Shown: positions 1-64,000 of the stretch, in pieces
Position numbering within the stretch: the first letter of the stretch is position 1
Layout: each line of letters opens with the position of its first letter
Assembly: GCA_038874135.1 (NCBI GenBank)
Contig: JAVZCZ010000001.1
Location: 160,001-224,000, forward strand
Source of the DNA: Candidatus Woesearchaeota archaeon
Lineage (GTDB): Archaea; Nanobdellota; Nanobdellia; Woesearchaeales; 0-14-0-80-44-23
Reading direction: 5' to 3'
Length of the DNA: 64,000 nucleotides
Position numbers and translations under genes: made by a program
The notes under the pieces: generated by a model
What the model was told of the DNA's origin: nothing
The model's input: only the letters and a program-made list of their open reading frames with translations
The model's database searches: none

Positions 1-166
1 CCTCAGCTGAGTAGCACGGTCCGCATCCAACATCCAGAAGAGTTTCTCCCGGCTTGGGACTTATCATGCTTGAGATTATTCTGAACTTTCTGAGCTGCTC
101 CTCTCTGTGAAGTTCAGGATAAGCTTCTGCAATTATGTCATAGTAGCTTTCAGGCTTTTCAAGCAT
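1..166 (-). CDS. class I SAM-dependent methyltransferase (N-terminal part; runs off window edge)
   Basis: Manual translation from ATG at 166: MLEKPESYYDIIAEAYPELHREEQLRKFRIISSMISPKPGETLLDVGCGPCYSAE; LLDVGCG is SAM-binding motif I. Confidence 0.8.
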   Translation of the reverse strand, partial: MLEKPESYYDIIAEAYPELHREEQLRKFRIISSMISPKPGETLLDVGCGPCYSAE

Positions 167-167
167 T

Positions 168-728
168 TCAGATTGCCCTCCCAAGAAAGAGAATTACGAA
201 TATTCCTGAAGTGTTCAGAACATAAGAGATTGCTGAGAATGTCCTTCCTGAAACCTCGCTGGCTGAAGCCAGAAGTGCCACGCCAATCTCGTCAGGAAGT
301 GGAGAAGCTATTATTATTCCCGCAAGGATGGGCACTAAGAACTTTCTCGCCCAGGTCGGAACCCTGCTGATTATGTACTTTATTATCGCTTCATCCTTAA
401 ACTTTTTAATCTCATCATCCAAAGTGTCTCTAACCAGGTAGAATATCAATAGGTCTCCTATTAGAGAACCCGCCCCTGCTATCAGCCCGGCAATTATGAT
501 GTTCTGGCTCTTTGAGAGCAGCAGCAAGATTGCGGTAGCAGGAGCTGCTGTAAACCCATATGTGAATCCCATGCCAGCAATAAAAGTTCCGAGATAGCCT
601 ACGCTCACAATTAAATTATGCACTTGAGGATTCATCCCACCTTTGAAGATTACATAAGCAAGGACGAATGTTAAGAGTAGAAGTGTTAGCTTAGGATATT
701 TTATCCTAAACCTTATGAATTCGCTCAT
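168..728 (-). CDS. multi-pass membrane protein (DedA/VTT-like)
   Basis: 186 aa, several hydrophobic helices, 'GSLIGDLLIFYLVR' and 'SPLPDE' resemble DedA-type motifs. Confidence 0.55.
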   Translation of the reverse strand: MSEFIRFRIKYPKLTLLLLTFVLAYVIFKGGMNPQVHNLIVSVGYLGTFIAGMGFTYGFTAAPATAILLLLSKSQNIIIAGLIAGAGSLIGDLLIFYLVRDTLDDEIKKFKDEAIIKYIISRVPTWARKFLVPILAGIIIASPLPDEIGVALLASASEVSGRTFSAISYVLNTSGIFVILFLGRAI

Positions 729-807
729 GAAATTTTAAGTTTATAGTGTTCTTTAAAAATTTTTTTGATTGAAAAGCTTATAAACTTGTGCGGTACACCT
801 TCAAAGG

Positions 808-2115
808 ATGGAACAACCAACATTTTACCTGGAAAGCTACGGGTGTTCTGCCAATACGGCAAATGCAGAGATGATCTCAGGAATTCTGGAAAGTGCTGGA
901 ATGCTCAGAGTGAGCAGTCCTGAGCACGCCTCTGTTATAATAATAAACACCTGCATAGTTAAGGCTCCAACAGAGCACAAGATGCAGAGGAGAATAAGTG
1001 AGATTTTAGCTCAGTTTCCTGAAAAAAAGCTAATAATTTCCGGCTGCATGCCCGATGCTGAAGGCAAAACTTTGAAGAAGATTGCTCCAAAAGCAATCCT
1101 GCTCGGAAGCCATCATGTGAAAAAGGTTTTAGAAGCTTTAACCAGAGGAAGAAGCTTCACAGGATACTCAGAAGAGGTAAAGCTGGGCCTTCCCAGGCAT
1201 CTTAGCAATCCTGCAATCTGCATAGTGCCGATTTCAGAAGGCTGTCTTGGAAACTGCTCGTACTGCATAGTTAAGCTTGCAAAGGGAAAGCTGCACTCCT
1301 ACCCGGTTAATGAGATTGTTAAAGAGGTAAAAAGTGGCCTCAGGGCTGGAGCGAGGGAGATCTGGATAACCTCGCAGGACAACCCAGCATACGGCAGAGA
1401 TCTAGCTGAGAAGAGTCAGCTTCCAATGCTCTTAGAAGAGGTTACATCAATTAGGGGAAAGTTCTGGGTGAGGGTTGGGATGATGAATCCTGACGGGATA
1501 CTTCCAGTGCTGGACAGCCTGATTTTAAGGTTTAGGTCTGAGAAGGTTTTCAAGTTCATACACATACCAGTCCAGTCGGGGAATGACGAAATTCTTAGAA
1601 GGATGAGACGCCGCTACTCTGTTGAGGACTTTAAGCACATAATTACAGAATTCAGAAGAAAGATTCCCAGGATAACAATATCAACAGACATAATCTGCGG
1701 CTTTCCCGGAGAGACAGAAGAGCAGTTTGAGGATTCCATAAACCTCATCAAGTGGCTTAGACCAGATGTCCTGAACATTTCAAGATTCTGGCCCATGCCG
1801 GGAACTGAAGCTGCTTCAATGAAAAACATTTTGAACGGCAACATCACTAAGCACAGGTCCCAAAAGCTTTCACGCATATTTGAAGGCATAGCCCTGGAAA
1901 AGAACAAGGCAGAGATTGGTTCTGAGTGCCCGGTCCTTGTGGATGAGCACATAAAAGAGAACCTCTATGTTGCGAGAACAGAATTTTACAAGCCAGTGTC
2001 TCTAAGGATTGACCGCAGAATGTTGGGACAGAAGAAAGTGTTGGGCAGCTTTGCAAGGGCCAGGATTACTGGAGCAACTTCTAACTCCCTGATTGGGGAG
2101 CTTGTTGAATATTAA
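808..2115 (+). CDS. t6A37 tRNA methylthiotransferase (archaeal MtaB/CDKAL1-like, radical SAM)
   Basis: UPF0004 N-terminus (YGCSAN, NTC, GC), CxxxCxxC 'CLGNCSYC', 'GFPGET', C-terminal TRAM-like region. Confidence 0.9.
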   Translation: MEQPTFYLESYGCSANTANAEMISGILESAGMLRVSSPEHASVIIINTCIVKAPTEHKMQRRISEILAQFPEKKLIISGCMPDAEGKTLKKIAPKAILLGSHHVKKVLEALTRGRSFTGYSEEVKLGLPRHLSNPAICIVPISEGCLGNCSYCIVKLAKGKLHSYPVNEIVKEVKSGLRAGAREIWITSQDNPAYGRDLAEKSQLPMLLEEVTSIRGKFWVRVGMMNPDGILPVLDSLILRFRSEKVFKFIHIPVQSGNDEILRRMRRRYSVEDFKHIITEFRRKIPRITISTDIICGFPGETEEQFEDSINLIKWLRPDVLNISRFWPMPGTEAASMKNILNGNITKHRSQKLSRIFEGIALEKNKAEIGSECPVLVDEHIKENLYVARTEFYKPVSLRIDRRMLGQKKVLGSFARARITGATSNSLIGELVEY

Positions 2116-2150
2116 GGATGGAAAGAGAATAGTAAATAAGAATAAGTAAC

Positions 2151-2480
2151 TCAGCTGAAAAGTTCAGCTATCATCTCATCCAGCTGTTTCTCCTCATCGC
2201 TCAGCGTTTTCATGTAGGGGAACAGTGCAACTATCAGGATTAACAGTCCCAACAAGACCATAAGGTTTAGGAAGGACTGGTTTATGTACCTATTCACAAA
2301 CCCTATGACTCCAGCCATTATGAATACGAAGTACATCATTATCCCCATGGCTAGCACCAGGGTTGCCCTGTTCCTTCTAAGCTTTGAAAGTTCAAGCTCA
2401 ATCATTATGGCTTCCTTCTCTGCATCAGAAATCTTACGCATGGCCAATGTTTTTATGCTCCGCCTAATCATTTTCCTCAC
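2151..2480 (-). CDS. small two-TM membrane protein, co-oriented with KaiC-like ATPase
   Basis: 109 aa, two hydrophobic segments; 4-nt overlap with upstream gene. Confidence 0.6.
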   Translation of the reverse strand: MRKMIRRSIKTLAMRKISDAEKEAIMIELELSKLRRNRATLVLAMGIMMYFVFIMAGVIGFVNRYINQSFLNLMVLLGLLILIVALFPYMKTLSDEEKQLDEMIAELFS

Positions 2481-3220
2481 CTGTACCTCTGCTCCTTTGA
2501 GAGCACAACTATCCCGGTATTTGTTATCTTAAAGGGTATCACGCCCTTCTCGTGATCCGTCCTACGCATCTTTATTATCCTGAGAGCCCTGTCGTTAGCT
2601 CCTCCAAGCCCAGCATAGTAGAGCGAAATCACACTGTCTGAGACGAACTCTTCAACTCCGAATCTTGAAAACGCGCTTCCTGAGTTTAGAGACGGCTCGC
2701 CCACTATCTCAGAAGTCAGCACTGAAGTGCACCTTAGCCTTTTAAGCTGCGCTGCGAATGAGTAGAGCTGCTTTCTCACCTCATACTCGTCCTCAAGTGC
2801 CATCCCGAAAACGCTTGTAGAATCAATCACTACCCTCTGAGCCCTGGTCTTTGTTATCTCCGAGATGAGCTGAGTTTGAAAGTCAGAAAGATCGTAAGGG
2901 TAGAAATAAACAAACTTGACCTTGCCTTCCGATTCATACTTCTCAAAATCCCAGCCGAAAGCCTTGGCATCTTCCTTAAGATCGGTCAAGTCCTCCTCCA
3001 TAGAGATGAAGAGTCCTATCTCGCCGCGCTTGATACCCTCATACAAGAACTGCATTGCAAATATTGTCTTACCAGTGCCTGCTCCTCCAGAAATGAGATT
3101 TACAGAGCCTCTGATGAAGCCGCCGCCCGTAATGGCATCCAGCCCCGGAATTCCCGTGCTCACCCTGGAAGAGTCCTTAGCCATCTTAGAACTAGTTGAA
3201 ACTGCCCTTTGCATTTCCAC
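2477..3220 (-). CDS. KaiC-like / RAD55 RecA-superfamily ATPase (single domain)
   Basis: 'STGIPGLD', Walker A GGAGTGKT, 'EE', Walker B 'RVVIDS', 'IIKMRRT'. Confidence 0.9.
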   Translation of the reverse strand: MEMQRAVSTSSKMAKDSSRVSTGIPGLDAITGGGFIRGSVNLISGGAGTGKTIFAMQFLYEGIKRGEIGLFISMEEDLTDLKEDAKAFGWDFEKYESEGKVKFVYFYPYDLSDFQTQLISEITKTRAQRVVIDSTSVFGMALEDEYEVRKQLYSFAAQLKRLRCTSVLTSEIVGEPSLNSGSAFSRFGVEEFVSDSVISLYYAGLGGANDRALRIIKMRRTDHEKGVIPFKITNTGIVVLSKEQRYR

Positions 3221-3270
3221 ACCTCTTTTTTGAATGGCTTGCGCCTCTTACAATTTAATAAAGGCAGTAT

Positions 3271-3702
3271 TTAAATTTTTGCATCTGAGAACAAATCCTT
3301 AATGTGCCTGAGAAGAAAAGCCCTGTCCTGAGGCCAGTTCAGCTTCTCAATAGCTTCAGAAGCCGTTGCCCAGTGCGGGTCCGAATTTTCAGGATCCTTA
3401 GACTTTAAATCTTCCTTCTCACACCTGAAGGCAAACATGTGAATTCTCTTTCTCCTCCCTGAAAAACCGTCAGGCCTAACATATGAGCCGAGCTCTTTAA
3501 CCAGCTTGAGGTCCTTCCTCTCAATGCCTGTTTCCTCCTCAATCTCACGATAGGCCGCTTCCAGAGGGCTTTCACCACTTCTAATATGACCCTTGGGCAG
3601 GGAGAACCTTCCTGAGAGGTTTCTAACCAGGGCTATTCTACCCCTATTTATTATTACTCCACCAGCACTCTCCTCTTCAAACACTTCGCTTGCCATCTTC
3701 AA
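3271..3702 (-). CDS. NUDIX hydrolase (Ap4A hydrolase-like)
   Basis: Nudix box 'PKGHIRSGESPLEAAYREIEEETG'. Confidence 0.9.
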   Translation of the reverse strand: MKMASEVFEEESAGGVIINRGRIALVRNLSGRFSLPKGHIRSGESPLEAAYREIEEETGIERKDLKLVKELGSYVRPDGFSGRRKRIHMFAFRCEKEDLKSKDPENSDPHWATASEAIEKLNWPQDRAFLLRHIKDLFSDAKI

Positions 3703-3759
3703 ACTGAATTAGAAAAAGTCCTATTTAAATATTTTATGCCGCGCCTAAAAAGAAGTTTT

Positions 3760-4545
3760 TCAAACTCTCAACTCTTCAAGAATCCTCTTCATCTTCAGAG
3801 AGTCCTGCCAGGTTATGGGACTTTCAGAAATTATGGTAATGCTAACCCCGCTCTTCAAAACTGCTAAGAGCAGCTTACGAATCTCCTCCTCAGACATCAC
3901 CTTATGGTATCTCTCACCCTTAGAAGAGTATTCTATTCCTGAGAAGTGACTGTGAATGTTAGGCATTCCGACTAGCTTCTTAAGAACCTCATCATAATCT
4001 ACACTTCCATTTCTGGCAAGTATGTGAGCGAAGTCAACGCAGAAGGAGCAGCCGGTTTCCCTTCTAAGTCTTAAAAGCTCTTCAAGAGTTCCAAACTGGG
4101 AAGGCTTTCCCGTTGTTTCCGGAGCCAGCTCAGTCCTCCAGCCGTTCTCCTTCAGAGCGTCCTGCATAATATTAATCTCATCTTTAACAATCTCGTAACA
4201 CCGCTCAGCCCCAAGCCTGCCGTAGTATGCAGCGTGAAACACAACTGGCGAGGCTCCCATGAGAGAAGCAAGCTCTGCACTCCTGAGAATGCGCTCCCGA
4301 GAAGCCCTCGCCTTCTGTTTGTCCTCAGAAGCAAGATTTATGAAATATGGAGCGTGCACACTCAACCTGACACCAGTCTGCTTGGCAGCCTCAAAAATTT
4401 TAACAGCAGTCTCCCTCTGCATCTTAATACCGTGAGTGAACTCAACCTCCAAAGCAGAGAGGCCCATCCTCGCAACTGAGAAGACGCCATCCACAGTGGA
4501 AGCCTCAGGACTCCCAGCAGGGCCTAAGAGTATCCTGCCAGTCAT
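3760..4545 (-). CDS. nfo: endonuclease IV (AP endonuclease family 2)
   Basis: 'HAPYFINL', 'ETTGKPSQFG', 'DFAH', 'HSHFSGI' motifs. Confidence 0.9.
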   Translation of the reverse strand: MTGRILLGPAGSPEASTVDGVFSVARMGLSALEVEFTHGIKMQRETAVKIFEAAKQTGVRLSVHAPYFINLASEDKQKARASRERILRSAELASLMGASPVVFHAAYYGRLGAERCYEIVKDEINIMQDALKENGWRTELAPETTGKPSQFGTLEELLRLRRETGCSFCVDFAHILARNGSVDYDEVLKKLVGMPNIHSHFSGIEYSSKGERYHKVMSEEEIRKLLLAVLKSGVSITIISESPITWQDSLKMKRILEELRV

Positions 4546-5756
4546 AATTCCTCCACACTCACATTTCTCCTAACCAGGTGAGCCCTCGTAAACCCTTCCA
4601 GATAATGCTCAGCCAGCTTTGCCGAGATTATGCTCAGAATCACAACTATGAGGAAAACTGAAAGCATCTCGCGCATTCCGGGCATGGGATAAAATGAGAG
4701 CGCCAGCACAAGAGCCGCAGTAGCAGCCCCCTTCCTAAGCGAGAGCGCCACAAAAAGCTTCTCCCAGAAGTTCAAACCCTTAAGAGTAAGCTCAGCAGAG
4801 AGCAGCCTGACAGCAGCAACTATCAGAAATATTAAGAGAGACCTTAAAAGCAGGGAAATTGAGAATGAAACACTCCAAACTGAAAGCCCTGCAAGCAGAA
4901 AAACAACAAGCCTAATCGGAGTCTCCAGCTGGCTCATAAACTCAACAATGTGACCCTTACCCTTAACATAAACTAAAGAGAATATCAGAGCATAAACCAC
5001 CACGGCAACAATCCCGCTGCTGTTAATCCCCTGAGCAACAAAGTATGAAAGCAAAAGCCCAAGCAGGAGAACAGCAGGCGACAACAGTGGAGAGTACCGC
5101 TTCTTAAGAGCCTTAACAAAGATTATGCCGAAGAGTATAGCGCAGGAAGCCCCAATAGCCAGCTGCTGAAACACAAAAAAGAGATAAGCAGCCAGCCTTC
5201 CAGAATTAACAACACTTCCCAAAATGCTCCTCATCTCCAAAACTAGAAGGGGAAGCAGCATGAGAAATGGAGTGACAAGCACAGACTCACAAGAGAGAAC
5301 AGCAGAAGACAAGCTCCGCTCACGCCTAAAAAGCCTAGTAGCAAACTCCGAAGCGGTCTGAACAGAAAGCACAGAAAAAATCAGAGCAGCAAAAAAGTCA
5401 AAACCGAAAAGCAACACTGAAAAAGAAGAAACCACAAGTAGGCTCAAAACCAGAAAGAGAATGGAAAACCTCAAAACGCCACCCGAAAGGGAATCTCCCT
5501 CGCGAAGCTTAACAAGAAAAGCCGACTGAAAAAGAACCACAATAAAAGAGAGAGTGGCCACCGCCTCAGCAGCCGCCCTAGGAAAACTAACAACGCGAAC
5601 CCCCCCGTAAGAAAGCATAGAAAGAAATATTCCGAAAAGTATGAGAACAACCGCCCTTGGAAACCCCAAACGCCTACCAAGAGAGGCCCCTGCAGCAGCA
5701 GCCAAGCCGACAAGCAGAACACTCAAAACGTAGTAATACTCAATCAGCCAAACCAC
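4542..5756 (-). CDS. cation:proton antiporter-like membrane protein (CPA1/NhaP-like, divergent)
   Basis: 404 aa, ~12 TM; 'ESVL..P', 'SGIVAVV', 'KGAATAAL' resemble NhaP motifs. Confidence 0.65.
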   Translation of the reverse strand: MVWLIEYYYVLSVLLVGLAAAAGASLGRRLGFPRAVVLILFGIFLSMLSYGGVRVVSFPRAAAEAVATLSFIVVLFQSAFLVKLREGDSLSGGVLRFSILFLVLSLLVVSSFSVLLFGFDFFAALIFSVLSVQTASEFATRLFRRERSLSSAVLSCESVLVTPFLMLLPLLVLEMRSILGSVVNSGRLAAYLFFVFQQLAIGASCAILFGIIFVKALKKRYSPLLSPAVLLLGLLLSYFVAQGINSSGIVAVVVYALIFSLVYVKGKGHIVEFMSQLETPIRLVVFLLAGLSVWSVSFSISLLLRSLLIFLIVAAVRLLSAELTLKGLNFWEKLFVALSLRKGAATAALVLALSFYPMPGMREMLSVFLIVVILSIISAKLAEHYLEGFTRAHLVRRNVSVEEL

Positions 5757-5865
5757 CCCTCTAACTGAAAGTTTCCAAAATCAAAATAAAACTTCAAGTA
5801 TTTAAAAGTATTGCGAAAATAAGAAAAACTTAAAAGCTAACCAAAAAATACTACAACCGGCAAAA

Positions 5866-7488
5866 ATGAGAGCGAAAGACTACTCAACCTGGACAAAAGA
5901 AGAGTTAATAAAAGAATTAGAGAAGTTCAAGAAGCAAAAGAAATACGGCATTGTTTGGGAAGACAAACCTGAACAAGTAGCATTAATGTGCAAGGAAAAG
6001 CTTCCCGTTCTCACAGAAGTCAAGGACAAAGAGATAATCACAGACCCTAACAAGCCAACAAACATACTAATTGAAGGAGACAACTACCACGCTCTTTCCG
6101 TATTGAATTACACCCACAAAGGAAAAATAGATGTCATCTACATTGACCCGCCGTACAATACAGGAAATGAAGGATTTATGTATAATGACAAGATAGTTGA
6201 TAAAGAAGACGCTTATAGACACTCAAAATGGCTCTCATTTATGGAAAAAAGACTTCGCCTGGCCAGAAACCTCTTGAGCGATAAAGGAGTTATCTTTATT
6301 TCTATTGATGATAATGAGGTAGCACAATTAAAGCTTTTATGTGATGAGATTTTTGGAGAGGAGAATTGCATAGGGATATTTGTTTGGAGAAAAAAAGCAG
6401 GAGCAGGAGCAGATTCAAAATTATTGTTTACTCAACACGAATATATCTTATTTTATTCGAAAAATATTAAGAATTTAGATAGATTTTTTGAACCTCTTAC
6501 AGAAAAACAAAAATCCGAATATAAAAATCCAGACAATGACCCACGGGGATTATGGGCTCCTACTGATTTGACTGCTCCTTCTTCGGATACAGATAATTCA
6601 AGATTATATGAGGTTGTGAGTCCAACAGGTAAAAAATGGTTAAGAAGATGGTCCTATACAAAAGAAAATATGAGAAAATTAATAGAACAAAATTTAGTTT
6701 GGTTTGGGAAAGATGGAAATGCGATGCCAAAAAGAAAGAGGTTTCTTTCTGAAAAACAAGGACTGGTTCCAAGGTCGTGGATTGATTTTGTTTTAACATC
6801 TGATGGTAAAAAGGATTTCGAGGATATTTTTGGAAAAGATAATCGATTATTTGAGTATCCCAAACCAACTTTATTAATTAAACATTTAATAAGAATCCCA
6901 AGCAAAAAGAATTCTATTATCCTTGACTTCTTTGCTGGCTCTGGTACCACAGGCCACGCTGTTTTAGAATTAAATAAAGAAGATGGCGGAAATAGGAAGT
7001 TTATTTTATGCACTAACAACGAAAACAACATATGCACAGATGTATGTTATCCGAGAATTGAGAAAGTAATTAAAGGATATAAGAATCTTAAAGGCGAAAA
7101 GGTTGAAGGTTTAGGCGGTAATTTAAAATATTTCAAAACTGACTTTGTAGATGCTAAACCAACAGATAAAAACAAGAAAAAATTAGTTGATGAATCTACA
7201 GAAATGCTTTGCTTGAAGGAAGATTGCTTTGATTTTGTTTTAGAAGGCCGTAACTTTAAGATTTTCAAGAACAACGAAGACAAGTACTTAGGCATAATTT
7301 ACGATGATGACGGAATTGAGCCGTTCAAGAAAGAAGCCAAAAAATTAAATAAGAAGTTTATTGTTTATGTTTTCTCTCTTGATGACAGCGCGCGAGAAGA
7401 AGAATTTGAAGATTTAGAAAATGTTGAGTTAAAGCCAATTCCAGCAGTTATACTTAATGTTTATAAAAGAATTTTTAGAGGGCTTTAA
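5866..7488 (+). CDS. mod: type III restriction-modification Mod subunit (N6-adenine DNA methyltransferase)
   Basis: 'IEGDN', 'IYIDPPYNTG', 'FISIDDNE', 'LDFFAGSGTT'. Confidence 0.92.
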   Translation: MRAKDYSTWTKEELIKELEKFKKQKKYGIVWEDKPEQVALMCKEKLPVLTEVKDKEIITDPNKPTNILIEGDNYHALSVLNYTHKGKIDVIYIDPPYNTGNEGFMYNDKIVDKEDAYRHSKWLSFMEKRLRLARNLLSDKGVIFISIDDNEVAQLKLLCDEIFGEENCIGIFVWRKKAGAGADSKLLFTQHEYILFYSKNIKNLDRFFEPLTEKQKSEYKNPDNDPRGLWAPTDLTAPSSDTDNSRLYEVVSPTGKKWLRRWSYTKENMRKLIEQNLVWFGKDGNAMPKRKRFLSEKQGLVPRSWIDFVLTSDGKKDFEDIFGKDNRLFEYPKPTLLIKHLIRIPSKKNSIILDFFAGSGTTGHAVLELNKEDGGNRKFILCTNNENNICTDVCYPRIEKVIKGYKNLKGEKVEGLGGNLKYFKTDFVDAKPTDKNKKKLVDESTEMLCLKEDCFDFVLEGRNFKIFKNNEDKYLGIIYDDDGIEPFKKEAKKLNKKFIVYVFSLDDSAREEEFEDLENVELKPIPAVILNVYKRIFRGL

Positions 7489-7489
7489 T

Positions 7490-9703
7490 ATGATAGAGTT
7501 AAGAGATTATCAAAAAAAGGCAATTCAAGGCCTTAAAGAAAAGGTTCAAAGAGTTTTAGAAAGCCCAGAGCAAGGAACTGTTGTTTTTCAAGCGCCAACA
7601 GGTTCAGGCAAAACCTTAATGGTTTCTGAAATGTTAAAGCAATTAGTGAAAGAAAATCCTGGAAGATTATCTTTTGTTTGGATTAGTGTGAGAATGTTGC
7701 ACGAGCAAAGCAAAGAGAAATTAGAAAAATATTATGAAGATGACAGATTAATTCAATGCTCTTATTTTGAAGATTTAGAAGATAGAAAAATAGGAGAAAA
7801 CGAGATTTTGTTCATAAATTGGCACAGCATAAACAAGAAAGATATTAATATTTATGTCAGAGAAAACGAGCAGGACAATAACTTAAACTCAATTATTCAA
7901 AACACAAAAGAAGAAGGAAGACAGATAATCTTAATTATAGATGAGAGCCATCACACAGCAAGCTCAGAGCGTTCAAGAGAATTAATTGAAGTTATTGGTC
8001 CGAAAGTAACGATTGAGGTTTCAGCCACTCCTCATTTAAAAGAAAATGTTTCTGAAATTGAAAAGGTATATTTAGCAGATGTAAAAGCAGAAGAGATGAT
8101 TAAATCAGAAATTGCTATTAATCCAGAGTTTATGAATTTGAAAGTAGATAAAGAAAGCCCGGATGAAATTGTTATTGGCCAAGCTTTAAAGAAAAGAGAA
8201 GAGTTGGCAAAACTTTACAAAAAAGAGGGAGCAAATGTTAATCCTCTAGTTTTGATTCAATTGCCAGACGAAAGAGAAGGTTTATTTAACAAAAAAGATG
8301 AGGTTTTAAGAATCTTAAAAGATAAATTCAATATTACAGAAGAAAATGGAAAACTAGCAGTGTGGCTTTCAGAAGAGAAAACAGACAATTTAGCAAATAT
8401 TGACAAGAATGATAATGAAGTAGAAGTTTTGGTTTTCAAGCAAGCAATTGCTTTAGGTTGGGATTGTCCAAGAGCGCAGATTCTAGTTATTTTTAGAGAA
8501 TCAAAAAGCTTTACTTTCACAATTCAGACAATTGGCAGAATAATGAGAATGCCAGAATTAAGGTATTATTCTAACGATGAATTAAACAAAGGTTTTATAT
8601 TTACCAATTTGGCAAATATTGAAATAGCAGAAGATTACGCAAAAGATTATTTGACAACTTATGAATCAAAAAGAGACAATTCAATATATAAGCCAATAGA
8701 ATTAGTTTCTGTTTATCTTAAAAGGCAGAGGGAAAGAACAAGATTAAGCGGAAAATTCGTTGATATCTTTTTAGAAGTTGCAGAAAAAAACAATCTTGCT
8801 AAAAGAATAGTAATTCAACCAGAAAAAATAACTATACCAATTATTGCAAATGGAAAAATTCTTGATGTTGATAAAAAGGGAGAAGTAGAACATAAAGGCC
8901 AGATAGAGATTAAACTTGATGACCTTGAATTACAAAAAATCTTTGACAAATTCATAACAGATAATTGTTCACCTTATGCTCCTGTTGATTCAAGCGACAG
9001 AATGAAAACAGCAATTTATAAATTCTTTAACCAAAAGTTCAAACTGGAAAAATATGACCCTAGAGTTCAAAGAATTGTTGTAGCAAAAGAAAACAGACAA
9101 TTATTTTCAAATATAATTGCAAAAGCAAAAGACGAATACAAAAAAGAAGTAGTTGATAAATTAAGCGAGACGAGAGAAAAGGAAATAACGGAAAAATGGG
9201 AAGTGCCCTTAATTGACTCTTATACAAAAAATGTCAAAGAAGAGATTCATCCAAAATCCATAATGAAACCCTTCTTTATAGCTAAAAAAAGCGAACCTGA
9301 AGAGATTTTCATGGCCTTGCTTGATTCTTCTGATAAAGTTGAATGGTGGTATAAAAACCGAGAAGGAGACAAGAAATATTTTGCCATTCCTTATATTAAA
9401 AATGGGAAAGAATGGGCTTTTTATGTTGATTTCATCGTGAAATTTAAAGATGGAAGAATTGGTTTGTTTGATACGAAAAGCGGAATGACGGCAAAAGATG
9501 CAAAAGCAAAAGCTGAAGCACTGCAAAGGTATATGAAGGAACAGAATGAGAAAGGTAAGAACCTTGTTGGCGGGATTATAACAGTTAAGAGGAGCAATAA
9601 TAAAGCAGCGATTGGGAATAATGATAAAGTTCTGTATTTAAATGATAGCGATGTTTATGAGTACGATGAAAACCTCTCCGGCTGGAAAGTTTTAGAGCTC
9701 TGA
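7490..9703 (+). CDS. res: type III restriction-modification Res subunit (SF2 helicase + PD-(D/E)XK nuclease)
   Basis: 'LRDYQ', 'APTGSGKT', 'DESH', 'SAT', 'QTIGRIMR', C-terminal 'VDFIV...FDTK'; start set at the ATG just after the mod stop. Confidence 0.9.
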   Translation: MIELRDYQKKAIQGLKEKVQRVLESPEQGTVVFQAPTGSGKTLMVSEMLKQLVKENPGRLSFVWISVRMLHEQSKEKLEKYYEDDRLIQCSYFEDLEDRKIGENEILFINWHSINKKDINIYVRENEQDNNLNSIIQNTKEEGRQIILIIDESHHTASSERSRELIEVIGPKVTIEVSATPHLKENVSEIEKVYLADVKAEEMIKSEIAINPEFMNLKVDKESPDEIVIGQALKKREELAKLYKKEGANVNPLVLIQLPDEREGLFNKKDEVLRILKDKFNITEENGKLAVWLSEEKTDNLANIDKNDNEVEVLVFKQAIALGWDCPRAQILVIFRESKSFTFTIQTIGRIMRMPELRYYSNDELNKGFIFTNLANIEIAEDYAKDYLTTYESKRDNSIYKPIELVSVYLKRQRERTRLSGKFVDIFLEVAEKNNLAKRIVIQPEKITIPIIANGKILDVDKKGEVEHKGQIEIKLDDLELQKIFDKFITDNCSPYAPVDSSDRMKTAIYKFFNQKFKLEKYDPRVQRIVVAKENRQLFSNIIAKAKDEYKKEVVDKLSETREKEITEKWEVPLIDSYTKNVKEEIHPKSIMKPFFIAKKSEPEEIFMALLDSSDKVEWWYKNREGDKKYFAIPYIKNGKEWAFYVDFIVKFKDGRIGLFDTKSGMTAKDAKAKAEALQRYMKEQNEKGKNLVGGIITVKRSNNKAAIGNNDKVLYLNDSDVYEYDENLSGWKVLEL

Positions 9704-9716
9704 GGAAATAAAATTT

Positions 9717-12374
9717 TTATTCCACTATTACTGCTGGCTTTCCCGGGAGGGCCTGTGCCTTTTTTTCTGCTGGTGCTGAGGCGGATTTTTCTGCTGTTGT
9801 TATTGTGATTTCTATTCCGAACTCTTTCTGTAGCAGGGGGGCTTCTTCGTTTAGGAATTGTAGTTCCTGCTGCTGTGTTATTTCTGCTCTTGGCAGTAGC
9901 TGCGGGTTTTTGAGTAGCCTGTTTGTTAGGGGGGCTATCTCGTTTTTGTGCTGTTCTGCCTCTTTGAGTGTGAGGGTGTTTCTTATTATTTCTCCCTGGT
10001 TTCTCGTTTTTTGCAGCTCTTCGTATATTTTTGTTACTACTCTGTACTTCCAGGATTCTGCTGTTATCAGGGTTGCCTTTTTTGGTTCTTTTCCGGTTTT
10101 TTCCCTTACGAGTTTTAGGACTGCCCTTATGTCTTCCTTTGCTTTTTCAGTTCTGTCTTCCAGTTCTTCTATGCTTGGGTTTATCTTCTTTTCGTCAAAC
10201 TTTGGCCACTCTTCTAGGCTTATGAATGTGTTTTTGCCTATTCTGTGCCAGAGTTCTTCTGCGCTGTGCGGGCAGAATATGGAGAACATTTTTAGGAGCT
10301 CTTCGTAGTGCTTTCGGGGTATTCCCCTTGCTGTGTAGTAGTCTATCGCTTTTATGATTGAGATTATGGCTCTGGGGTAGTCAAAGTTGGATACAGCTTC
10401 TGTTACCTCTTTTATGGTTGTGTTGATCCTGTGCTCGTCCCTGGCTGTGGCGTTTTCCCTTATCTTGTCGGATAGTGCGAACATTCGTAGGATTACCCTG
10501 TAGCTTCCTTCAACTCCATTGTCGCTCCATTCCATCTGTTTGTCCGGGGCGGCTACGAACATTAGGAATAGCCTTGCGGTGTCTATGCCGTATTTTTCTG
10601 AGATTTCTGTTTGGAATACTACATTTCCGAAGCTCTTGCTCATCTTGTGCCCGTCCTTGTAGACTATTCCCTGGTTGAATAGCCTCTTGAACGGCTCTGA
10701 GAAGTTTACATATCCAAGGTCTCGTAGCACTCTGGTGAAGAACCTTGCGTATATTAGGTGCATCACTGCGTGTTCCGCTCCTCCTATGTATTGATCCACG
10801 GGCATCCAGTAGCGTACTGCTTCTTCGGAGAATGGCTTGTCCTTCTCTTTTGGGGAGCAGAATCTTAGGAAGTACCAGGAGGAATCTACGAAGCCGCCCA
10901 TAGTGTCTGTTTCCCTCTTTGCATTTGAGCCGCACTTTGGGCATTTGACATTTACGAATTCCTTATTGCTCAGGAGCGGGTTTTCCCTGGCTGTGAAGTC
11001 AACCTCTTTTGGAAGCAGGACTGGCAGCTCCTCTTCGGGAACTGGAACTATGCCGCATTTGGGGCAGTGTATCACCGGTATTGGGGTTCCCCAGTAGCGC
11101 TGTCTGGAGATTAGCCAGTCCCTTATCTTGTAGTTTACAACCCTTCTTCCTATGCCCCTCTTCTCAGCAAGATCTGCTAGGCGTTGTATTGCCTCCTCGC
11201 TGCTGAGCCCTGAAAACTCTCCCGAGTTTATCAGCGTGCCGTACTCAGTGTACGCCCTCTCGCTTATGTCAGCTCCAGGCCCGGTTATCACCTGCTTTAT
11301 TGGTATGTTGAACTTCTTTGCAAAGTCGTAGTCGCGCTGGTCGTGAGCTGGAACCGCCATCACCATTCCTGAGCCGTAATCAGCTATTACGAAGTTTCCA
11401 GCATAGACCGGAATCTTTTCTCCTGTTATTGGATTTTCAGCATAGGCTCCTGTGAAGACGCCGTCCTTTTCCAGAAGTGCCTTTTCATCCTCGCTTAATG
11501 CCCTCCTGCAGCGCTTTACGAACTCTTCAACCTCTTTTTTATGCTCAGGAGTGCATATCTGCATCAGCCCGGGATGGTCTGCTGCAACTACCATGAATGT
11601 TACTCCGAAGATTGTGTCAATCCTCGTAGTGAATACCGGCCAGGCCTTGCCGTTTATTTTGAAGTTTATTTCAACCCCTTCTGACCTTCCAATCCAGTCT
11701 GACTGCATCTTTTTTATCTTCTCAGGCCATTCCAGCTCTTCAAGGCCGTCTAACAACTCCTGAGCGTAGGCTGTTGTCTTCATGAACCACTGCTCCAGCT
11801 CCTTCTTTACAACCTCTGTGCCGCACCGCCAGCACTTTCCCCCTTCTGCCTCCTCATTTGCCAGGACTGACTCGCACTGGGGACACCAGTTTACTGGGGC
11901 TTTCTTCCTGTACGCTAAGCCCCTTTCAAGCATTTTGAGGAAGAAGAGCTGATTCCACATGTAGTATTCTGGATCGCAGGTTGAGATCACCCTGCTCCAG
12001 TCGTAGCTGTTGCCCAGTGCCTTCTGGTATTCCATTATCTTTTCTATGGCTTTCTTCGTGTATTCTGCGGGGTGTATGCCGCTCTTCTTGGCAGCGTTCT
12101 CTGCTGGAAGCCCGAAGGAATCATACCCCATCGGGTAGAGCACGTTGAAGCCGTTCATCCGTTTGAATCTGGCGAACACGTCTCCAATTGTGTAGTTTCT
12201 GACATGGCCCATGTGCAGGAAGCTGGCGCTTGGGTATGGGAACATTTCAAGAACGTAGTATTTCTTCTTTGCAGGATCCTCGCTGACCCTGAATACTTGG
12301 TGTTTCTCCCACTCGGCCTGCCACTTTTTTGAAATCTCGTTTAGGTCTATGCCTTTAGATTCCTGCACTGCCAT
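9717..12374 (-). CDS. leuS: leucine--tRNA ligase
   Basis: 'MFPYPS..LHMGH', CP1 editing 'FTTR..T', 'GMVMAVPAHDQRD', 'ISRQRYWG', 'KMSKS'. Confidence 0.96.
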   Translation of the reverse strand: MAVQESKGIDLNEISKKWQAEWEKHQVFRVSEDPAKKKYYVLEMFPYPSASFLHMGHVRNYTIGDVFARFKRMNGFNVLYPMGYDSFGLPAENAAKKSGIHPAEYTKKAIEKIMEYQKALGNSYDWSRVISTCDPEYYMWNQLFFLKMLERGLAYRKKAPVNWCPQCESVLANEEAEGGKCWRCGTEVVKKELEQWFMKTTAYAQELLDGLEELEWPEKIKKMQSDWIGRSEGVEINFKINGKAWPVFTTRIDTIFGVTFMVVAADHPGLMQICTPEHKKEVEEFVKRCRRALSEDEKALLEKDGVFTGAYAENPITGEKIPVYAGNFVIADYGSGMVMAVPAHDQRDYDFAKKFNIPIKQVITGPGADISERAYTEYGTLINSGEFSGLSSEEAIQRLADLAEKRGIGRRVVNYKIRDWLISRQRYWGTPIPVIHCPKCGIVPVPEEELPVLLPKEVDFTARENPLLSNKEFVNVKCPKCGSNAKRETDTMGGFVDSSWYFLRFCSPKEKDKPFSEEAVRYWMPVDQYIGGAEHAVMHLIYARFFTRVLRDLGYVNFSEPFKRLFNQGIVYKDGHKMSKSFGNVVFQTEISEKYGIDTARLFLMFVAAPDKQMEWSDNGVEGSYRVILRMFALSDKIRENATARDEHRINTTIKEVTEAVSNFDYPRAIISIIKAIDYYTARGIPRKHYEELLKMFSIFCPHSAEELWHRIGKNTFISLEEWPKFDEKKINPSIEELEDRTEKAKEDIRAVLKLVREKTGKEPKKATLITAESWKYRVVTKIYEELQKTRNQGEIIRNTLTLKEAEQHKNEIAPLTNRLLKNPQLLPRAEITQQQELQFLNEEAPLLQKEFGIEITITTAEKSASAPAEKKAQALPGKPAVIVE

Positions 12375-12446
12375 TTTGGAACCCCTATTTAGTTTTAAGT
12401 TTGTTGAGAGATTTGAGATAGTATTTAAAACTTTTTTATCCTTTGC

Positions 12447-12812
12447 CTATCCTAGCTTCTGGTATCTGAACTCTATGGTGTCTCCAGCTTTCGGAGTGTA
12501 TGCTGAGGCTGATTCTGATGCGAGCCTGCCGTTGATGTAGAATGCCCAGAAGTATTTTGAGTCTGAGCACACCTCATCTATGCACTTTATGAATATGCCC
12601 AGGTTGGAGTATGACTGAGTTTTTACTCTGTGTAGTGAGGCTAGTACTTGAAGTGCGTTCTGTTCTGAAGTGGTGAAGCTCTCCCTTGTTGTGTTTCCGA
12701 TGGTCACTATTATCAGTGTTGCTTCTCCGGATTTGCTGGTAATCCTTTTTGAGCAGCCTGAAGATATGAGCAGGTTCAGAACTATTAGGATGAGGATTAG
12801 CTTCTTATTCAT
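12447..12812 (-). CDS. DUF4430 (transcobalamin-like C-terminal domain) lipoprotein
   Basis: Signal peptide with lipobox-like 'SSGC'; 'G.FI..ID.V...YFWAFYING......A..Y....GDTIEFRY'. Confidence 0.75.
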   Translation of the reverse strand: MNKKLILILIVLNLLISSGCSKRITSKSGEATLIIVTIGNTTRESFTTSEQNALQVLASLHRVKTQSYSNLGIFIKCIDEVCSDSKYFWAFYINGRLASESASAYTPKAGDTIEFRYQKLG

Positions 12813-13236
12813 CTAGTCCCTCTATTGGAAGCTTTCCTTTTCCCTTTTTTATCTCCTTCATCTTTTTGGTTATGTCTATTGTGGCATTACACTTTTGGCA
12901 TTTGAACCTCAAAGTCTGCACGCCGTTTACATTTTTTCTCTTGAACGGAACCTGTATTTCCCCCTTATAGCCGCAGGAAGGGCAGGTGTATTCTATGTTT
13001 GCGGTGAGGGTGTCTTCGTATGCGTTTTTTTCCATTTTGAAGCCGCAGGACTGGCAGACATACTCTTTCGCTCTTATCATTACCTTTCCGCTGTTGTCTC
13101 GCGGCTTGCCCATGAGGGACTTGCCACACTTTGGGCACTTCTCTCTGAAAACCCAGCACCTCACGCTTCCAGTGCCGATCTGCCTGTCAGTGTAGTACAC
13201 GAGTTCTTCCATGCTCTGGGGCTGTTTCAGTGTCAT
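12805..13236 (-). CDS. zinc-ribbon protein (four CxxC pairs)
   Basis: CPKC, CQSC, CPSC, CQKC. Confidence 0.7.
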   Translation of the reverse strand: MTLKQPQSMEELVYYTDRQIGTGSVRCWVFREKCPKCGKSLMGKPRDNSGKVMIRAKEYVCQSCGFKMEKNAYEDTLTANIEYTCPSCGYKGEIQVPFKRKNVNGVQTLRFKCQKCNATIDITKKMKEIKKGKGKLPIEGLDE

Positions 13237-13511
13237 TTTCTCACTCCAGTATTGTTTGTTGAGTTTGAAGTGTTGATTTCAGGAGTCCATCTGAGCCTTA
13301 CAGCGTATCCTACAACCTGAGCAGTGTTCTTTCCCAGCTGAAATAGCCATCTGCCGAACTTTCCTGCGAATAGCAGGGCTCCCTCCTTGGTTGCAAGGTT
13401 GTACTGGTATGCGCTTATTATCATAAGTGCCCCCACTATTAAGAAGGCCACTATCAGAACTGTTAATACTCCGCCCTTTCTTTTCATGCTCGGTTTGGAA
13501 TTTAGTGGCAT
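13233..13511 (-). CDS. small membrane protein
   Basis: 92 aa with one N-terminal TM; overlaps next gene by 4 nt. Confidence 0.55.
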   Translation of the reverse strand: MPLNSKPSMKRKGGVLTVLIVAFLIVGALMIISAYQYNLATKEGALLFAGKFGRWLFQLGKNTAQVVGYAVRLRWTPEINTSNSTNNTGVRK

Positions 13512-13536
13512 ATAAAAATTTTGCTGAACACGATGT

Positions 13537-14130
13537 TTATTTCATTATTGCAAGTATCCCTTGAAGTATAAATTCAACAGCTATTGCAGTCAGCACTAAG
13601 CCCAGTATTTTTGAGAGTATTTCAGTTCCCTGCTTTCCAAGAATCCTAAGCATTGCCCCCGCGTTATGAAATATTATCCAGGTTATCGCGATGCTGAGGG
13701 TGCCTGCCAGTAGCCCTAAGAAGAGCCCATATCTCATAACTACTATTATTGCTGCTGTTAAGACTCCAGGCCCTGTTATTAGCGGAGTTGCCAGTGGAAC
13801 AACTGCTATCTTGTAGCCTTCCAGCTGTTCTTTTCTGAACTGAAGGTCAAGAACTATTTCTATGCCCATTATGAGGAGTATTATGCCGCCAGCAATTTTG
13901 AAGCTGTCAATTGTGATTCCGAAGAATTGTAGGATGTATCTTCCGAATAGCATGAAGAGCATTAGGACTGCGAAGGCTATGCAGACTGCATTTTTAACTA
14001 TGCGCCGCCTCTCTCTTTCTGAGTAGTTTTTTGTGAGCCCTATCAGTACGGGCACACTTCCGAATGGGTCCATTATCACAAATATGGATAGGAATGCCCT
14101 TATGAATTCTGAAATTAGGCTGAGCTGCAT
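13537..14130 (-). CDS. MarC family membrane protein
   Basis: 'IMDPFG', 'FKIAGGIIL', 'PLATPLITGPG'. Confidence 0.92.
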   Translation of the reverse strand: MQLSLISEFIRAFLSIFVIMDPFGSVPVLIGLTKNYSERERRRIVKNAVCIAFAVLMLFMLFGRYILQFFGITIDSFKIAGGIILLIMGIEIVLDLQFRKEQLEGYKIAVVPLATPLITGPGVLTAAIIVVMRYGLFLGLLAGTLSIAITWIIFHNAGAMLRILGKQGTEILSKILGLVLTAIAVEFILQGILAIMK

Positions 14131-14317
14131 ATCTCTCAGGAACTCCTCATTATTTAAAAAGGTTGCGGAGTATTAGAAATCAGGTGCCTTTCTTTTCAAC
14201 TAATTTTTTTAAGTGTGAAACGGTTTCAAAAAATCCTGTAAATTGGCTTTTGCATATGGAAAAGTTTATAACTTGTTAAATCTTAAAAATCAAAAATATA
14301 AAAAAGAGGGTGATGAG

Positions 14318-14650
14318 ATGGCTGAAGAGAACTTGGAAGAGAGCATACAGCTTGGCGGCAACATTGAGCTTTCAGGATTCTCATTCCTGGACAAGGCGCA
14401 GATGGTTGTGGTTAAGAAGATTGTAGGGAACTATGCAAGAAAGCTTTCTGAGCTTGTAAGCAGTTTTGAGCGCCTATCCATAAATGTAAAGAAGATTCAC
14501 GCAGTGGAGCAGTCTGAGAATTATGAGATAAATGCTAGGCTGTTTGCCAATAAGCAACAGTATCACGCTTCTGAAACTGACAGGAACATATTCTTCGGAA
14601 TAGATAAAGTTCTGAAAAAGATTGAGGGGATTGTGAGAAAAGAGGATTAA
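14318..14650 (+). CDS. hypothetical protein, HPF/RaiA (ribosome hibernation factor)-like
   Basis: SD GAGGGTGA before ATG; C-terminus 'HASETDRNIFFGIDKVLKKIE' resembles the HPF terminal helix. Confidence 0.5.
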   Translation: MAEENLEESIQLGGNIELSGFSFLDKAQMVVVKKIVGNYARKLSELVSSFERLSINVKKIHAVEQSENYEINARLFANKQQYHASETDRNIFFGIDKVLKKIEGIVRKED

Positions 14651-14692
14651 AATTTTTGAAAAAAGAAAGTTTTTAATTATTAAACTACGAGA

Positions 14693-14791
14693 TTACCATT
14701 CCTCATCTTCGTCTCCGTAGTTGTCTTCATCATCTTCTTCATCATAGTCATCCTCTTCTTCATCCTCGTAGAGGTGCTTCTCAAAGTACAT
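14693..14791 (-). CDS. 32-aa hyper-acidic small protein
   Basis: MYFEKHLYEDEEEDDYDEEDDEDNYGDEDEEW*, preceded by a strong SD GGAGGTGA; below the ORF-track cutoff. Confidence 0.7.
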   Translation of the reverse strand: MYFEKHLYEDEEEDDYDEEDDEDNYGDEDEEW

Positions 14792-15030
14792 TTCCCTTCT
14801 CACCTCCCCGCCTAAAAGCGGCGTTCAATGGGCATTCCATAAAGCGCAAAACTTTCACATTCCTGTACTGGATTAGGGAGTATAGTTTAAAAGCTTAAAC
14901 TCGCTTAACAGCTTCCCTACATTAATTTTAAGGCATATTTAAAGATATCGCTTCTGCAAATTAGATTTTACAAAGCAACAGGGGAAAAGCTTTAAAAATC
15001 AGTTGAGCATCTAGAGGTTGGGGGTGTGAA

Positions 15031-15759
15031 ATGGAGGCTGAAAAGTCAATAGTTAAACTCTGGCTTGAAAGCAGGGGCTTCTTCACAATAAGCGACATAA
15101 ATGCGGGCAAGAGCGTAATTGACATCTTAGCAGTCAAATTTTCAGGAAGGGAAGTTGAACAGGTGCAGCACATTGAGGTAAGCTGCTCACTAAAAGGAGA
15201 GCTTCCAATTTCAGAATATAGAAAGAGGTTTGACGGCCCTGGCATAAGGAAGAGGATTGCTGAAGTTTTAAGAGAGTATGCTTCCAGCGTTGAAAACTGG
15301 GAGGACGTGCTGGTCACTAATGCTTCAATAGCTTCCGAAAGCCTGGAAGGCGTCAAGGTTGTGCAGTTCAGCTCAGTACTACAAGATGTCATGAGTAGAT
15401 TGGACACTCAGAATTATCAGAACAACACTCTAAGAACGCTTCAACTCGTGAAATACACCTATCTCAGGCCTGATCTGATTAGGAGCCTTAAGGGGAAGAA
15501 GTTCAGGAAGGCTTTAAAGAGCATTGCTATAGAGCACCTATCAGCTGATGAGGTTATAAAGCGGCTCTCTGCAGATGAGTCTGCTGTTGAGAGGATTCTT
15601 AGAAGGTCAAATCTTAGAAGTGACACCAAGAGGCTGGGCTCCCTACTAAAGCGCATACTTACAACTGCTGAGAGGAAGGCGCTCTCTGAAGAGATAATGA
15701 CTTCAGAGCAGAAGAGGCGCAGGAAGGTTAAGGAGAAGAAGCTTAGCTCATTCCTGTAA
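15031..15759 (+). CDS. hypothetical protein with PD-(D/E)XK-like N-terminal fold
   Basis: 'E..VKLWLESRGF', 'IDILAVK', 'HIEVSCS'. Confidence 0.55.
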   Translation: MEAEKSIVKLWLESRGFFTISDINAGKSVIDILAVKFSGREVEQVQHIEVSCSLKGELPISEYRKRFDGPGIRKRIAEVLREYASSVENWEDVLVTNASIASESLEGVKVVQFSSVLQDVMSRLDTQNYQNNTLRTLQLVKYTYLRPDLIRSLKGKKFRKALKSIAIEHLSADEVIKRLSADESAVERILRRSNLRSDTKRLGSLLKRILTTAERKALSEEIMTSEQKRRRKVKEKKLSSFL

Positions 15760-16713
15760 TTACTTAAATTTCATTATCCTTCCCGGAAAGTCCTTCTGCA
15801 TAAGGAGCACTACCCTGCTGTTCTCCTTTTCATCCACAAGCTTGTAGCCGCAGTGCCTTCCAATTTCAAGAGCAAAATTCACGATTTCTTTGTGAGAGGG
15901 CATGTTCTCCATGGTGAGCCTCTCCCGTGAGAAGCCAACATACATGTAAGCCTTCGCTTCCACAAACAGGGGATTAGCCTTTCTGATAAGCTCAGCATAC
16001 TTCTCGGGGCTGTGCATGTTAAGGCCCTTCACGAGGGTCATTCTTATTGTAGTCCTCGTCTTATCCCTCAGAGAGGCCATCAGTTCTAATGATTTGTTCA
16101 GGCGCTTCCATGCGTCTTTAAAGGATGGTGCAGCGGTTTTCAGGTATGTTGCCTCGTCAGGTGCAGTTAGTGAGATGTACAGCTGGGTTGGTAGGTTTTT
16201 TAGTTTTGCTAGAGTTTCTGGAAACTGCCCGTTTGTTACCAGAAATGTGGTTTTTCCCCTCTTGTGTAGAAGTCCAATGAGCTCGTCCAGCTTGGGATAG
16301 GATGCTGGCTCTCCTGCTAGGGATATTGCGAAGTGCATCGGCTCCATTGCAGCTGTTACCTTCTTCTGGTTAGCTTTTGGATTTCCCGGAAAGCCTGAGA
16401 GCAGCTTCCTCTGGGCTGCTATTGAGCCCTCTATTATATCGTTTGGCTCATCCACTTCTGCATCTGGAATTTCTGAGCCGGATGTGAGTTCAATTGAACG
16501 CCAGCAGAAGCTGCACCTGTTTGGGCAGTAATCCACAGCAGGAGTCATCTGGCAGCACAGGTGGCTTCTTATGCCGTAAAATTTCTGCTTGTAACAGAAG
16601 TCCTCGTCTCTAAGCGCCTTCTTAGTCCAGGTGCATATCTTAACAGCGGAGTGCTTTCCAACTATTGCATAGTTCTGCCTTTCCAGAGCCCTTTTAAGTT
16701 TTGAATCAACCAT
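15760..16713 (-). CDS. taw1: 4-demethylwyosine synthase (Taw1/Tyw1, radical SAM)
   Basis: 'HSAVKICTWTK', 'CYKQKFYGI.SH.C.QMTP', 'CPNRCSFCWR'. Confidence 0.95.
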   Translation of the reverse strand: MVDSKLKRALERQNYAIVGKHSAVKICTWTKKALRDEDFCYKQKFYGIRSHLCCQMTPAVDYCPNRCSFCWRSIELTSGSEIPDAEVDEPNDIIEGSIAAQRKLLSGFPGNPKANQKKVTAAMEPMHFAISLAGEPASYPKLDELIGLLHKRGKTTFLVTNGQFPETLAKLKNLPTQLYISLTAPDEATYLKTAAPSFKDAWKRLNKSLELMASLRDKTRTTIRMTLVKGLNMHSPEKYAELIRKANPLFVEAKAYMYVGFSRERLTMENMPSHKEIVNFALEIGRHCGYKLVDEKENSRVVLLMQKDFPGRIMKFK

Positions 16714-16758
16714 TTTTCAGCAGGGTGTAATTGAAAATATAAAAAGGTGTTTGTGCAA

Positions 16759-17082
16759 TCAAAGTTTTTCTGAAAGCTCCCCGTAGCCGTATTTCTTGAA
16801 GAATTCCTTCCACTTGGGAATAAGAGCGGAATGCTCTCTATAAGAAGATTCTTTAAGGTATTTAACGAAGCTTTCAGCTATCCTTATTGTTGTATCATCT
16901 CTCAGATGGTACGGCACACTCTTTTTAAGATAAGATGCCATTCCAGCGATGAGCTGGCTTTGTGAAGTGTACCTGCTGTACGGTCTGAGCTGGTTGTCCA
17001 GCGCTGCAAGTATCTCTTCCAGGTCTCTCTCGCTGAAATCTGGCTTCTGCTCCTTCCTTCTTATAAAGTCAAACATTTGCAT
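16759..17082 (-). CDS. hypothetical protein
   Basis: 107 aa ORF with upstream TATA-like AAAACTTTATATA. Confidence 0.6.
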   Translation of the reverse strand: MQMFDFIRRKEQKPDFSERDLEEILAALDNQLRPYSRYTSQSQLIAGMASYLKKSVPYHLRDDTTIRIAESFVKYLKESSYREHSALIPKWKEFFKKYGYGELSEKL

Positions 17083-17204
17083 CGCCTCTCAATTTTTGAA
17101 ATGAAAAATTACAGAGATCAGTATATAAAGTTTTGGATTCATATTTTCTGAGCTTAAAAATGATAAAATTTATTAAACAGAGGCAATTCCAGGAGTGATT
17201 TGAC

Positions 17205-17290
17205 GCGGGGGTATCAAAGCCTGGTCAAATGAGCTAGGTTCAGGGCCTAGTCCCTTAGTGGGTTCGAGGGTTCAAATCCCTTCCCCCGCA
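17205..17290 (+). tRNA. tRNA-Leu(CAG)
   Basis: Acceptor GCGGGGG/CCCCCGC, anticodon arm CTAGG-TTCAGGG-CCTAG, long variable arm, T-loop GGTTCAAATCC. Confidence 0.95.
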
Positions 17291-17372
17291 CTTAATTCTA
17301 AAAATTTTAATACTTTAAAGTAGTAAAAAAATCAAAAGTTTTATATACCAAAATATAATCCCTGTTTGATAT

Positions 17373-18287
17373 GTGCAGGTGAAGGGTATGGAAGAATACA
17401 GATCCCCTTTTATTATTAAAACACATATAAAAGCATTAGTGGAAGGAAACAAAGTATATTTTAATGTTGAGATACCTCGCAACGAAGAAGTGGTCTATTC
17501 TGAATCAGTAAGAAGCAGAAATTATATAAGGTGTGCTGAAGAGTTGGCTAAAAGAGTAACAGAGCTTCTTAATGGGCAGAGTACAAATCTTGATTCAGAA
17601 AAATGCCCCATATACTATGCTAAAGGCGGAGCTCTTCAGATAGATGGCAGCGGGAATGCAATACTAATAAAAGAGAATGATAAATTAACCTTTCCTAATT
17701 CTAAAATCCTAAAGGCAGAAGACATGTTGAATCCAGCAAAGATAATGTCAAGACCTGCCCTAGAAGATATTATCCTATTAGACAATGGAAATGTGCTAGT
17801 ACCGAAAGTGAAGGATGAAATTTATAATGATTTTATTGAAAGTACAGTGTTAAATGCTGTTAAGATGTTTGCTTCAGGAGGCATAATGAATCCTTACGGG
17901 ATTGAATATGCTAATGCTTTAGTATTATCAGATGATAGGAATATTGTCTCAGTAGCCATAAGATATACTGATGGAGAGATTAAGCTTGGAAGTACCCCTG
18001 CAATAGTTAATATAAACTCCGATAAATTTTTGATGGAGATGTACAGCATTCTGAAATACAAAGATGTTAATTTCAATAGTATAGTGCCGCAGAGGGTCTT
18101 CTGGGAAAAGCATAATCCAGAAAAGGATCAAGTATATATTGTTAACTTAGAAGAGCTCTATAACGCAAGCATAGGTGACAAGATTAAATTGGTGGAGAGC
18201 TACGGAAGTTACAAGCGTGATTTAATAGAGCTATATAATCCATCCGCTGAACTTAGAATAGTGCTAGATTTCCTCAAGTATTACTAA
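17373..18287 (+). CDS. hypothetical protein
   Basis: 304 aa AT-rich ORF directly downstream of tRNA-Leu. Confidence 0.7.
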   Translation: MQVKGMEEYRSPFIIKTHIKALVEGNKVYFNVEIPRNEEVVYSESVRSRNYIRCAEELAKRVTELLNGQSTNLDSEKCPIYYAKGGALQIDGSGNAILIKENDKLTFPNSKILKAEDMLNPAKIMSRPALEDIILLDNGNVLVPKVKDEIYNDFIESTVLNAVKMFASGGIMNPYGIEYANALVLSDDRNIVSVAIRYTDGEIKLGSTPAIVNINSDKFLMEMYSILKYKDVNFNSIVPQRVFWEKHNPEKDQVYIVNLEELYNASIGDKIKLVESYGSYKRDLIELYNPSAELRIVLDFLKYY

Positions 18288-18345
18288 TGCTTAGTCCCAA
18301 TTTTTTGCTGGAAAGATTTTTATTTTAAACAATACTCTGTTAGTT

Positions 18346-19290
18346 ATGCTTCCGCGAAGTATTTTCAAGAAGGGACTATTCTTAGCCCCAATGGCTCTCT
18401 ATTCTGATTATGGCTTGAGGAGATTATGCTTTGAATACGGGGCTGACTACACCTTTACCGAGATGATAAGTGCCCACACAATAGTTAGAAAGGATTTAGA
18501 AAAAATCAGGGAGCTTGACATTTTAGATGATGAGGTTCCAACTGGAATTCAAATATTAACCTTCAGCCCTGAAATGCTAAAGGGCGCGATAGAAAAAATT
18601 CAGCATAGCAAAATTTCTGAGAGGATTTCAAGCGTGTGCCTCAACTTGGGATGCCCAAATGTCAGGAACAACGGCGCTTTTCTTTTAAACAATTTGGAAT
18701 TAATAAGGAAACTCTTCATAGCGATGGAGACCTCTAAACTTCCGACCTCTGCAAAGATTAGGCTTGCAATAGATGAAAAGCACCTTCTAGAAAAACCATA
18801 CTTAAAGATTGCGGAATTAGCTGAAAAGCATTTGGACTTCTTAATAGTTCATGGAAGAACTCTCTCCCAAAGGTTCTCTGGAAGAGTAAATCTTGATGCT
18901 ATTCGGGAGATAAAAGAATCAGTTTCAATTCCAGTAGTGGGCAATGGCGACATAAAGAGCGGCATTGAAGCAGGGCACATGTTTAAAGAAACTGGATGCG
19001 ATGCAGTAATGATTGGAAGAGCAGCAATAAGAAAGCCGTTCATATTCAAAGAGATAAAGCACTACTTAAGAACAGGAAGTGAAATTAAAATTGACGAGAA
19101 GCAGGAGCTCCTTAAATGCGCTGTGAATTATCTAAATATGCAGAAGCAGGCTAACTTTTCAGCGTTTCAGACGAGAGTACACCTGCAAGCCCTTCTTAGG
19201 AGATTTAAGCAGCTTAACAGGCAGATCTCATTGGAGCGGACTGTTGAAGGGATGCGGACAGCGGTTCTGAAAGAGTATAACAAGCTTTGA
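18346..19290 (+). CDS. dus: tRNA-dihydrouridine synthase (Dus family)
   Basis: 'LAPM', 'TEMIS', 'NLGCP', 'HGRT', 'GNGDI', 'DAVMIGR'. Confidence 0.9.
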   Translation: MLPRSIFKKGLFLAPMALYSDYGLRRLCFEYGADYTFTEMISAHTIVRKDLEKIRELDILDDEVPTGIQILTFSPEMLKGAIEKIQHSKISERISSVCLNLGCPNVRNNGAFLLNNLELIRKLFIAMETSKLPTSAKIRLAIDEKHLLEKPYLKIAELAEKHLDFLIVHGRTLSQRFSGRVNLDAIREIKESVSIPVVGNGDIKSGIEAGHMFKETGCDAVMIGRAAIRKPFIFKEIKHYLRTGSEIKIDEKQELLKCAVNYLNMQKQANFSAFQTRVHLQALLRRFKQLNRQISLERTVEGMRTAVLKEYNKL

Positions 19291-19472
19291 AAGAATTTTT
19301 AAAAGATATCTGAAGCACATTTAACAAAATATACGACAAATATACAAAAAAGAAATATTTATATATTAGTATACCTTTTATTGATAAAAGAGCCCTGCAG
19401 TCCCGAATACAAAAAGCCAAGTTAACTCCACACCTGCTATGTATTTGAGTCGAGAGAGGGGGAAGTCGCGAG

Positions 19473-19679
19473 ATGAAACAGATATCTAAAAAATCTGAAA
19501 GGTTTAATCAGGGGAGAGCTTCCTCAATAGAGGAATACCTCTCCCATTCTTCCCTCTCAAAAAAATTCTCAGCAGAAGAGCTAAACGAGCTAAAAGAGTT
19601 CCTAACCTCAGAATCCAACTATCACAGCTACCTCAAACAGGTGAGAGAAAACCTTCTAAAATACCAAAACAGAATTTAA
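19473..19679 (+). CDS. small hypothetical protein
   Basis: 68 aa with purine-rich SD-like upstream sequence. Confidence 0.4.
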   Translation: MKQISKKSERFNQGRASSIEEYLSHSSLSKKFSAEELNELKEFLTSESNYHSYLKQVRENLLKYQNRI

Positions 19680-19708
19680 CATTTTAAAAGCTGGAATAAG
19701 AAAAAAAG

Positions 19709-19782
19709 CGAGCCAGCGAGGATTTGAACCCCGATCATCCGGTCCGAAGCCGGACGCACTATCCAGGTTATGCTACTGGCCC
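19709..19782 (-). tRNA. tRNA-Arg(TCG)
   Basis: Reverse complement GGGCCAGTAGCATAACCTGGATAGTGCGTCCGGCTTCGGACCGGATGATCGGGGTTCAAATCCTCGCTGGCTCG. Confidence 0.95.
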
Positions 19783-19860
19783 GCTAAACTTGCTGTTATG
19801 TGCATCCAATTATAAAACTTTTCCTCAGAATCAAAATTTAAGAAGAGAATGCATAAGGGA

Positions 19861-20436
19861 CTAGCGGGCTTCCTCTTTTGACTCCTTATGCTTAAGCTTA
19901 TTAAGGTACATTGCCCTGTCAGCTTCCCTGATCAATCTGCGGATCTGCTTGTTAGGGCCATACGCGCTGCCAATGGACACTTCGGGATTCAGCCCGTCTT
20001 CAGTGCGATAATTTTTAAGCTCATCTTGCAGAAGAGTTATCTTGTTCTCAATTGTGCACAATTCAACCTTGGGAAGCACAACTGCGAACTCGTCACCGCC
20101 TATCCTGGCAACTAGGTCTGTTTCTCTAAAATTATTTTTTAATGTTTGGCTTACACTTATTATTAGAATGTCTCCTGTAGTGTGACCATAGGTATCATTA
20201 ACATACTTCAAGTTATCTATATCCAGCATTATGAAGCTTACAGAATAATCAGCTCTGTCCTTTTCAATTCTCCTGATTTCGTTTTCATAATAAGCCCTGT
20301 TGTATAAGCCTGTGAGAGCATCGTGAATTGCTAGAAATTCTATCTCCTTAAATGCTGCAATTATTGCTACTTTCGCATCATTGGGGATGTCTTTTCTTTT
20401 TAGAATTTCTTCAAGTTTTCGGTAAATGCTTATCAT
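19861..20436 (-). CDS. GGDEF-domain diguanylate cyclase
   Basis: 'HDALTGLYNR', 'DIDNLKYVNDTYGHTTGD', I-site RETD, 'RIGGDEF', 'SIG', 'ADRAMY..K'. Confidence 0.93.
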   Translation of the reverse strand: MISIYRKLEEILKRKDIPNDAKVAIIAAFKEIEFLAIHDALTGLYNRAYYENEIRRIEKDRADYSVSFIMLDIDNLKYVNDTYGHTTGDILIISVSQTLKNNFRETDLVARIGGDEFAVVLPKVELCTIENKITLLQDELKNYRTEDGLNPEVSIGSAYGPNKQIRRLIREADRAMYLNKLKHKESKEEAR

Positions 20437-20480
20437 TTTAAATTGAAATTAAAAAAGGTAAGTTTTGAATTTTTAGCTTC

Positions 20481-20762
20481 TTACTTTCTTACCAGTTTTA
20501 TCTCAATTGAGGACACTCTGACATCCTTTCCTTCTTTGTTTTTGAACTCCTCGCTTGAGATTTGGATGTCTCCAACCTTTGCCTGATCCTGAAGGAATCT
20601 CTTGCAGGCAACTTCTGCAATGTCCACTGCTCTGCTTATGAATTTTCCCCTGGCTTTTATTGTTATCTCGTTTGCGTTTTTTGTTGTGAACTGCATCACT
20701 ACTGCAGTCACATAGTTCATAAAGGGCTTGTTTCCCACAAAGATTGAGTTGTCCGCTGCCAT
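20481..20762 (-). CDS. albA: DNA/RNA-binding protein Alba
   Basis: 'IFVGNKPFMNYV', 'IKARGKFISRAVD.AE', 'VSSIEI'. Confidence 0.95.
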   Translation of the reverse strand: MAADNSIFVGNKPFMNYVTAVVMQFTTKNANEITIKARGKFISRAVDIAEVACKRFLQDQAKVGDIQISSEEFKNKEGKDVRVSSIEIKLVRK

Positions 20763-20797
20763 TTTTGCTTACCTCCGTTTAAATGTTTTTTTGCTTT

Positions 20798-20992
20798 TTA
20801 CTCTGCCTTTCGCTTAGCCAATCTTGTAACATATCCTGCTATTATGTTTCTTACCCTCTTTGAGGGCACAAAGTTTAGCTTCTCAGCCACTACCTTCTTA
20901 TTCTTCTCAAAATCTGTTGTCAGCTCGCTTCTATGCTTTTCAATGAGCTCCCTGCTTACCCTCTTGATCATGTTCGTCTTTATTCGTCCCAA
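20798..20992 (-). CDS. rps17e: 30S ribosomal protein S17e
   Basis: 'MGRIKT..IKR', 'DFEKNK', 'SKRVRN.IAGYVTR'. Confidence 0.95.
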   Translation of the reverse strand: MGRIKTNMIKRVSRELIEKHRSELTTDFEKNKKVVAEKLNFVPSKRVRNIIAGYVTRLAKRKAE

Positions 20993-20999
20993 TTCAAAT

Positions 21000-21800
21000 C
21001 CCTCCCAAAGTTTTTGTGGTTGCTCCTTTGGAGTTTATAAAGCATATTTAAATGTTTCTAAATTAAATGTTTATAAAAATTTCATTCGGAAAATCAGAAA
21101 GATTAGAAGATTTGAAGAATTAAAAATTTTAAAATGTTTTTGAATGAATTTTTTAGGAGCAGTACTTACAGCTTAATTTTTCTTACTCAACTTTAATCAT
21201 AAATCTTTAAATAAGGATAAGTAGTTGTAAGCTTAAATTTACTAGCTTATTCTCACTTTTTTAGGATTAAGCTAGTGTTAGGCTTAGTTTAAGGAAAAAA
21301 TAGCGAATTCTCTCATAGTGCCTAAACATTTGAACATTTTTGTTAATTGCGCTTCTGGCTTTGTTAAGTTAAATTCTTTCAAACATTTTTTGTGTTATTT
21401 TTTATTGTGTTTTTTCTTTTTTTATTATTTTTATTATTTTTTATCTCTGTTTTCTCTCATTTTTTATTCTCAAAACTTTGGTAGGAGCAATTTTTCTAAG
21501 AATTTTAAAATTCAAAAAAAATAAATAATATTCTTTGATATATATAATTTATTAATAATATTTTAACAATATTATTATAAAACAATTATTAAGACAGATT
21601 TTTTAAAAAAGTTATATACAAATAATTTTAATTAAAAATTTATTTTTTTAATATTATTTTGTATAATATATTTATTTAAGGTAAATTTTGATAAAAATTT
21701 TTTAGCATAAATAAAAATTTTTAATTAAATTTGATATAGAAAAATATTTAAAGTCACACATTTTATTATCATTATTTAGTAGTAAAATATTGCAAATTAG
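21000..21800. other. long AT-rich noncoding tract
   Basis: About 800 bp with poly-T/poly-A runs and no credible ORF. Confidence 0.7.
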
Positions 21801-21828
21801 GCTGTTTATTCGTGAGGGGGTGTTTTAA

Positions 21829-22029
21829 ATGCGTGGACAGGATTTTGAGAATAAAGTAAGATTTTCATTCGCAGTTGCAAAGCAGGATGTTGAAAACTTA
21901 AAGAACAGCGTTTCTGACTGGATACTATTCCTAGATGCAAATCAGAGAGAATTAAAAGAGAGAATAAGAGTGCTGGAAGCAAAAATGAGAATGCTTGAAA
22001 CAATGCAGAAGAGCACGCTTTTTGAATAG
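21829..22029 (+). CDS. small coiled-coil protein
   Basis: 66 aa with SD GAGGGGGTG and a heptad pattern. Confidence 0.65.
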   Translation: MRGQDFENKVRFSFAVAKQDVENLKNSVSDWILFLDANQRELKERIRVLEAKMRMLETMQKSTLFE

Positions 22030-22153
22030 GTTAAATCTTTCTTAATCTTTTTCCTGTTTTTCTAATTTCTTTTTCTAATTTTAACATTTTAACCAGGCAT
22101 TTTTCTAACAAATTTAGGCATCTAAAGCCAAAAGCGAAAGATTTAAATATAAA

Positions 22154-22181
22154 AGTGCGTATAAGGTATATTATACGAATA
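22154..22181 (+). other. dif-like Xer recombination site
   Basis: AGTGCGTATAA-GGTATA-TTATACGAATA: 11-6-11 layout, inverted arms, 24 bp upstream of xerA. Confidence 0.8.
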
Positions 22182-22205
22182 TAATGGTTTGTAAGGCAGC
22201 TGAGC

Positions 22206-23045
22206 ATGAATGAGCAACTAATAAAGGACCTGGGACTTACCAAATTAGCAGCTGAATTAAAGCTGAGAGGCTTCAGCCCTCAGACAGTTAAAACATACCT
22301 ATTCCAGAATGCCAAGTTTCTGCTCTCAGCCAAGAAGAAAGTTGAAGAAGTAGACGAAGACGATATAAAAGGATATCTCGCAATGCTTATGGAACAAGGT
22401 GCATCTCCTAGGACAATAGGGCTCACAAAAGCAGCATTAAAGTTCTTTTATGACAACATACTGCAGAGAGGCATAGTAGAGTTTCCCACGCCCAAAATAA
22501 GAAGGACACTACCAGTTGTTTTATCACGGGAAGAAATAAAGCGCATGATTGAAAACGCACCTACTGAAAAGAGCAGAGTCATAATTGAGCTGCTTTATTC
22601 CTCAGGACTCCGCGTCTCGGAGTGTTCTGCATTAAAGCTTGCTGATTTAGAGATTCCCGAAAAAATTGGCTGGGTAAGAGGTGGCAAGGGCGGCAAAGAC
22701 AGGATGTTCATACTCTCAGAAAGACTCATAAAGGACTTAAAACACTACATTTACAAGGAAAAAATTAGAGATTGGCTCTTTCCAGGAAAGAACAATGAAC
22801 ACATAAGTGCCAGGGACATACAGCAAATTGTAAAGAGGTGCGCCATCAGGGCAGGAATCAAGAAAAAGGTCTCACCGCACACCTTAAGGCATAGTTTTGC
22901 CACACACCTACTTGAAAGTGGCACGGACATCAGAAAGATTCAGGAGCTCTTAGGCCACTCCAACTTGCAGACCACTCAGATATATACCAGTGTTAGCAAT
23001 GCTGAACTGATAAAAGTAAAGAGCCCTTTAGACATTCTTAAGTAA
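22206..23045 (+). CDS. xerA: tyrosine recombinase XerA
   Basis: SAM-like N-domain, 'SGLRVSE', 'GKGGKDR', 'HTLRHSFATH', 'LGH', 'TTQIY' - intact catalytic set. Confidence 0.9.
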   Translation: MNEQLIKDLGLTKLAAELKLRGFSPQTVKTYLFQNAKFLLSAKKKVEEVDEDDIKGYLAMLMEQGASPRTIGLTKAALKFFYDNILQRGIVEFPTPKIRRTLPVVLSREEIKRMIENAPTEKSRVIIELLYSSGLRVSECSALKLADLEIPEKIGWVRGGKGGKDRMFILSERLIKDLKHYIYKEKIRDWLFPGKNNEHISARDIQQIVKRCAIRAGIKKKVSPHTLRHSFATHLLESGTDIRKIQELLGHSNLQTTQIYTSVSNAELIKVKSPLDILK

Positions 23046-23640
23046 ATTTCCGACGAGAAAATACTTTTTGTAGATTATGTTGTATTTAAGTTAAAGGTTT
23101 CATAGGAAGATTTTTAATTAAAATTTTTAATAATTAATAAAAATATTTAATTTTTTTATGCTAATAATATTTAATTTTTGATAAAATATTTTAATAATTT
23201 AAATCATTTAATTTGACACTTTTAAAATAATATGTCAATTATTCATTTTATAGTGATTAATTTAATTTTTTAATTAAAAGTGAGTAAATTTTGTGGGAGA
23301 TTTTTTTAAAAATTGCGTTTTAAGAGCGTGTATAAAAAAATTACCTTTTGAAGTTTATTCGTGAAAAGTGAGAGGAATCTGTGTAAGAAGAGCCGAATTG
23401 GTTGTAAGAAGGTTTTGAAAAAAGCGAGGGAGAGGAAATGTTAAGTGTCAGGCTGGTTTGTTTGCAATTTTTGGATAAGTCTTGTTTTTGTAGGAAAAAG
23501 GGTTAAAATGAAGGTATGTTTTGCCTGAGAATTGGAAATATCTCACAAGATTTTTGGGCACTATTATGAAAAGTGAGTTTTTGGCTGATTTTTATTTTAA
23601 GTTCTGTTATTTTTACTAGCACAAGATTTAAAAATAAGCG
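23046..23640. other. long AT-rich noncoding tract
   Basis: About 600 bp without an ORF, extremely AT-rich over 23100-23300. Confidence 0.65.
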
Positions 23641-23670
23641 GGTATAATTTAAAAGAAAGGGGATGAAGGG

Positions 23671-23946
23671 TTGAAAATTACTTTCAGTCGTGTTGTAATG
23701 TGCGCGCTTCTTACAGCTTCCTTATTAATTCTCATTTTTGGTTGTTCTGAGAGAATAGTGAGGGTTGAAGAGAGAGACCGATGCGGAGTTGTAGGTGGAA
23801 TGCTCTTTCACACTATAAAGGATGAGGACGCGTGTAGGCAGGTATGCTATTCTGACTGCCTTGGCAGGAAGCTAATCCTAAAGGATGTAGAATTCGCATA
23901 TAATGTTTCCGAAGGGTGTAACAGCTGCGTTTGCCTTTGTAAGTAG
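23671..23946 (+). CDS. small Cys-rich secreted/lipoprotein
   Basis: Signal peptide ending 'IFGC' and eight further Cys. Confidence 0.6.
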   Translation: MKITFSRVVMCALLTASLLILIFGCSERIVRVEERDRCGVVGGMLFHTIKDEDACRQVCYSDCLGRKLILKDVEFAYNVSEGCNSCVCLCK

Positions 23947-23964
23947 GAGAAAATGAGATAAAGC

Positions 23965-24249
23965 TTATTTTAGCTGTTTTATCTCTTCTGAGAATGACTC
24001 GTTTATCTTTTTTAAGCGTTTTGCAGCATCCACTAAAGCCTTTCTCGGGCTTTTCTTTCCATCTGTTTCAACAACAAATTCCGGAATTCCAATCAGCGGG
24101 TGCTTTATAGCGTATGCCGCGTACTTAACATGCTCGTCATTCCAGAGTTCTTCTCTAAGAGCGTTACAGAGGGTGTGGCCCTCGCCTAATAGTTCAAACT
24201 TGATTTTTGAATCATCTTCTTCCAGGACCTTGATTTCCATAATTATCAC
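23965..24249 (-). CDS. rpoL: DNA-directed RNA polymerase subunit L (Rpo11)
   Basis: 'GEGHTLCNALR', 'AAY.I.HP'. Confidence 0.95.
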   Translation of the reverse strand: MIIMEIKVLEEDDSKIKFELLGEGHTLCNALREELWNDEHVKYAAYAIKHPLIGIPEFVVETDGKKSPRKALVDAAKRLKKINESFSEEIKQLK

Positions 24250-24354
24250 CGCGTTATTTTAAAGTTACAAACCGCGTGCCCTTTATAAAATTTTCCACAA
24301 TGAAAATTCGCAGAAGGAGATAAATTTTTATTCTCACAGATATTTGCTTATCGT

Positions 24355-24912
24355 ATGATTAGAAAAGAGGACAGGGAGAAGCTTCTTCAACTCGCGAGAA
24401 AATCAATTGAGGCAGAGCTTAGAGGAGACGTTTTGAAGGTTGATGACGAGATTATAAGAAAGTTTTCTGAACATAAAGGCGTATTTGTAACTTTGAAGGA
24501 GATGGGTGAGCTGCGCGGCTGCATAGGATATCCTGAGCCTGTGCTTCCCCTGTGGCAGGCAGTCAGCAGGGCTGCTGTGGCTGCTGCTTTTGAGGATCCA
24601 AGGTTTCCGCCGCTGCTTGAAGAGGAGCTTAAGGATGTAAAGATTGAGATTTCAGTATTGACTGTTCCGGAGCTTTTGGAAGTGAATAGCCCTTCTGAGT
24701 ATCTGAAGAGGATAAGAATTGGTAAAGACGGGCTCATATTGAGGTATAAGGGGTTTTCAGGACTTCTGCTGCCTCAGGTTGCTCCAGAGCAGGGCTGGAA
24801 TGTGGAGCAGTTTTTAGAAGGGCTTTGCGAGAAGGCGGGAGTTCCTCCCGGAACTTGGAAGCATCCCAGGTGTGAGATATACACATTTCAAGCAGAGGTT
24901 TTTGGCGAATAG
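24355..24912 (+). CDS. AMMECR1-domain protein
   Basis: 'GVFVTL', 'LRGCIG', 'DPRF', 'LLLPQV', 'LCEKAG'. Confidence 0.93.
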   Translation: MIRKEDREKLLQLARKSIEAELRGDVLKVDDEIIRKFSEHKGVFVTLKEMGELRGCIGYPEPVLPLWQAVSRAAVAAAFEDPRFPPLLEEELKDVKIEISVLTVPELLEVNSPSEYLKRIRIGKDGLILRYKGFSGLLLPQVAPEQGWNVEQFLEGLCEKAGVPPGTWKHPRCEIYTFQAEVFGE

Positions 24913-24928
24913 GAAATTTGATGGAATA

Positions 24929-25210
24929 TTACTTCGCCTTGTGCCCCAGCTTCGGCTTGTAATTCTTTCCATCTGCTATATCAGTTATCACATCTTTGAG
25001 CGAAGCCAGAGCCCAGATGCAGTTGAGGATGAGAAATGGATAGCTCTTTAGGTGTGAAGCGTATATCATCAGCATTATTGCCCCTGCTAAGTTGCTCAGG
25101 TCATATTTAAGCGAGGTGGAATTCCAGATTCCTTTCTGGTTGAGCAGGAATGCTATAAGTATTGTTGCCATTCCTAGAAATCCTATGATGTCAAATGCCA
25201 GCGTGCTCAT
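24929..25210 (-). CDS. small membrane protein (CBU_0592-like)
   Basis: Three TM segments, 'Y...NL.GA', 'LN.IW'. Confidence 0.6.
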   Translation of the reverse strand: MSTLAFDIIGFLGMATILIAFLLNQKGIWNSTSLKYDLSNLAGAIMLMIYASHLKSYPFLILNCIWALASLKDVITDIADGKNYKPKLGHKAK

Positions 25211-25857
25211 GCCAATTCCTCCTTTTGAAGTTTCCAGATTCCAGCTTTGAACTTGTAAATTCTTTTCATGTGGTGGGGCATGCTCTTCTTTATTGGAAGT
25301 TCAATTATTATGTGCCCTGCTATTTTGAAGGAGTTGGCTTCTGTCAGCCTCTTTATAAAATTATTGGATTCTTCCTTGTGAATTGAATAGATTACTGGGG
25401 CTATCTTGAATGCTGTTTCAAGGAAGGTTCTGTCGGCGTGCCTGTTTTGAACTCCAAATGGGGGGTTCTGAACTACGCAGTCTGCACTTATATTGGCATC
25501 GCGTATGTCTGAGCATATTATTTCTGCCTTTTGGAAAATTTTAATTCCGGAGAGGCGCTCTGCGAGTTCAATGTTTTCCCTCAGTATTTTTAAGGCGTTT
25601 TGGTCTTTTTCTACGAAGATTACCCTTTCAGCTCCGAGAAGGAGTGCTCCTATTCCCAATATTCCAGTTCCACATCCGAGGTCTGCAACTATCTTACCTT
25701 TTATGTCAGAGTTCATGAATGCTTCCCAGAGCATTTCTGCTGCTGTTTCTGAATCTGTAGGGTATTGCTCCATATCTGCTCTTGGCTTTTCAAAGTGTGC
25801 AAGTTTTGAAAGTAGTATCGCCAGTCCCGATTTTGAGATTCTCATAAAAAATCCCAT
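25207..25857 (-). CDS. METTL5-family N6-adenine RNA methyltransferase
   Basis: 'EQYPT', 'DLGCGTG', 'NPPFG', 'YSIHK'. Confidence 0.9.
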   Translation of the reverse strand: MGFFMRISKSGLAILLSKLAHFEKPRADMEQYPTDSETAAEMLWEAFMNSDIKGKIVADLGCGTGILGIGALLLGAERVIFVEKDQNALKILRENIELAERLSGIKIFQKAEIICSDIRDANISADCVVQNPPFGVQNRHADRTFLETAFKIAPVIYSIHKEESNNFIKRLTEANSFKIAGHIIIELPIKKSMPHHMKRIYKFKAGIWKLQKEELA

Positions 25858-25928
25858 GCTGAAAACTATTTTTTGAATTATATAAATGTTTTTAAATGGC
25901 TCGGTAATCTCAGGCTTGGGGGTTTAAG

Positions 25929-26492
25929 ATGTTGAGGCTTTTTAGTGCGGGCAGGGATTCTGAGTTTAAGAAGATAAAGGCGGCTTTTGACAAGCTTAAA
26001 AAGGAGATGGACGTTCACCTCAGCACTATAAATGATAACAGCATTGAGATTGAAGCAAACTACGAATACTTATGCAAGCTTGAGGAGAAGGTTGATAAGC
26101 TGAGTGAAAAAGTTGAGCAGCTTCAGCTTCTAATTGCTGAATCTTCTAAGAAGAAGACTTCAGAGTTCAGCGTGGAGCCTCTCAACTTGAGAGAGCAGGA
26201 GGTCTTCTTAGCATTATACCTTTCCGACGGATTTGTAAAGTATTCTAACATTGCCTCTCAGCTCGGGCTTCCGGAGCAGCTTGTCAAGAATTATGTTACT
26301 GCGCTTATAAGAAAGGGCGTTCCTGTTATAAAGAAGTATCAGAATGGTGAAACATTCATTATGCTTGATCCGGATTTCAAAAGGGCTCAAACTAGGGAGA
26401 ACATTCTCGGAATAAGTCAGGAGATGCTGAAAGAGTTCAAAAAGGGAATTCTTCCAGAGATTAGAGATGCTAAGGAAGGGTTGGATGAATAA
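25929..26492 (+). CDS. coiled-coil plus winged-HTH protein
   Basis: N-terminal heptads; 'LNLREQEVFLALY....YSNIASQLGL...VKNYV..LIRKGVP'. Confidence 0.7.
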   Translation: MLRLFSAGRDSEFKKIKAAFDKLKKEMDVHLSTINDNSIEIEANYEYLCKLEEKVDKLSEKVEQLQLLIAESSKKKTSEFSVEPLNLREQEVFLALYLSDGFVKYSNIASQLGLPEQLVKNYVTALIRKGVPVIKKYQNGETFIMLDPDFKRAQTRENILGISQEMLKEFKKGILPEIRDAKEGLDE

Positions 26493-26521
26493 AAGGTGAA
26501 TGAAAAAAGTGAATTAGAATT

Positions 26522-27508
26522 CTATGCGCTCCTCTTTATCTTAGCCTTCACCTCGCTTATGATTGAGCTGTCATCAGGGTCAAGATTGTACTTCTTTGCA
26601 AGGAATAGGGCTGTTAAATCTCCCAAGTGCACTGCTGAGAATGTGTTTGTGAGGTAGTCTCTTCCTTTAAGTATCAGGTTTGTTGTCTCGCAGGATTTTC
26701 TCATTGCCTCCTGCGCGAACTGCAAATGCTTCTCAGTTCTCTTGAATTCCGACTCGTCAGATATTATTACTGAGATAAACTCGTCAGTTTCCTTAAAGAA
26801 TGCCATTATCTCATTGTGAGTTGCTTCTGGGAATTGGTTGCAGAATGCGTGCACCTTTGCAATCTCGTTGAAGGAGTGCTTCCACCTAAGAGCAGCAGGG
26901 TAGTAGCGATAAGACGAATATATTATAGGAGTCTTAGATAGGAGCTTTTCTGAGAACTCTTCTGCCCTGTCTGCCATGCCAACCTGCCTAAGTGATTTGA
27001 TGATTCCCCTATAATCAATCTGGCCCTTTACTAATCCTGAGCTTATGAGGGTGTTTAGCATTGGAAAGAAGAGATAAGGTAGGGCTGTCTGCTGGTTAAG
27101 CTCTTGTGGTATTCTTATCACTGGAATTTTAGCTTCTGAGCACTCCTGTTCCACCTTTCCTCCGGAAGTTATTGCAACTGATTTTCCCGCCTTGACCCTT
27201 GCCTGTTTAAATGCTGAGATTGTCTCCTCCGTGTTGCCAGAGTAAGAAATTGCAAAAACGAGAGATTCTGCGTCAACAAATTCTGGCGCTGAATAGTCTC
27301 TTATTATGAGCACTTGGATTTTGGATTTTATTTCTAAAAGGTAGGATTTTAGAATTTCACCTGCCAGCGCAGAGGTGCCCATTCCAATTACAAATATCTT
27401 ATTTATGCTGTTTTTATTCAGTTCAAGCTGCATCCCAATCTGAGAAGCTTTTTCAATGTGTTCAGAAAACTTTCTTATTCCCTCTTCAACTGTTTCCATT
27501 TCTTCCAC
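26522..27508 (-). CDS. bifunctional phosphoglucose/phosphomannose isomerase (SIS)
   Basis: 'GMG.S', 'SYSGNTEET', 'TSGG', 'PEATHNEI'. Confidence 0.88.
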   Translation of the reverse strand: MEEMETVEEGIRKFSEHIEKASQIGMQLELNKNSINKIFVIGMGTSALAGEILKSYLLEIKSKIQVLIIRDYSAPEFVDAESLVFAISYSGNTEETISAFKQARVKAGKSVAITSGGKVEQECSEAKIPVIRIPQELNQQTALPYLFFPMLNTLISSGLVKGQIDYRGIIKSLRQVGMADRAEEFSEKLLSKTPIIYSSYRYYPAALRWKHSFNEIAKVHAFCNQFPEATHNEIMAFFKETDEFISVIISDESEFKRTEKHLQFAQEAMRKSCETTNLILKGRDYLTNTFSAVHLGDLTALFLAKKYNLDPDDSSIISEVKAKIKRSA

Positions 27509-27575
27509 CTTCTCCTATGATGTGTATGAAAGATTGTTCCGTATTAAAATCTTATTGAAAATTGGCAAGTTTAAT

Positions 27576-28316
27576 CTATTTTGTTCTGCCTTGGTTTTCA
27601 ACTTTTTCTATTGCCTTCTTAATCTCAGCTGAAGGTCCAAGGTAGTAATGCTTTTTCGGTTTTAGTTTTTCGTCTAATTCGTAGACCAGCGGGAAGCCTG
27701 TGGGAATGTTAACCTTCATAAGTGCCCTTCCACTTATCCCTTCTATAATCTTTATTATGGCTCTTATGCTGTTGCCATGGGCTACTATAAGTACATCGCC
27801 CTTCTTTAGTTCCGGCTTTATGCTATGATTCCAGCACTTTCTGACTCGCTTTACAGTGTCAGCCAGGCTCTCTCCAAGAGGCAGTTCTCTTTTTGGAACA
27901 TCGCTGTATTTGGGATCCCGCGCAGGGTTCATCCTGCTGCTTTTAGGGAGCAGCGGCGGCCTAACATTGTAGGCTCTTCTCCAGAGCAGGACCTGTCTTT
28001 CTCCATACCTGGCTGCCATTTCTGACTTGTTTAGGCCTTGCAGTGCTCCGTAGTGCCTCTCGTTTAGGCGCCAGCACTTAACAACTTTGAGTTTTAGATT
28101 GTTGTGCTTCTGGATTATCTTAAGCGTGTTGACTGCGCGTTTTAGCACTGAGGTGAATGCTATCCTGAAGTTGAATTTCTCTCTTGATAGGAGTTCAGCA
28201 GCTCTCTCCGCCTCTCTTATGCCTTCCCTGCTAAGGGGAGCGTCCAGCCATCCTGTAAACCTGTTCTGCTTATTATAAGTGCTCTCCCCGTGTCTTATTA
28301 GAACCAGTTTTGGCAT
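27576..28316 (-). CDS. gpmA: 2,3-bisphosphoglycerate-dependent phosphoglycerate mutase
   Basis: 'RHGES', 'NRFTGW', 'LNERHYG', 'AHGNS.R'. Confidence 0.95.
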   Translation of the reverse strand: MPKLVLIRHGESTYNKQNRFTGWLDAPLSREGIREAERAAELLSREKFNFRIAFTSVLKRAVNTLKIIQKHNNLKLKVVKCWRLNERHYGALQGLNKSEMAARYGERQVLLWRRAYNVRPPLLPKSSRMNPARDPKYSDVPKRELPLGESLADTVKRVRKCWNHSIKPELKKGDVLIVAHGNSIRAIIKIIEGISGRALMKVNIPTGFPLVYELDEKLKPKKHYYLGPSAEIKKAIEKVENQGRTK

Positions 28317-28351
28317 TTTCGTTGTGAGTGTTAAAAACTCTTTAAAATGAT

Positions 28352-28798
28352 TTATGCTTTTTTGTTTTGTTCTTTCTCTTCTTCTTTTTCCATCTTATTT
28401 TTAGAAAGAGCTCTTCCTATCCTGCCTATTCCTATAGTTTCGTGTGTCTTTTTAAGAATTTTCAGTAGGTATGCTGGAAGGGGCTCTCTCTCATTAACTG
28501 GCGTCTTCTTCTGTTTTCCAGAGATGTAAAGATGGGGTCCGTCCTGTTCCACATCTAGGTATTCCAGGTTGTTAATAACTATGTCTGTTCCCGGGATTAG
28601 GTAATAAACATCTAAGCCGCGGATTATCACCTTGTGCACTTTGAACTCTAAGAATTTGAATGGTATCTCTGCTGTAAGATGTGGATTGTTTTTTGTGCAT
28701 AGATTTATGAATATTGGAGCTGTTTCCAGAACTGCGTTGTCGTCGTGCTCTTTCTTTTCTTTTCTTCCCAGTATTGCGCTTCCGCAGTAATATCTCAT
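28352..28798 (-). CDS. hypothetical protein
   Basis: 148 aa ORF between eno and gpmA on the same strand. Confidence 0.6.
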   Translation of the reverse strand: MRYYCGSAILGRKEKKEHDDNAVLETAPIFINLCTKNNPHLTAEIPFKFLEFKVHKVIIRGLDVYYLIPGTDIVINNLEYLDVEQDGPHLYISGKQKKTPVNEREPLPAYLLKILKKTHETIGIGRIGRALSKNKMEKEEEKEQNKKA

Positions 28799-28854
28799 TT
28801 TAAACTTTAAAATTCAGAATGGGTTTTTATTTTTTTCTATAAGTTAGCACTTTA

Positions 28855-30153
28855 TCAGAATTTTAAGGTCTGCCCGGCGTATCGCGCTTCGGAGCCAAGC
28901 TCTTCTTCTATTCTTAGGAGCTGATTGAATTTTGAAGTCCTTTCACTTCTGCAGGGCGCTCCAAGCTTTATCTGTCCGCAGCCCAGCGCTACTGACAGGT
29001 CTGCTATGAAGGGGTCTTCTGTTTCTCCGCTTCTATGGCTCACCATTACATTCCAGCCGTGCCTGAATGCCAGGGCAGCTGCTCTTAATGCCTCTGATAG
29101 TGTGCCAATCTGGTTTAATTTTAAGAGTAGCGCTGTGCAGCACTTCTTTCTTATTCCAATTTTTATTCTTGAAATATTTGTTACAAGGAGATCATCGCCT
29201 ACAACTTGGATGCTGTCTCCGTATTTTGCCCTTATTTTAGCTGTAAATCTTTTGAAAGCTTTGAAGTCGTCCTGATCAAAAGGGTCTTCAAATGATATTA
29301 TAGGGTAGCTATCTGCAAGGTTTAGGTAGTAGTCTATAAGTTCGTCTGCTTGGTACTCCCTTTCAAGCTTGTAGCTTCCTTCGGAGTAGAATTCTGAAGC
29401 CGCGCTGTCTATTGCCAGTTTCACTTTTTGTGAGTATCCAGATTCTGAAATTGCCGATTCAAGTATTGAGAGTGCTTCCTCTGCATTTGATATTGGAGGT
29501 GCAAATCCGCCCTCGTCGCCAACATTTACAGCTGCTCTTCCAAATTTGGATTCAAGCTTCTGTTTTAGGGTGTGGTAAACCTCTGAGACCATCTGCGCTG
29601 CTTCTGAGAAGCTGGACGCTCCGACTGGTACTATCATGAACTCCTGAATTTTAAGTTGTGATCCTGCATGTTTTCCACCATTTATCACATTTGAGAAAGG
29701 CACTGGCAGTAGAAGCTCTTTTTTTATTCCATTCTTTTGAGCGAGCTGGTGCAGGTAGCTGTAAAGGGGCTTGCCAGTTGAGAGTGCAGCTGCGCGGGCA
29801 GAAGCCATGCTCACGCCGAGTATTGAATTAGCTCCAAGGGCCGACTTATTTGAAGTGCCATCCATTTTTATCATAATGGAATCTATCTTTCTCTGAGCAT
29901 TGCAGCTCATTCCTACAAGCTTTGGAGCAATTTTTTCTCTTATGTTTGAAACTGCATTTAGAACTCCCCTGCCGTGGTATCTCTTGTCTTTGTCTCTGAG
30001 CTCCAGAGCTTCGTACTTTCCAGTAGATGCTCCGCTTGGAACAATCGCCCTTCCAATTCCTTTTTTTGTTGTAATGTCCACTTCCACAGTGGGGTTTCCC
30101 CTTGAGTCAAGAACCTCCCGCGCCTTTATAGAGACTATTTTTAATCCTGCCAT
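28855..30153 (-). CDS. eno: enolase
   Basis: 'DSRGNPTVEV', 'GDEGGFAP', 'SHRSGET'. Confidence 0.97.
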   Translation of the reverse strand: MAGLKIVSIKAREVLDSRGNPTVEVDITTKKGIGRAIVPSGASTGKYEALELRDKDKRYHGRGVLNAVSNIREKIAPKLVGMSCNAQRKIDSIMIKMDGTSNKSALGANSILGVSMASARAAALSTGKPLYSYLHQLAQKNGIKKELLLPVPFSNVINGGKHAGSQLKIQEFMIVPVGASSFSEAAQMVSEVYHTLKQKLESKFGRAAVNVGDEGGFAPPISNAEEALSILESAISESGYSQKVKLAIDSAASEFYSEGSYKLEREYQADELIDYYLNLADSYPIISFEDPFDQDDFKAFKRFTAKIRAKYGDSIQVVGDDLLVTNISRIKIGIRKKCCTALLLKLNQIGTLSEALRAAALAFRHGWNVMVSHRSGETEDPFIADLSVALGCGQIKLGAPCRSERTSKFNQLLRIEEELGSEARYAGQTLKF

Positions 30154-30250
30154 GTCTGATTCTTGGCTTGCAGTGATTATAAAACTTTCTATTCTCTTCA
30201 GATTTCTAGAAAAAGTTTATATAAGGAGAAGGCGTATATTCATTTAGGGG

Positions 30251-31090
30251 TTGGATATGAGGGGCACTTTTGTGATGGTAGACGGGCCTGATGCTTCTGG
30301 CAAGAGCGTTGTGATTGGCTCTTTGGAGTCCTGGGCGAGGTCTCGTGGTCTTAAACTGCTTAATCTAAATTATTATTATGAAGAGAAGCACTCCATTCCA
30401 TCCTTTGATGAGATTTACACTGCTGATGTGATAGTCTCTTCAGAGCCAAGCCCATTTTATGTTGGTCAGGCGTTGAGGGAAGAGATGCTCTCTCAGAGTG
30501 AAAGAAAGTATTCTGCAGTTTCGTTGGCACAGGCATTTGCGCTGGATAGGGAGATACTTTACAACAGGGTTATAATTCCTGCTTTGAAGGCAGGCAAGTT
30601 TGTATTTCAAGATAGGGGTGTCATAACCTCGTTAGTTTATCAGCCGGTTGAGAGCAAGATTTCCCTAGTGGATTTGATGCGCCTGCCTGGGAACAAGCTG
30701 GCGCTGGATTATGCTCCCGATCTTGTTATAGTAACTATTGCTTCTCCGGAGCAGATAATGCAGAGGATAGACAAGAGGACTAAGAAGTCAATATTTGACA
30801 ACCTCCTGTTTCAGAGGAAGATAGTTGAGCGCTATAATAGTGTCTGGCTTAAACAGCTTTTGGAAAATATGGGCTCAACTGTTAAGTACATAAATACAGA
30901 CTTTCCCAAAAGTGTGGAAGAGACGAGTAGGGAAGCTATCAATATTTGGGATGAGTTTTATAAAGGAAGAAGTGAGGGCAGGTTGCAGCTGAAACATGAT
31001 GGCAGAAATGTTCAGACAGACGGAGTAAGTGGTGCTTCTGAAGCCACAGATGGAAAAGATGCTAAGCTTTATGAATTTACTGAAAAGTAG
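30251..31090 (+). CDS. tmk: thymidylate kinase
   Basis: P-loop 'DGPDASGKS', 'EP', 'DR..TSLVYQ', 'PDL'. Confidence 0.85.
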   Translation: MDMRGTFVMVDGPDASGKSVVIGSLESWARSRGLKLLNLNYYYEEKHSIPSFDEIYTADVIVSSEPSPFYVGQALREEMLSQSERKYSAVSLAQAFALDREILYNRVIIPALKAGKFVFQDRGVITSLVYQPVESKISLVDLMRLPGNKLALDYAPDLVIVTIASPEQIMQRIDKRTKKSIFDNLLFQRKIVERYNSVWLKQLLENMGSTVKYINTDFPKSVEETSREAINIWDEFYKGRSEGRLQLKHDGRNVQTDGVSGASEATDGKDAKLYEFTEK

Positions 31091-31318
31091 ATGGGGCACA
31101 TTTTACTTATTTAGGATGTTTTTATTTTAGAAATTTTTACGCTATCTGTCATATTATACCACACGCCTATCACACTATTACATATATCATATTATCTACT
31201 ATCCAGTTTATCTTTTGAAATGTTCCAATTTTTGTATTTTCTTTTAATATGTTTCTTATGCTTATTTTTTTTCACAATAAAATATTTAAATGAGTAGGGC
31301 AAGCAAAAAATGAAAATT

Positions 31319-31366
31319 TCCCTACATATAGGGTTTTTCATTCAATAAAAACACTATACGCAGTGT
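31319..31366. promoter_or_regulatory. tandem NrdR boxes
   Basis: TCCCTACATATAGGGT (31319-31334) and ACACTATACGCAGTGT (31351-31366), 32 bp start-to-start, upstream of nrdR-nrdJ. Confidence 0.8.
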
Positions 31367-31390
31367 TAAGTGTCACTGGAGAGTTTTAAA

Positions 31391-31849
31391 ATGAAATGCC
31401 CCTTTTGCGGCTATGAAAATACTAGCGTGCTGGAAACGAGAGACACTGATTCTGGAACGAGAAGGAGAAGAATCTGTGATAAGTGCAAACACAGGTTTAC
31501 AACTTATGAAAAGATTGAATCTTCTCCAATCTTAGTAATAAAAAAAGATGGAAGGCGGGAGCCATTCTCAAAAGAAAAACTTAGAAACGGAATTCTAAAA
31601 GCGTGCGAAAAACGCCCCGTCTCAATAGAACAGATAAATAACATATGCGAATCAATAGAGGCTAAGCTAATTGAAAAGGGTGAATCCGAAGTTAAGAGTA
31701 AGCAGATAGGAGACATGGCAATGGCCAAGCTAAAAAGCTTGGATAAGATTGCTTACATCAGATTTGCCTCAGTTTACAGAGATTTTGCTGACATAACCGA
31801 CTTTGAGGAAGAGTTGAAGAAGCTTATAAGAAAGAATGCTCAGAGGTGA
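31391..31849 (+). CDS. nrdR: transcriptional repressor NrdR
   Basis: 'MKCPFC', 'RRRR.C..C..RFTTYE', ATP cone, 'AYIRFASVY'. Confidence 0.96.
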   Translation: MKCPFCGYENTSVLETRDTDSGTRRRRICDKCKHRFTTYEKIESSPILVIKKDGRREPFSKEKLRNGILKACEKRPVSIEQINNICESIEAKLIEKGESEVKSKQIGDMAMAKLKSLDKIAYIRFASVYRDFADITDFEEELKKLIRKNAQR

Positions 31850-34359
31850 TTGGGGAAATGAGTGAAAAAATAAAGCAGGTAATCAAGAGGGATGGACGGA
31901 TTGTGGACTTTGACAGAGAAAAAATTAAGCGGGCAATAATGATGTCCATGAGTGATATTGGAAGAGTGGATGAAAAGCTGGCTGAAAAGGCAACTGCCAA
32001 GGTAGTTGAGCTTCTGGAAAGAAACTTTCAGGATGAAATTCCCAATGTGGAACAGATACAAGACCTTGTTGAGATAACACTCATCAAGCTTGGAGAAGCG
32101 GCTCTTGCCAAGAATTACATACTGTATAGGAATGAAAGAGAAAAACTCAGAAAGGAGAAGATGGCTGTTCTAAACAAGGAGGTGCTGGACGAGGTTGACA
32201 AGAGATTTGATATAAACGCCTTGAGAGTGTTAGCCTCGCGCTATCTAAAGAAGAACAGCAGGGGAGAGGTAATAGAAAGCCCAAAATCCTTGTTTGAGAG
32301 GTGCGCAGTTAACGACGCTATAGGAGATCTCATTCACGATTCAAAAGTTTATGATAAGGAGCAGAAACAGCCTGTGCATTCTGAGGAGATTGACGATTCA
32401 AAGTTTGATTATTATGTGGAAAGGGGAATATCAATTGGCAAATATCCTCTGAACAAGTTTCACCTCCAAACCCTTGCAAGAACATACAAGCTGCTGAACT
32501 CTGAAGGAAAGATGAAGAAGAGTTTTGAAGAACTAATAGAGATGCTGTTCAGCGGGGAATTGGCGGAGCATGAGAAGGAGGTTGAGGAATACTACGAGCT
32601 TATGATTTCTAAGAAGTTCCTGCCAAACACACCTGCGCTTGCCAACTTTGGAAATGTGCACGGGATGGGAAGCGCATGCTTCGTACTTGGTATTGAAGAC
32701 AACATGGAAAGCATAATGGGTACACTAAAGGACGCTGCAATGATATTCAAAGCAGGAGGCGGATGCGGATACAACTTTTCAAAGCTTAGGCCTGCAGGGG
32801 ATGTCGTGAAATCTACAAGTGGAGTGGCGTCTGGACCTATAAGCTTCATGACACTCTATGACAAGATGACTGAAGTTATAAGTCAGGGTGGCATAAGGCG
32901 CGGTGCTAACATGGGAATTCTTAATGTTGACCATCCTGACATTGAAGCTTTCATAAAGGCAAAGGAGGGCAATGCTCAGCTGAAAAACTTTAACATTTCG
33001 GTACTGCTCACCTCTGAGTTCTGGGAGTGCTTCAACTCTCGCAAGCCATTCTACCTTAAAAATCCGCGGGATGGGAAGCCTGTTGCAGAGGTTGACCCTC
33101 AGAAGATATTTGACACGATTGCATACGAAGCTAGAAATTATGCTGAACCCGGAGTGCTTTTTATGGACAACATAAATAAGCACAACCCGCTTTTGAAATG
33201 CTTGGGACCAATAACTACCACTAATCCTTGCGGGGAGGTTCTACTTTATCCTAATGAGTCGTGCAATCTTGGGAGCATAAACCTTTACGAGTTTATCAGG
33301 AATGGAGAAGATGGTAAGAAGTATGTTGACTGGCAGGAGCTTGCCAGAACTGTTCGCATTGTTACCAGATTCTTAGATAACATTAACGATGTAAATAATT
33401 TCCCATTAGATGCTATAAGGGATCAGACGCGAAAGTCCAGAAAGATTGGGCTGGGCGTGATGGGAGTTGGTGACTTTCTCTATGAGCTCGGCATAAGGTA
33501 TGATTCTGATGCTGGGCTTAGCATGATGGGGGAGGTCATGGAGTTTATAAACTTCCATTCAAAGCTGGAGAGCATAGAGCTTGCTAAAGAGAGGGGCGTA
33601 TTCCCGCTGTATGAGGAGAGCTTCTACCCTGAAGGCAGGATGCCGTTTGAAGGGTTTTACCATCCAGAGTCGTGGCATCAGGACTGGAATATAGTTGTTG
33701 AGGGAATCAAGAAGTACGGCTTGAGAAATGCCTTCACAACTGTGATCGCCCCAACTGGAAGCATCTCAATGATAGCTGGGACTAGCAGCGGGATTGAGCC
33801 GGTGTTCAGTCTGGTCTTTGAGAAGAGGGTTGTAGTTGGAAATTTTTACTATGTTAATAGGGTGTTTGAAAAGGTGCTAAAAGACAGGGGACTTTACAAT
33901 CACTCAATCATAGAAAGAATATCAAACAACTTTGGCTCAGTTCAGAACCTTCCAGAAATTCCCAATGACATTAAAGAGGTGTTTGTTACAGCTGCAGACA
34001 TCCCTGCTGAGAGGCATGTTTATGCCCAGGCAGCATTCCAGAGGTGGACTGACAGCTCAATATCCAAAACGATAAACATGCCTGCAAGCGCATCTGTAGA
34101 GGATGTAAAGAATGCTTACCTGCTTGCACATAGCCTGGGCTGTAAGGGAATAACTGTTTATAGGGATGGAAGCATAGAGAACCAGGTTCTAAATGCTGGA
34201 AAAAAGAAGAAGGAGGACTTTGCAGTAAAGCATGATAACGAGCCTCCGGTTGAGGATGAGCGTGCTGAGAAGTGCCCTGCTTGCGGCACTAAGCTTAAGA
34301 AGGAAGAAGGATGTTCCAGCTGTCCAAACTGCGGCTGGAGCAAGTGCTCCATATCTTAA
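31846..34359 (+). CDS. nrdJ: adenosylcobalamin-dependent (class II) ribonucleotide reductase with ATP cone
   Basis: 'VIKRDG' ATP cone, 'SACF', 'RRGANM', 'TNPCGE', 'APTGSIS', C-terminal Zn ribbon. Confidence 0.95.
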   Translation: MIGEMSEKIKQVIKRDGRIVDFDREKIKRAIMMSMSDIGRVDEKLAEKATAKVVELLERNFQDEIPNVEQIQDLVEITLIKLGEAALAKNYILYRNEREKLRKEKMAVLNKEVLDEVDKRFDINALRVLASRYLKKNSRGEVIESPKSLFERCAVNDAIGDLIHDSKVYDKEQKQPVHSEEIDDSKFDYYVERGISIGKYPLNKFHLQTLARTYKLLNSEGKMKKSFEELIEMLFSGELAEHEKEVEEYYELMISKKFLPNTPALANFGNVHGMGSACFVLGIEDNMESIMGTLKDAAMIFKAGGGCGYNFSKLRPAGDVVKSTSGVASGPISFMTLYDKMTEVISQGGIRRGANMGILNVDHPDIEAFIKAKEGNAQLKNFNISVLLTSEFWECFNSRKPFYLKNPRDGKPVAEVDPQKIFDTIAYEARNYAEPGVLFMDNINKHNPLLKCLGPITTTNPCGEVLLYPNESCNLGSINLYEFIRNGEDGKKYVDWQELARTVRIVTRFLDNINDVNNFPLDAIRDQTRKSRKIGLGVMGVGDFLYELGIRYDSDAGLSMMGEVMEFINFHSKLESIELAKERGVFPLYEESFYPEGRMPFEGFYHPESWHQDWNIVVEGIKKYGLRNAFTTVIAPTGSISMIAGTSSGIEPVFSLVFEKRVVVGNFYYVNRVFEKVLKDRGLYNHSIIERISNNFGSVQNLPEIPNDIKEVFVTAADIPAERHVYAQAAFQRWTDSSISKTINMPASASVEDVKNAYLLAHSLGCKGITVYRDGSIENQVLNAGKKKKEDFAVKHDNEPPVEDERAEKCPACGTKLKKEEGCSSCPNCGWSKCSIS

Positions 34360-34980
34360 GTGGTTAACATGCAAGAAAACGGCAACAGCTTAGAAATTGA
34401 AGAATACAAAGATAAGCTTCAGAAGATAGAGGAAGAATGCGAACATCCGCAGAAAGGGCTGAAGATTGGCTTAGTGCACATCTACTATGGTGACGGCAGG
34501 GGCAAAACCTCAATAGCACTGGGCACGGCACTGAGGGCTTCGGGCTACGGATTTAGGACTAAGGTAATACAGTTTATGAAGGGAATTCCAAACCTGGGAG
34601 AGTGCAGGGCTGAGCTTAGAAATTTTGAAGTTAAACAGTTTGGAAATCCGAAGTATGTAATAAAGATGCAGGAACCACGCGAGGAAGACCTTAAGCTTAT
34701 CAGGATGGCAGTTGAAGAGGCGCTCTCCTCTTTCAATTCGGGAAGTTATGACATAGTTGTGCTTGATGAAGTGCTCTACGCTCTTGAGTTTGGCTTAATC
34801 AGCAGGGAAGATCTAATTTCAGTGATAAAGGCAAAGCCCAGGAATGTTGAGCTAATACTTACTGGCGGAAGAAGTCCTCCTCCTGAGATAATAGAGTTGG
34901 CGGATTATGTGAGTCATATTGTCATGGAGAGGCATCCTTATAATCGGGGTATAGAGGCAAGACGGGGAATTGACTTTTAG
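34360..34980 (+). CDS. cob(I)alamin adenosyltransferase (CobA/BtuR/CobO)
   Basis: 'YYGDGRGKTS.ALG', 'IQFMKG', 'VLDE', 'LILTG', 'RRGIDF'. Confidence 0.92.
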   Translation: MVNMQENGNSLEIEEYKDKLQKIEEECEHPQKGLKIGLVHIYYGDGRGKTSIALGTALRASGYGFRTKVIQFMKGIPNLGECRAELRNFEVKQFGNPKYVIKMQEPREEDLKLIRMAVEEALSSFNSGSYDIVVLDEVLYALEFGLISREDLISVIKAKPRNVELILTGGRSPPPEIIELADYVSHIVMERHPYNRGIEARRGIDF

Positions 34981-34996
34981 ATTCTTATTTAAAATC

Positions 34997-35728
34997 TCAG
35001 ATGGGATTTTCTATTCTAACTTTCAGTTGGGGAAACCTCTGTTCAAGTGCCGGGATAATCCGTCTGAATTGTTCTAAAACTGCGGAGAAGTCCTGTTTTT
35101 CTACTGGGCTTATGGTCCATGTTGCATTCGTGTTTCCAATCCACTCCGCAATTTTGAGGAGGTGTGAAAGCGAGCTGGTAAGCCCTTCAGCCATTAGTGT
35201 TTTAAACTCAATCTGAACTTCATCCTCTTGAGAGCGTAGCAGCTCTATTGAATATGTAATGTCTCGTATGATTTCTCCAGGGCTCTTAAAGAACGTTGAA
35301 GACCGCGTTGTCCTCTCAAATATTCCCTCTTCAGGAGGGCTCTTTAAATCCATAATTACAGAATCTGCCAGCCCTTCTGCCAGTAACGACTTTAAAGAGT
35401 TGGGCTTGGAGCCGTTTGTTTCAAGCACTATTTTAAGACCTTTCATCCTGCAGAATCTTGCTATTGAGAGCATTGCCTGCCTTTGAAGCAGAGGCTCTCC
35501 CCCTGTGAGGATTACCGAGCTTATACGATTGTCAGATTTTAAAATTTCTTCAATCTTGAGCTTTACATCTCTCGTATCTATGAGAAACTCTTCAGAAAAT
35601 CCTAAGATGCTGGAATTATAACAGTATGGACATCTGAAGTTGCACCCTGCAAAGAATATCACTATTGAATCTTCTGAGTTATCACGCGAATTCCTTAAAG
35701 TGCCCACCCCACCTATGTATGCCTGCAT
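34997..35728 (-). CDS. glycyl-radical activase-like radical SAM protein (NrdG/PflA-like)
   Basis: 'GCNFRCPYCYN', 'TGGEP', 'ETNG', 'MDLK'. Confidence 0.8.
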   Translation of the reverse strand: MQAYIGGVGTLRNSRDNSEDSIVIFFAGCNFRCPYCYNSSILGFSEEFLIDTRDVKLKIEEILKSDNRISSVILTGGEPLLQRQAMLSIARFCRMKGLKIVLETNGSKPNSLKSLLAEGLADSVIMDLKSPPEEGIFERTTRSSTFFKSPGEIIRDITYSIELLRSQEDEVQIEFKTLMAEGLTSSLSHLLKIAEWIGNTNATWTISPVEKQDFSAVLEQFRRIIPALEQRFPQLKVRIENPI

Positions 35729-35842
35729 ACCGCTTAAGTTTTTGCGCTGAATTTAATAAAATTTTGGTAAAAAATAAGTTTATAAAACTTTATTCACTTG
35801 GGAATAATTAAATTTATATAGGTTTAAGCAGTTTTAAGAGGT

Positions 35843-36883
35843 ATGATAGTTGGTCTTACAGGGCCCATTGGCTCCGGGAAGGGAACTGTTTCCGAGTTCT
35901 TTGTAGAAAGGGGTTTTAGGAAGTATTCTCTATCTGATGTTATAAGGGAAGAGCTTTCTAAGAGAAATGAATGGGCTACTAGGGAGAACCTGATAATGGT
36001 TGGAAATGAGCTTAGGGCGAGGTTTGGAAGCGGCGTCCTAGCTGAAAGAATTCTGAGGAAGATAGAGGAAGATGAGAAGGCGGGATTCAGAAGGTTTGTA
36101 GTGGACAGCATAAGGAATCCTGAAGAGGTTAATGTGTTGAGAAGCAGGGAAGACTTCTTCCTATTGGCAGTAGATGCTCCTAAGAAGATTAGGTTTCAAA
36201 GGGTTAGGCAGAGAAACAGGGAAGCTGAGCCTCTAAGTTGGAACGATTTCTTAAGAGTTGACAAGGCGGAAGTGCTCGGAACTTCTGATTCCAGCCAGAG
36301 AATACTTGACTGTATGAGAATTGCTGATGCGAAGATTCTTAACGATTCAACATTAGAAGATCTGCACACAAAGCTGGAAGTGCTATTTCACGACTTAATT
36401 ACCAAGGAAAACCTCAGACCAAGCGTGGATGAATATTTTCTTAAGATAGCAGCAGTTGTAGCTGAAAGATCCACCTGTTTACGAAGGCATGTTGGAGCCA
36501 TAGCTGTAAAGGATAAGCATATAATCTCAACAGGATACAACGGTGCTCCTTCAGGATTGAGGGACTGCACAGAATTAGGCTGCCTGAGGGACAAGCTTGG
36601 AATAAGGTCGGGTACAGAGCAGCAGATATGCAGAGCAGTTCATGCGGAACAGAATGTGATAATACAGGCAGCAATTCACGGGCAGAACATCTCTGGAGCA
36701 ACAATATACTGCACTCACACGCCGTGCATAATATGTGCAAAGATGCTGGTAAATGCTAAGATAAGCAGGTTTGTAACTTACAACGATTACGCTGACGAAG
36801 CATTTATTAAACTCTTTGAAGAAGCTGGCATAAGAGTTGTGAAGCTGAAAAGGCCTTCTGACAGGATCACATTTAAGGATTAA
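35843..36883 (+). CDS. P-loop nucleotide kinase (dephospho-CoA kinase-like) fused to dCMP deaminase
   Basis: N-terminal 'GPIGSGKG', 'DSIRN..E'; C-terminal 'RSTC', 'GYNG', 'HAE', 'PCIIC'. Confidence 0.88.
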   Translation: MIVGLTGPIGSGKGTVSEFFVERGFRKYSLSDVIREELSKRNEWATRENLIMVGNELRARFGSGVLAERILRKIEEDEKAGFRRFVVDSIRNPEEVNVLRSREDFFLLAVDAPKKIRFQRVRQRNREAEPLSWNDFLRVDKAEVLGTSDSSQRILDCMRIADAKILNDSTLEDLHTKLEVLFHDLITKENLRPSVDEYFLKIAAVVAERSTCLRRHVGAIAVKDKHIISTGYNGAPSGLRDCTELGCLRDKLGIRSGTEQQICRAVHAEQNVIIQAAIHGQNISGATIYCTHTPCIICAKMLVNAKISRFVTYNDYADEAFIKLFEEAGIRVVKLKRPSDRITFKD

Positions 36884-37008
36884 TATTCTTGTGTTTTCTT
36901 AAACCAAAATCTTTTTAAATAAACTGCTTTTCCTTTCAGAATATTCCGGCGTCAGGAATTTGAGTTACAAGTTTCAGCAGTTTAAAGAATAGTTGGAAGG
37001 AATAAAAA

Positions 37009-37440
37009 ATGAAAACGCACAAGATGCCAGTTTCAGAGCTGATACCCAAAGTTGCTGAAGAATTGAAGAAGCTCAGCGAGATAAAACCGCCAGAATGGGC
37101 GCCTTTCGTTAAGACGGGAGTTCACAAGGAAAGGCCGCCTGTGCAGAAGGACTGGTGGTATATCAGAAGTGCTGCAGTGCTCATATCAGTAGGAAAGCTT
37201 GGACCCGTTGGGGTTTCAAAGCTCAGGACAAAGTATGGCGGAAGAAAGAACAACGGATATGATCCAGAACACTTTTATAAGGGAAGCGGCAGCATTATAA
37301 GAAAGGTATTGCAGCAGCTTCAAAAGGCTGGACTGGTTGAAGAGGGAAAGAAAGGCGTTCACAAGGGAAGAATCCTTACAAAGAAGGGAGCTGAGCTTGT
37401 GAAGTCGGTTGAAAGCCAGATTTTGGCTCAGAAGAAATGA
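37009..37440 (+). CDS. rps19e: 30S ribosomal protein S19e
   Basis: '[15 protein letters not shown]...WWYIR'. Confidence 0.96.
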
Positions 37441-37778
37441 GAGATCCAGAACTGGAAAGGATAAGGCAGGAGAAGCTCAGGGCACTCCAAGAAGCCCAAG
37501 GCGGGCCTGAGCAGGAGGATGCTGAGGCGCGCCTTGCAGAAGAGGTTGCCAGCCTTGAAGCGATGGTTAAGCCGCGTCTTTCCAGAAAGGCTCTGGACAG
37601 GTATTCAAACCTGAAGGTTGCACATCCGGAGCTTGCCTTGAAGGCGCTGCTCATAGTTGCGCAGGCAATCCAATCAGGACAGCTGGGGAGTGAGGAGCTT
37701 TCAGATGAGGCTTTTGCTGAGCTTTTGAGGAGGATGAGCCTCTTAGAAAGGAAGGATTTCAAGATAATAAGAAAATGA
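37437..37778 (+). CDS. PDCD5-like DNA-binding protein
   Basis: '[10 protein letters not shown]', 'L...A..R..N', 'FKIIRK'; canonical position after rps19e. Confidence 0.88.
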
Positions 37779-37794
37779 AATGAGAGAGATTAAA

Positions 37795-37968
37795 ATGGCA
37801 AGCAGGAAAACATCTACTAAAAAGAAGGTGCTTATTAAAAGGGGAAGGCAGACAAGGTGGGCTCCATTCTGGAGCGTGCCTAAGAAGTATGGGAAGAGCA
37901 GAAGAATTCATCCCGGAAGGCACACTGCGGTTAAGAGAAGCTGGAGAAGAGTAAAGATTAAGGATTGA
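37795..37968 (+). CDS. rpl39e: 50S ribosomal protein L39e
   Basis: 'RQTRWAPFW', 'RSWRR'; synteny. Confidence 0.85.
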   Translation: MASRKTSTKKKVLIKRGRQTRWAPFWSVPKKYGKSRRIHPGRHTAVKRSWRRVKIKD

Positions 37969-37978
37969 GGCGGTTGAA

Positions 37979-38440
37979 ATGGCTGAAGAAAAAGAGTTAG
38001 AGCGCACTTACAACATTCCTCTCAGGAGGGACTGGCTTAAGGTTCCGATGTATAAGAGGAGCAAGAAGGCAATAGCAGCAATAAGAGAGTTTATAGCTAG
38101 GCATATGAAGGTTGAGGATGATAAGATAAAGCTTGGAAGATTCCTGAACGAGCAGGTCTGGACAAACGGGATAAGAAACCCGCCGCATCATGTGAAGGTT
38201 ATAGCTTCTAAGGACAAGGACGGCATAGTTAAGGTTGAGATTGTAGGAGCTCCTTCTGAAAAGAAGGAAGAGAAGAGTAAAAAGGAGAAGAAGAAATCTG
38301 AATCCAAACAGGAATCTGAGGAGCGGGAAGAATCAAAAGAGAAAAGTGAAACTTCAGAGCCCAAGAAGAGATCAGCTGGAAGGAAGAAAAAATCTGAAGG
38401 TGAAGACGCGCCTGCTTCTGAAGAGAAACCTGAAAACTAA
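37979..38440 (+). CDS. rpl31e: 50S ribosomal protein L31e with charged C-terminal tail
   Basis: 'ERTYNIPLR', 'RSKKAI', 'LNEQVW..GI..PP'. Confidence 0.95.
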   Translation: MAEEKELERTYNIPLRRDWLKVPMYKRSKKAIAAIREFIARHMKVEDDKIKLGRFLNEQVWTNGIRNPPHHVKVIASKDKDGIVKVEIVGAPSEKKEEKSKKEKKKSESKQESEEREESKEKSETSEPKKRSAGRKKKSEGEDAPASEEKPEN

Positions 38441-38478
38441 TTTTAGAATTTTTAGAATTTCTTAATTTTGTTATTGAT

Positions 38479-39000
38479 TTATGACTGCTTTGCTTTTCTT
38501 AGTTCTGAAGAGAGGCGTTCAATCTCTTCTTTAAGGTGTGCTATGGTGGCAGTGTTGTCCTGCACTTCCATTAGCGAGCCGCATTCAGGACAGTGAAACT
38601 CAAAATCAGACGCCTTGTCAAAGTCCAGGCGGACGCACTTGTTTGGGCACATGTAGAAGGTGTTGGCTTCTTCCCTTTCAAGGCGCTCTTTTAGCTTTGC
38701 AAGCTTCTTCGCTCTTATATCTGAGTAGAGATATTTCACTGTTTCCGGATTAAAGGTCCAGTAGTATATGTACCAACCTTTCTTCTTATCTTTTTTTCTT
38801 CTAAAGGATACCAGATTGTTTTCTAAAAGCTTGTAGAGTGCCTTTCTTATGTCTTTTATCTCCATCTTTAGAGCTTCAGCTACCTTGAACTCAGAGAAGT
38901 TCGGCTGGTCTTTGAGCACCATAACTATTGGAACCGCCTGTTCCCCTGCAAGTTCTGTTACCACATCCTTTATCAGGTTGTTGCTCAATTTCATTTTCAC
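38479..39000 (-). CDS. tfe: transcription factor E alpha
   Basis: wHTH 'IRKALYKL', 'GWYIYYW', Zn ribbon 'YMCPNKC...FHCPECG'. Confidence 0.93.
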   Translation of the reverse strand: MKMKLSNNLIKDVVTELAGEQAVPIVMVLKDQPNFSEFKVAEALKMEIKDIRKALYKLLENNLVSFRRKKDKKKGWYIYYWTFNPETVKYLYSDIRAKKLAKLKERLEREEANTFYMCPNKCVRLDFDKASDFEFHCPECGSLMEVQDNTATIAHLKEEIERLSSELRKAKQS

Positions 39001-39017
39001 TCTTTAATTCTAACTCG

Positions 39018-39224
39018 TTACTCTTTTCGTAACTTTTCCAGTTTTTCTTTTATCTCCTGCATCTCATTCTTCAGCCTTTCATAGTATTCCTTTTTTCCCC
39101 TGTTAAGCTGATTTCTAGAGATGTCCCACTCCATTATTCCAACCTTTGAGGAGAGCTCATAGTATCTTTTTTCCAGCTCTCTAATCTCGTTCTCATTCTT
39201 CATCGCTCTCACTTCCTTCGGCAC
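39018..39224 (-). CDS. small coiled-coil hypothetical protein
   Basis: Short ORF in an apparent operon with tfe. Confidence 0.55.
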   Translation of the reverse strand: MPKEVRAMKNENEIRELEKRYYELSSKVGIMEWDISRNQLNRGKKEYYERLKNEMQEIKEKLEKLRKE

Positions 39225-39444
39225 TCCACTTCCTTAAACATCTCAGGCTGCAGAAGTGCTTTAAATCTGCCTTGTTCTTTATCTTCCAAAATGCCTTCAA
39301 TTCAAAATAGTCCTTCTCCTTGTTTATGGGCTTCTTGCAATAGTCGCATGTCAGCTTCACATTGCTCTTCCAAGTTTTATTGTCCGAATCAGCTGAAGGG
39401 ACTATCTTATTGAAGTATTTCATTTTTGACACCCCTCTTAACAT
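39193..39444 (-). CDS. TRASH/MYM-type zinc-binding small protein
   Basis: 'CDYCKK....HFCSLRCL'. Confidence 0.65.
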   Translation of the reverse strand: MLRGVSKMKYFNKIVPSADSDNKTWKSNVKLTCDYCKKPINKEKDYFELKAFWKIKNKADLKHFCSLRCLRKWSAEGSESDEE

Positions 39445-39665
39445 TTCAAGTAAATAATCTTGTCAGGTAGGCGTTCGTGGTTGCTGTATTTAAAGATCAA
39501 TTCCGACCTAAGAGTAAAAGAACTTTTACTCCACTGCTATTTTAAACAAAATCAATTTATAAATTTTTCTCATGGATAAGCTATTTTGTCAAAAATTTGG
39601 AAAGCTTTAAAAACAAATTTGGGAAGGTAAGGTTTTTATATTAATTCTTTATTGTGGACACCTGA

Positions 39666-40220
39666 ATGAAAAGTTCGGAAGACAAGCGAGGGGAAAAAGC
39701 AGAAGATAAAGTAGTTCTATGCAGAATAATTCCAATGTCAGAAGCCCTTGCACGGCTGAAAGAAAGTAGTAAGTTCAAGAAGTGGAAATCACTTCATCCA
39801 AACGACTTTTTAGCAAGCGCCTTCACAATAATGGAAGGCAAAAGTGCTGAGTGGCAGTTCTCGTTCTACAATGTTGAAAAGGATTCAGTAGTTTCATTTG
39901 TGGTTTCTGAAAATGAGATAGGAATGCTTCCCGAATCAGCTGTTCTGAAAGAGCCAGAGCACAGGATGCTTGAAATAAGAGATTCAGACATCAAGCTGGA
40001 CATACACGGAGCAATTGAAGTAGCATCCAAACACCAAACTAAGAATTATCCTAAGGAAAAGCCAATAAAAATAATAGCAGTACTTGCCTCAAGCGAAGGA
40101 AGAAACATCTGGTCAATAACATACCTGACTCAGAACTTCAAAACATTAGTAATGAAGGTTGATGCTGAAAGTGGAGAGATGCTCTCAGAAAAAATAGTGT
40201 CATTTTTTTCTTATGAATAG
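39666..40220 (+). CDS. hypothetical protein (PepSY-like C-terminus)
   Basis: 'W.ITY....KVDAESGEML'. Confidence 0.6.
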   Translation: MKSSEDKRGEKAEDKVVLCRIIPMSEALARLKESSKFKKWKSLHPNDFLASAFTIMEGKSAEWQFSFYNVEKDSVVSFVVSENEIGMLPESAVLKEPEHRMLEIRDSDIKLDIHGAIEVASKHQTKNYPKEKPIKIIAVLASSEGRNIWSITYLTQNFKTLVMKVDAESGEMLSEKIVSFFSYE

Positions 40221-40559
40221 AATTCACTACTTCCCCAAAAATAAATGCGTTCTTTCCTATGGAGAATTAGACGAAAAGGTGAAAGTGTTACTCGTGAAAA
40301 TCACTTGAAAAATAAGTTTCTGGAGTGTATATTTTAAAACTCAAATATGCTTAAATATTAATTCTGCTTAAAAGGAACTGATTTAAAGGTTTAAGACGGA
40401 AGACGGAGATGAAGAAAAATGGGGGACAAAAAAAATTCTCACAAGACAAGCAGGTTCTCAAACCCTGTGAGCTATAAAACAATAATGGCAAACGCACAAC
40501 TCTCCAGCTTCATAAAAGAAAGTGAAGAGTAGCCTAAGAACCATTTTAAAAATTTTTAA

Positions 40560-41294
40560 ATGATGAGCAATTCTGAGATCTCAAATTTGGAAGCTAAACT
40601 AAGCGTAAGAATTTTAGAATACACTCCAAATCCTGAACAGATAGTTGCTGCTGCAGCCCGGCTTACCCAGAGCAGCAGCACAATTGAGGAACTGCTCCTA
40701 AAAGTTTCTGAAAAGGAACAATCAAGATTAATAACTACCCTAATAGAGATGGGACACCTCTCCCCCTTTGAGCATGTTGTGTACACATTCGGAATTGAAG
40801 GGATCTCAAGAGCATGCTCGCACCAGCTGGTCAGACACAGAATAGCTTCATACTCCCAGCAGAGCCAGAGATATGTAAGCTATGAAAATGTCAAGTTTGT
40901 AGTACCCCCCGAAATTGCAAGAAACAGTGAAGACAAACTGAAATTCCTCACGCAATGCCTTAAAGAGTTTGAAGTGTACTTAGAATTCGTAAATAAGGGA
41001 TACAAACCTGAAGATGCAAGATTCCTACTGCCCAACGCAACAGAAACAAAAATAATCATTACAATGAACGCCAGAGAGCTTTTACACTTCTACGAGCTGA
41101 GAACCTGCGAGAGGGCTCAGTGGGAGATAAGGCAGATGGCAAAACAGATGCTAACTCTATCATACAATACTGCACCCAACATATTCAAAAATGCGGGACC
41201 CAGATGCTTAAGAGGCCCTTGCACTGAAGGAAAGTATAAGTGCGAAAGGAACATTTCTGAAATAAGATCTGAATTTGAAAAGATAAAGAGATAA
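40560..41294 (+). CDS. thyX: flavin-dependent thymidylate synthase
   Basis: 'GH.SPFEH', 'RHR.ASYSQQSQRY', 'EDARFLLP', 'AQWEIR'. Confidence 0.96.
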   Translation: MMSNSEISNLEAKLSVRILEYTPNPEQIVAAAARLTQSSSTIEELLLKVSEKEQSRLITTLIEMGHLSPFEHVVYTFGIEGISRACSHQLVRHRIASYSQQSQRYVSYENVKFVVPPEIARNSEDKLKFLTQCLKEFEVYLEFVNKGYKPEDARFLLPNATETKIIITMNARELLHFYELRTCERAQWEIRQMAKQMLTLSYNTAPNIFKNAGPRCLRGPCTEGKYKCERNISEIRSEFEKIKR

Positions 41295-41408
41295 AAAAGC
41301 AAGGAGCGGGTGTGAATTTTTAAGGCACTACTAATCACATATTGGACAGCTTTAATAATGAGTTATGACATACTATTGCACAACTCAAAATTTTCAGGGG
41401 TGAAAAAC

Positions 41409-42665
41409 ATGAGCAGAAAATCAAACAAGAAAACTGAGAATCCTTTTCAGATGGCACAGAGCCAGTTTGAAGAGGTGGCAAGGCTAATCAAGCTTGAAGA
41501 CGAATATTACAACATACTAAAAGAACCAGAAAGATTTGTAGAAGTAAAAATACCAGTGAAGATGGACGATGGTACAACAAAGGTATTCACAGGTTACAGG
41601 TCTCAACACAACAATAGCAGGGGCCCATACAAGGGAGGCATAAGATTTCACCAAAATGTGACTCCAGAAGAGGTTAAAGCGCTCTCAATGTGGATGACTT
41701 GGAAGTGCTCAGTAGTAGGCATCCCATTTGGAGGAGGCAAGGGCGGCGTAGTAGTAAACCCCAAAGAGCTCTCAAAAGGCGAGCTGGAAAGACTTAGCAG
41801 AGGCTACATAAGAGCAATAGCGCCCATAATAGGAGAAGACACTGACGTACCTGCACCAGATGTTGGAACAGACGCGCAGGTAATGGAGTGGATGCTGGAC
41901 GAATATGAAAAGATAATAGGAAGAAAAGCCCCGGCAGTGATAACCGGAAAACCAGTAAACAATCACGGCTCAAAAGGAAGAGAACTAGCAACATCTAGGG
42001 GAGGACTCTTCGTACTCATGAGGGCGCTGCAAACTCTCAACACGAACAGCGAAGGCATAACAGCGGCAGTGCAGGGGTTCGGAAATGTAGGCTTAGGCTT
42101 TGCAAAGTTGGCATACGAATCAGGAATAAAAATAGTAGCAGTCAGCGACTCAACAGGCGGCATATACTCGCAAGAAGGACTAAACATCCCGGAAGTGATA
42201 AAACACAAAGAAGCCACTGGCTCTGTCCAGAACTTCAAAGGAACAAAGAACATAACAAACGAAGAGCTCCTCGAACTGAAAACAGACGTACTAGTGCCGG
42301 CAGCACTGGAAGGGCAGATAACACATAAGAATGCGGACAGGATAAAAGCAAAAATAGTACTGGAACTCGCAAATGGCCCAACAACTCCGGAAGCAGATGA
42401 AATACTCACGAAGAATGGAATACTCGTAATCCCAGACATACTTGCGAACTCTGGAGGAGTCGCAGTAAGCTACTTTGAATGGCTACAGAACAAGCAGGGA
42501 AAATACTGGGAAGAAGATAAAGTCAATTCGGAACTTAAGAAGCTAATGGAGAAAGCATTTGAAGAAGTGTACAATGTCTACAAGGAGAAGAAGGTAAGTA
42601 TGCGAATGGCAGCTGGCATAGTAGCAGTGCAGAAAGTAGTGGAAGAGATGAAAAAGAAAGAATGA
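41409..42665 (+). CDS. gdhA: glutamate dehydrogenase (Glu/Leu/Phe/Val family)
   Basis: 'GPYKGGIRFH', 'GGGKGG', 'DVPAPD', 'QGFGNVG', 'PDILANSGGV'. Confidence 0.95.
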   Translation: MSRKSNKKTENPFQMAQSQFEEVARLIKLEDEYYNILKEPERFVEVKIPVKMDDGTTKVFTGYRSQHNNSRGPYKGGIRFHQNVTPEEVKALSMWMTWKCSVVGIPFGGGKGGVVVNPKELSKGELERLSRGYIRAIAPIIGEDTDVPAPDVGTDAQVMEWMLDEYEKIIGRKAPAVITGKPVNNHGSKGRELATSRGGLFVLMRALQTLNTNSEGITAAVQGFGNVGLGFAKLAYESGIKIVAVSDSTGGIYSQEGLNIPEVIKHKEATGSVQNFKGTKNITNEELLELKTDVLVPAALEGQITHKNADRIKAKIVLELANGPTTPEADEILTKNGILVIPDILANSGGVAVSYFEWLQNKQGKYWEEDKVNSELKKLMEKAFEEVYNVYKEKKVSMRMAAGIVAVQKVVEEMKKKE

Positions 42666-42757
42666 ATAACAAAATTTTTTACTACACTAATTTTTTTTAA
42701 TTATTCTAATTATATTGGGAAAAATTTTAAAATAACAGGTGCACTCAGAAGTTTTAG

Positions 42758-44323
42758 ATGGAATTTAAAACTCATTCCAACCCTCTTAAGCATTTGAGAG
42801 AGGAGCATCTAATATTTTTTCTTTTTCTAGTTTCAACCTCAATATTTGTTTTTCAGCATGCTGCCTACTTTTCATGGGATTTTCACTCTTATGTTTTGAA
42901 TGCTAAGTACTGGTTTGCGAATGGAAATTATTTTGAGCCACTTAGGCCTCCTCTTATGCCCTTTCTTGTCGGGGTTTTCAGCATTTTCGGCTGGCGCGCT
43001 TCTGAGTTTGTCTTTATTATTTTTGTGTCTTTCTTATTTATGTATTCCAGTGTGAGGCTTGCCCGTGCTCTCGGGTTTAATGCGCTTGCTTTTTACGCTT
43101 TAAGCCTGAACGCCTATGTTTTTAGTGTAGGGCTTGTTAACGGGACTGAGCTTCTCGCTTTTGTCTTTTTGGAACTCTTTGTGAGTTTTCTGATTGAGGA
43201 TAATCCTCTTTCTGGCTTATGGCTTGGCCTTAGTGCTCTTTCCAGGTATGTTGCGCTAGCACTTTTTCCCCTGGCTTTTTTGCATCTGAATTTTAAGAAG
43301 GCGTTTAGGAGCTTGCTGCTTTTCTTTTTGATTCTTTCGCCATGGCTCATTTATAACTATTTCAGGTTTGGGAACTTTTTTACTAGCATTGCTGACCTGT
43401 ATGCTAATAATGTTCTTTATCGTAGTTATCTCGTTCAGCCCATACGTTTCTCCCACTTTGTTAATCTTTTTAATGTTCTCTTTCCATTCTTCCTTGTTGG
43501 CGTTTTTGTTGTTTCGCGCAGGTTGTTTTTGAAGTTGCGATTCATTGGGAGAGATTTGCGTTTGTTGAAGTTTTGGAGAGTTTTGAGAACGTTTAAGGCT
43601 GAGCTGCTGATGTTTTTCCTGCTCTTTTTTTCTGTTTGGAGTTACGCTTTTACTCCAGCCAAGGATTTGAGGTACCTGTTTAATTTGGCACTTCCGAATT
43701 TTTACTTTTCTTATGTTGGGCTTTCTAGCATTGTGGCGTGGATGAACTTTAAGAAGCGCTCTCTTGTTCTTGCGTCTCTGCTTGTTTTTGTTTTGAGCCT
43801 CTGCATGTTTTTAGTTAATTTTTTAGTTTATAGCTATTCTGACGGTAGGGTTTATTATTCTGTTGTGGACAAGCTTAGGGAATTAAATATGTCTAATTGT
43901 TCTGTGATGTCTAACAACTGGGTTCAGCTGGACTATTTGGGCATAGCTGCTGAGCCTGCTCCGATGCAGGCATTAGCTTACAAGCGCTTGGAAGAGGGTA
44001 AGGTTCTTATTCTGTTTTATCACACTCACGGAATAGTTGAAGAGCCAGCTTATGTGCAGAATGAGTCATTTATGAATTCTCTCCCGATAATTTATAAAAA
44101 TGATTCTTATATAATTGCCGGCTTTGGAAGTTGTATTTCAGGAAAAATTTTTGATTATTCCTATGTTGATCAGATTGATAGAAATATCTTTGAAGCTTAC
44201 GGTTATCATATTAATACCAATCCGTGCTTTTTGCTGTTCGGAAAGATTTCTATTCTTGAAAGGTTTTGCAATTTCGTTAATTTCAAAGGTTTTAAGCATG
44301 ACGAGTATAGGATTTACGAATAG
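42758..44323 (+). CDS. GT-C (ArnT/PMT-like) membrane glycosyltransferase
   Basis: 'WD...Y', 'RPPL.P', many TMs, 'RY' motifs. Confidence 0.7.
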   Translation: MEFKTHSNPLKHLREEHLIFFLFLVSTSIFVFQHAAYFSWDFHSYVLNAKYWFANGNYFEPLRPPLMPFLVGVFSIFGWRASEFVFIIFVSFLFMYSSVRLARALGFNALAFYALSLNAYVFSVGLVNGTELLAFVFLELFVSFLIEDNPLSGLWLGLSALSRYVALALFPLAFLHLNFKKAFRSLLLFFLILSPWLIYNYFRFGNFFTSIADLYANNVLYRSYLVQPIRFSHFVNLFNVLFPFFLVGVFVVSRRLFLKLRFIGRDLRLLKFWRVLRTFKAELLMFFLLFFSVWSYAFTPAKDLRYLFNLALPNFYFSYVGLSSIVAWMNFKKRSLVLASLLVFVLSLCMFLVNFLVYSYSDGRVYYSVVDKLRELNMSNCSVMSNNWVQLDYLGIAAEPAPMQALAYKRLEEGKVLILFYHTHGIVEEPAYVQNESFMNSLPIIYKNDSYIIAGFGSCISGKIFDYSYVDQIDRNIFEAYGYHINTNPCFLLFGKISILERFCNFVNFKGFKHDEYRIYE

Positions 44324-44423
44324 TTTTGTGATTTTTTAAAATATTTATTTGCACACCTTCGCCAGCTTTATTAATAAGTGTGGCTTACCCTTGCACTAGT
44401 GCAAGAAAAATGCATATGATGAG

Positions 44424-45125
44424 GTGAAAAATATGGAAAGTTCAGAAGGCTTTAAGGGAATGCCATTATTAGGTGATGAGTTCCCCTCTGTAAAGGTGAA
44501 GACAACTCACGGAGTTATTGAACTTCCGAAGGCTTTCAAGGGTAAGTGGTTTGTACTTTTTAGCCATCCAGCAGACTTTACACCTGTGTGCACTACCGAG
44601 TTCGTGGCTTTTCAGAAGAGGTATGACAAGTTTAAAGCATTAAACTGCGAGCTGATAGGATTAAGCATTGACCAAGTATTTTCTCACATCAAGTGGACTG
44701 AGTGGATTAATGAGAAGTTAAATGTTGAGATTAAGTTTCCAATAATCGCGGATACTGGAGAACTGGCAAAAACTTTAGGATTAATTCATCCGAACAAGGG
44801 TACTAACACTGTTAGAGCAGTATTCATAGTTGATGACAAGGGAATCATAAGAGCCATACTTTATTATCCTCAAGAGCTGGGAAGAAACATGGACGAGATA
44901 CTTAGAATGGTAGACGGGCTTCAGAAGGCTGACAAGTATGGAGTTGCAATGCCTGCAAACTGGCCTAACAATGAGCTGGTTAAAGATCATGTCATTGTGC
45001 CGCCGGCTTCTGATGTTAAGACTGCTAAAGACAGGCTTTTGAGTGCTAAGAGTGGTGAGATTGAATGCTATGATTGGTGGATGTGCCACAAGAGTTTGAA
45101 GGAGGATAAAAAGAAGAAGGAGTGA
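44424..45125 (+). CDS. archaeal peroxiredoxin (Prx6 type)
   Basis: '[12 protein letters not shown]', 'CYDWWMC'. Confidence 0.95.
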
Positions 45126-45478
45126 TAAAAATGGTAGTGTATATAAAGAGTAAACAAGATTTTGAAAGGGAAATAGTTAAGAGCGATGTGCCAACGCTGG
45201 TTGATTTTTGGGCTTCCTGGTGCATGCCTTGCCAGATGATGGCTCCTGTCTTTGAAGAGCTCTCTAAGGAGTATGAGGGCAGATTAAAGTTTGTGAAGCT
45301 CTCAACTGAGGAGTTTCCAGACTTGGCTCAGGATTATGAGATAGACAGCATACCTTCAATACTCCTGCTGGACAAGGGGCGAGAGGTGGATAGGCTTATC
45401 GGCTATATGCCTAAGCCTATTTTTAAGGCAAGGATTGAAGACCTTATGCGAAGGCATCCTGAACTTTTCAGGAAGTAG
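45122..45478 (+). CDS. trxA: thioredoxin
   Basis: '[10 protein letters not shown]'. Confidence 0.93.
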
Positions 45479-45491
45479 GAGGGGCAATTAG

Positions 45492-45836
45492 ATGATATCT
45501 TTTGCCTGCAGGACTATTGATTTTGAAGAGTTGTTCAGTTGTAGTTTCGGTCTTAAAAAGACCGACTACAAGATTTTTAATATAATATTGCAGAGCGGCA
45601 AGCGTCTTACAGTTAGCAGCATTGCTAAGATTCTGGGCAAAGAGAGAACTGTTGTTCAAAAATCAGTTAAGAGCCTTCTTGAGAAGAGGCTTGTTAAGCG
45701 TTATCAGGAGAACATTCAGAATGGTGGTTACAGGTTTTATTACGAAGCAGAAGACAAAGAAGAAATCAGAAAGCGCCTTCTTGAGATTATTAGAAGATGG
45801 TCTTCTAATGTGGAAGATGTTGTTAGTAAGTGGTAA
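45492..45836 (+). CDS. TrmB-like HTH transcriptional regulator
   Basis: 'FAC', 'CSFGL', HTH, 'GGYRFYY'. Confidence 0.8.
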   Translation: MISFACRTIDFEELFSCSFGLKKTDYKIFNIILQSGKRLTVSSIAKILGKERTVVQKSVKSLLEKRLVKRYQENIQNGGYRFYYEAEDKEEIRKRLLEIIRRWSSNVEDVVSKW

Positions 45837-45906
45837 ACTTTTGATTTATCCACTCGGAAGAGATTAATTATAAAAAATTTTAAATACTTACTAAACTTTT
45901 AAATAA

Positions 45907-46839
45907 TTGATGGGTGCCTGCTCATATATTAAAAAGAGCTTAGTTGAGGCTGACAAGTCAGTAATTCTTCCGATATTGAGGGATGGAAATCTGAAGCCTT
46001 GGATAAAGGTAACTTATGAATTTTCCACTTTAGGAGAAGAGTACGAATTAAGAGATAATCTGACTTATGTCACAGTTCCAAAAGATGCAAGAATTGAGTT
46101 TGACAGGAGATTGGTTCAAGTTTCTTTAAAAGAGAGAGGAGTTCGTGTAGATTATGTCAACTTTATGATGGGACCGTGCTCAATAGAAATGGACAGGTTT
46201 TCAGTTGCGCGATTAAATCCCAATATACCATTCAGGATTAAAGCTTCAGACAGACTTCCTTACTACTCTTTTGAGATTCTTGAAAATTTTAGTGAGAGCG
46301 ATAAAAAATCATATGATACTCCACTGGAGCTAAAAATTTCTGGAATTACTAGAAAGAACCTTTCTATAAACAGCACCGAGGTTACAGCTATAACTTGTGA
46401 AAAAGAGATAATAAGTCTTCCAGGAGTTATGATTTATCCGGAGCAGGACTTTTCAGGATGCTATAAACTCTTTGGAAAATTCAACGGGTCGCCAGAGCTG
46501 GAATTTGGATACTGTCAGTTCTATTCTAAATTAGAAAGAGAGTTACTACACTCACACGAACAGGTTATAGAAGCTTATCTTGGAATTCGTGGAAGCGTGT
46601 CCCTCTTCATTGCTTGCGATGATGGGGATATAAAGATTAAAGGAGTTGATTTAGATGGAATTATCAGAGAGTGGACTGGGGAGATTGTGAAAATAGATAA
46701 GCATGATTTAGTAATCCCGCTAACCGCTCATAAGCTATTATTAAGTGAGGAGTATTCAAAATTACCAGCTACACTTTATAAGCTAAGCTATTCACACATT
46801 ATAAATCCTGAAAAAGAAAAAATCCTTGAAAAACAATAA
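45907..46839 (+). CDS. hypothetical protein
   Basis: 310 aa ORF with no recognisable motif. Confidence 0.6.
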   Translation: MMGACSYIKKSLVEADKSVILPILRDGNLKPWIKVTYEFSTLGEEYELRDNLTYVTVPKDARIEFDRRLVQVSLKERGVRVDYVNFMMGPCSIEMDRFSVARLNPNIPFRIKASDRLPYYSFEILENFSESDKKSYDTPLELKISGITRKNLSINSTEVTAITCEKEIISLPGVMIYPEQDFSGCYKLFGKFNGSPELEFGYCQFYSKLERELLHSHEQVIEAYLGIRGSVSLFIACDDGDIKIKGVDLDGIIREWTGEIVKIDKHDLVIPLTAHKLLLSEEYSKLPATLYKLSYSHIINPEKEKILEKQ

Positions 46840-46847
46840 AAAAAAGT

Positions 46848-47201
46848 TTAGTATTTAATGCTCTTCTCAACTATGTCTCCGATTATTGGGACGTGCCACT
46901 TCTCATTGTTATACGCCTTAACCATAAGCACTATCCACAGTATAAAAGATATTAGGGAGAGCACTACTGTCAGTGACACTCCAATTATGGGAATTAATCC
47001 AAAGATGAGGTTAAGTATCGTCACGCTTCCAAAAGTTAGTATGGACTGCCAGGCGTGAAATTTAACATTCCTGCTCTTCTTCTCCAGGATTAAGAATATT
47101 ATCCCAGTCAGCCATCCGAGAACATAGCATAGTAATGCCTCAATGTTTTCCTGCATATTTAATGAAGTGCTTGAGTTGTCCTTCTTCTTTGTCTTAGCCA
47201 T
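46848..47201 (-). CDS. DUF4870 membrane protein
   Basis: 'LCYVLGWLTG', 'VKFHAWQS', 'P.IG'. Confidence 0.85.
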   Translation of the reverse strand: MAKTKKKDNSSTSLNMQENIEALLCYVLGWLTGIIFLILEKKSRNVKFHAWQSILTFGSVTILNLIFGLIPIIGVSLTVVLSLISFILWIVLMVKAYNNEKWHVPIIGDIVEKSIKY

Positions 47202-47276
47202 TATTTTTCCACCCCCAAAAATATTTGCTATACTTAATTTTTTAGGTTTAGAGTTTAAAAATTTATCGCATTTTGA

Positions 47277-47795
47277 TTAATATTTTTCCCAGTGAAGCAC
47301 CTTATCCAGTGGCCTCTTGTTGGGCGGCTCTGGGTTTGCATAGTAGTATCCTAGAGATATTATTGAGACTATTTCTTGCTCCGGCGGTATTTTTAGGAGC
47401 TCTTTTATCTTTTCTGAATATTGGCGCTTATAGCCTGCTACCCAGCAGCTTCCAATCTTGTACGCCTTTGCAGCTAGGAGTATGTTTTCAGTCGCGGCTG
47501 AGCAGTCCTCTAGTAGGTGTGGATTTTCTTTTTCTCCGCACACTATAACTGCGGCTGCTGCATCCTTTATGAACTTGCCCCATGTTGCCAGTTCAGCTAT
47601 TTTTGCTAATTTGTCTTTGTCGGTAATTACTATGAACTCCCAGGGCTGTATGTTGTTGGCAGATGGAGCCATTCTTGCTGCGTCTATAATGTCTGAGAGG
47701 ATCTCCTTAGGAATCTGCTTAGGCAGATATCCCCTTATAGACCTTCTGGACTTTATAAGTTCAACGAACTCGTTCATTTTTAACACCCCTAACAC
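47277..47795 (-). CDS. nitroreductase family protein
   Basis: 'RRSIR', 'APSANN.QPWEF', 'GSCW'. Confidence 0.93.
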   Translation of the reverse strand: MLGVLKMNEFVELIKSRRSIRGYLPKQIPKEILSDIIDAARMAPSANNIQPWEFIVITDKDKLAKIAELATWGKFIKDAAAAVIVCGEKENPHLLEDCSAATENILLAAKAYKIGSCWVAGYKRQYSEKIKELLKIPPEQEIVSIISLGYYYANPEPPNKRPLDKVLHWEKY

Positions 47796-47865
47796 ATGTT
47801 AGTAGTTTTGATATTATAAATTTGATGGCAAAATTTATTAAAGGATTGATTAAGCATTTAGGATT

Positions 47866-48873
47866 ATGAGTGCAGAAGGGAATTTTAAGCTTCCTTTTGA
47901 GCGTGTCAGCAGGGAGTTGCTAGTCAAGAGAGAATCCTCTACTGATCCCAGCTTGGGCTGCTCTCCTGACGAGAGGAGCGTTAATGAGCTCATAAATTTT
48001 GGAGTCATAAACCTGGATAAACCTTCAGGGCCTACCAGTCATCAGGTTAGTGATTATCTTCAGAGGATTCTGCACATTGATAAGGCTGGACATTCTGGAA
48101 CTCTAGATCCTAAGGTTACTGGAGTGCTTCCTGTTGCGCTTGGTAGGGCTACACGCCTGATTCACCTTTTATTGAAGTCTGGGAAGGAGTATGTTGCTCT
48201 TATGCATCTTCATTCTGATGTTTCTGAAGAGGAGGTTCGTAGGAGGCTCTCAGATTTTGTTGGAAGGATAAATCAGAAGCCACCCTTGAGGTCTGCCGTT
48301 AAGCGTGTCTTCAGGGAGAGAAACATATATTATATAGAGGTTATTGAGGTTGATGGCAGGGATGTGCTTTTCAAGATTGGGTGTGAGGCAGGCACTTATA
48401 TTAGGAAGTTTATTTATGATTTTGGGCAGAGTACGGGCTGGAGAGCAAGTATGTCTGAGCTTAGAAGGACGAGAGTTGCCCATTTTGATGAGAGCAGCAT
48501 TCATACCCTGCAGGATGTTGCAGACGCTTATTGGTATTGGAGGGAAGAGGGACGAGAAGATTTAATAAGGAAGATAGTTCTGCCTGCAGAGCGCATTCTC
48601 GAATGCATTCCTAAGGTTTATGTTTTGGACAGCGCAGTTGATTCATTATGTCACGGAGCTAACCTTAATGTTCCAGGAGTATCAAAACTTGATTCGGGGA
48701 TTTCTGCTGGGGATATTGTTGGAGTTATGACTCTCAAGAGGGAAGTAGTTGCTTACGGAATTGCTAAGATGTCTTCTCAGGAGATCTTATCCGCAGAGAA
48801 GGGCTTTGCAGTTAAGGTTGAAAAAGTTTTTATGCAACCGGGAACTTATAAGATTTCTCAAGCAGAAGTTTAA
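47866..48873 (+). CDS. cbf5: pseudouridine synthase Cbf5
   Basis: 'LDKPSGPTSH', 'GHSGTLDP', 'GTYIR', PUA domain. Confidence 0.95.
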   Translation: MSAEGNFKLPFERVSRELLVKRESSTDPSLGCSPDERSVNELINFGVINLDKPSGPTSHQVSDYLQRILHIDKAGHSGTLDPKVTGVLPVALGRATRLIHLLLKSGKEYVALMHLHSDVSEEEVRRRLSDFVGRINQKPPLRSAVKRVFRERNIYYIEVIEVDGRDVLFKIGCEAGTYIRKFIYDFGQSTGWRASMSELRRTRVAHFDESSIHTLQDVADAYWYWREEGREDLIRKIVLPAERILECIPKVYVLDSAVDSLCHGANLNVPGVSKLDSGISAGDIVGVMTLKREVVAYGIAKMSSQEILSAEKGFAVKVEKVFMQPGTYKISQAEV

Positions 48874-48923
48874 AAACACGCAAATAGAAAAGTTTATAAA
48901 TAAGTATATTAATTTACATTTTT

Positions 48924-49085
48924 ATGACACGATATATTTGCACATCTTGCAACTTCAGATTTGAACCAAAAGCGGGTAAGGGAGTCCCAACAGCCTGCCC
49001 CTATTGCGGAAAAAAAGGCACTCTTGTGCAGGAGAAAGCTGCTCAGGAGCTCCTTGAAGAGGCAACCGCCTCCGACAGGGAATAA
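48924..49085 (+). CDS. 53-aa zinc-ribbon protein
   Basis: MTRYICTSCNFRFEPKAGKGVPTACPYCGKKG...; upstream TATA GAAAAGTTTATAAA; missed by the ORF track. Confidence 0.75.
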   Translation: MTRYICTSCNFRFEPKAGKGVPTACPYCGKKGTLVQEKAAQELLEEATASDRE

Positions 49086-49091
49086 AATAGG

Positions 49092-49376
49092 ATGAAATGC
49101 ATTGTTGGAAAGAAAAAGCTTCTGAAATACTTTGAAATAACAGGTAGAGCTCTAGAAGCTGCTAAAAGCAGTAAGAATCGCACAAATCTCGTAAGGGAAA
49201 GAGAAGAGTTTATCCTCATGGCTGAGAGTTACTACAAGGATGCCCAGCACTACTATGAGAAGGGCGACTTAGTTACTGCGTTCGCAGCACTCAACTATGC
49301 GCACGGCTGGCTGGACGCTGGAGCCCGCTTAGGAATATTTGATGTGCATGACTCAGAGCTTTTTGCAAATGATTAG
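49092..49376 (+). CDS. DUF357 domain protein
   Basis: 'MAESYYKDA.HY...GD...AFAALNYAHGWLDAGARLG'. Confidence 0.9.
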   Translation: MKCIVGKKKLLKYFEITGRALEAAKSSKNRTNLVREREEFILMAESYYKDAQHYYEKGDLVTAFAALNYAHGWLDAGARLGIFDVHDSELFAND

Positions 49377-49421
49377 AACCTTAGAAAGTTTTATATTCCC
49401 CAATTTTTTAACTACTTCACA

Positions 49422-50168
49422 ATGAATTATAAGAAGTATAATAGTTCCTATGAAGAAGATGAAATTTACTTTTTAAAAAATTTAGAGCCCTTTCAGCTTT
49501 CAACAGGAGAAAGGCTTTATCTTCCAAGATATTCTCTGAAAACTTCTGACAGGATAATTGAAACCTTTAATTATATAGTCCTTAGAATTATGAAGGGTCC
49601 CAAAGCAGTTAAAAATTACGAAATTAACATGTTAAACTCGTGGAGCAACGCCCCTCTTAAGAGGTCTATAGATGAGAACGCTGAAATGTTAGAAAAAGAA
49701 GTAAGAGATCCTAAAGAGCTATTCCAAAAAAGAGTAGAATATGCTCACCACTCAATTGAACTTGTTATAGAAGAAATGAGAAGCCAGATGCTCTCCCAAA
49801 ATATAGTGATAGATGAGGAAGATAATTGTGCATTAGACATGACGCACAATCTTCATTTATATAACCGGGCTCTTCTCTTAAATCAGGCTTATGCTGATAG
49901 GATAGGTGAGAAGAAGTTTAGAAGATTATTTGAAGAGAGCAACAAGTGTATGAGTGTATTTAGTGATTTCTTTAGAATAAACACTGCACTAAAGCTGCAC
50001 GAATTTGCAGAAGATGAAGTGTATGAGATGCCTGAAAAATCGTTGAAGCAGGCGTATAAAATTCTTAAAAAGAATTACAGCCTATATTACCACAATGAGA
50101 ATGTTATAAGCGTTCTTGAAGAGATTTTCTTAGAAGAATCTGCTCGTGAAAAGATAAATATTAACTAA
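49422..50168 (+). CDS. hypothetical protein
   Basis: 248 aa helical ORF with own TATA. Confidence 0.6.
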   Translation: MNYKKYNSSYEEDEIYFLKNLEPFQLSTGERLYLPRYSLKTSDRIIETFNYIVLRIMKGPKAVKNYEINMLNSWSNAPLKRSIDENAEMLEKEVRDPKELFQKRVEYAHHSIELVIEEMRSQMLSQNIVIDEEDNCALDMTHNLHLYNRALLLNQAYADRIGEKKFRRLFEESNKCMSVFSDFFRINTALKLHEFAEDEVYEMPEKSLKQAYKILKKNYSLYYHNENVISVLEEIFLEESAREKININ

Positions 50169-50181
50169 AAAATTGGAAAGA

Positions 50182-50709
50182 TTATTTCATCTGGGATCTC
50201 CTAGCAGCGCTGGTCAATCCGCGCTTGACCCTGTTCCTGTTCTTGGGACTTGCAATCCAGCTGAGCTGCGGATCCTTAATAATCTGAGGATGACTCCTGT
50301 CCACAAGAACAACCTCATACCAGTAGTACTGCCCGTCCTTGCCCACGAAGTAGGAGTTCAACACTTCCAGGTTTGGAAACGCCTTCTGAGCCCTCTGCTC
50401 GGCAACAGCTTGATAGCTCAGATTTACAACCTTCTTTCTACCATACTTCTTAGGCCTTCTTCCATTCCTTATCTTAGGCTTCATCCTCCCGCCGCGGGGA
50501 ACTCTCTGTCTGACAAGAATTATTCCGGGCTTCGCCCTGTATCCTACGGAGCGCGCCCTGTCCAGCCTCGTCGGATATTCTATTCTCAGAGTTGCCGGCT
50601 CTTTTCTCCATTGAATCAGGCGCTGCCTAACAATTTCAGAATGCTGCTCACTTTCAGAATTGAAGTTCTCCCTAACATACTTGTATAAAGACATCTTCTC
50701 GGCCTCCAT
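50182..50709 (-). CDS. rpl15e: 50S ribosomal protein L15e
   Basis: 'PTRLDRAR..GY.AKPG', 'NLEVLNSY', 'RGLTSA'. Confidence 0.96.
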   Translation of the reverse strand: MEAEKMSLYKYVRENFNSESEQHSEIVRQRLIQWRKEPATLRIEYPTRLDRARSVGYRAKPGIILVRQRVPRGGRMKPKIRNGRRPKKYGRKKVVNLSYQAVAEQRAQKAFPNLEVLNSYFVGKDGQYYWYEVVLVDRSHPQIIKDPQLSWIASPKNRNRVKRGLTSAARRSQMK

Positions 50710-50719
50710 TATTATTTCT

Positions 50720-50775
50720 AATCCTCTGATTCGGGCAAGCCAACGCCCACATCTCAGATTTGTCCGTGGAATCCT
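50720..50775 (-). promoter_or_regulatory. candidate structured eL15 ribosomal leader
   Basis: 5' UTR folds TCTGA-GATGT-GGGCG-TTGGCT-TGCCC-GAA-TCAGA just upstream of rpl15e. Confidence 0.5.
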
Positions 50776-50912
50776 AAGGTTGTTTATAAATCTTGTGATG
50801 TTTAGCAGAGAAGTAAAAAGAGTTTGTACTAACTGCTTAATTGCACACTTGTTAGTAATAATTTAAAGAAAGTTTAAAAAAGCAGGTAGTTTAGTAGGAT
50901 TGAGGCGATCCT

Positions 50913-51116
50913 ATGAGTTTTAAGGGCTGGGTAGAAAAGAGGATTAGAAGTTTTACAATGTGGGATTGGGCTTTGGCAAAAGCGGTTCTGGTGCTTTTAG
51001 GGGTGATAATAGGAGCATACGCTACAAATTTTGTAAGGAGCCATATCTTATACTTCGCAGCTGCATTTTTATCATTATACGCGCTCCTAATTTACAGGCT
51101 GCTTATAAGAAAATAG
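50913..51116 (+). CDS. small two-TM membrane protein
   Basis: 67 aa with SD GAGGCG. Confidence 0.6.
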   Translation: MSFKGWVEKRIRSFTMWDWALAKAVLVLLGVIIGAYATNFVRSHILYFAAAFLSLYALLIYRLLIRK

Positions 51117-51132
51117 GGATGAGGCAGTTTAG

Positions 51133-51807
51133 ATGACTCTCGAAAAGATAAGGGACAAACTCCATCCTAACCTTTATGATGCACTTTTCAAAGCGGGTAT
51201 ACGCGAGCTTAGGCCAGCACAGCGAAAGTCAATTCAGGCTGGGCTTCTGGAAGGAAAAAACCTGCTGGTTTGCACGCCTACAGCTTCTGGAAAGACACTT
51301 GTTGCAGAGCTGGCAATGCTTAACAACCTACTTAAAAATCCTGGAAGGAAGGCAATCTACATAGTGCCTCTTAAGGCATTGGCTTCTGAGAAGTTCAAGC
51401 AGTTTAAGAGGAAGTATGGGCATCTGGTAAGGATTGCGCTCTCAACTGGAGATCTTGACTCTGAAGATTTATACCTTGCAGATTACGACCTGATAATCTG
51501 CACTTCTGAAAAGTTTGACTCTTTAATAAGGCATAACGCCCCCTGGCTGGCAAGGGTTTCAGTAGTGATAATTGACGAGATACACTTATTAAATGATCCT
51601 ACTAGGGGACCGACCTTAGAGGTTCTGATAACAATTCTTAAGGATAAGCTCAGGAATCTTCAAATTGTAGGGCTCTCAGCCACGATTGGAAATCCTGAAG
51701 AGTTGGCAGAGTGGCTGGAAGCTAAGCTGGTGATTGATGATTGGAGACCTGTGAAGCTCTCAAAGGGCATACTCATTGGAAATAGGATAAAATTTTTTGA
51801 AGATTAA
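51133..51807 (+). CDS. Hel308/Ski2-like helicase, first RecA domain only
   Basis: 'PAQ', 'PTASGKT', 'VPLKALA', 'DEIH', 'SAT', 'WRPV'; stops before the HelicC domain. Confidence 0.85.
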   Translation: MTLEKIRDKLHPNLYDALFKAGIRELRPAQRKSIQAGLLEGKNLLVCTPTASGKTLVAELAMLNNLLKNPGRKAIYIVPLKALASEKFKQFKRKYGHLVRIALSTGDLDSEDLYLADYDLIICTSEKFDSLIRHNAPWLARVSVVIIDEIHLLNDPTRGPTLEVLITILKDKLRNLQIVGLSATIGNPEELAEWLEAKLVIDDWRPVKLSKGILIGNRIKFFED

Positions 51808-53093
51808 GCAAGTCCTATGCTTGAAACCACCTTTTCAGGGTTGAAGGCGTCCAGGTCTTCATAGTTCTGGCCCGTGCCGAGGTATAGTATCGGCTTTCTC
51901 GTAACATAGCTTATTGAGATTGCTGTTCCGCCCTTTTCATCTATGTCTGCCTTTGCAAGGATTATAGCATCTATGCCGACTGCCTCGTTAAAGCTTCGCG
52001 CCTGCTCTATGCAGTCGTTTCCCGTAATCGCCTCGCCCACGAATATCTTTAGGTCTGGCTTTGCGACCCTTACTATCTTTTTCAGCTCGTCCATGAGGTT
52101 GGTGTTAGAGTGCATCCTTCCAGCAGTGTCTATGAGCACAGCGTTTATGCCGTGAGCCTCTGCATATTTTATAGCGTCAAATGCAACTGCTGCAGAGTCC
52201 GCTCCGTACTGGTGCTTTATGAGCTTCACGCCTAACCTCTGAGCGTGCTGCTCCAGCTGGTCTATTGCAGCTGCCCTGAAGGTGTCTCCTGCTGCTAGTA
52301 CGCAGCTCAGCCCGTTTTTGAGCAGCAGGTTAGCAATCTTAGCTATCGTGGTTGTTTTTCCAGATCCGTTTATTCCGAGGAATAGTATTACATACGGCTT
52401 TTTCTCTCTTACTTTTGATACCAAGTCAAAGCCTTCCACTTCAAATAGGGACTTTATGCTTTCTTTGAGTGCATTCTCAATTGTCTGCTCAACTTGGGAG
52501 CGAGGCAGAGGCTTATTCACGAGCTCTCCTTTCAACCCGCTCTTTATTCTTTCTATGACTTCTACCGCGACATTATTTTCCAACAGGGAAACTTCTAAGT
52601 CCCAGAAAAGCTTTTCAAACTGCTCTTCTGAGATGGTCTTCTTAGTGAAAGCGTCTGAGATTTTTGTGAGTATACCCCTTTTCTGCTCGGGAATCCCTTC
52701 AGCTTCAATTTCTTTTTTATCTTCTGAAGCTTGTTCAGATTTTCTCTCTTCCAAAATTTCAGGCTGTTCGCGACTTTTGCCGCGGGAGAATATCTTTTTG
52801 AGAATTCCCCCTCGGGATTGTTGTGTTTCCTTCTCTTCTTTAGGCGCACTTTTTTCAGTTTTTTCAGGTTCTTCCTGCTCTTCAGTAATCCCGGCTTTTT
52901 CAAGCTTATCCTTTTCTGATTCTTCTTTAGGTTTCTCCGTGGTTGGCTGTCTATTCTTCTCTTCCCGATTAGCCACTTCAAGTTGAAACTCCTCTTCAGC
53001 TGATTCTGTTGACTCTTCAGAAACCTCTTCTTCAACTTTTTTTGAGAATACTGAGAGTGCCCCCTTCAGCTTCTTCTTAAGGAATTCAAACAT
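51804..53093 (-). CDS. ftsY: signal recognition particle receptor FtsY
   Basis: Acidic N-terminus, 'GINGSGKTTT', 'DTFRAAA', 'DTAGR', 'GTGQ'. Confidence 0.96.
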   Translation of the reverse strand: MFEFLKKKLKGALSVFSKKVEEEVSEESTESAEEEFQLEVANREEKNRQPTTEKPKEESEKDKLEKAGITEEQEEPEKTEKSAPKEEKETQQSRGGILKKIFSRGKSREQPEILEERKSEQASEDKKEIEAEGIPEQKRGILTKISDAFTKKTISEEQFEKLFWDLEVSLLENNVAVEVIERIKSGLKGELVNKPLPRSQVEQTIENALKESIKSLFEVEGFDLVSKVREKKPYVILFLGINGSGKTTTIAKIANLLLKNGLSCVLAAGDTFRAAAIDQLEQHAQRLGVKLIKHQYGADSAAVAFDAIKYAEAHGINAVLIDTAGRMHSNTNLMDELKKIVRVAKPDLKIFVGEAITGNDCIEQARSFNEAVGIDAIILAKADIDEKGGTAISISYVTRKPILYLGTGQNYEDLDAFNPEKVVSSIGLA

Positions 53094-53104
53094 TTTAGAG
53101 CCCT

Positions 53105-53563
53105 TTACTCCTTCTCCTTCTTCATAGTCTCATGAAGTAGTTTTCTAAGCTCTGTTTCGCTATTAACTGCCGCGCTGTTCAGCTGTTCAATCTGGGAGAT
53201 TAGCTGCTCATTATAACCTTTCAGCTCTGAGAGACGCTCTTCAAGAATCTTTATTACATCCTGAGCCTTTTTCTCAACCATCACTCCCGCTCCAACATTC
53301 ATCACAAGGTTTTCAGCATCAGTTATCCTTCCTCTAGCATATATGCCGCCAGTTATTGGGATTAGTGCCTCTTCAGAATTTTTTGCCTCAGCAAGCTCTC
53401 CTATGGCAGAGATTGCAGAGGTGATCTCAGCTATCCTTGAGCTTATCTCCTCGCTCTGCCTCTGAAGCTCGCCTATCTGCTCGCTCAGAATCTGAAGGTC
53501 GGTATATAATCTTTGAAGTTCTATATCCCTATTTTTTTTCTCATTGGTTTCCATATACTTCAC
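53105..53563 (-). CDS. pfdA: prefoldin subunit alpha
   Basis: Coiled coils, 'LIPITGGIY', 'VGAGVMVEK'. Confidence 0.9.
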   Translation of the reverse strand: MKYMETNEKKNRDIELQRLYTDLQILSEQIGELQRQSEEISSRIAEITSAISAIGELAEAKNSEEALIPITGGIYARGRITDAENLVMNVGAGVMVEKKAQDVIKILEERLSELKGYNEQLISQIEQLNSAAVNSETELRKLLHETMKKEKE

Positions 53564-54225
53564 TACTCCTGAAAAGCATCCTGAACCTGCATTACCTCAA
53601 TGGTTGTAGTTGGGTCTCCCATGATTAAGCCTCTTGAATTAAGTATAACGCCTGAGCTCACAAATGGGTTTCCAAAATTTATAGTAGTTCTTTCAAGATG
53701 AACTCCCAGAATATTTTCAGCAGTTTTCTTCTCGGATTCTGAAGCCTCAGGATTTATGAGCCCCGCCTTAGAGTTTGAAATTATTGAAGAGCCAACTGCC
53801 TTTGATTTTGCTATGCTCATCCTAACAGCTTTAACATTTAAAAGCTCACTGATGAGCTCTGTTTCCCTTTGAGAGTATTCATCACTAACAACTGCGCCCC
53901 TATTGTTGCAGGCAATATTGTTTCCAAGAGCAGTAAGGTCCGAATCAAAAACCTTGAAGTTTATTCCAAGTTTCGTAAGCTCTCGCAGCTCCTCCTCAAA
54001 AGCTATCTTCGGAACAAGAATGCAGTGCTCATTACCAGCAATCAGAGCGCCTATCAGAGAAGTGCCCGCTATGTTAATCCTGTAAACGGGAACTCCTAAG
54101 TATTTCGCAATCTGCTCCTCATACTGCCGTGGCACGTCCCTTCCGAGAAGGCAGAACCTGTCATTAGCGTAAGCATAAAGGCCAATGTTCGGATTTCCAT
54201 AAAAAGACATCTTAGCAATCTTCAT
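53563..54225 (-). CDS. eif6: translation initiation factor 6 (aIF6)
   Basis: 'GNPNIG', 'IAGTSLIG', 'ALGN.I.CN', 'TINFG'. Confidence 0.93.
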   Translation of the reverse strand: MKIAKMSFYGNPNIGLYAYANDRFCLLGRDVPRQYEEQIAKYLGVPVYRINIAGTSLIGALIAGNEHCILVPKIAFEEELRELTKLGINFKVFDSDLTALGNNIACNNRGAVVSDEYSQRETELISELLNVKAVRMSIAKSKAVGSSIISNSKAGLINPEASESEKKTAENILGVHLERTTINFGNPFVSSGVILNSRGLIMGDPTTTIEVMQVQDAFQE

Positions 54226-54288
54226 AATCTCCCCTTCCAGATATGAGAAGCCAAAAGCATTTTAAAAATGTTGTGGAGAAAGAGGGGA

Positions 54289-54546
54289 CTAAATGATTTT
54301 TACCTTCTGAAAGAGCGCCTGTCCTGGCATGCCTCTTTCAAAGAGCGCCCTCACAGCACCAGAGTTGCCGTGAGCTGCTCTTATCTCTCCATGAATTTCT
54401 CTTCCGGCAGGGCTCTTCCAGACAACCTTCTTACCAACGAGCTTTGCAGCAGCCTCTTTGGAATTAATGCCTTCAATCTTTAATATCATCTGGTTGTTGT
54501 GAGTAATCCTCTTACTCCTTTTAAAACTCATTATTGTAGCTTCCAT
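54289..54546 (-). CDS. rpl35ae: 50S ribosomal protein L35Ae (eL33)
   Basis: 'G.I...HGNSGAVRA.F', 'PGQA'. Confidence 0.93.
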   Translation of the reverse strand: MEATIMSFKRSKRITHNNQMILKIEGINSKEAAAKLVGKKVVWKSPAGREIHGEIRAAHGNSGAVRALFERGMPGQALFQKVKII

Positions 54547-54598
54547 AAAAAGAGTGAGAACTGCGCTCATTTAAAAATCTTGTGATTCTATTGAAAGC

Positions 54599-55357
54599 TT
54601 ATAAATTAGAACGCTCATAAATTAATTTAATCATATCGTAAAGTTTTGGATCACACCATCCATTAAATATTCCATCTACTCCCGCATCTTTAAGTTGCTG
54701 AATAACTTTGGGATTATCATAATATACGGGCATTCCATACGCCATAGAGCCAGCTGATTTTGCTGCTCTAACGCCGTTCGGAGAATCTTCAAAAACAATC
54801 TGCTTTGAAGGAGAAACTCCGTGCAATTCAGCAGTTTTTATATAAACTTCCGGGTGTGGTTTTAAATTCCTAACATCCTCTTTGAGGATTATTTTCTCAA
54901 GACCGAAGAGTTCTAGTAGTTCGGCTTGATCAAGGATGTGCATTGCTTGTCCTGTAGAGGTAAGAGACCCAATTGCATATTTAAATCCTAAACTTTTAAT
55001 GAAAAAGAAAAATTCAAGGAAGCCTTCTCTAGGGCGTATCTCAAATTCTGGTAGAAGATTGTTGTAATAGAACTTTTTTGCATAGTGAATTTCTTTCGGA
55101 TCCACATATATTCCAAAATGTTTTAGTCCATATTTTGCAATTTCTTTAGCTATTTCCTCGTCAGGACCTCCTATAAAGTGGGGAAACTCATCTAGGTTTT
55201 TGAGAAATTGTTCAACGGTTAAATTAATTCCGAAAGCTTTGGCTGAAAGTTCGTGCGCTTTGTGATGCACATTCCCTAAATTAACTGTTGTTCCTTCCAA
55301 GTCAAATGTGACCACAATTATTTCCTTCTCAGGCAGGATTATTTTTTCAAGGCTCAT
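54599..55357 (-). CDS. HAD-superfamily phosphatase (beta-PGM/CbbY-like)
   Basis: 'FDLEGT', 'KPHPEVY', 'FEDS.NG..AA..AG'. Confidence 0.85.
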   Translation of the reverse strand: MSLEKIILPEKEIIVVTFDLEGTTVNLGNVHHKAHELSAKAFGINLTVEQFLKNLDEFPHFIGGPDEEIAKEIAKYGLKHFGIYVDPKEIHYAKKFYYNNLLPEFEIRPREGFLEFFFFIKSLGFKYAIGSLTSTGQAMHILDQAELLELFGLEKIILKEDVRNLKPHPEVYIKTAELHGVSPSKQIVFEDSPNGVRAAKSAGSMAYGMPVYYDNPKVIQQLKDAGVDGIFNGWCDPKLYDMIKLIYERSNL

Positions 55358-55452
55358 GTTCTAAAAATAAATATTTCAACTATTTAAATTTTTCGGTTAT
55401 TTAACTACCTTTTAGTAACAAATAATTCAACATATGAAAAATTAGAAAAAAT

Positions 55453-57081
55453 TTAGTACTCAGGCATATCAGAAGGCATCTTAGACGGGCCGCTCCTGTC
55501 TGACTTGCTGGCTGCGATAACATCATCTATCCTCAATATCATCACTGCAACCTCAGATGCTGACTTTATCGCCTGGGTTTTTATCCTGAGCGGCTCTATA
55601 ACGCCTTGCTTCATAGCATCTATAATCTTGCCTGAGAACACATCAATACCCGCCCACTTCTGGCCCTTGTCGTGACTAGCTTTCAGGTCTGTAAGCACAT
55701 CTATGGGATCTAATCCCGCGTTTTCAGCCAGTGTTCTAGGTATGACTTCTATTGAGTCGGCAAATGCCTGCACTGCGAGCTGCTCCCTGCCGCTTAGTGA
55801 TTCTGAGAACTTTCTAAGCTGCCTTGCAAGCTCTGTCTCTACTGAGCCTGCTCCTCCAACTACTTTTCCGTCGCTGAGTGCTGCTGCAAGGTCTCCTATA
55901 GCGTCCTCCATTGCCCTCTTTATTTCCGAGATGACATGGTCGCTTCCGCCCCTAATAAGTATTGTTACTGCCTTTGGATTCTTGCATCCTGTTACGAAGG
56001 TCATGGATTCGTCTCCTGTCTTTCTCTCTTCAACGAGTCCTGCAAAGCCCAAGTCATTAGGTGAGAAGTCTTCAAGCGTAGTTAGCACTTTTCCACCTGT
56101 AGCTAGTTCAAGCTTCTCCATATCCGACTGGGATACTCTTCTCACTGCATATATGCCCTTCTTTGCTAATAGGTGCTGCGCTATGTCATCTATACCTTTC
56201 TGGCAGAACACCACATTAGCTCCCGTCTTAGCTACTTTATCCACGAGGTCTCTTATCATCTTCTCTTCCATGTCCAGGAATGCCTGCATCTTCTCAGGAT
56301 CTGTTATCTGAATCTTTGCTTCTGTCTCAGTATTTTTTATTTCCAGGGCTGAGTCAAGAAGGAGTATCTTTGCATTCTTTACAGAGCTTGGCATTCCAGA
56401 GTGTACCTTCTCCTTATCAAGAACAATACCATCTATAAGTTCAGTATCCTCTATTCCGCCGCCCACCTTCTTCTCAATCTTTATGTTGTCCTTTGCAACT
56501 ACAATTTTTCCATTTTTGACTTCAGCAATCTTCTTAACTGCCTCAACTGCTATCTTGCTCAGCTTATCCTTCGCATATTCTGCTCCCTTTCCAGTCATGG
56601 CTGTCATGGCAATCTTCTGAAGTGGAGCGGTATCCTTCTCACTTATCGGCTCAGCTATTTTCTCAAGGATCTCATTCGCCTTGTCAGCTGCAATTATGTA
56701 GCCCTTAGCTATCACGGTTGGATGTATATCCTGGTCCAGGAGCTCTTCTGCCCGCTTGAGAAGCTCCCCTGCAACAACAACTGCTGTTGTCGTTCCATCG
56801 CCAACCTCATCTTCCTGAGTCTTAGCTATTTCCACCATCATCTTAGCTATGGGATGGTCAATCTCAATTTCTTCAAGAATTGTCACCCCATCATTTGTTA
56901 TTGTTACATCTCCCAATGTGTCTACAAGCATCTTATCCATTCCCTTCGGACCTAGCGTGGTCCTCACAGTAGATGCCACCTGTATTGCAGCTGTTATGTT
57001 CATGTGCTGCGCGTTTTTGCCAGTTGTCCTCTGGCTGCCTTCCGGCAGAATGAAGATTGGTTGTATTTGCGGTTGTGCCAT
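55453..57081 (-). CDS. ths: thermosome (group II chaperonin) subunit
   Basis: '[10 protein letters not shown]', 'TNDG', 'GDGTTT', 'RIDD'. Confidence 0.97.
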
Positions 57082-57243
57082 AAATTCTCACCTCATTATT
57101 TTGAGATTTTTGGATTATTCTGCTCCTAAACCCCCTAAAAAATATAAAAATTGTATACAAGCAGGTATATATAAAGGTTTCGGAAATATGTTCTGTTAAA
57201 TTGTTGTAGGTAATTAATCGGCTACTTGAAAGAACTCTAAAGC

Positions 57244-58053
57244 CTAAAGCAGATTAGCAATTTTCTTTATATCCTTATTTGCTATATAAGTGTAAATTTG
57301 CGTTGTTTTCAAATCTTTATGGCCTAATAGCTGTTGAATATATCGAATATCAGCACCAGATTCCAATAAATGAGTGGCAAAATTGTGCCTTAAGGTATGG
57401 GGAGTAACTCTTTTCTTTATGCCTGCTTTCTTTGAAGCAGATTTGACAATCTGTTGGATTGTCCGTTTATTGTATTTTCCTTCTCTTTGGGAAACAAAAA
57501 TTGGACCTTCCTCCTTTATTCCATACATTTACAGCATATCACTCAATTTTTTATGAAGGAATACAACTCTTTCTTTATCTCCTTTAGCAGTTTTTAGGTG
57601 GATAACTTCTCTGTCAAAATCAATATCTTGCCAATTGAGGTTTCCAGCTTCGTCTAGCCAAAGACCAGCGTAATAAAGAAACATGATAACAAGTTTGTGT
57701 TTCAAATTATTTGTCGAATCTATCATTTTGATAACTTCTTCTTTACTTAAAACTAATGGTAATTTCAGAGATTTTCTGGCGAGAGGTAGCTTCTCCTCAA
57801 ATTTAGTGTTCAAAACATTTTCATAAAAAAAATTTTAGGGTAAAGTATGCGGACCTCATTGTCGATTTGCTTTTAGTGATATAAGACAATAAAAACTCCC
57901 TGGGCATTTTACCTGAAGACAGAAAATCTTTCACTATGGAAATATAGCACTTGCCTGTTTGACAGGAATACCTTATGAGCTTTAATTCCTCAATTAACTT
58001 GCCATTAGTTTATATTTTTCTTCTAGAGAGTAGATTTTACCTTCCTCATTCAT
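57244..58053 (-). pseudogene. Xer-type tyrosine recombinase/integrase pseudogene
   Basis: Two frameshifts (~58003 and poly-T ~57830), in-frame TAA at 57529-57531, catalytic Arg replaced ('YAGLWLDE'); C-terminus retains HTLRH, LGH and TTQIY. Confidence 0.88.
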
Positions 58054-58303
58054 AAATTTTATTATGATGACTAACTACATAAAATCTCGCTTTTTATCTA
58101 AATTTTTACAATAAAACGAATATTTATATCGCTTAATAGTTGTTCAACACAATTTGAGAACCTGCTTATTGCCACCCCGCCCAGACGGAAGCGCGCTTGT
58201 CCTTCGGACACATATTGTCTCGCTTTCAGCAGAAAGATTAATAGAAACGATGAGGGTCTTTTTTCGAATACTTTATAAATATGTTAAAGTTATACTTAAT
58301 ATT

Positions 58304-59056
58304 ATGGACGCTAAAGATATTGAAACAGTTGAAAAAAGGTATTTCGATGAGATAGCCTTTTTTATAGACAAAAATATCCAATGGGTTCTTGAAAGATTGA
58401 AGTCAAAAAATGAAATTAAAGAAGATTGGTTACAAACATTTAAAAAAACTTGTAGAGAAGCATACGAGGAATCATCAGAATTAGATGTAGGGGCAGAGAG
58501 AGTAATTCATAATTTATTTGGTCAATATAGACTTTTTGCTGTTAATTCTTCTCCTATCGGTTCAGATTTAATGTTTGAAACTCATGACGCTTTCATTCAT
58601 ATTGAAGTAAAAACTACTACTGATTCAAATCCGGCCGACTTCAAAGGAAAAATACAAATTGCACAAAGCCAAACTACTTACGAGGTTAGTCAAACAAAAA
58701 GAGGAAATCCTTATCCTTTTATTCCAAGTTTGCCAAAAATTTACTCAAATAAAAAAATCTGTCTAACTTATGTAATTCAAATCATACACAAAAATCAAGA
58801 AGATTTACCAAAAATAATAGTATTGTTTTCTATCCCTAATGGGCTATTAAAATCTACTTATGGGAATTGCATTAATTCTGGAAAACACACAAAAGAGTTA
58901 AATCGTTTGGGTTCGAGAGGGGATATAAGATTTTTGTATAAAGATGCAAGTAAATTTGAAAATCTAGAAAATAAACCGAGTAGAATAAAAGTTATCTATC
59001 CTCAAAACCCCTCAAAAGAATTACTTAAGAAGTATTTGGGCTTAGAAGAGTTATAA
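58304..59056 (+). CDS. putative type II restriction endonuclease (PD-(D/E)XK)
   Basis: 'E...SDLMFE...IHIEVKT'; convergent with a methyltransferase gene. Confidence 0.7.
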   Translation: MDAKDIETVEKRYFDEIAFFIDKNIQWVLERLKSKNEIKEDWLQTFKKTCREAYEESSELDVGAERVIHNLFGQYRLFAVNSSPIGSDLMFETHDAFIHIEVKTTTDSNPADFKGKIQIAQSQTTYEVSQTKRGNPYPFIPSLPKIYSNKKICLTYVIQIIHKNQEDLPKIIVLFSIPNGLLKSTYGNCINSGKHTKELNRLGSRGDIRFLYKDASKFENLENKPSRIKVIYPQNPSKELLKKYLGLEEL

Positions 59057-60295
59057 AACTTTAATTATTCCGCATCTTTTTTCAATAATTTTTAGATAAT
59101 CTTTTTGTAACTCTATTCCAATAGATTTTCTATTAAGTTCTTTTGCTACTTTTAAAGTCGTTCCGCTTCCTACAAAAGGGTCTAAAACAACCCCTTCTTT
59201 TGGACAGCAAGCCATTATAGCCCTTCTTGGTAATTCTTCAGGGAATATTGCAAAATGAGAATCCTGCAATTTCCCTGTCGGGAAATCCCAAACATCGCCA
59301 GGGTTTTTTCCTAATTCATGAGGCTTAACAGTTTGTAAAACATAATGTTCTTCCGTCATAATTTTATCATATTTGTCTTCTTTAATACCCAAAATTTCTT
59401 TTAGTTTAAACCAATCTTCTGGTTTAGGCAAACATCTACCCCCCCTATCAATTCTAAACCAGTGTCCAGCAGTATCTTTATAACCAAATATTTTATCGAT
59501 TTCTTTAGTAGAAATTCCTTTTCTCTTTCTGTATTCTCTGATGAATTTTATTATTTCAAGCTCTAAATTACTATCTATTTTATTTTTTCTTTGGCGAGAA
59601 TAAAACTCTCCAAATACAGACAATCTTGCACCAGGAGACGCCCCAAGATTTATTTTATTCGTGTTCTTAAATTTACCATTATAACCCTTGCCATTATTAT
59701 TTTTATTTTTCCATTTCTCATATTCTTCAATAGATAATGTTAATGGCAATTGTGTTGTAGTTACATTAATAGTACCACCATTAGTTTTGTGCGGTATCCT
59801 AACAGAATCTAAATCAAAATAATATTCTGGTGTCAAATAACCATCTGGTTTTTTTACAAATAAAAATATAGGTTCATAAACATTAGAGAATCTATCCTTT
59901 ATTGATGATGGCATAGCGTTTGTTTTGCGCCATATTAAAACATTTCTTATAGCCCACCCTCTTTTTTGCATTTCTATCGCTAATCTAAATGGTATCATTT
60001 GTAAATTTTTTCCAACATATTTATCTCCTATATTCAAAAAATAAGCTCCATCATCAGTTAAAACTCTTTTTAATTCATCAGCAACTTCCAACATTTTATT
60101 GATATATTCTTCTGGTGTTTTTTCATTACCTATTTGTCCATCTATTCCATAATCCCTTTGTCTCCAATATGGCGGTGAAGTTACAATAACATTAACTGAT
60201 TTATCAGGAATATCCTTTAACCTACTTATAACATCACCTACTAAAATAAGTGGTGTAGTATCTTTCGGCAGTGTTATCAAATTACTTTTGTCCAT
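59051..60295 (-). CDS. beta-class N4-cytosine DNA methyltransferase with internal HTH-like insertion
   Basis: 'TSPPYW', 'LNIGD', 'HFAIFP', 'LDPFVGSGTT'. Confidence 0.9.
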   Translation of the reverse strand: MDKSNLITLPKDTTPLILVGDVISRLKDIPDKSVNVIVTSPPYWRQRDYGIDGQIGNEKTPEEYINKMLEVADELKRVLTDDGAYFLNIGDKYVGKNLQMIPFRLAIEMQKRGWAIRNVLIWRKTNAMPSSIKDRFSNVYEPIFLFVKKPDGYLTPEYYFDLDSVRIPHKTNGGTINVTTTQLPLTLSIEEYEKWKNKNNNGKGYNGKFKNTNKINLGASPGARLSVFGEFYSRQRKNKIDSNLELEIIKFIREYRKRKGISTKEIDKIFGYKDTAGHWFRIDRGGRCLPKPEDWFKLKEILGIKEDKYDKIMTEEHYVLQTVKPHELGKNPGDVWDFPTGKLQDSHFAIFPEELPRRAIMACCPKEGVVLDPFVGSGTTLKVAKELNRKSIGIELQKDYLKIIEKRCGIIKVL

Positions 60296-60437
60296 AATTA
60301 ATCCCTTTTTTATTGAACTCTTCTTTAATAAAATTTTCAAATTGTTTAGACACAATAAGCCCCTTTTCTTTACAAAACTTTCTGTATTCTTCATAAACTT
60401 TAGAATCGATCTTTAATGTAACATTCTTACTTGGCAT
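60282..60437 (-). CDS. ribbon-helix-helix small regulator upstream of the methyltransferase
   Basis: MPSKNVTLKIDSKVYEEYRKFCKEKGLIVSKQFENFIKEE (beta strand plus two helices). Confidence 0.7.
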   Translation of the reverse strand: MPSKNVTLKIDSKVYEEYRKFCKEKGLIVSKQFENFIKEEFNKKGINYGQK

Positions 60438-60831
60438 TTTTTCAACTCCTTGTAATAGACATATTTGCACATATTTATAAATGTTTCTTAACTATACAGG
60501 TTTTTAATGAAACGGCGGCACTCCCTAAAGAAAAAACTATGGTGGCAAAAAATTTTCGGCGCCCTCGCGACTTTGAGTTTTTGGACTTTGCCCAACGTTG
60601 CACCAAAACTCAATCTTCATTTCATCCGGAGAAATGAACAGCGATTTAACGGTTCCGCCTTCGCTCTGCCGCTCGGTCCCACCCCAATTTTTCCTTCCGA
60701 AAAACTGCGTATAAGCACACATGTTAAGTCCAATAATTTTTTGAGCTCGGGCAGTGCTTCGCACATATAATCTGCTTCGTAGAAGTTTTATATTTTGGCG
60801 GTGCAAAAAGAAAGCTTAAAAATATCCTTAA

Positions 60832-61206
60832 AAACCAGATAAAATAATGACTGATGGTTTATGGGCTTATGAGAAGGCTTTCAAGAAAGCATTTTACAGC
60901 AGGTACAAAGTTGATAAAGTAGAATTGATAAGATGAGTTGGAATAAGAACAAGAGAAACAAACAATGTTATTGAAAAGACTTCATGGAACCCTTAAGGAC
61001 AGACTAAAACCCATGAGAGGATTAAAAGTGAGGAAACAGCACAAACATTTCTTGATGGTTGGTTTGTCTTCTATCACTTCTTAAGACCACATCAAAGTCT
61101 TAGTGGTAATACTCCCGCTAAAATCTCTGGAGTAAATATTGAAGTTGAAAATTGGAAATTTATGATACAGAAGGCAACTAAATTCCAAACTATTAATTCT
61201 GAATAA
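60832..61206 (+). pseudogene. IS6-like DDE transposase C-terminal remnant
   Basis: KPDKIMTDGLWAYEKAF...*...NNVIE/RLHGTLKDR..PMRGLK/...YHFLRPHQSLSGNTPA, with one stop and two frameshifts. Confidence 0.8.
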
Positions 61207-61305
61207 ATAAAGGTGATAAAAAAATGAAGATCTTAATGTTTAATTCATCAACAATAAGTTAACAGAACTCTGTTATGTGAGAAGAAGAGTAAATAAAGAA
61301 AAAAA

Positions 61306-61683
61306 TTATTTTTCAAACATCCTCTTTCCGAGCCCTTTTAGGTAGCACTTTATGAGTTCGTAGTGCTGTACGAGGTGTACTATGCCTAAGCCTGCTGCGA
61401 TGTAGCTAGAAATTGCGTGCGCGTCTCTTATCCACTGGCTTGCGAAGTATGCTGCGTTTCTTCCCCCCTGGTAACCAACGTGCGGGTAGAATATTCCGGT
61501 GCCGACTGCCACTCCTAAGGAGATGAGTAAGCTGAGGTCTACCAACATTTTTGAGTCCATAGGAGTCCATTTGCTGTGTGTTTCCCTCTCTAGTCTTCCT
61601 TCTAAATCATTTTGCATTGTTTTGCATACTTCTTCGCAGCCATCTTCTCTTACTTCTTTATTCTTCTTTGCCATAATGTTCAC
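61306..61683 (-). CDS. DUF4405-like membrane protein (His-bearing, cytochrome b-like)
   Basis: 'VDL......TGI', 'W...H', 'HLVQH'. Confidence 0.55.
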   Translation of the reverse strand: MNIMAKKNKEVREDGCEEVCKTMQNDLEGRLERETHSKWTPMDSKMLVDLSLLISLGVAVGTGIFYPHVGYQGGRNAAYFASQWIRDAHAISSYIAAGLGIVHLVQHYELIKCYLKGLGKRMFEK

Positions 61684-61960
61684 CTGCTTTTTTTCTTATA
61701 CCATATTCCTGCACTTGGCTTTTTGTGCCGTGCTCTTCCCTGTTTAAGCGTTCTTCTTTCAGTTTGAGTTCAAGACCGCCTAGTTGGTGCGTAAATTCGT
61801 ATTTTCCCCGTCTTGTTTCTTCAATTCTTACCCTTGCGTATTCTACGCAGTGCCCCTGGTAGGTTTTTTCTGTGTGGTAATTGTTGTAAGCGATTGTTCC
61901 TCCGGCAATGAGTCCCGCTGTTAGGATTCCTGCTATTGCATATTTCATTTTTGCGTTCAT
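61658..61960 (-). CDS. hypothetical protein with N-terminal signal/TM
   Basis: SD AGGTGA; hydrophobic N-terminus. Confidence 0.55.
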   Translation of the reverse strand: MNAKMKYAIAGILTAGLIAGGTIAYNNYHTEKTYQGHCVEYARVRIEETRRGKYEFTHQLGGLELKLKEERLNREEHGTKSQVQEYGIRKKAGEHYGKEE

Positions 61961-62070
61961 TTTTTCACCTGTCAGTTCTTATTTTATTTGCTGAGATAAG
62001 TTTCATATTATTGAAACTATACTTATAAGTTTTTGAAACTGTGGCTCCATTGTAAGAAAGTTTAAATAAT

Positions 62071-62658
62071 TTGATTAATCAGTATTTTAAAATGAAGGAT
62101 AATTTTAAAACTAGGGCCGTTGTCGCAGTTGCTGTTTTAGTTGCTTTCGCAATGTTTGTCCTATTTCTGTTGATGTATTATGATTTTCAGCACCAGCTGA
62201 ACAGCAGGCGCTTGACCCTTGATGAGTTGGAGAATATGAGTGCTGATGAGATTAAGCAGGCGATTATTGCTAATCGGCAGAATGAGAATCTTTTGCACGG
62301 CTATTATCTGATTCCTTTCACTGCGTTTATAGGGCTTCTTGTTGGCGCTGTTGTTTATTACCTTATGTCAGAAAGGATTTCCAAGCAAGAAAGAATTGTT
62401 GAGAGGGATGCGCGTATAATTCTTAAATTTTTGAACAGTAATCAGCGAAGAGTAGTTGAAACATTGCTTGAGAGCGGCGGCAGTGTTAGGCAGTATGAGC
62501 TTTCTCACCTTCCGGGGCTTAATAAGGTTAGGACGCACAGAATCGTTAGAGAGCTGGCTGAAAAGGGAATCATCTCAGTTGAAAGGCTGGGTAAGATTAA
62601 CAGGATAACACTGAATAAGGAACTTTTTGAGATTCTTAAGGAAAAGAAGGATGTATAA
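62071..62658 (+). CDS. membrane-anchored winged-HTH regulator
   Basis: Two TMs, then 'LKFL...QRRVV..L....G...Q......L.KVR..R....L..KG.I..E..G..N.I.L'. Confidence 0.75.
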   Translation: MINQYFKMKDNFKTRAVVAVAVLVAFAMFVLFLLMYYDFQHQLNSRRLTLDELENMSADEIKQAIIANRQNENLLHGYYLIPFTAFIGLLVGAVVYYLMSERISKQERIVERDARIILKFLNSNQRRVVETLLESGGSVRQYELSHLPGLNKVRTHRIVRELAEKGIISVERLGKINRITLNKELFEILKEKKDV

Positions 62659-62721
62659 ATTATTTTATCCTTTAGAAAAACAAAAACCTTTTTATACCGC
62701 TCCTAAATAACTTAAAATTAG

Positions 62722-62797
62722 GGGCTCGTGGTTTAGTGGCTATAACGCTGCCCTTACACGGCAGACGTCGCCGGTTCGAATCCGGCCGGGCCCACCA
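62722..62797 (+). tRNA. tRNA-Val(TAC), CCA encoded
   Basis: Anticodon arm CTGCC-CTTACAC-GGCAG, T-loop GGTTCGAATCC, ends ACCA. Confidence 0.95.
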
Positions 62798-62798
62798 T

Positions 62799-62869
62799 GC
62801 GGCAATAGTCTAGAGGTAGGACATGTCCCTGCCACGGACATAACCCGGGTTCAAATCCCGGTTGCCGCA
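62799..62869 (+). tRNA. tRNA-Gly(GCC)
   Basis: Acceptor GCGGCAA/TTGCCGC, anticodon arm TGTCC-CTGCCAC-GGACA. Confidence 0.95.
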
Positions 62870-62919
62870 TTTTCTTAAAATACAAAAGTTTAAAAGTAGG
62901 AAAGCAGACTGCGTTCTGT

Positions 62920-63753
62920 ATGGAAGAGGATAGGATTCTTCAGCTTCTTACAAGTGAGGATAGTATAAGCTGGCGGGGAATAATACTGAATCTCGTTAAG
63001 AGCGAGAATATGAATCCTTGGGATATTGATGTTTCCAAGATTACTGAGAGGTATTTGGAAACTATAAAGAGGCTTCAAGAGTTGAATTTTAGGGTTTCTG
63101 GCAAGGTTGTGCTAGCTGCCGCCCTCTTAGTGAGAATGAAATCTTCATATCTTCTGGGAAGAGACATTGTAGAGTTGGATGAGATTTTTGCCAGTGCTTC
63201 AAGCTCCGAAGATGAGAGCGCGGTTCAGGACGAGTTTTATGAAGGTCTTGAAGGTATGTATTCTGGAGCTGGAAGGGAGGAGAGCATTCCCGAGCTTCCT
63301 CCGAGAATGCCACAGCCGAGGCAGAGAAAGATTTCAATGTACGAGCTGATAAGCGCTCTTCAAAAGGCTTTGGAAGTTAGAGAGAGACGAATTCTTAGGA
63401 AAATTCCTCCAGACATAAAAGTTCCTGAGAAGAAGGTGGATATTTCTGTCATGATAGAGAGGGTGTATTCTAAGATAAGGGATTTTCTGCTGGGAAGAAA
63501 TGCAAAGAGGGTGAAGTTTTCAGAGATAGTTCCCTCAAATAAGAAGCAGGACAAGATTGATACTTTTGTGCCCTTACTACATTTGGCATATCAGCAGAAG
63601 GTGTTGCTGGAGCAGGAGAAAACATTTGGCGAGATTGAGATAATGCTTTACGACGCTGCTGCAAGAAAGATTGCTGAGGAGCAGCTTCAGGCAGTGCTGA
63701 GCGAGCAGGATTCAAAGAACAAGCCTTCTGCAAGGAAAGGAAAACGCTCCTAA
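62920..63753 (+). CDS. scpA: segregation and condensation protein A (kleisin)
   Basis: 'MNPWDIDV', 'SGKVVLAAALL..MKS', 'F.PLLHL', 'Q...FGEI'. Confidence 0.9.
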   Translation: MEEDRILQLLTSEDSISWRGIILNLVKSENMNPWDIDVSKITERYLETIKRLQELNFRVSGKVVLAAALLVRMKSSYLLGRDIVELDEIFASASSSEDESAVQDEFYEGLEGMYSGAGREESIPELPPRMPQPRQRKISMYELISALQKALEVRERRILRKIPPDIKVPEKKVDISVMIERVYSKIRDFLLGRNAKRVKFSEIVPSNKKQDKIDTFVPLLHLAYQQKVLLEQEKTFGEIEIMLYDAAARKIAEEQLQAVLSEQDSKNKPSARKGKRS

Positions 63754-63795
63754 ATCAAAAATTTTAAAAAGCCCTCCTCAATTCTCAATTTGGAA

Positions 63796-63870
63796 GCCCC
63801 GGTAGTGTAGTCCGGTCAATCATCCGGCCCTTTCGAGGCTGGGACACGGGTTCAAATCCCGTCCGGGGCA
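63796..63870 (+). tRNA. tRNA-Glu(TTC)
   Basis: Acceptor GCCCCGG/CCGGGGC, anticodon loop CTTTCGA, T-loop GGTTCAAATCC. Confidence 0.95.
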
Positions 63871-63894
63871 CTAAAATTTTTCGGAGGTTTTTTG

Positions 63895-63999
63895 ATGAAG
63901 AGGAACTCAAGAAGGTGGAAGAAGAAGAGGCAGATGCGCTGGAAGTGGCAGCGTAAGAGGATGAAGAAGGAAAAGAGGAAGAGGAAGCTTAAGGTATAA
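63895..63999 (+). CDS. rpl41e: ribosomal protein L41e (eS32)-like basic peptide
   Basis: MKRNSRRWKKKRQMRWKWQRKRMKKEKRKRKLKV*, SD GGAGG; resembles the archaeal L41e 'MRWKW.KKR' motif. Confidence 0.8.
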   Translation: MKRNSRRWKKKRQMRWKWQRKRMKKEKRKRKLKV

Positions 64000-64000
64000 A

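Follow-up and report, generated by a model that had tools for sequence, protein, structure and literature searches.

Integrons pair a recombinase gene with a divergent insertion site that is followed by an array of cassettes in a single orientation, and their function is thought to rest on a domain specific to the integron integrase, IntI. Mobile integrons carry such a platform within transposon ends; those of class 1 lie in Tn402/Tn21 and are often flanked by IS26. In Archaea, integrons are reported to be rare (75 of 6,718 genomes and six IntIs), and these IntIs are stated to carry the additional domain (Ghaly et al. 2022, PMC9668308). Xer-type recombination underlies two further systems that bear comparison, namely, archaeal XerA acting at dif (structures 4A8E and 5HXY) and the pdif modules of Acinetobacter, together with IMEX elements, in which gene modules are bounded by dif-like sites (10.1101/2024.04.09.588662). 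We found no published description of an Xer-type archaeal integron platform.

We analyzed a 64,000-nucleotide stretch (the window) of a 910-kb Candidatus Woesearchaeota genome. At positions 57190 to 61268, it holds a low-GC island of 4.1 kb bounded by IS6-type inverted repeats (Table 1), which is very probably a dead copy of a mobile integron-like capture platform that employs a different recombinase branch. Two GC-richer noncoding segments stand out within this AT-rich island. The first-pass annotation had described them as related; both are present, with the TTTGAG, CTTCG hairpin, CATAT, and TATA-like features ascribed to them, but they are not equivalent, the first being an attI-like site with a cassette leader and the second an attC-like element with the leader of the next cassette. 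Each had been said to begin with GTT-N5-CAAT (GTTCAACACAAT at 58142 and GTTAAGTCCAAT at 60723). That motif alone occurs at chance frequency in the window (11 observed versus 10.1 expected), and our sole reason for accepting the two sites as real is that conserved sites of other genomes align with them. A third proposed site, GTTGTAGGTAAT at 57203 in the region adjoining the IS6-type inverted repeat, is a chance occurrence, as its GTT is not conserved in the related genomes G002 (AATGTAGGTGAA) and G322 (ATTGTAGGTAAT). Within the genome itself, blastn found no close copy of 58100-58300 or 60470-60850, single-sequence nhmmer searches found one weak relative only, and a four-way MAFFT alignment of GC-rich segments was uninformative. 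The same-genus genome G001 yielded no exact empty site, because synteny with it ends directly after the thermosome promoter.

Table 1. Features of the island, in window coordinates
Feature	Position	Strand	Basis or detail
IS6-type left terminal inverted repeat (GTTCTGTTAAATTGTTGT)	57190-57207	+	16/18 complementary to 61251-61268
Xer-type tyrosine recombinase pseudogene	57244-58053	-	Pfam Phage_integrase match; 8 in-frame stops
attI-like site	58081-58153	+	Covarying inverted repeat, dif-like left arm, 4-nt spacer, GTTCAACACAAT
Cassette leader ("module 2")	58142-58230	+	Hairpin GTCC-TTCG-GGAC, ATATTGTC, second hairpin
TATA-like tract after first leader	58237-58244	+	Sequence
Type II restriction endonuclease, 250 aa	58304-59056	+	PADLOC REase_II, E=1.4e-10
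N6/N4 DNA methyltransferase, 447 aa	59051-60394	-	Pfam N6_N4_Mtase, E=6e-55; PADLOC MTase_II
Small gene, 62 aa	60282-60470	-	Weak Pfam match only; ribbon-helix-helix-like by eye
"Unit 1," 5' extension of site, contains CGTTGCAC	60535-60630	+	nhmmer match to genome 846885-846968, E=5e-4
attC-like element, decayed, ~100 nt	60631-60734	+	Foreign profile match
R'' box GAAATGAAC	60631-60639	+	Family alignment; followed by A
L'' box	60641-60651	+	Followed by CCCCAAT, hairpin
L' box	60708-60718	+	Followed by spacer ACAT, GTTAAGTCCAAT at 60723
Leader of next cassette	60735-60800	+	Hairpin GTGC-TTCG-GCAC, ATATAATC, second hairpin, TATA-like tract
IS6-family transposase remnant	60832-61206	+	Approximately residues 175-271 of 294-aa homologue; stops
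IS6-type right terminal inverted repeat	61251-61268	-	Pairs with left repeat

The integrase gene of the first-pass annotation proved to be a pseudogene, sharing 70% amino acid and 80% nucleotide identity with an intact 272-aa gene of G002 (contig C66). Its nearest solved structures are the archaeal XerA proteins 4A8E and 5HXY (E=1e-39 to 3e-40, a single aligned stretch), which are of similar length, and its best NCBIfam family is XerA_Arch (NF040815, an equivalog), whose cutoff of 220 bits the intact G002 homologue narrowly misses at 216.4. The integron integrase family TIGR02249 ranks second, its 196.7 bits falling short of a cutoff of 265; for PRK15417, the score is 133 and the cutoff 435. 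The extra domain of IntI, around patch III, is absent, as had been claimed: between aligned blocks, 17 integrase residues face 62 of VchIntIA (2A3V). The island integrase is not the sole chromosomal Xer acting at one dif, for the host keeps a separate, intact XerA at 22206-23045 (41% identity), with a symmetric dif-like site inside its promoter at 22154-22181. The attI core of the platform resembles dif in its plan of an 11-nt arm, a short spacer, and a second arm, but the platform site is asymmetric and followed by variable cargo.

An attI-like site adjoins the integrase gene and diverges from it, as in integrons, ending 89 to 100 nt upstream of the integrase start; crossover would fall at about 58141/58142. 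A profile built from the attI sites of 17 other genomes has this site as its sole match in the whole genome (E=1.4e-8). Every close homologue of the integrase is preceded by a conserved attI-like site. A pattern search finds the site beside the integrase at 17 of 23 order-level loci and a profile search at 35 of 48 public loci, the latter with an unvarying distance, and it can be recognized by eye at all five of the ~50%-identity integrase loci with enough upstream sequence. Alignment with G322 and G002 covers the left inverted repeat, the integrase, and the left part of attI and runs to 58144/58154; homology stops at the GTT, past which the sequence is unrelated from genome to genome. Contigs also break on the attI side: of 80 public contigs, 32 terminate in the 400 nt before the integrase start, against none in the 400 nt after its stop (p=5e-10).

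Comparison with relatives reveals how cargo is bounded. The first leader, at 58141-58230, shares 93% identity with the opening of cassette 2 on contig C19 of G322, the sequence that follows an HNH cassette there, and identity starts exactly at the junction. G322 therefore has one extra cassette of 0.9 kb, present in that genome and absent from the window exactly at T|GTT; the same leader also follows junctions in other genomes. At the far end of each cassette, the R'' box is complementary to the GTTnnnnnn box at its own cassette start, 0.5 to 11 kb upstream, in 11 of 12 cassettes. Across nine cassettes from seven genomes, R'' agrees with the upstream junction at 47 of 54 variable positions and with the downstream junction at 19 of 54, whereas shuffled pairings give 24.0 ± 4.3 and none of 100,000 reaches 47 (p<1e-5). 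Three further public MAGs score 8/9, 9/9, and 9/9, and the exception is cassette 2 of G322 (2/6). We read this complementarity as the trace left when circular cassettes cross over at GTT; in these relatives, circles would insert at G|TT and leave each cassette with its own R' at its 5' end, as in integrons.

In relatives, the sites themselves, assigned to the family by HMM profiles, show the box order of attC, AAC and GTT ends, and covarying stems, though their spacers differ and extrahelical bases are absent. Eight distinct L''/L' pairs are perfectly complementary along all 11 bp, and compensatory changes fall at 8 of these positions; sites for the R'' rule were chosen by requiring a perfect 11-bp stem, so stem perfection in that set is itself a product of selection. 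We counted the stems directly, as RNAalifold on a MAFFT alignment of nine sites recovered them in part only, because 3-nt and 4-nt spacers fell out of register. That the GC-rich, UUCG-hairpin segments are instead structured RNA genes (regulators of the R-M operon or RNAs of a mobile element) is very unlikely. Such genes would fit GC-rich islands in AT-rich DNA, with several TTCG-capped hairpins, a T-run after ...CCAATAATTTTTT, and TATA-like boxes nearby. Yet an Rfam scan of 57000-61400, at the gathering score and at E≤10, returned zero matches, and an RNA fold can account neither for the pairing of R'' with a box so far upstream nor for the presence or absence of whole cassettes at GTT.

The window's own end-site belongs to this family in decayed form. 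An attC profile built from nine foreign sites matches 60636-60734 (E=7e-7). The ATTTAAC at 60644 that the annotation had read as RYYYAAC falls inside L'' by family alignment, and the true R'' is GAAATGAAC. Folded sites had been proposed as well. An intact relative is consistent with single-strand folding (z=-4.6 and -4.0), but DNA folding found no stable fold in the local element (z=+0.9 and +0.8), whose L''/L' stem pairs at just 7 of 11 positions. The local R'' fits neither of its own junctions better than the other (3/6 upstream, 3/6 downstream) and matches instead the junction GTTCATTTC of G322 and L077; the site is probably chimeric. Units like "unit 1" precede junctions in G191 and G034. 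The second leader has a 91% match in G021 over 60754-60788, with more matches in G029; the cassette that it opened is now lost. Elsewhere in the genome, the attC profile has only two significant matches, both in a second IS6-bounded island. That island has no integrase, and an attI profile search found no attI remnant at its left end.

These data also bear on which enzyme moved the cassettes. We consider it unlikely that the chromosomal XerA of the host did so at dif-mimic sites, in the manner of IMEX and Acinetobacter pdif, with the island integrase incidental or a helper. The arm preceding 60723, ACTGCGTATAA, does agree with the host dif left arm, AGTGCGTATAA, at 10 of 11 positions; the attI left arm, ACTGCGTTTAA, is dif-like too; and the second island has two attC-like sites but no integrase. 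The right arms, however, are unlike dif. The attI accompanies, at constant distance, a specialized integrase clade that is 41% identical to host XerA, and it is the upstream side of that integrase on which contigs break. Moreover, the sites are direct-oriented, folded, covarying structures beside a dedicated recombinase with a fixed insertion site, whereas pdif modules rely on host XerC/D and inverted, duplex 28-bp dif copies.

A dedicated Xer-type platform is likewise preferred to a canonical integron (IntI, attI, attC) such as those described from Archaea, a reading to which we give almost no credence. The overall architecture is certainly shared, with a divergent recombinase and insertion site leading into a same-orientation array, imperfect-palindrome end-sites ordered R''/L''...L'/R', an R'' closed by AAC and an R' opened by GTT, and defence genes among the cargo, and the rank of TIGR02249 agrees with it. 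In contrast, archaeal IntIs possess the domain that this integrase lacks, and its TIGR02249 score is well under the cutoff. The sites have perfect 11-bp L stems and an asymmetric 1-nt versus 3- to 4-nt spacer, and they would adopt a three-way fold with a conserved CCCAAAT; a conserved CAAT follows R'. The attI is dif-like with a covarying inverted repeat, and the cassettes, unlike typical integron cassettes, are large, often multigene, and equipped with promoter-like leaders.

The R-M module flagged beside the integrase is an intact type II system by PADLOC and Pfam. Homologues of its endonuclease (77 to 84% identity) adjoin the same methyltransferase in G196 (contig C127) and four metagenome contigs. 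These share the genes only, from 58261/58297 to 60265/60289; the flanks up to the sites are not shared by any of the five, and the whole cassette does not recur there between the same sites. Two of the homologous pairs adjoin an IS6 transposase or stand downstream of an integrase. Since genes are shared without flanks, the R-M pair may have come by a route other than cassette capture. The small gene has a paralogue (motif GLIVSKQFENF) at ~846.7 kb of the genome, where it precedes the second attC-like element, and a 72% nucleotide homologue precedes an attC in G322.

The first-pass annotation made no mention of IS6-type ends around the island. The island has terminal inverted repeats of IS6 type, starting GTTCTGTT.., presumably like GGTTCTGTTGCAAA-type IS6 ends. 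G002, G322, and five public MAGs have the left repeat as well, 40 to 53 nt beyond the stop of the integrase; a MITE-like copy lies at genome 858047-858171, and the right end (61170-61268) is 81% identical to 858077-858171. The transposase remnant aligns with an intact DDE_Tnp_IS240 transposase on metagenome contig L062 (E=2e-9 and 2e-4), and Pfam recovers DDE_Tnp_IS240 at E=0.082 and rve_3 at E=3.5e-4, the C-terminal part alone being left. At 4.1 kb with passenger genes, the island exceeds the ~0.8 kb of IS6/IS26 elements, and it has no 8-bp target-site duplication, because the flanking 8-mers, GGAAATAT and TCTGTTAT, differ. Could it be an IS6-type cargo transposon only, with the integrase, GTT motifs, and hairpins as passengers or chance features? 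The terminal repeats, the transposase remnant, the related R-M pair adjoining the intact transposase on L062, and the chance frequency of the bare GTT motif would allow it, but we find this scarcely credible: the IS6 repeat is absent from 42 of 48 public integrase loci, most of them attI-bearing, so the platform exists without the transposon; profile matches, breakpoints, and the R'' rule lie far beyond chance; and the target-site duplication is missing. The cargo transposon fails as a complete explanation and stands only for movement of the whole platform. As in transposon-borne mobile integrons, a capture platform lies within transposon ends, and near-identical integrases (85 to 93% amino acid identity) recur in MAGs labelled as different phyla, labels taken from the titles of MAG records and open to errors of binning. 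The arrangement differs in being a single IS6-type unit, the platform between its own inverted repeats, in archaeal hosts, and the window copy lacks the 5' part of the transposase gene.

In intact relatives, the capture platform comprises a ~270-aa XerA-like recombinase without the IntI domain, divergent from a dif-like attI in the order inverted repeat, left arm, 4-nt spacer, GTTnnnnnCAAT. Beyond it, cassettes follow in one orientation, each with its own promoter-like leader and closed by a 90- to 190-nt element in the order R''(..AAC)-A-L''(11 nt)-hairpins-CCCAAAT-hairpin-AAACTT-L'(11 nt)-3/4 nt-GTT. In a circular cassette, pairing of L'' with L' and of R'' with R' is predicted to fold this site so that it imitates the attI core. 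The recombinase, if active, would then cross over at or just before GTT, and an inserted cassette would start with its own R' and end with its own R''-L''...L'. In a subclade that includes the window copy, the platform sits within IS6-type transposon ends, which would move it between genomes. The window copy holds a single 2.6-kb R-M cassette; the remaining array is deleted, as is 60% of the transposase gene at its 5' end. With its integrase a pseudogene, its end-site decayed, and those parts gone, the system is inactive here, as the first-pass annotation had supposed, which leaves the R-M genes fixed where they are. Its central proposal of cassette capture by short Xer-like integrases draws support from four independent lines in relatives: attI conservation, the G322 cassette, the R'' rule, and L''/L' covariation.

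Integrase homologues occur at E≤1e-60 in 70 of 401 genomes of the order. We lean toward the broader view that an XerA-like branch without the IntI domain runs true integron-type capture in Archaea, with folded attC-like sites and GTT crossover, in about one-sixth of the sampled genomes of the order and, going by MAG labels, in six or more further archaeal lineages, and that its IS6-borne subclade is the archaeal counterpart of mobile integrons, spreading defence genes between phyla. Such a system may also account for the integrase-less attC clusters reported in Archaea. The window contributes a clean comparison of cassette presence and absence and, in the complementarity of R'' with the upstream junction, a computational test. 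If this view is correct, cassette capture evolved, or persisted, outside IntI, and a simple test system would be at hand for how folded DNA is read by a tyrosine recombinase. Genes in DPANN and other archaea would then be exchanged by a common route that standard integron finders overlook, and one form of it, borne by transposons, would carry R-M along with other defence genes.

The genome is a single contig of 909,956 bp. An island of low GC content lies between a thermosome gene (55453-57081, minus strand) and a DUF4405 gene (61306-61683, minus strand); its GC is mostly 24-36%, that of the genes on either side mostly 41-53%. Its ends are inverted repeats of IS6 type; the 8-mers outside the two repeats differ, and no target-site duplication is present. 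Comparison of this locus with its relatives supports reading it as a decayed copy, enclosed by IS6-type ends, of an integron-like system served by a XerA-type recombinase. The cassette capture proposed in the first-pass annotation is supported by several lines of comparative data: profile matches, presence and absence of a cassette, a rule linking cassette ends to cassette starts, covariation of stems, and the missing domain of the integron integrase IntI.

Features of the island and of a second island in the same genome (window coordinates unless marked as genome coordinates)
Feature	Coordinates	Strand	Detail
Inverted repeat, 18 nt	57190-57207 and 61251-61268		GTTCTGTTAAATTGTTGT (left copy); 16/18; encloses island
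Tyrosine-recombinase gene	57244-58053	-	8 in-frame stops
Noncoding stretch			between tyrosine-recombinase gene and REase gene
REase of intact type II R-M module	58304-59056		PADLOC REase_II
N6_N4 MTase of R-M module	59051-60394	-	
62-aa gene of R-M module	60282-60470	-	
GC-richer noncoding stretch			~330 nt; after R-M module, before transposase remnant
R'' box	60631-60639		GAAATGAAC; family alignment
L'' box	60641-60651		GCGATTTAACG; family alignment
L' box	60708-60718		CGTATAAGCAC; family alignment
Leader of lost next cassette	60735-60800		after 60734, before truncated transposase
IS6-family transposase C-terminal remnant	60832-61206		residues ~175-271 of a 294-aa DDE_Tnp_IS240 protein (metagenome contig)
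Second island, first part in order	attC-like site 846944-847108 (genome)		type II MTase, 288-aa gene, 62-aa gene paralogue, attC-like site
Second island, remainder in order	3'-half attC-like site 856863-856923; IS6 MITE 858047-858171 (genome)		type I hsdM/S/R and two MNT/HEPN-like pairs, MTase fragment, attC-like site, MITE

An intact 272-aa homologue of the integrase is encoded in another genome of the order (G002:C66), with 80% nucleotide identity over 57239-58154. Its best NCBIfam match is archaeal XerA (216.4 bits, below the cutoff of 220), and it scores 196.7 bits against the integron integrase model TIGR02249, whose cutoff is 265. The closest solved structures are likewise XerA proteins (5HXY and 4A8E), each aligned in a single stretch, while the alignment to VchIntIA (2A3V) splits, placing 17 integrase residues opposite 62 IntI residues where the IntI-specific additional domain lies. 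The host retains an intact XerA of its own (22206-23045), 41% identical to the island-type integrase. A symmetric dif-like site, AGTGCGTATAA-GGTATA-TTATACGAATA (22154-22181), sits in the host xerA promoter between a TATA-like box and the start codon, and its left arm is identical at 10 of 11 positions to the arm preceding the junction at 60723. Homologues of the integrase at E<=1e-60 occur in 70 of 401 genomes sampled from the order. Copies with 85-93% identity to the G002 integrase are found in MAGs labelled Woesearchaeota, Pacearchaeota, Aenigmatarchaeota, Bilamarchaeaceae, Iainarchaeum, and Altiarchaeales (loci L073-L152), a distribution across phylum labels that would fit recent horizontal spread, with errors of MAG binning also possible. 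Integrases of 66-71% identity are present in Thermoplasmata/DHVE2 MAGs, where the attI profile has no match.

That profile describes the putative insertion site beside the integrase. Built from 17 other genomes, using the DNA upstream of their integrase homologues (two of the sequences are from unpublished genomes, G245 and G315, on which no conclusion depends), it has a single match in the whole genome, at 58081-58153 (E=1.4e-8). Close homologues share the site ATTAAACGnCAATTAAAACTGCGTTTAATAG(G/T)T followed by GTTAnnnn(C/A)AAT, ~50-170 nt upstream of the start codon, and beyond it the sequences of different genomes are unrelated. By eye, the same site recurs in all five of the more distant homologues (~50% identity) with enough upstream sequence, and in 35 of 48 public contigs the profile matches at the corresponding place; the inverted repeat in the left part of the site covaries (AAGCG/CGCTT, AAACG/CGTTT, AACCG/CGGTT). 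Assemblies often break at strain differences or repeated sequence. Of 80 public contigs carrying the integrase, 32 end within 400 nt upstream of its start, and on the downstream side no contig ends that close to its stop (binomial p=5e-10).

Evidence for insertion at the GTT comes from G322:C19, a contig of a related genome that carries the window's transposon repeat, integrase, and attI left half (77% identity to 57168-58144), then a cassette of 0.9 kb, which has an HNH-type gene and closes in a well-formed end-site, and then sequence 93% identical to 58141-58230. The two alignments meet within the tetranucleotide TGTT, and compared with the window G322 has a single additional cassette at the junction. 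By eye, the ~228-aa protein of this first cassette (2497-3183 of the extracted locus, L066) has a C-terminal HNH-like motif, CxxC...HxDH...CxxCN.

We scanned for cassette end-sites as an 11-nt segment that is followed after 3-5 nt by a GTT and matched 25-240 nt upstream by its perfect reverse complement. This recovered ten sites next to integrases, all of the form R''(..AAC)-A-L''-...-L'-3/4 nt-GTTnnnnn(C/A)AAT, and the upstream junction is known for nine of them. In this set the 9-mer R'' is the reverse complement of the junction at its own cassette's start, 0.5 to 11 kb away, and not of the junction that follows: across the nine cassettes, its variable positions match the upstream junction at 47/54 and the downstream junction at 19/54. 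Shuffled pairings of R'' and junction gave 24.0 +/- 4.3 matches, and none of 100,000 shuffles reached 47. Three further cassettes from public MAGs show the same correspondence (JAWCKZ010000011, 8/9; JAWCMS010000003, 9/9; WAQT01000039, 9/9), and one cassette, the second of G322 (c2), is an exception. Neither chance nor a function of these elements as RNA is able to account for the match to the upstream junction, which integron logic would predict for a circular cassette whose crossover falls on the left edge of R'. Among the ten sites there are eight distinct L''/L' pairs, in which 8 of the 11 positions show compensatory changes, and an intact end-site is predicted to fold as single-stranded DNA, two hairpins lying inside a closing stem (-17.8 kcal/mol, z=-4.6). 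Several cassettes (L031, L032, L036, and L043, right of attI; L066 3420-3480) begin with an L'-like CTTCGTTAAATCG, ~50 nt, and CTAACA-TTGATTTAACGG, an inverted start that looks like an end-site in permuted order.

The sequence strings quoted in the first-pass annotation are all where it placed them, and two of its three GTT sites stand. Their meaning comes only from comparison with other genomes: GTT-N5-CAAT alone occurs at chance frequency (11 seen, 10.1 expected), blastn finds no close copies of either GC-richer segment elsewhere in the genome, and Rfam scans of 57000-61400 gave no match. The third site, at 57203, adjoins the transposon repeat, and we take it as chance because its GTT is not kept in the two closest relatives. 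The two noncoding segments described as related are so but are not equivalent: the first combines an insertion site with a cassette leader, the second a cassette end-site with the leader of a following cassette that has been lost. The leader motif noted there (hairpin NCTTCGN, ATAT(A/T)GTC, a second hairpin, and a TATA-like tract) does recur in several genomes, following junctions, and its second hairpin varies in sequence with the pairing kept; the motif may be a promoter region borne by the cassette. Some sites also have a conserved "unit 1" before R'' (window 60535-60630, genome 846873-846945, L056 ~4860-4948, L009 ~1470-1545), a hairpin TTTGAKTTTTTGG...CCAAAAMTCAA around CGTTGCAC.

An attC profile from nine end-of-cassette sites in seven other genomes matches 60636-60734 (E=7e-7), its only other significant matches in the genome being the two attC-like sites of the second IS6-bounded defence island. 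The local copy is dead: its integrase is a pseudogene, its L''/L' stem pairs at only 7/11 positions, and its end-site folds no better than shuffles (z=+0.9 and +0.8). The local R'' matches upstream and downstream junctions equally (3/6 each); its exact complement, GTTCATTTC, occurs as a junction in G322 and JAWCKZ010000011. Homology of the 90-nt leader to G322 ends at 58230 and that of the R-M genes to other contigs begins at 58261-58331, so the present "cassette" is most likely a fusion in which an R-M gene pair stands between one cassette's start and another's end-site. The rest of the array is deleted, as are ~510 bp of the transposase gene. A homologue of the R-M pair (82% nucleotide identity) on a metagenome contig (L062, Ga0315268_10014414, 182-3301) is immediately adjacent to an intact zinc-finger IS6-family transposase (294 aa, DDE_Tnp_IS240), and no attC-like element separates the two; this contig breaks off 181 nt upstream of the REase, within DNA that resembles the attI junction. 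On another (L063, Ga0233425_10005521), an integrase homologue (74-984) whose attI faces away has the same pair (5022-6973) 4 kb past its stop, and the pair is therefore also found outside the array side.

In G000 (the window's genome), G002, and G322, the transposon repeat GTTCTGTTAA.. follows the integrase stop by 40-53 nt. Its position is the same in public MAGs labelled Bilamarchaeaceae, Pacearchaeota, Iainarchaeum, and Woesearchaeota; in one with the label Aenigmatarchaeota the distance is 120 nt. The repeat occurs in 6 of 48 public loci examined (one being the G002 contig), which argues that the platform exists mostly without the transposon and that a subclade is transposon-borne. In four copies (window 57160-57190; L014 ~1440-1460; L066 ~1430-1454; genome 844800-844836), the IS6-type left repeat is ~12-25 nt beyond the TATAAA-like box of the neighbouring host gene, which suggests that the shell prefers insertion next to promoters. 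The second low-GC island with IS6-type ends spans genome positions 844829-858171 (L001 4829-18171) and contains neither integrase nor attI.

Of 6718 archaeal genomes, 75 are reported to have integrons, and the six IntIs among them do carry the additional domain (Ghaly et al. 2022, PMC9668308), whereas the island-type integrase is without it. Our full-text literature search found no description of a Xer-type cassette system in archaea that lacks the IntI domain. Although dead, the window's copy yields clear comparative evidence on how the cassettes would be moved.
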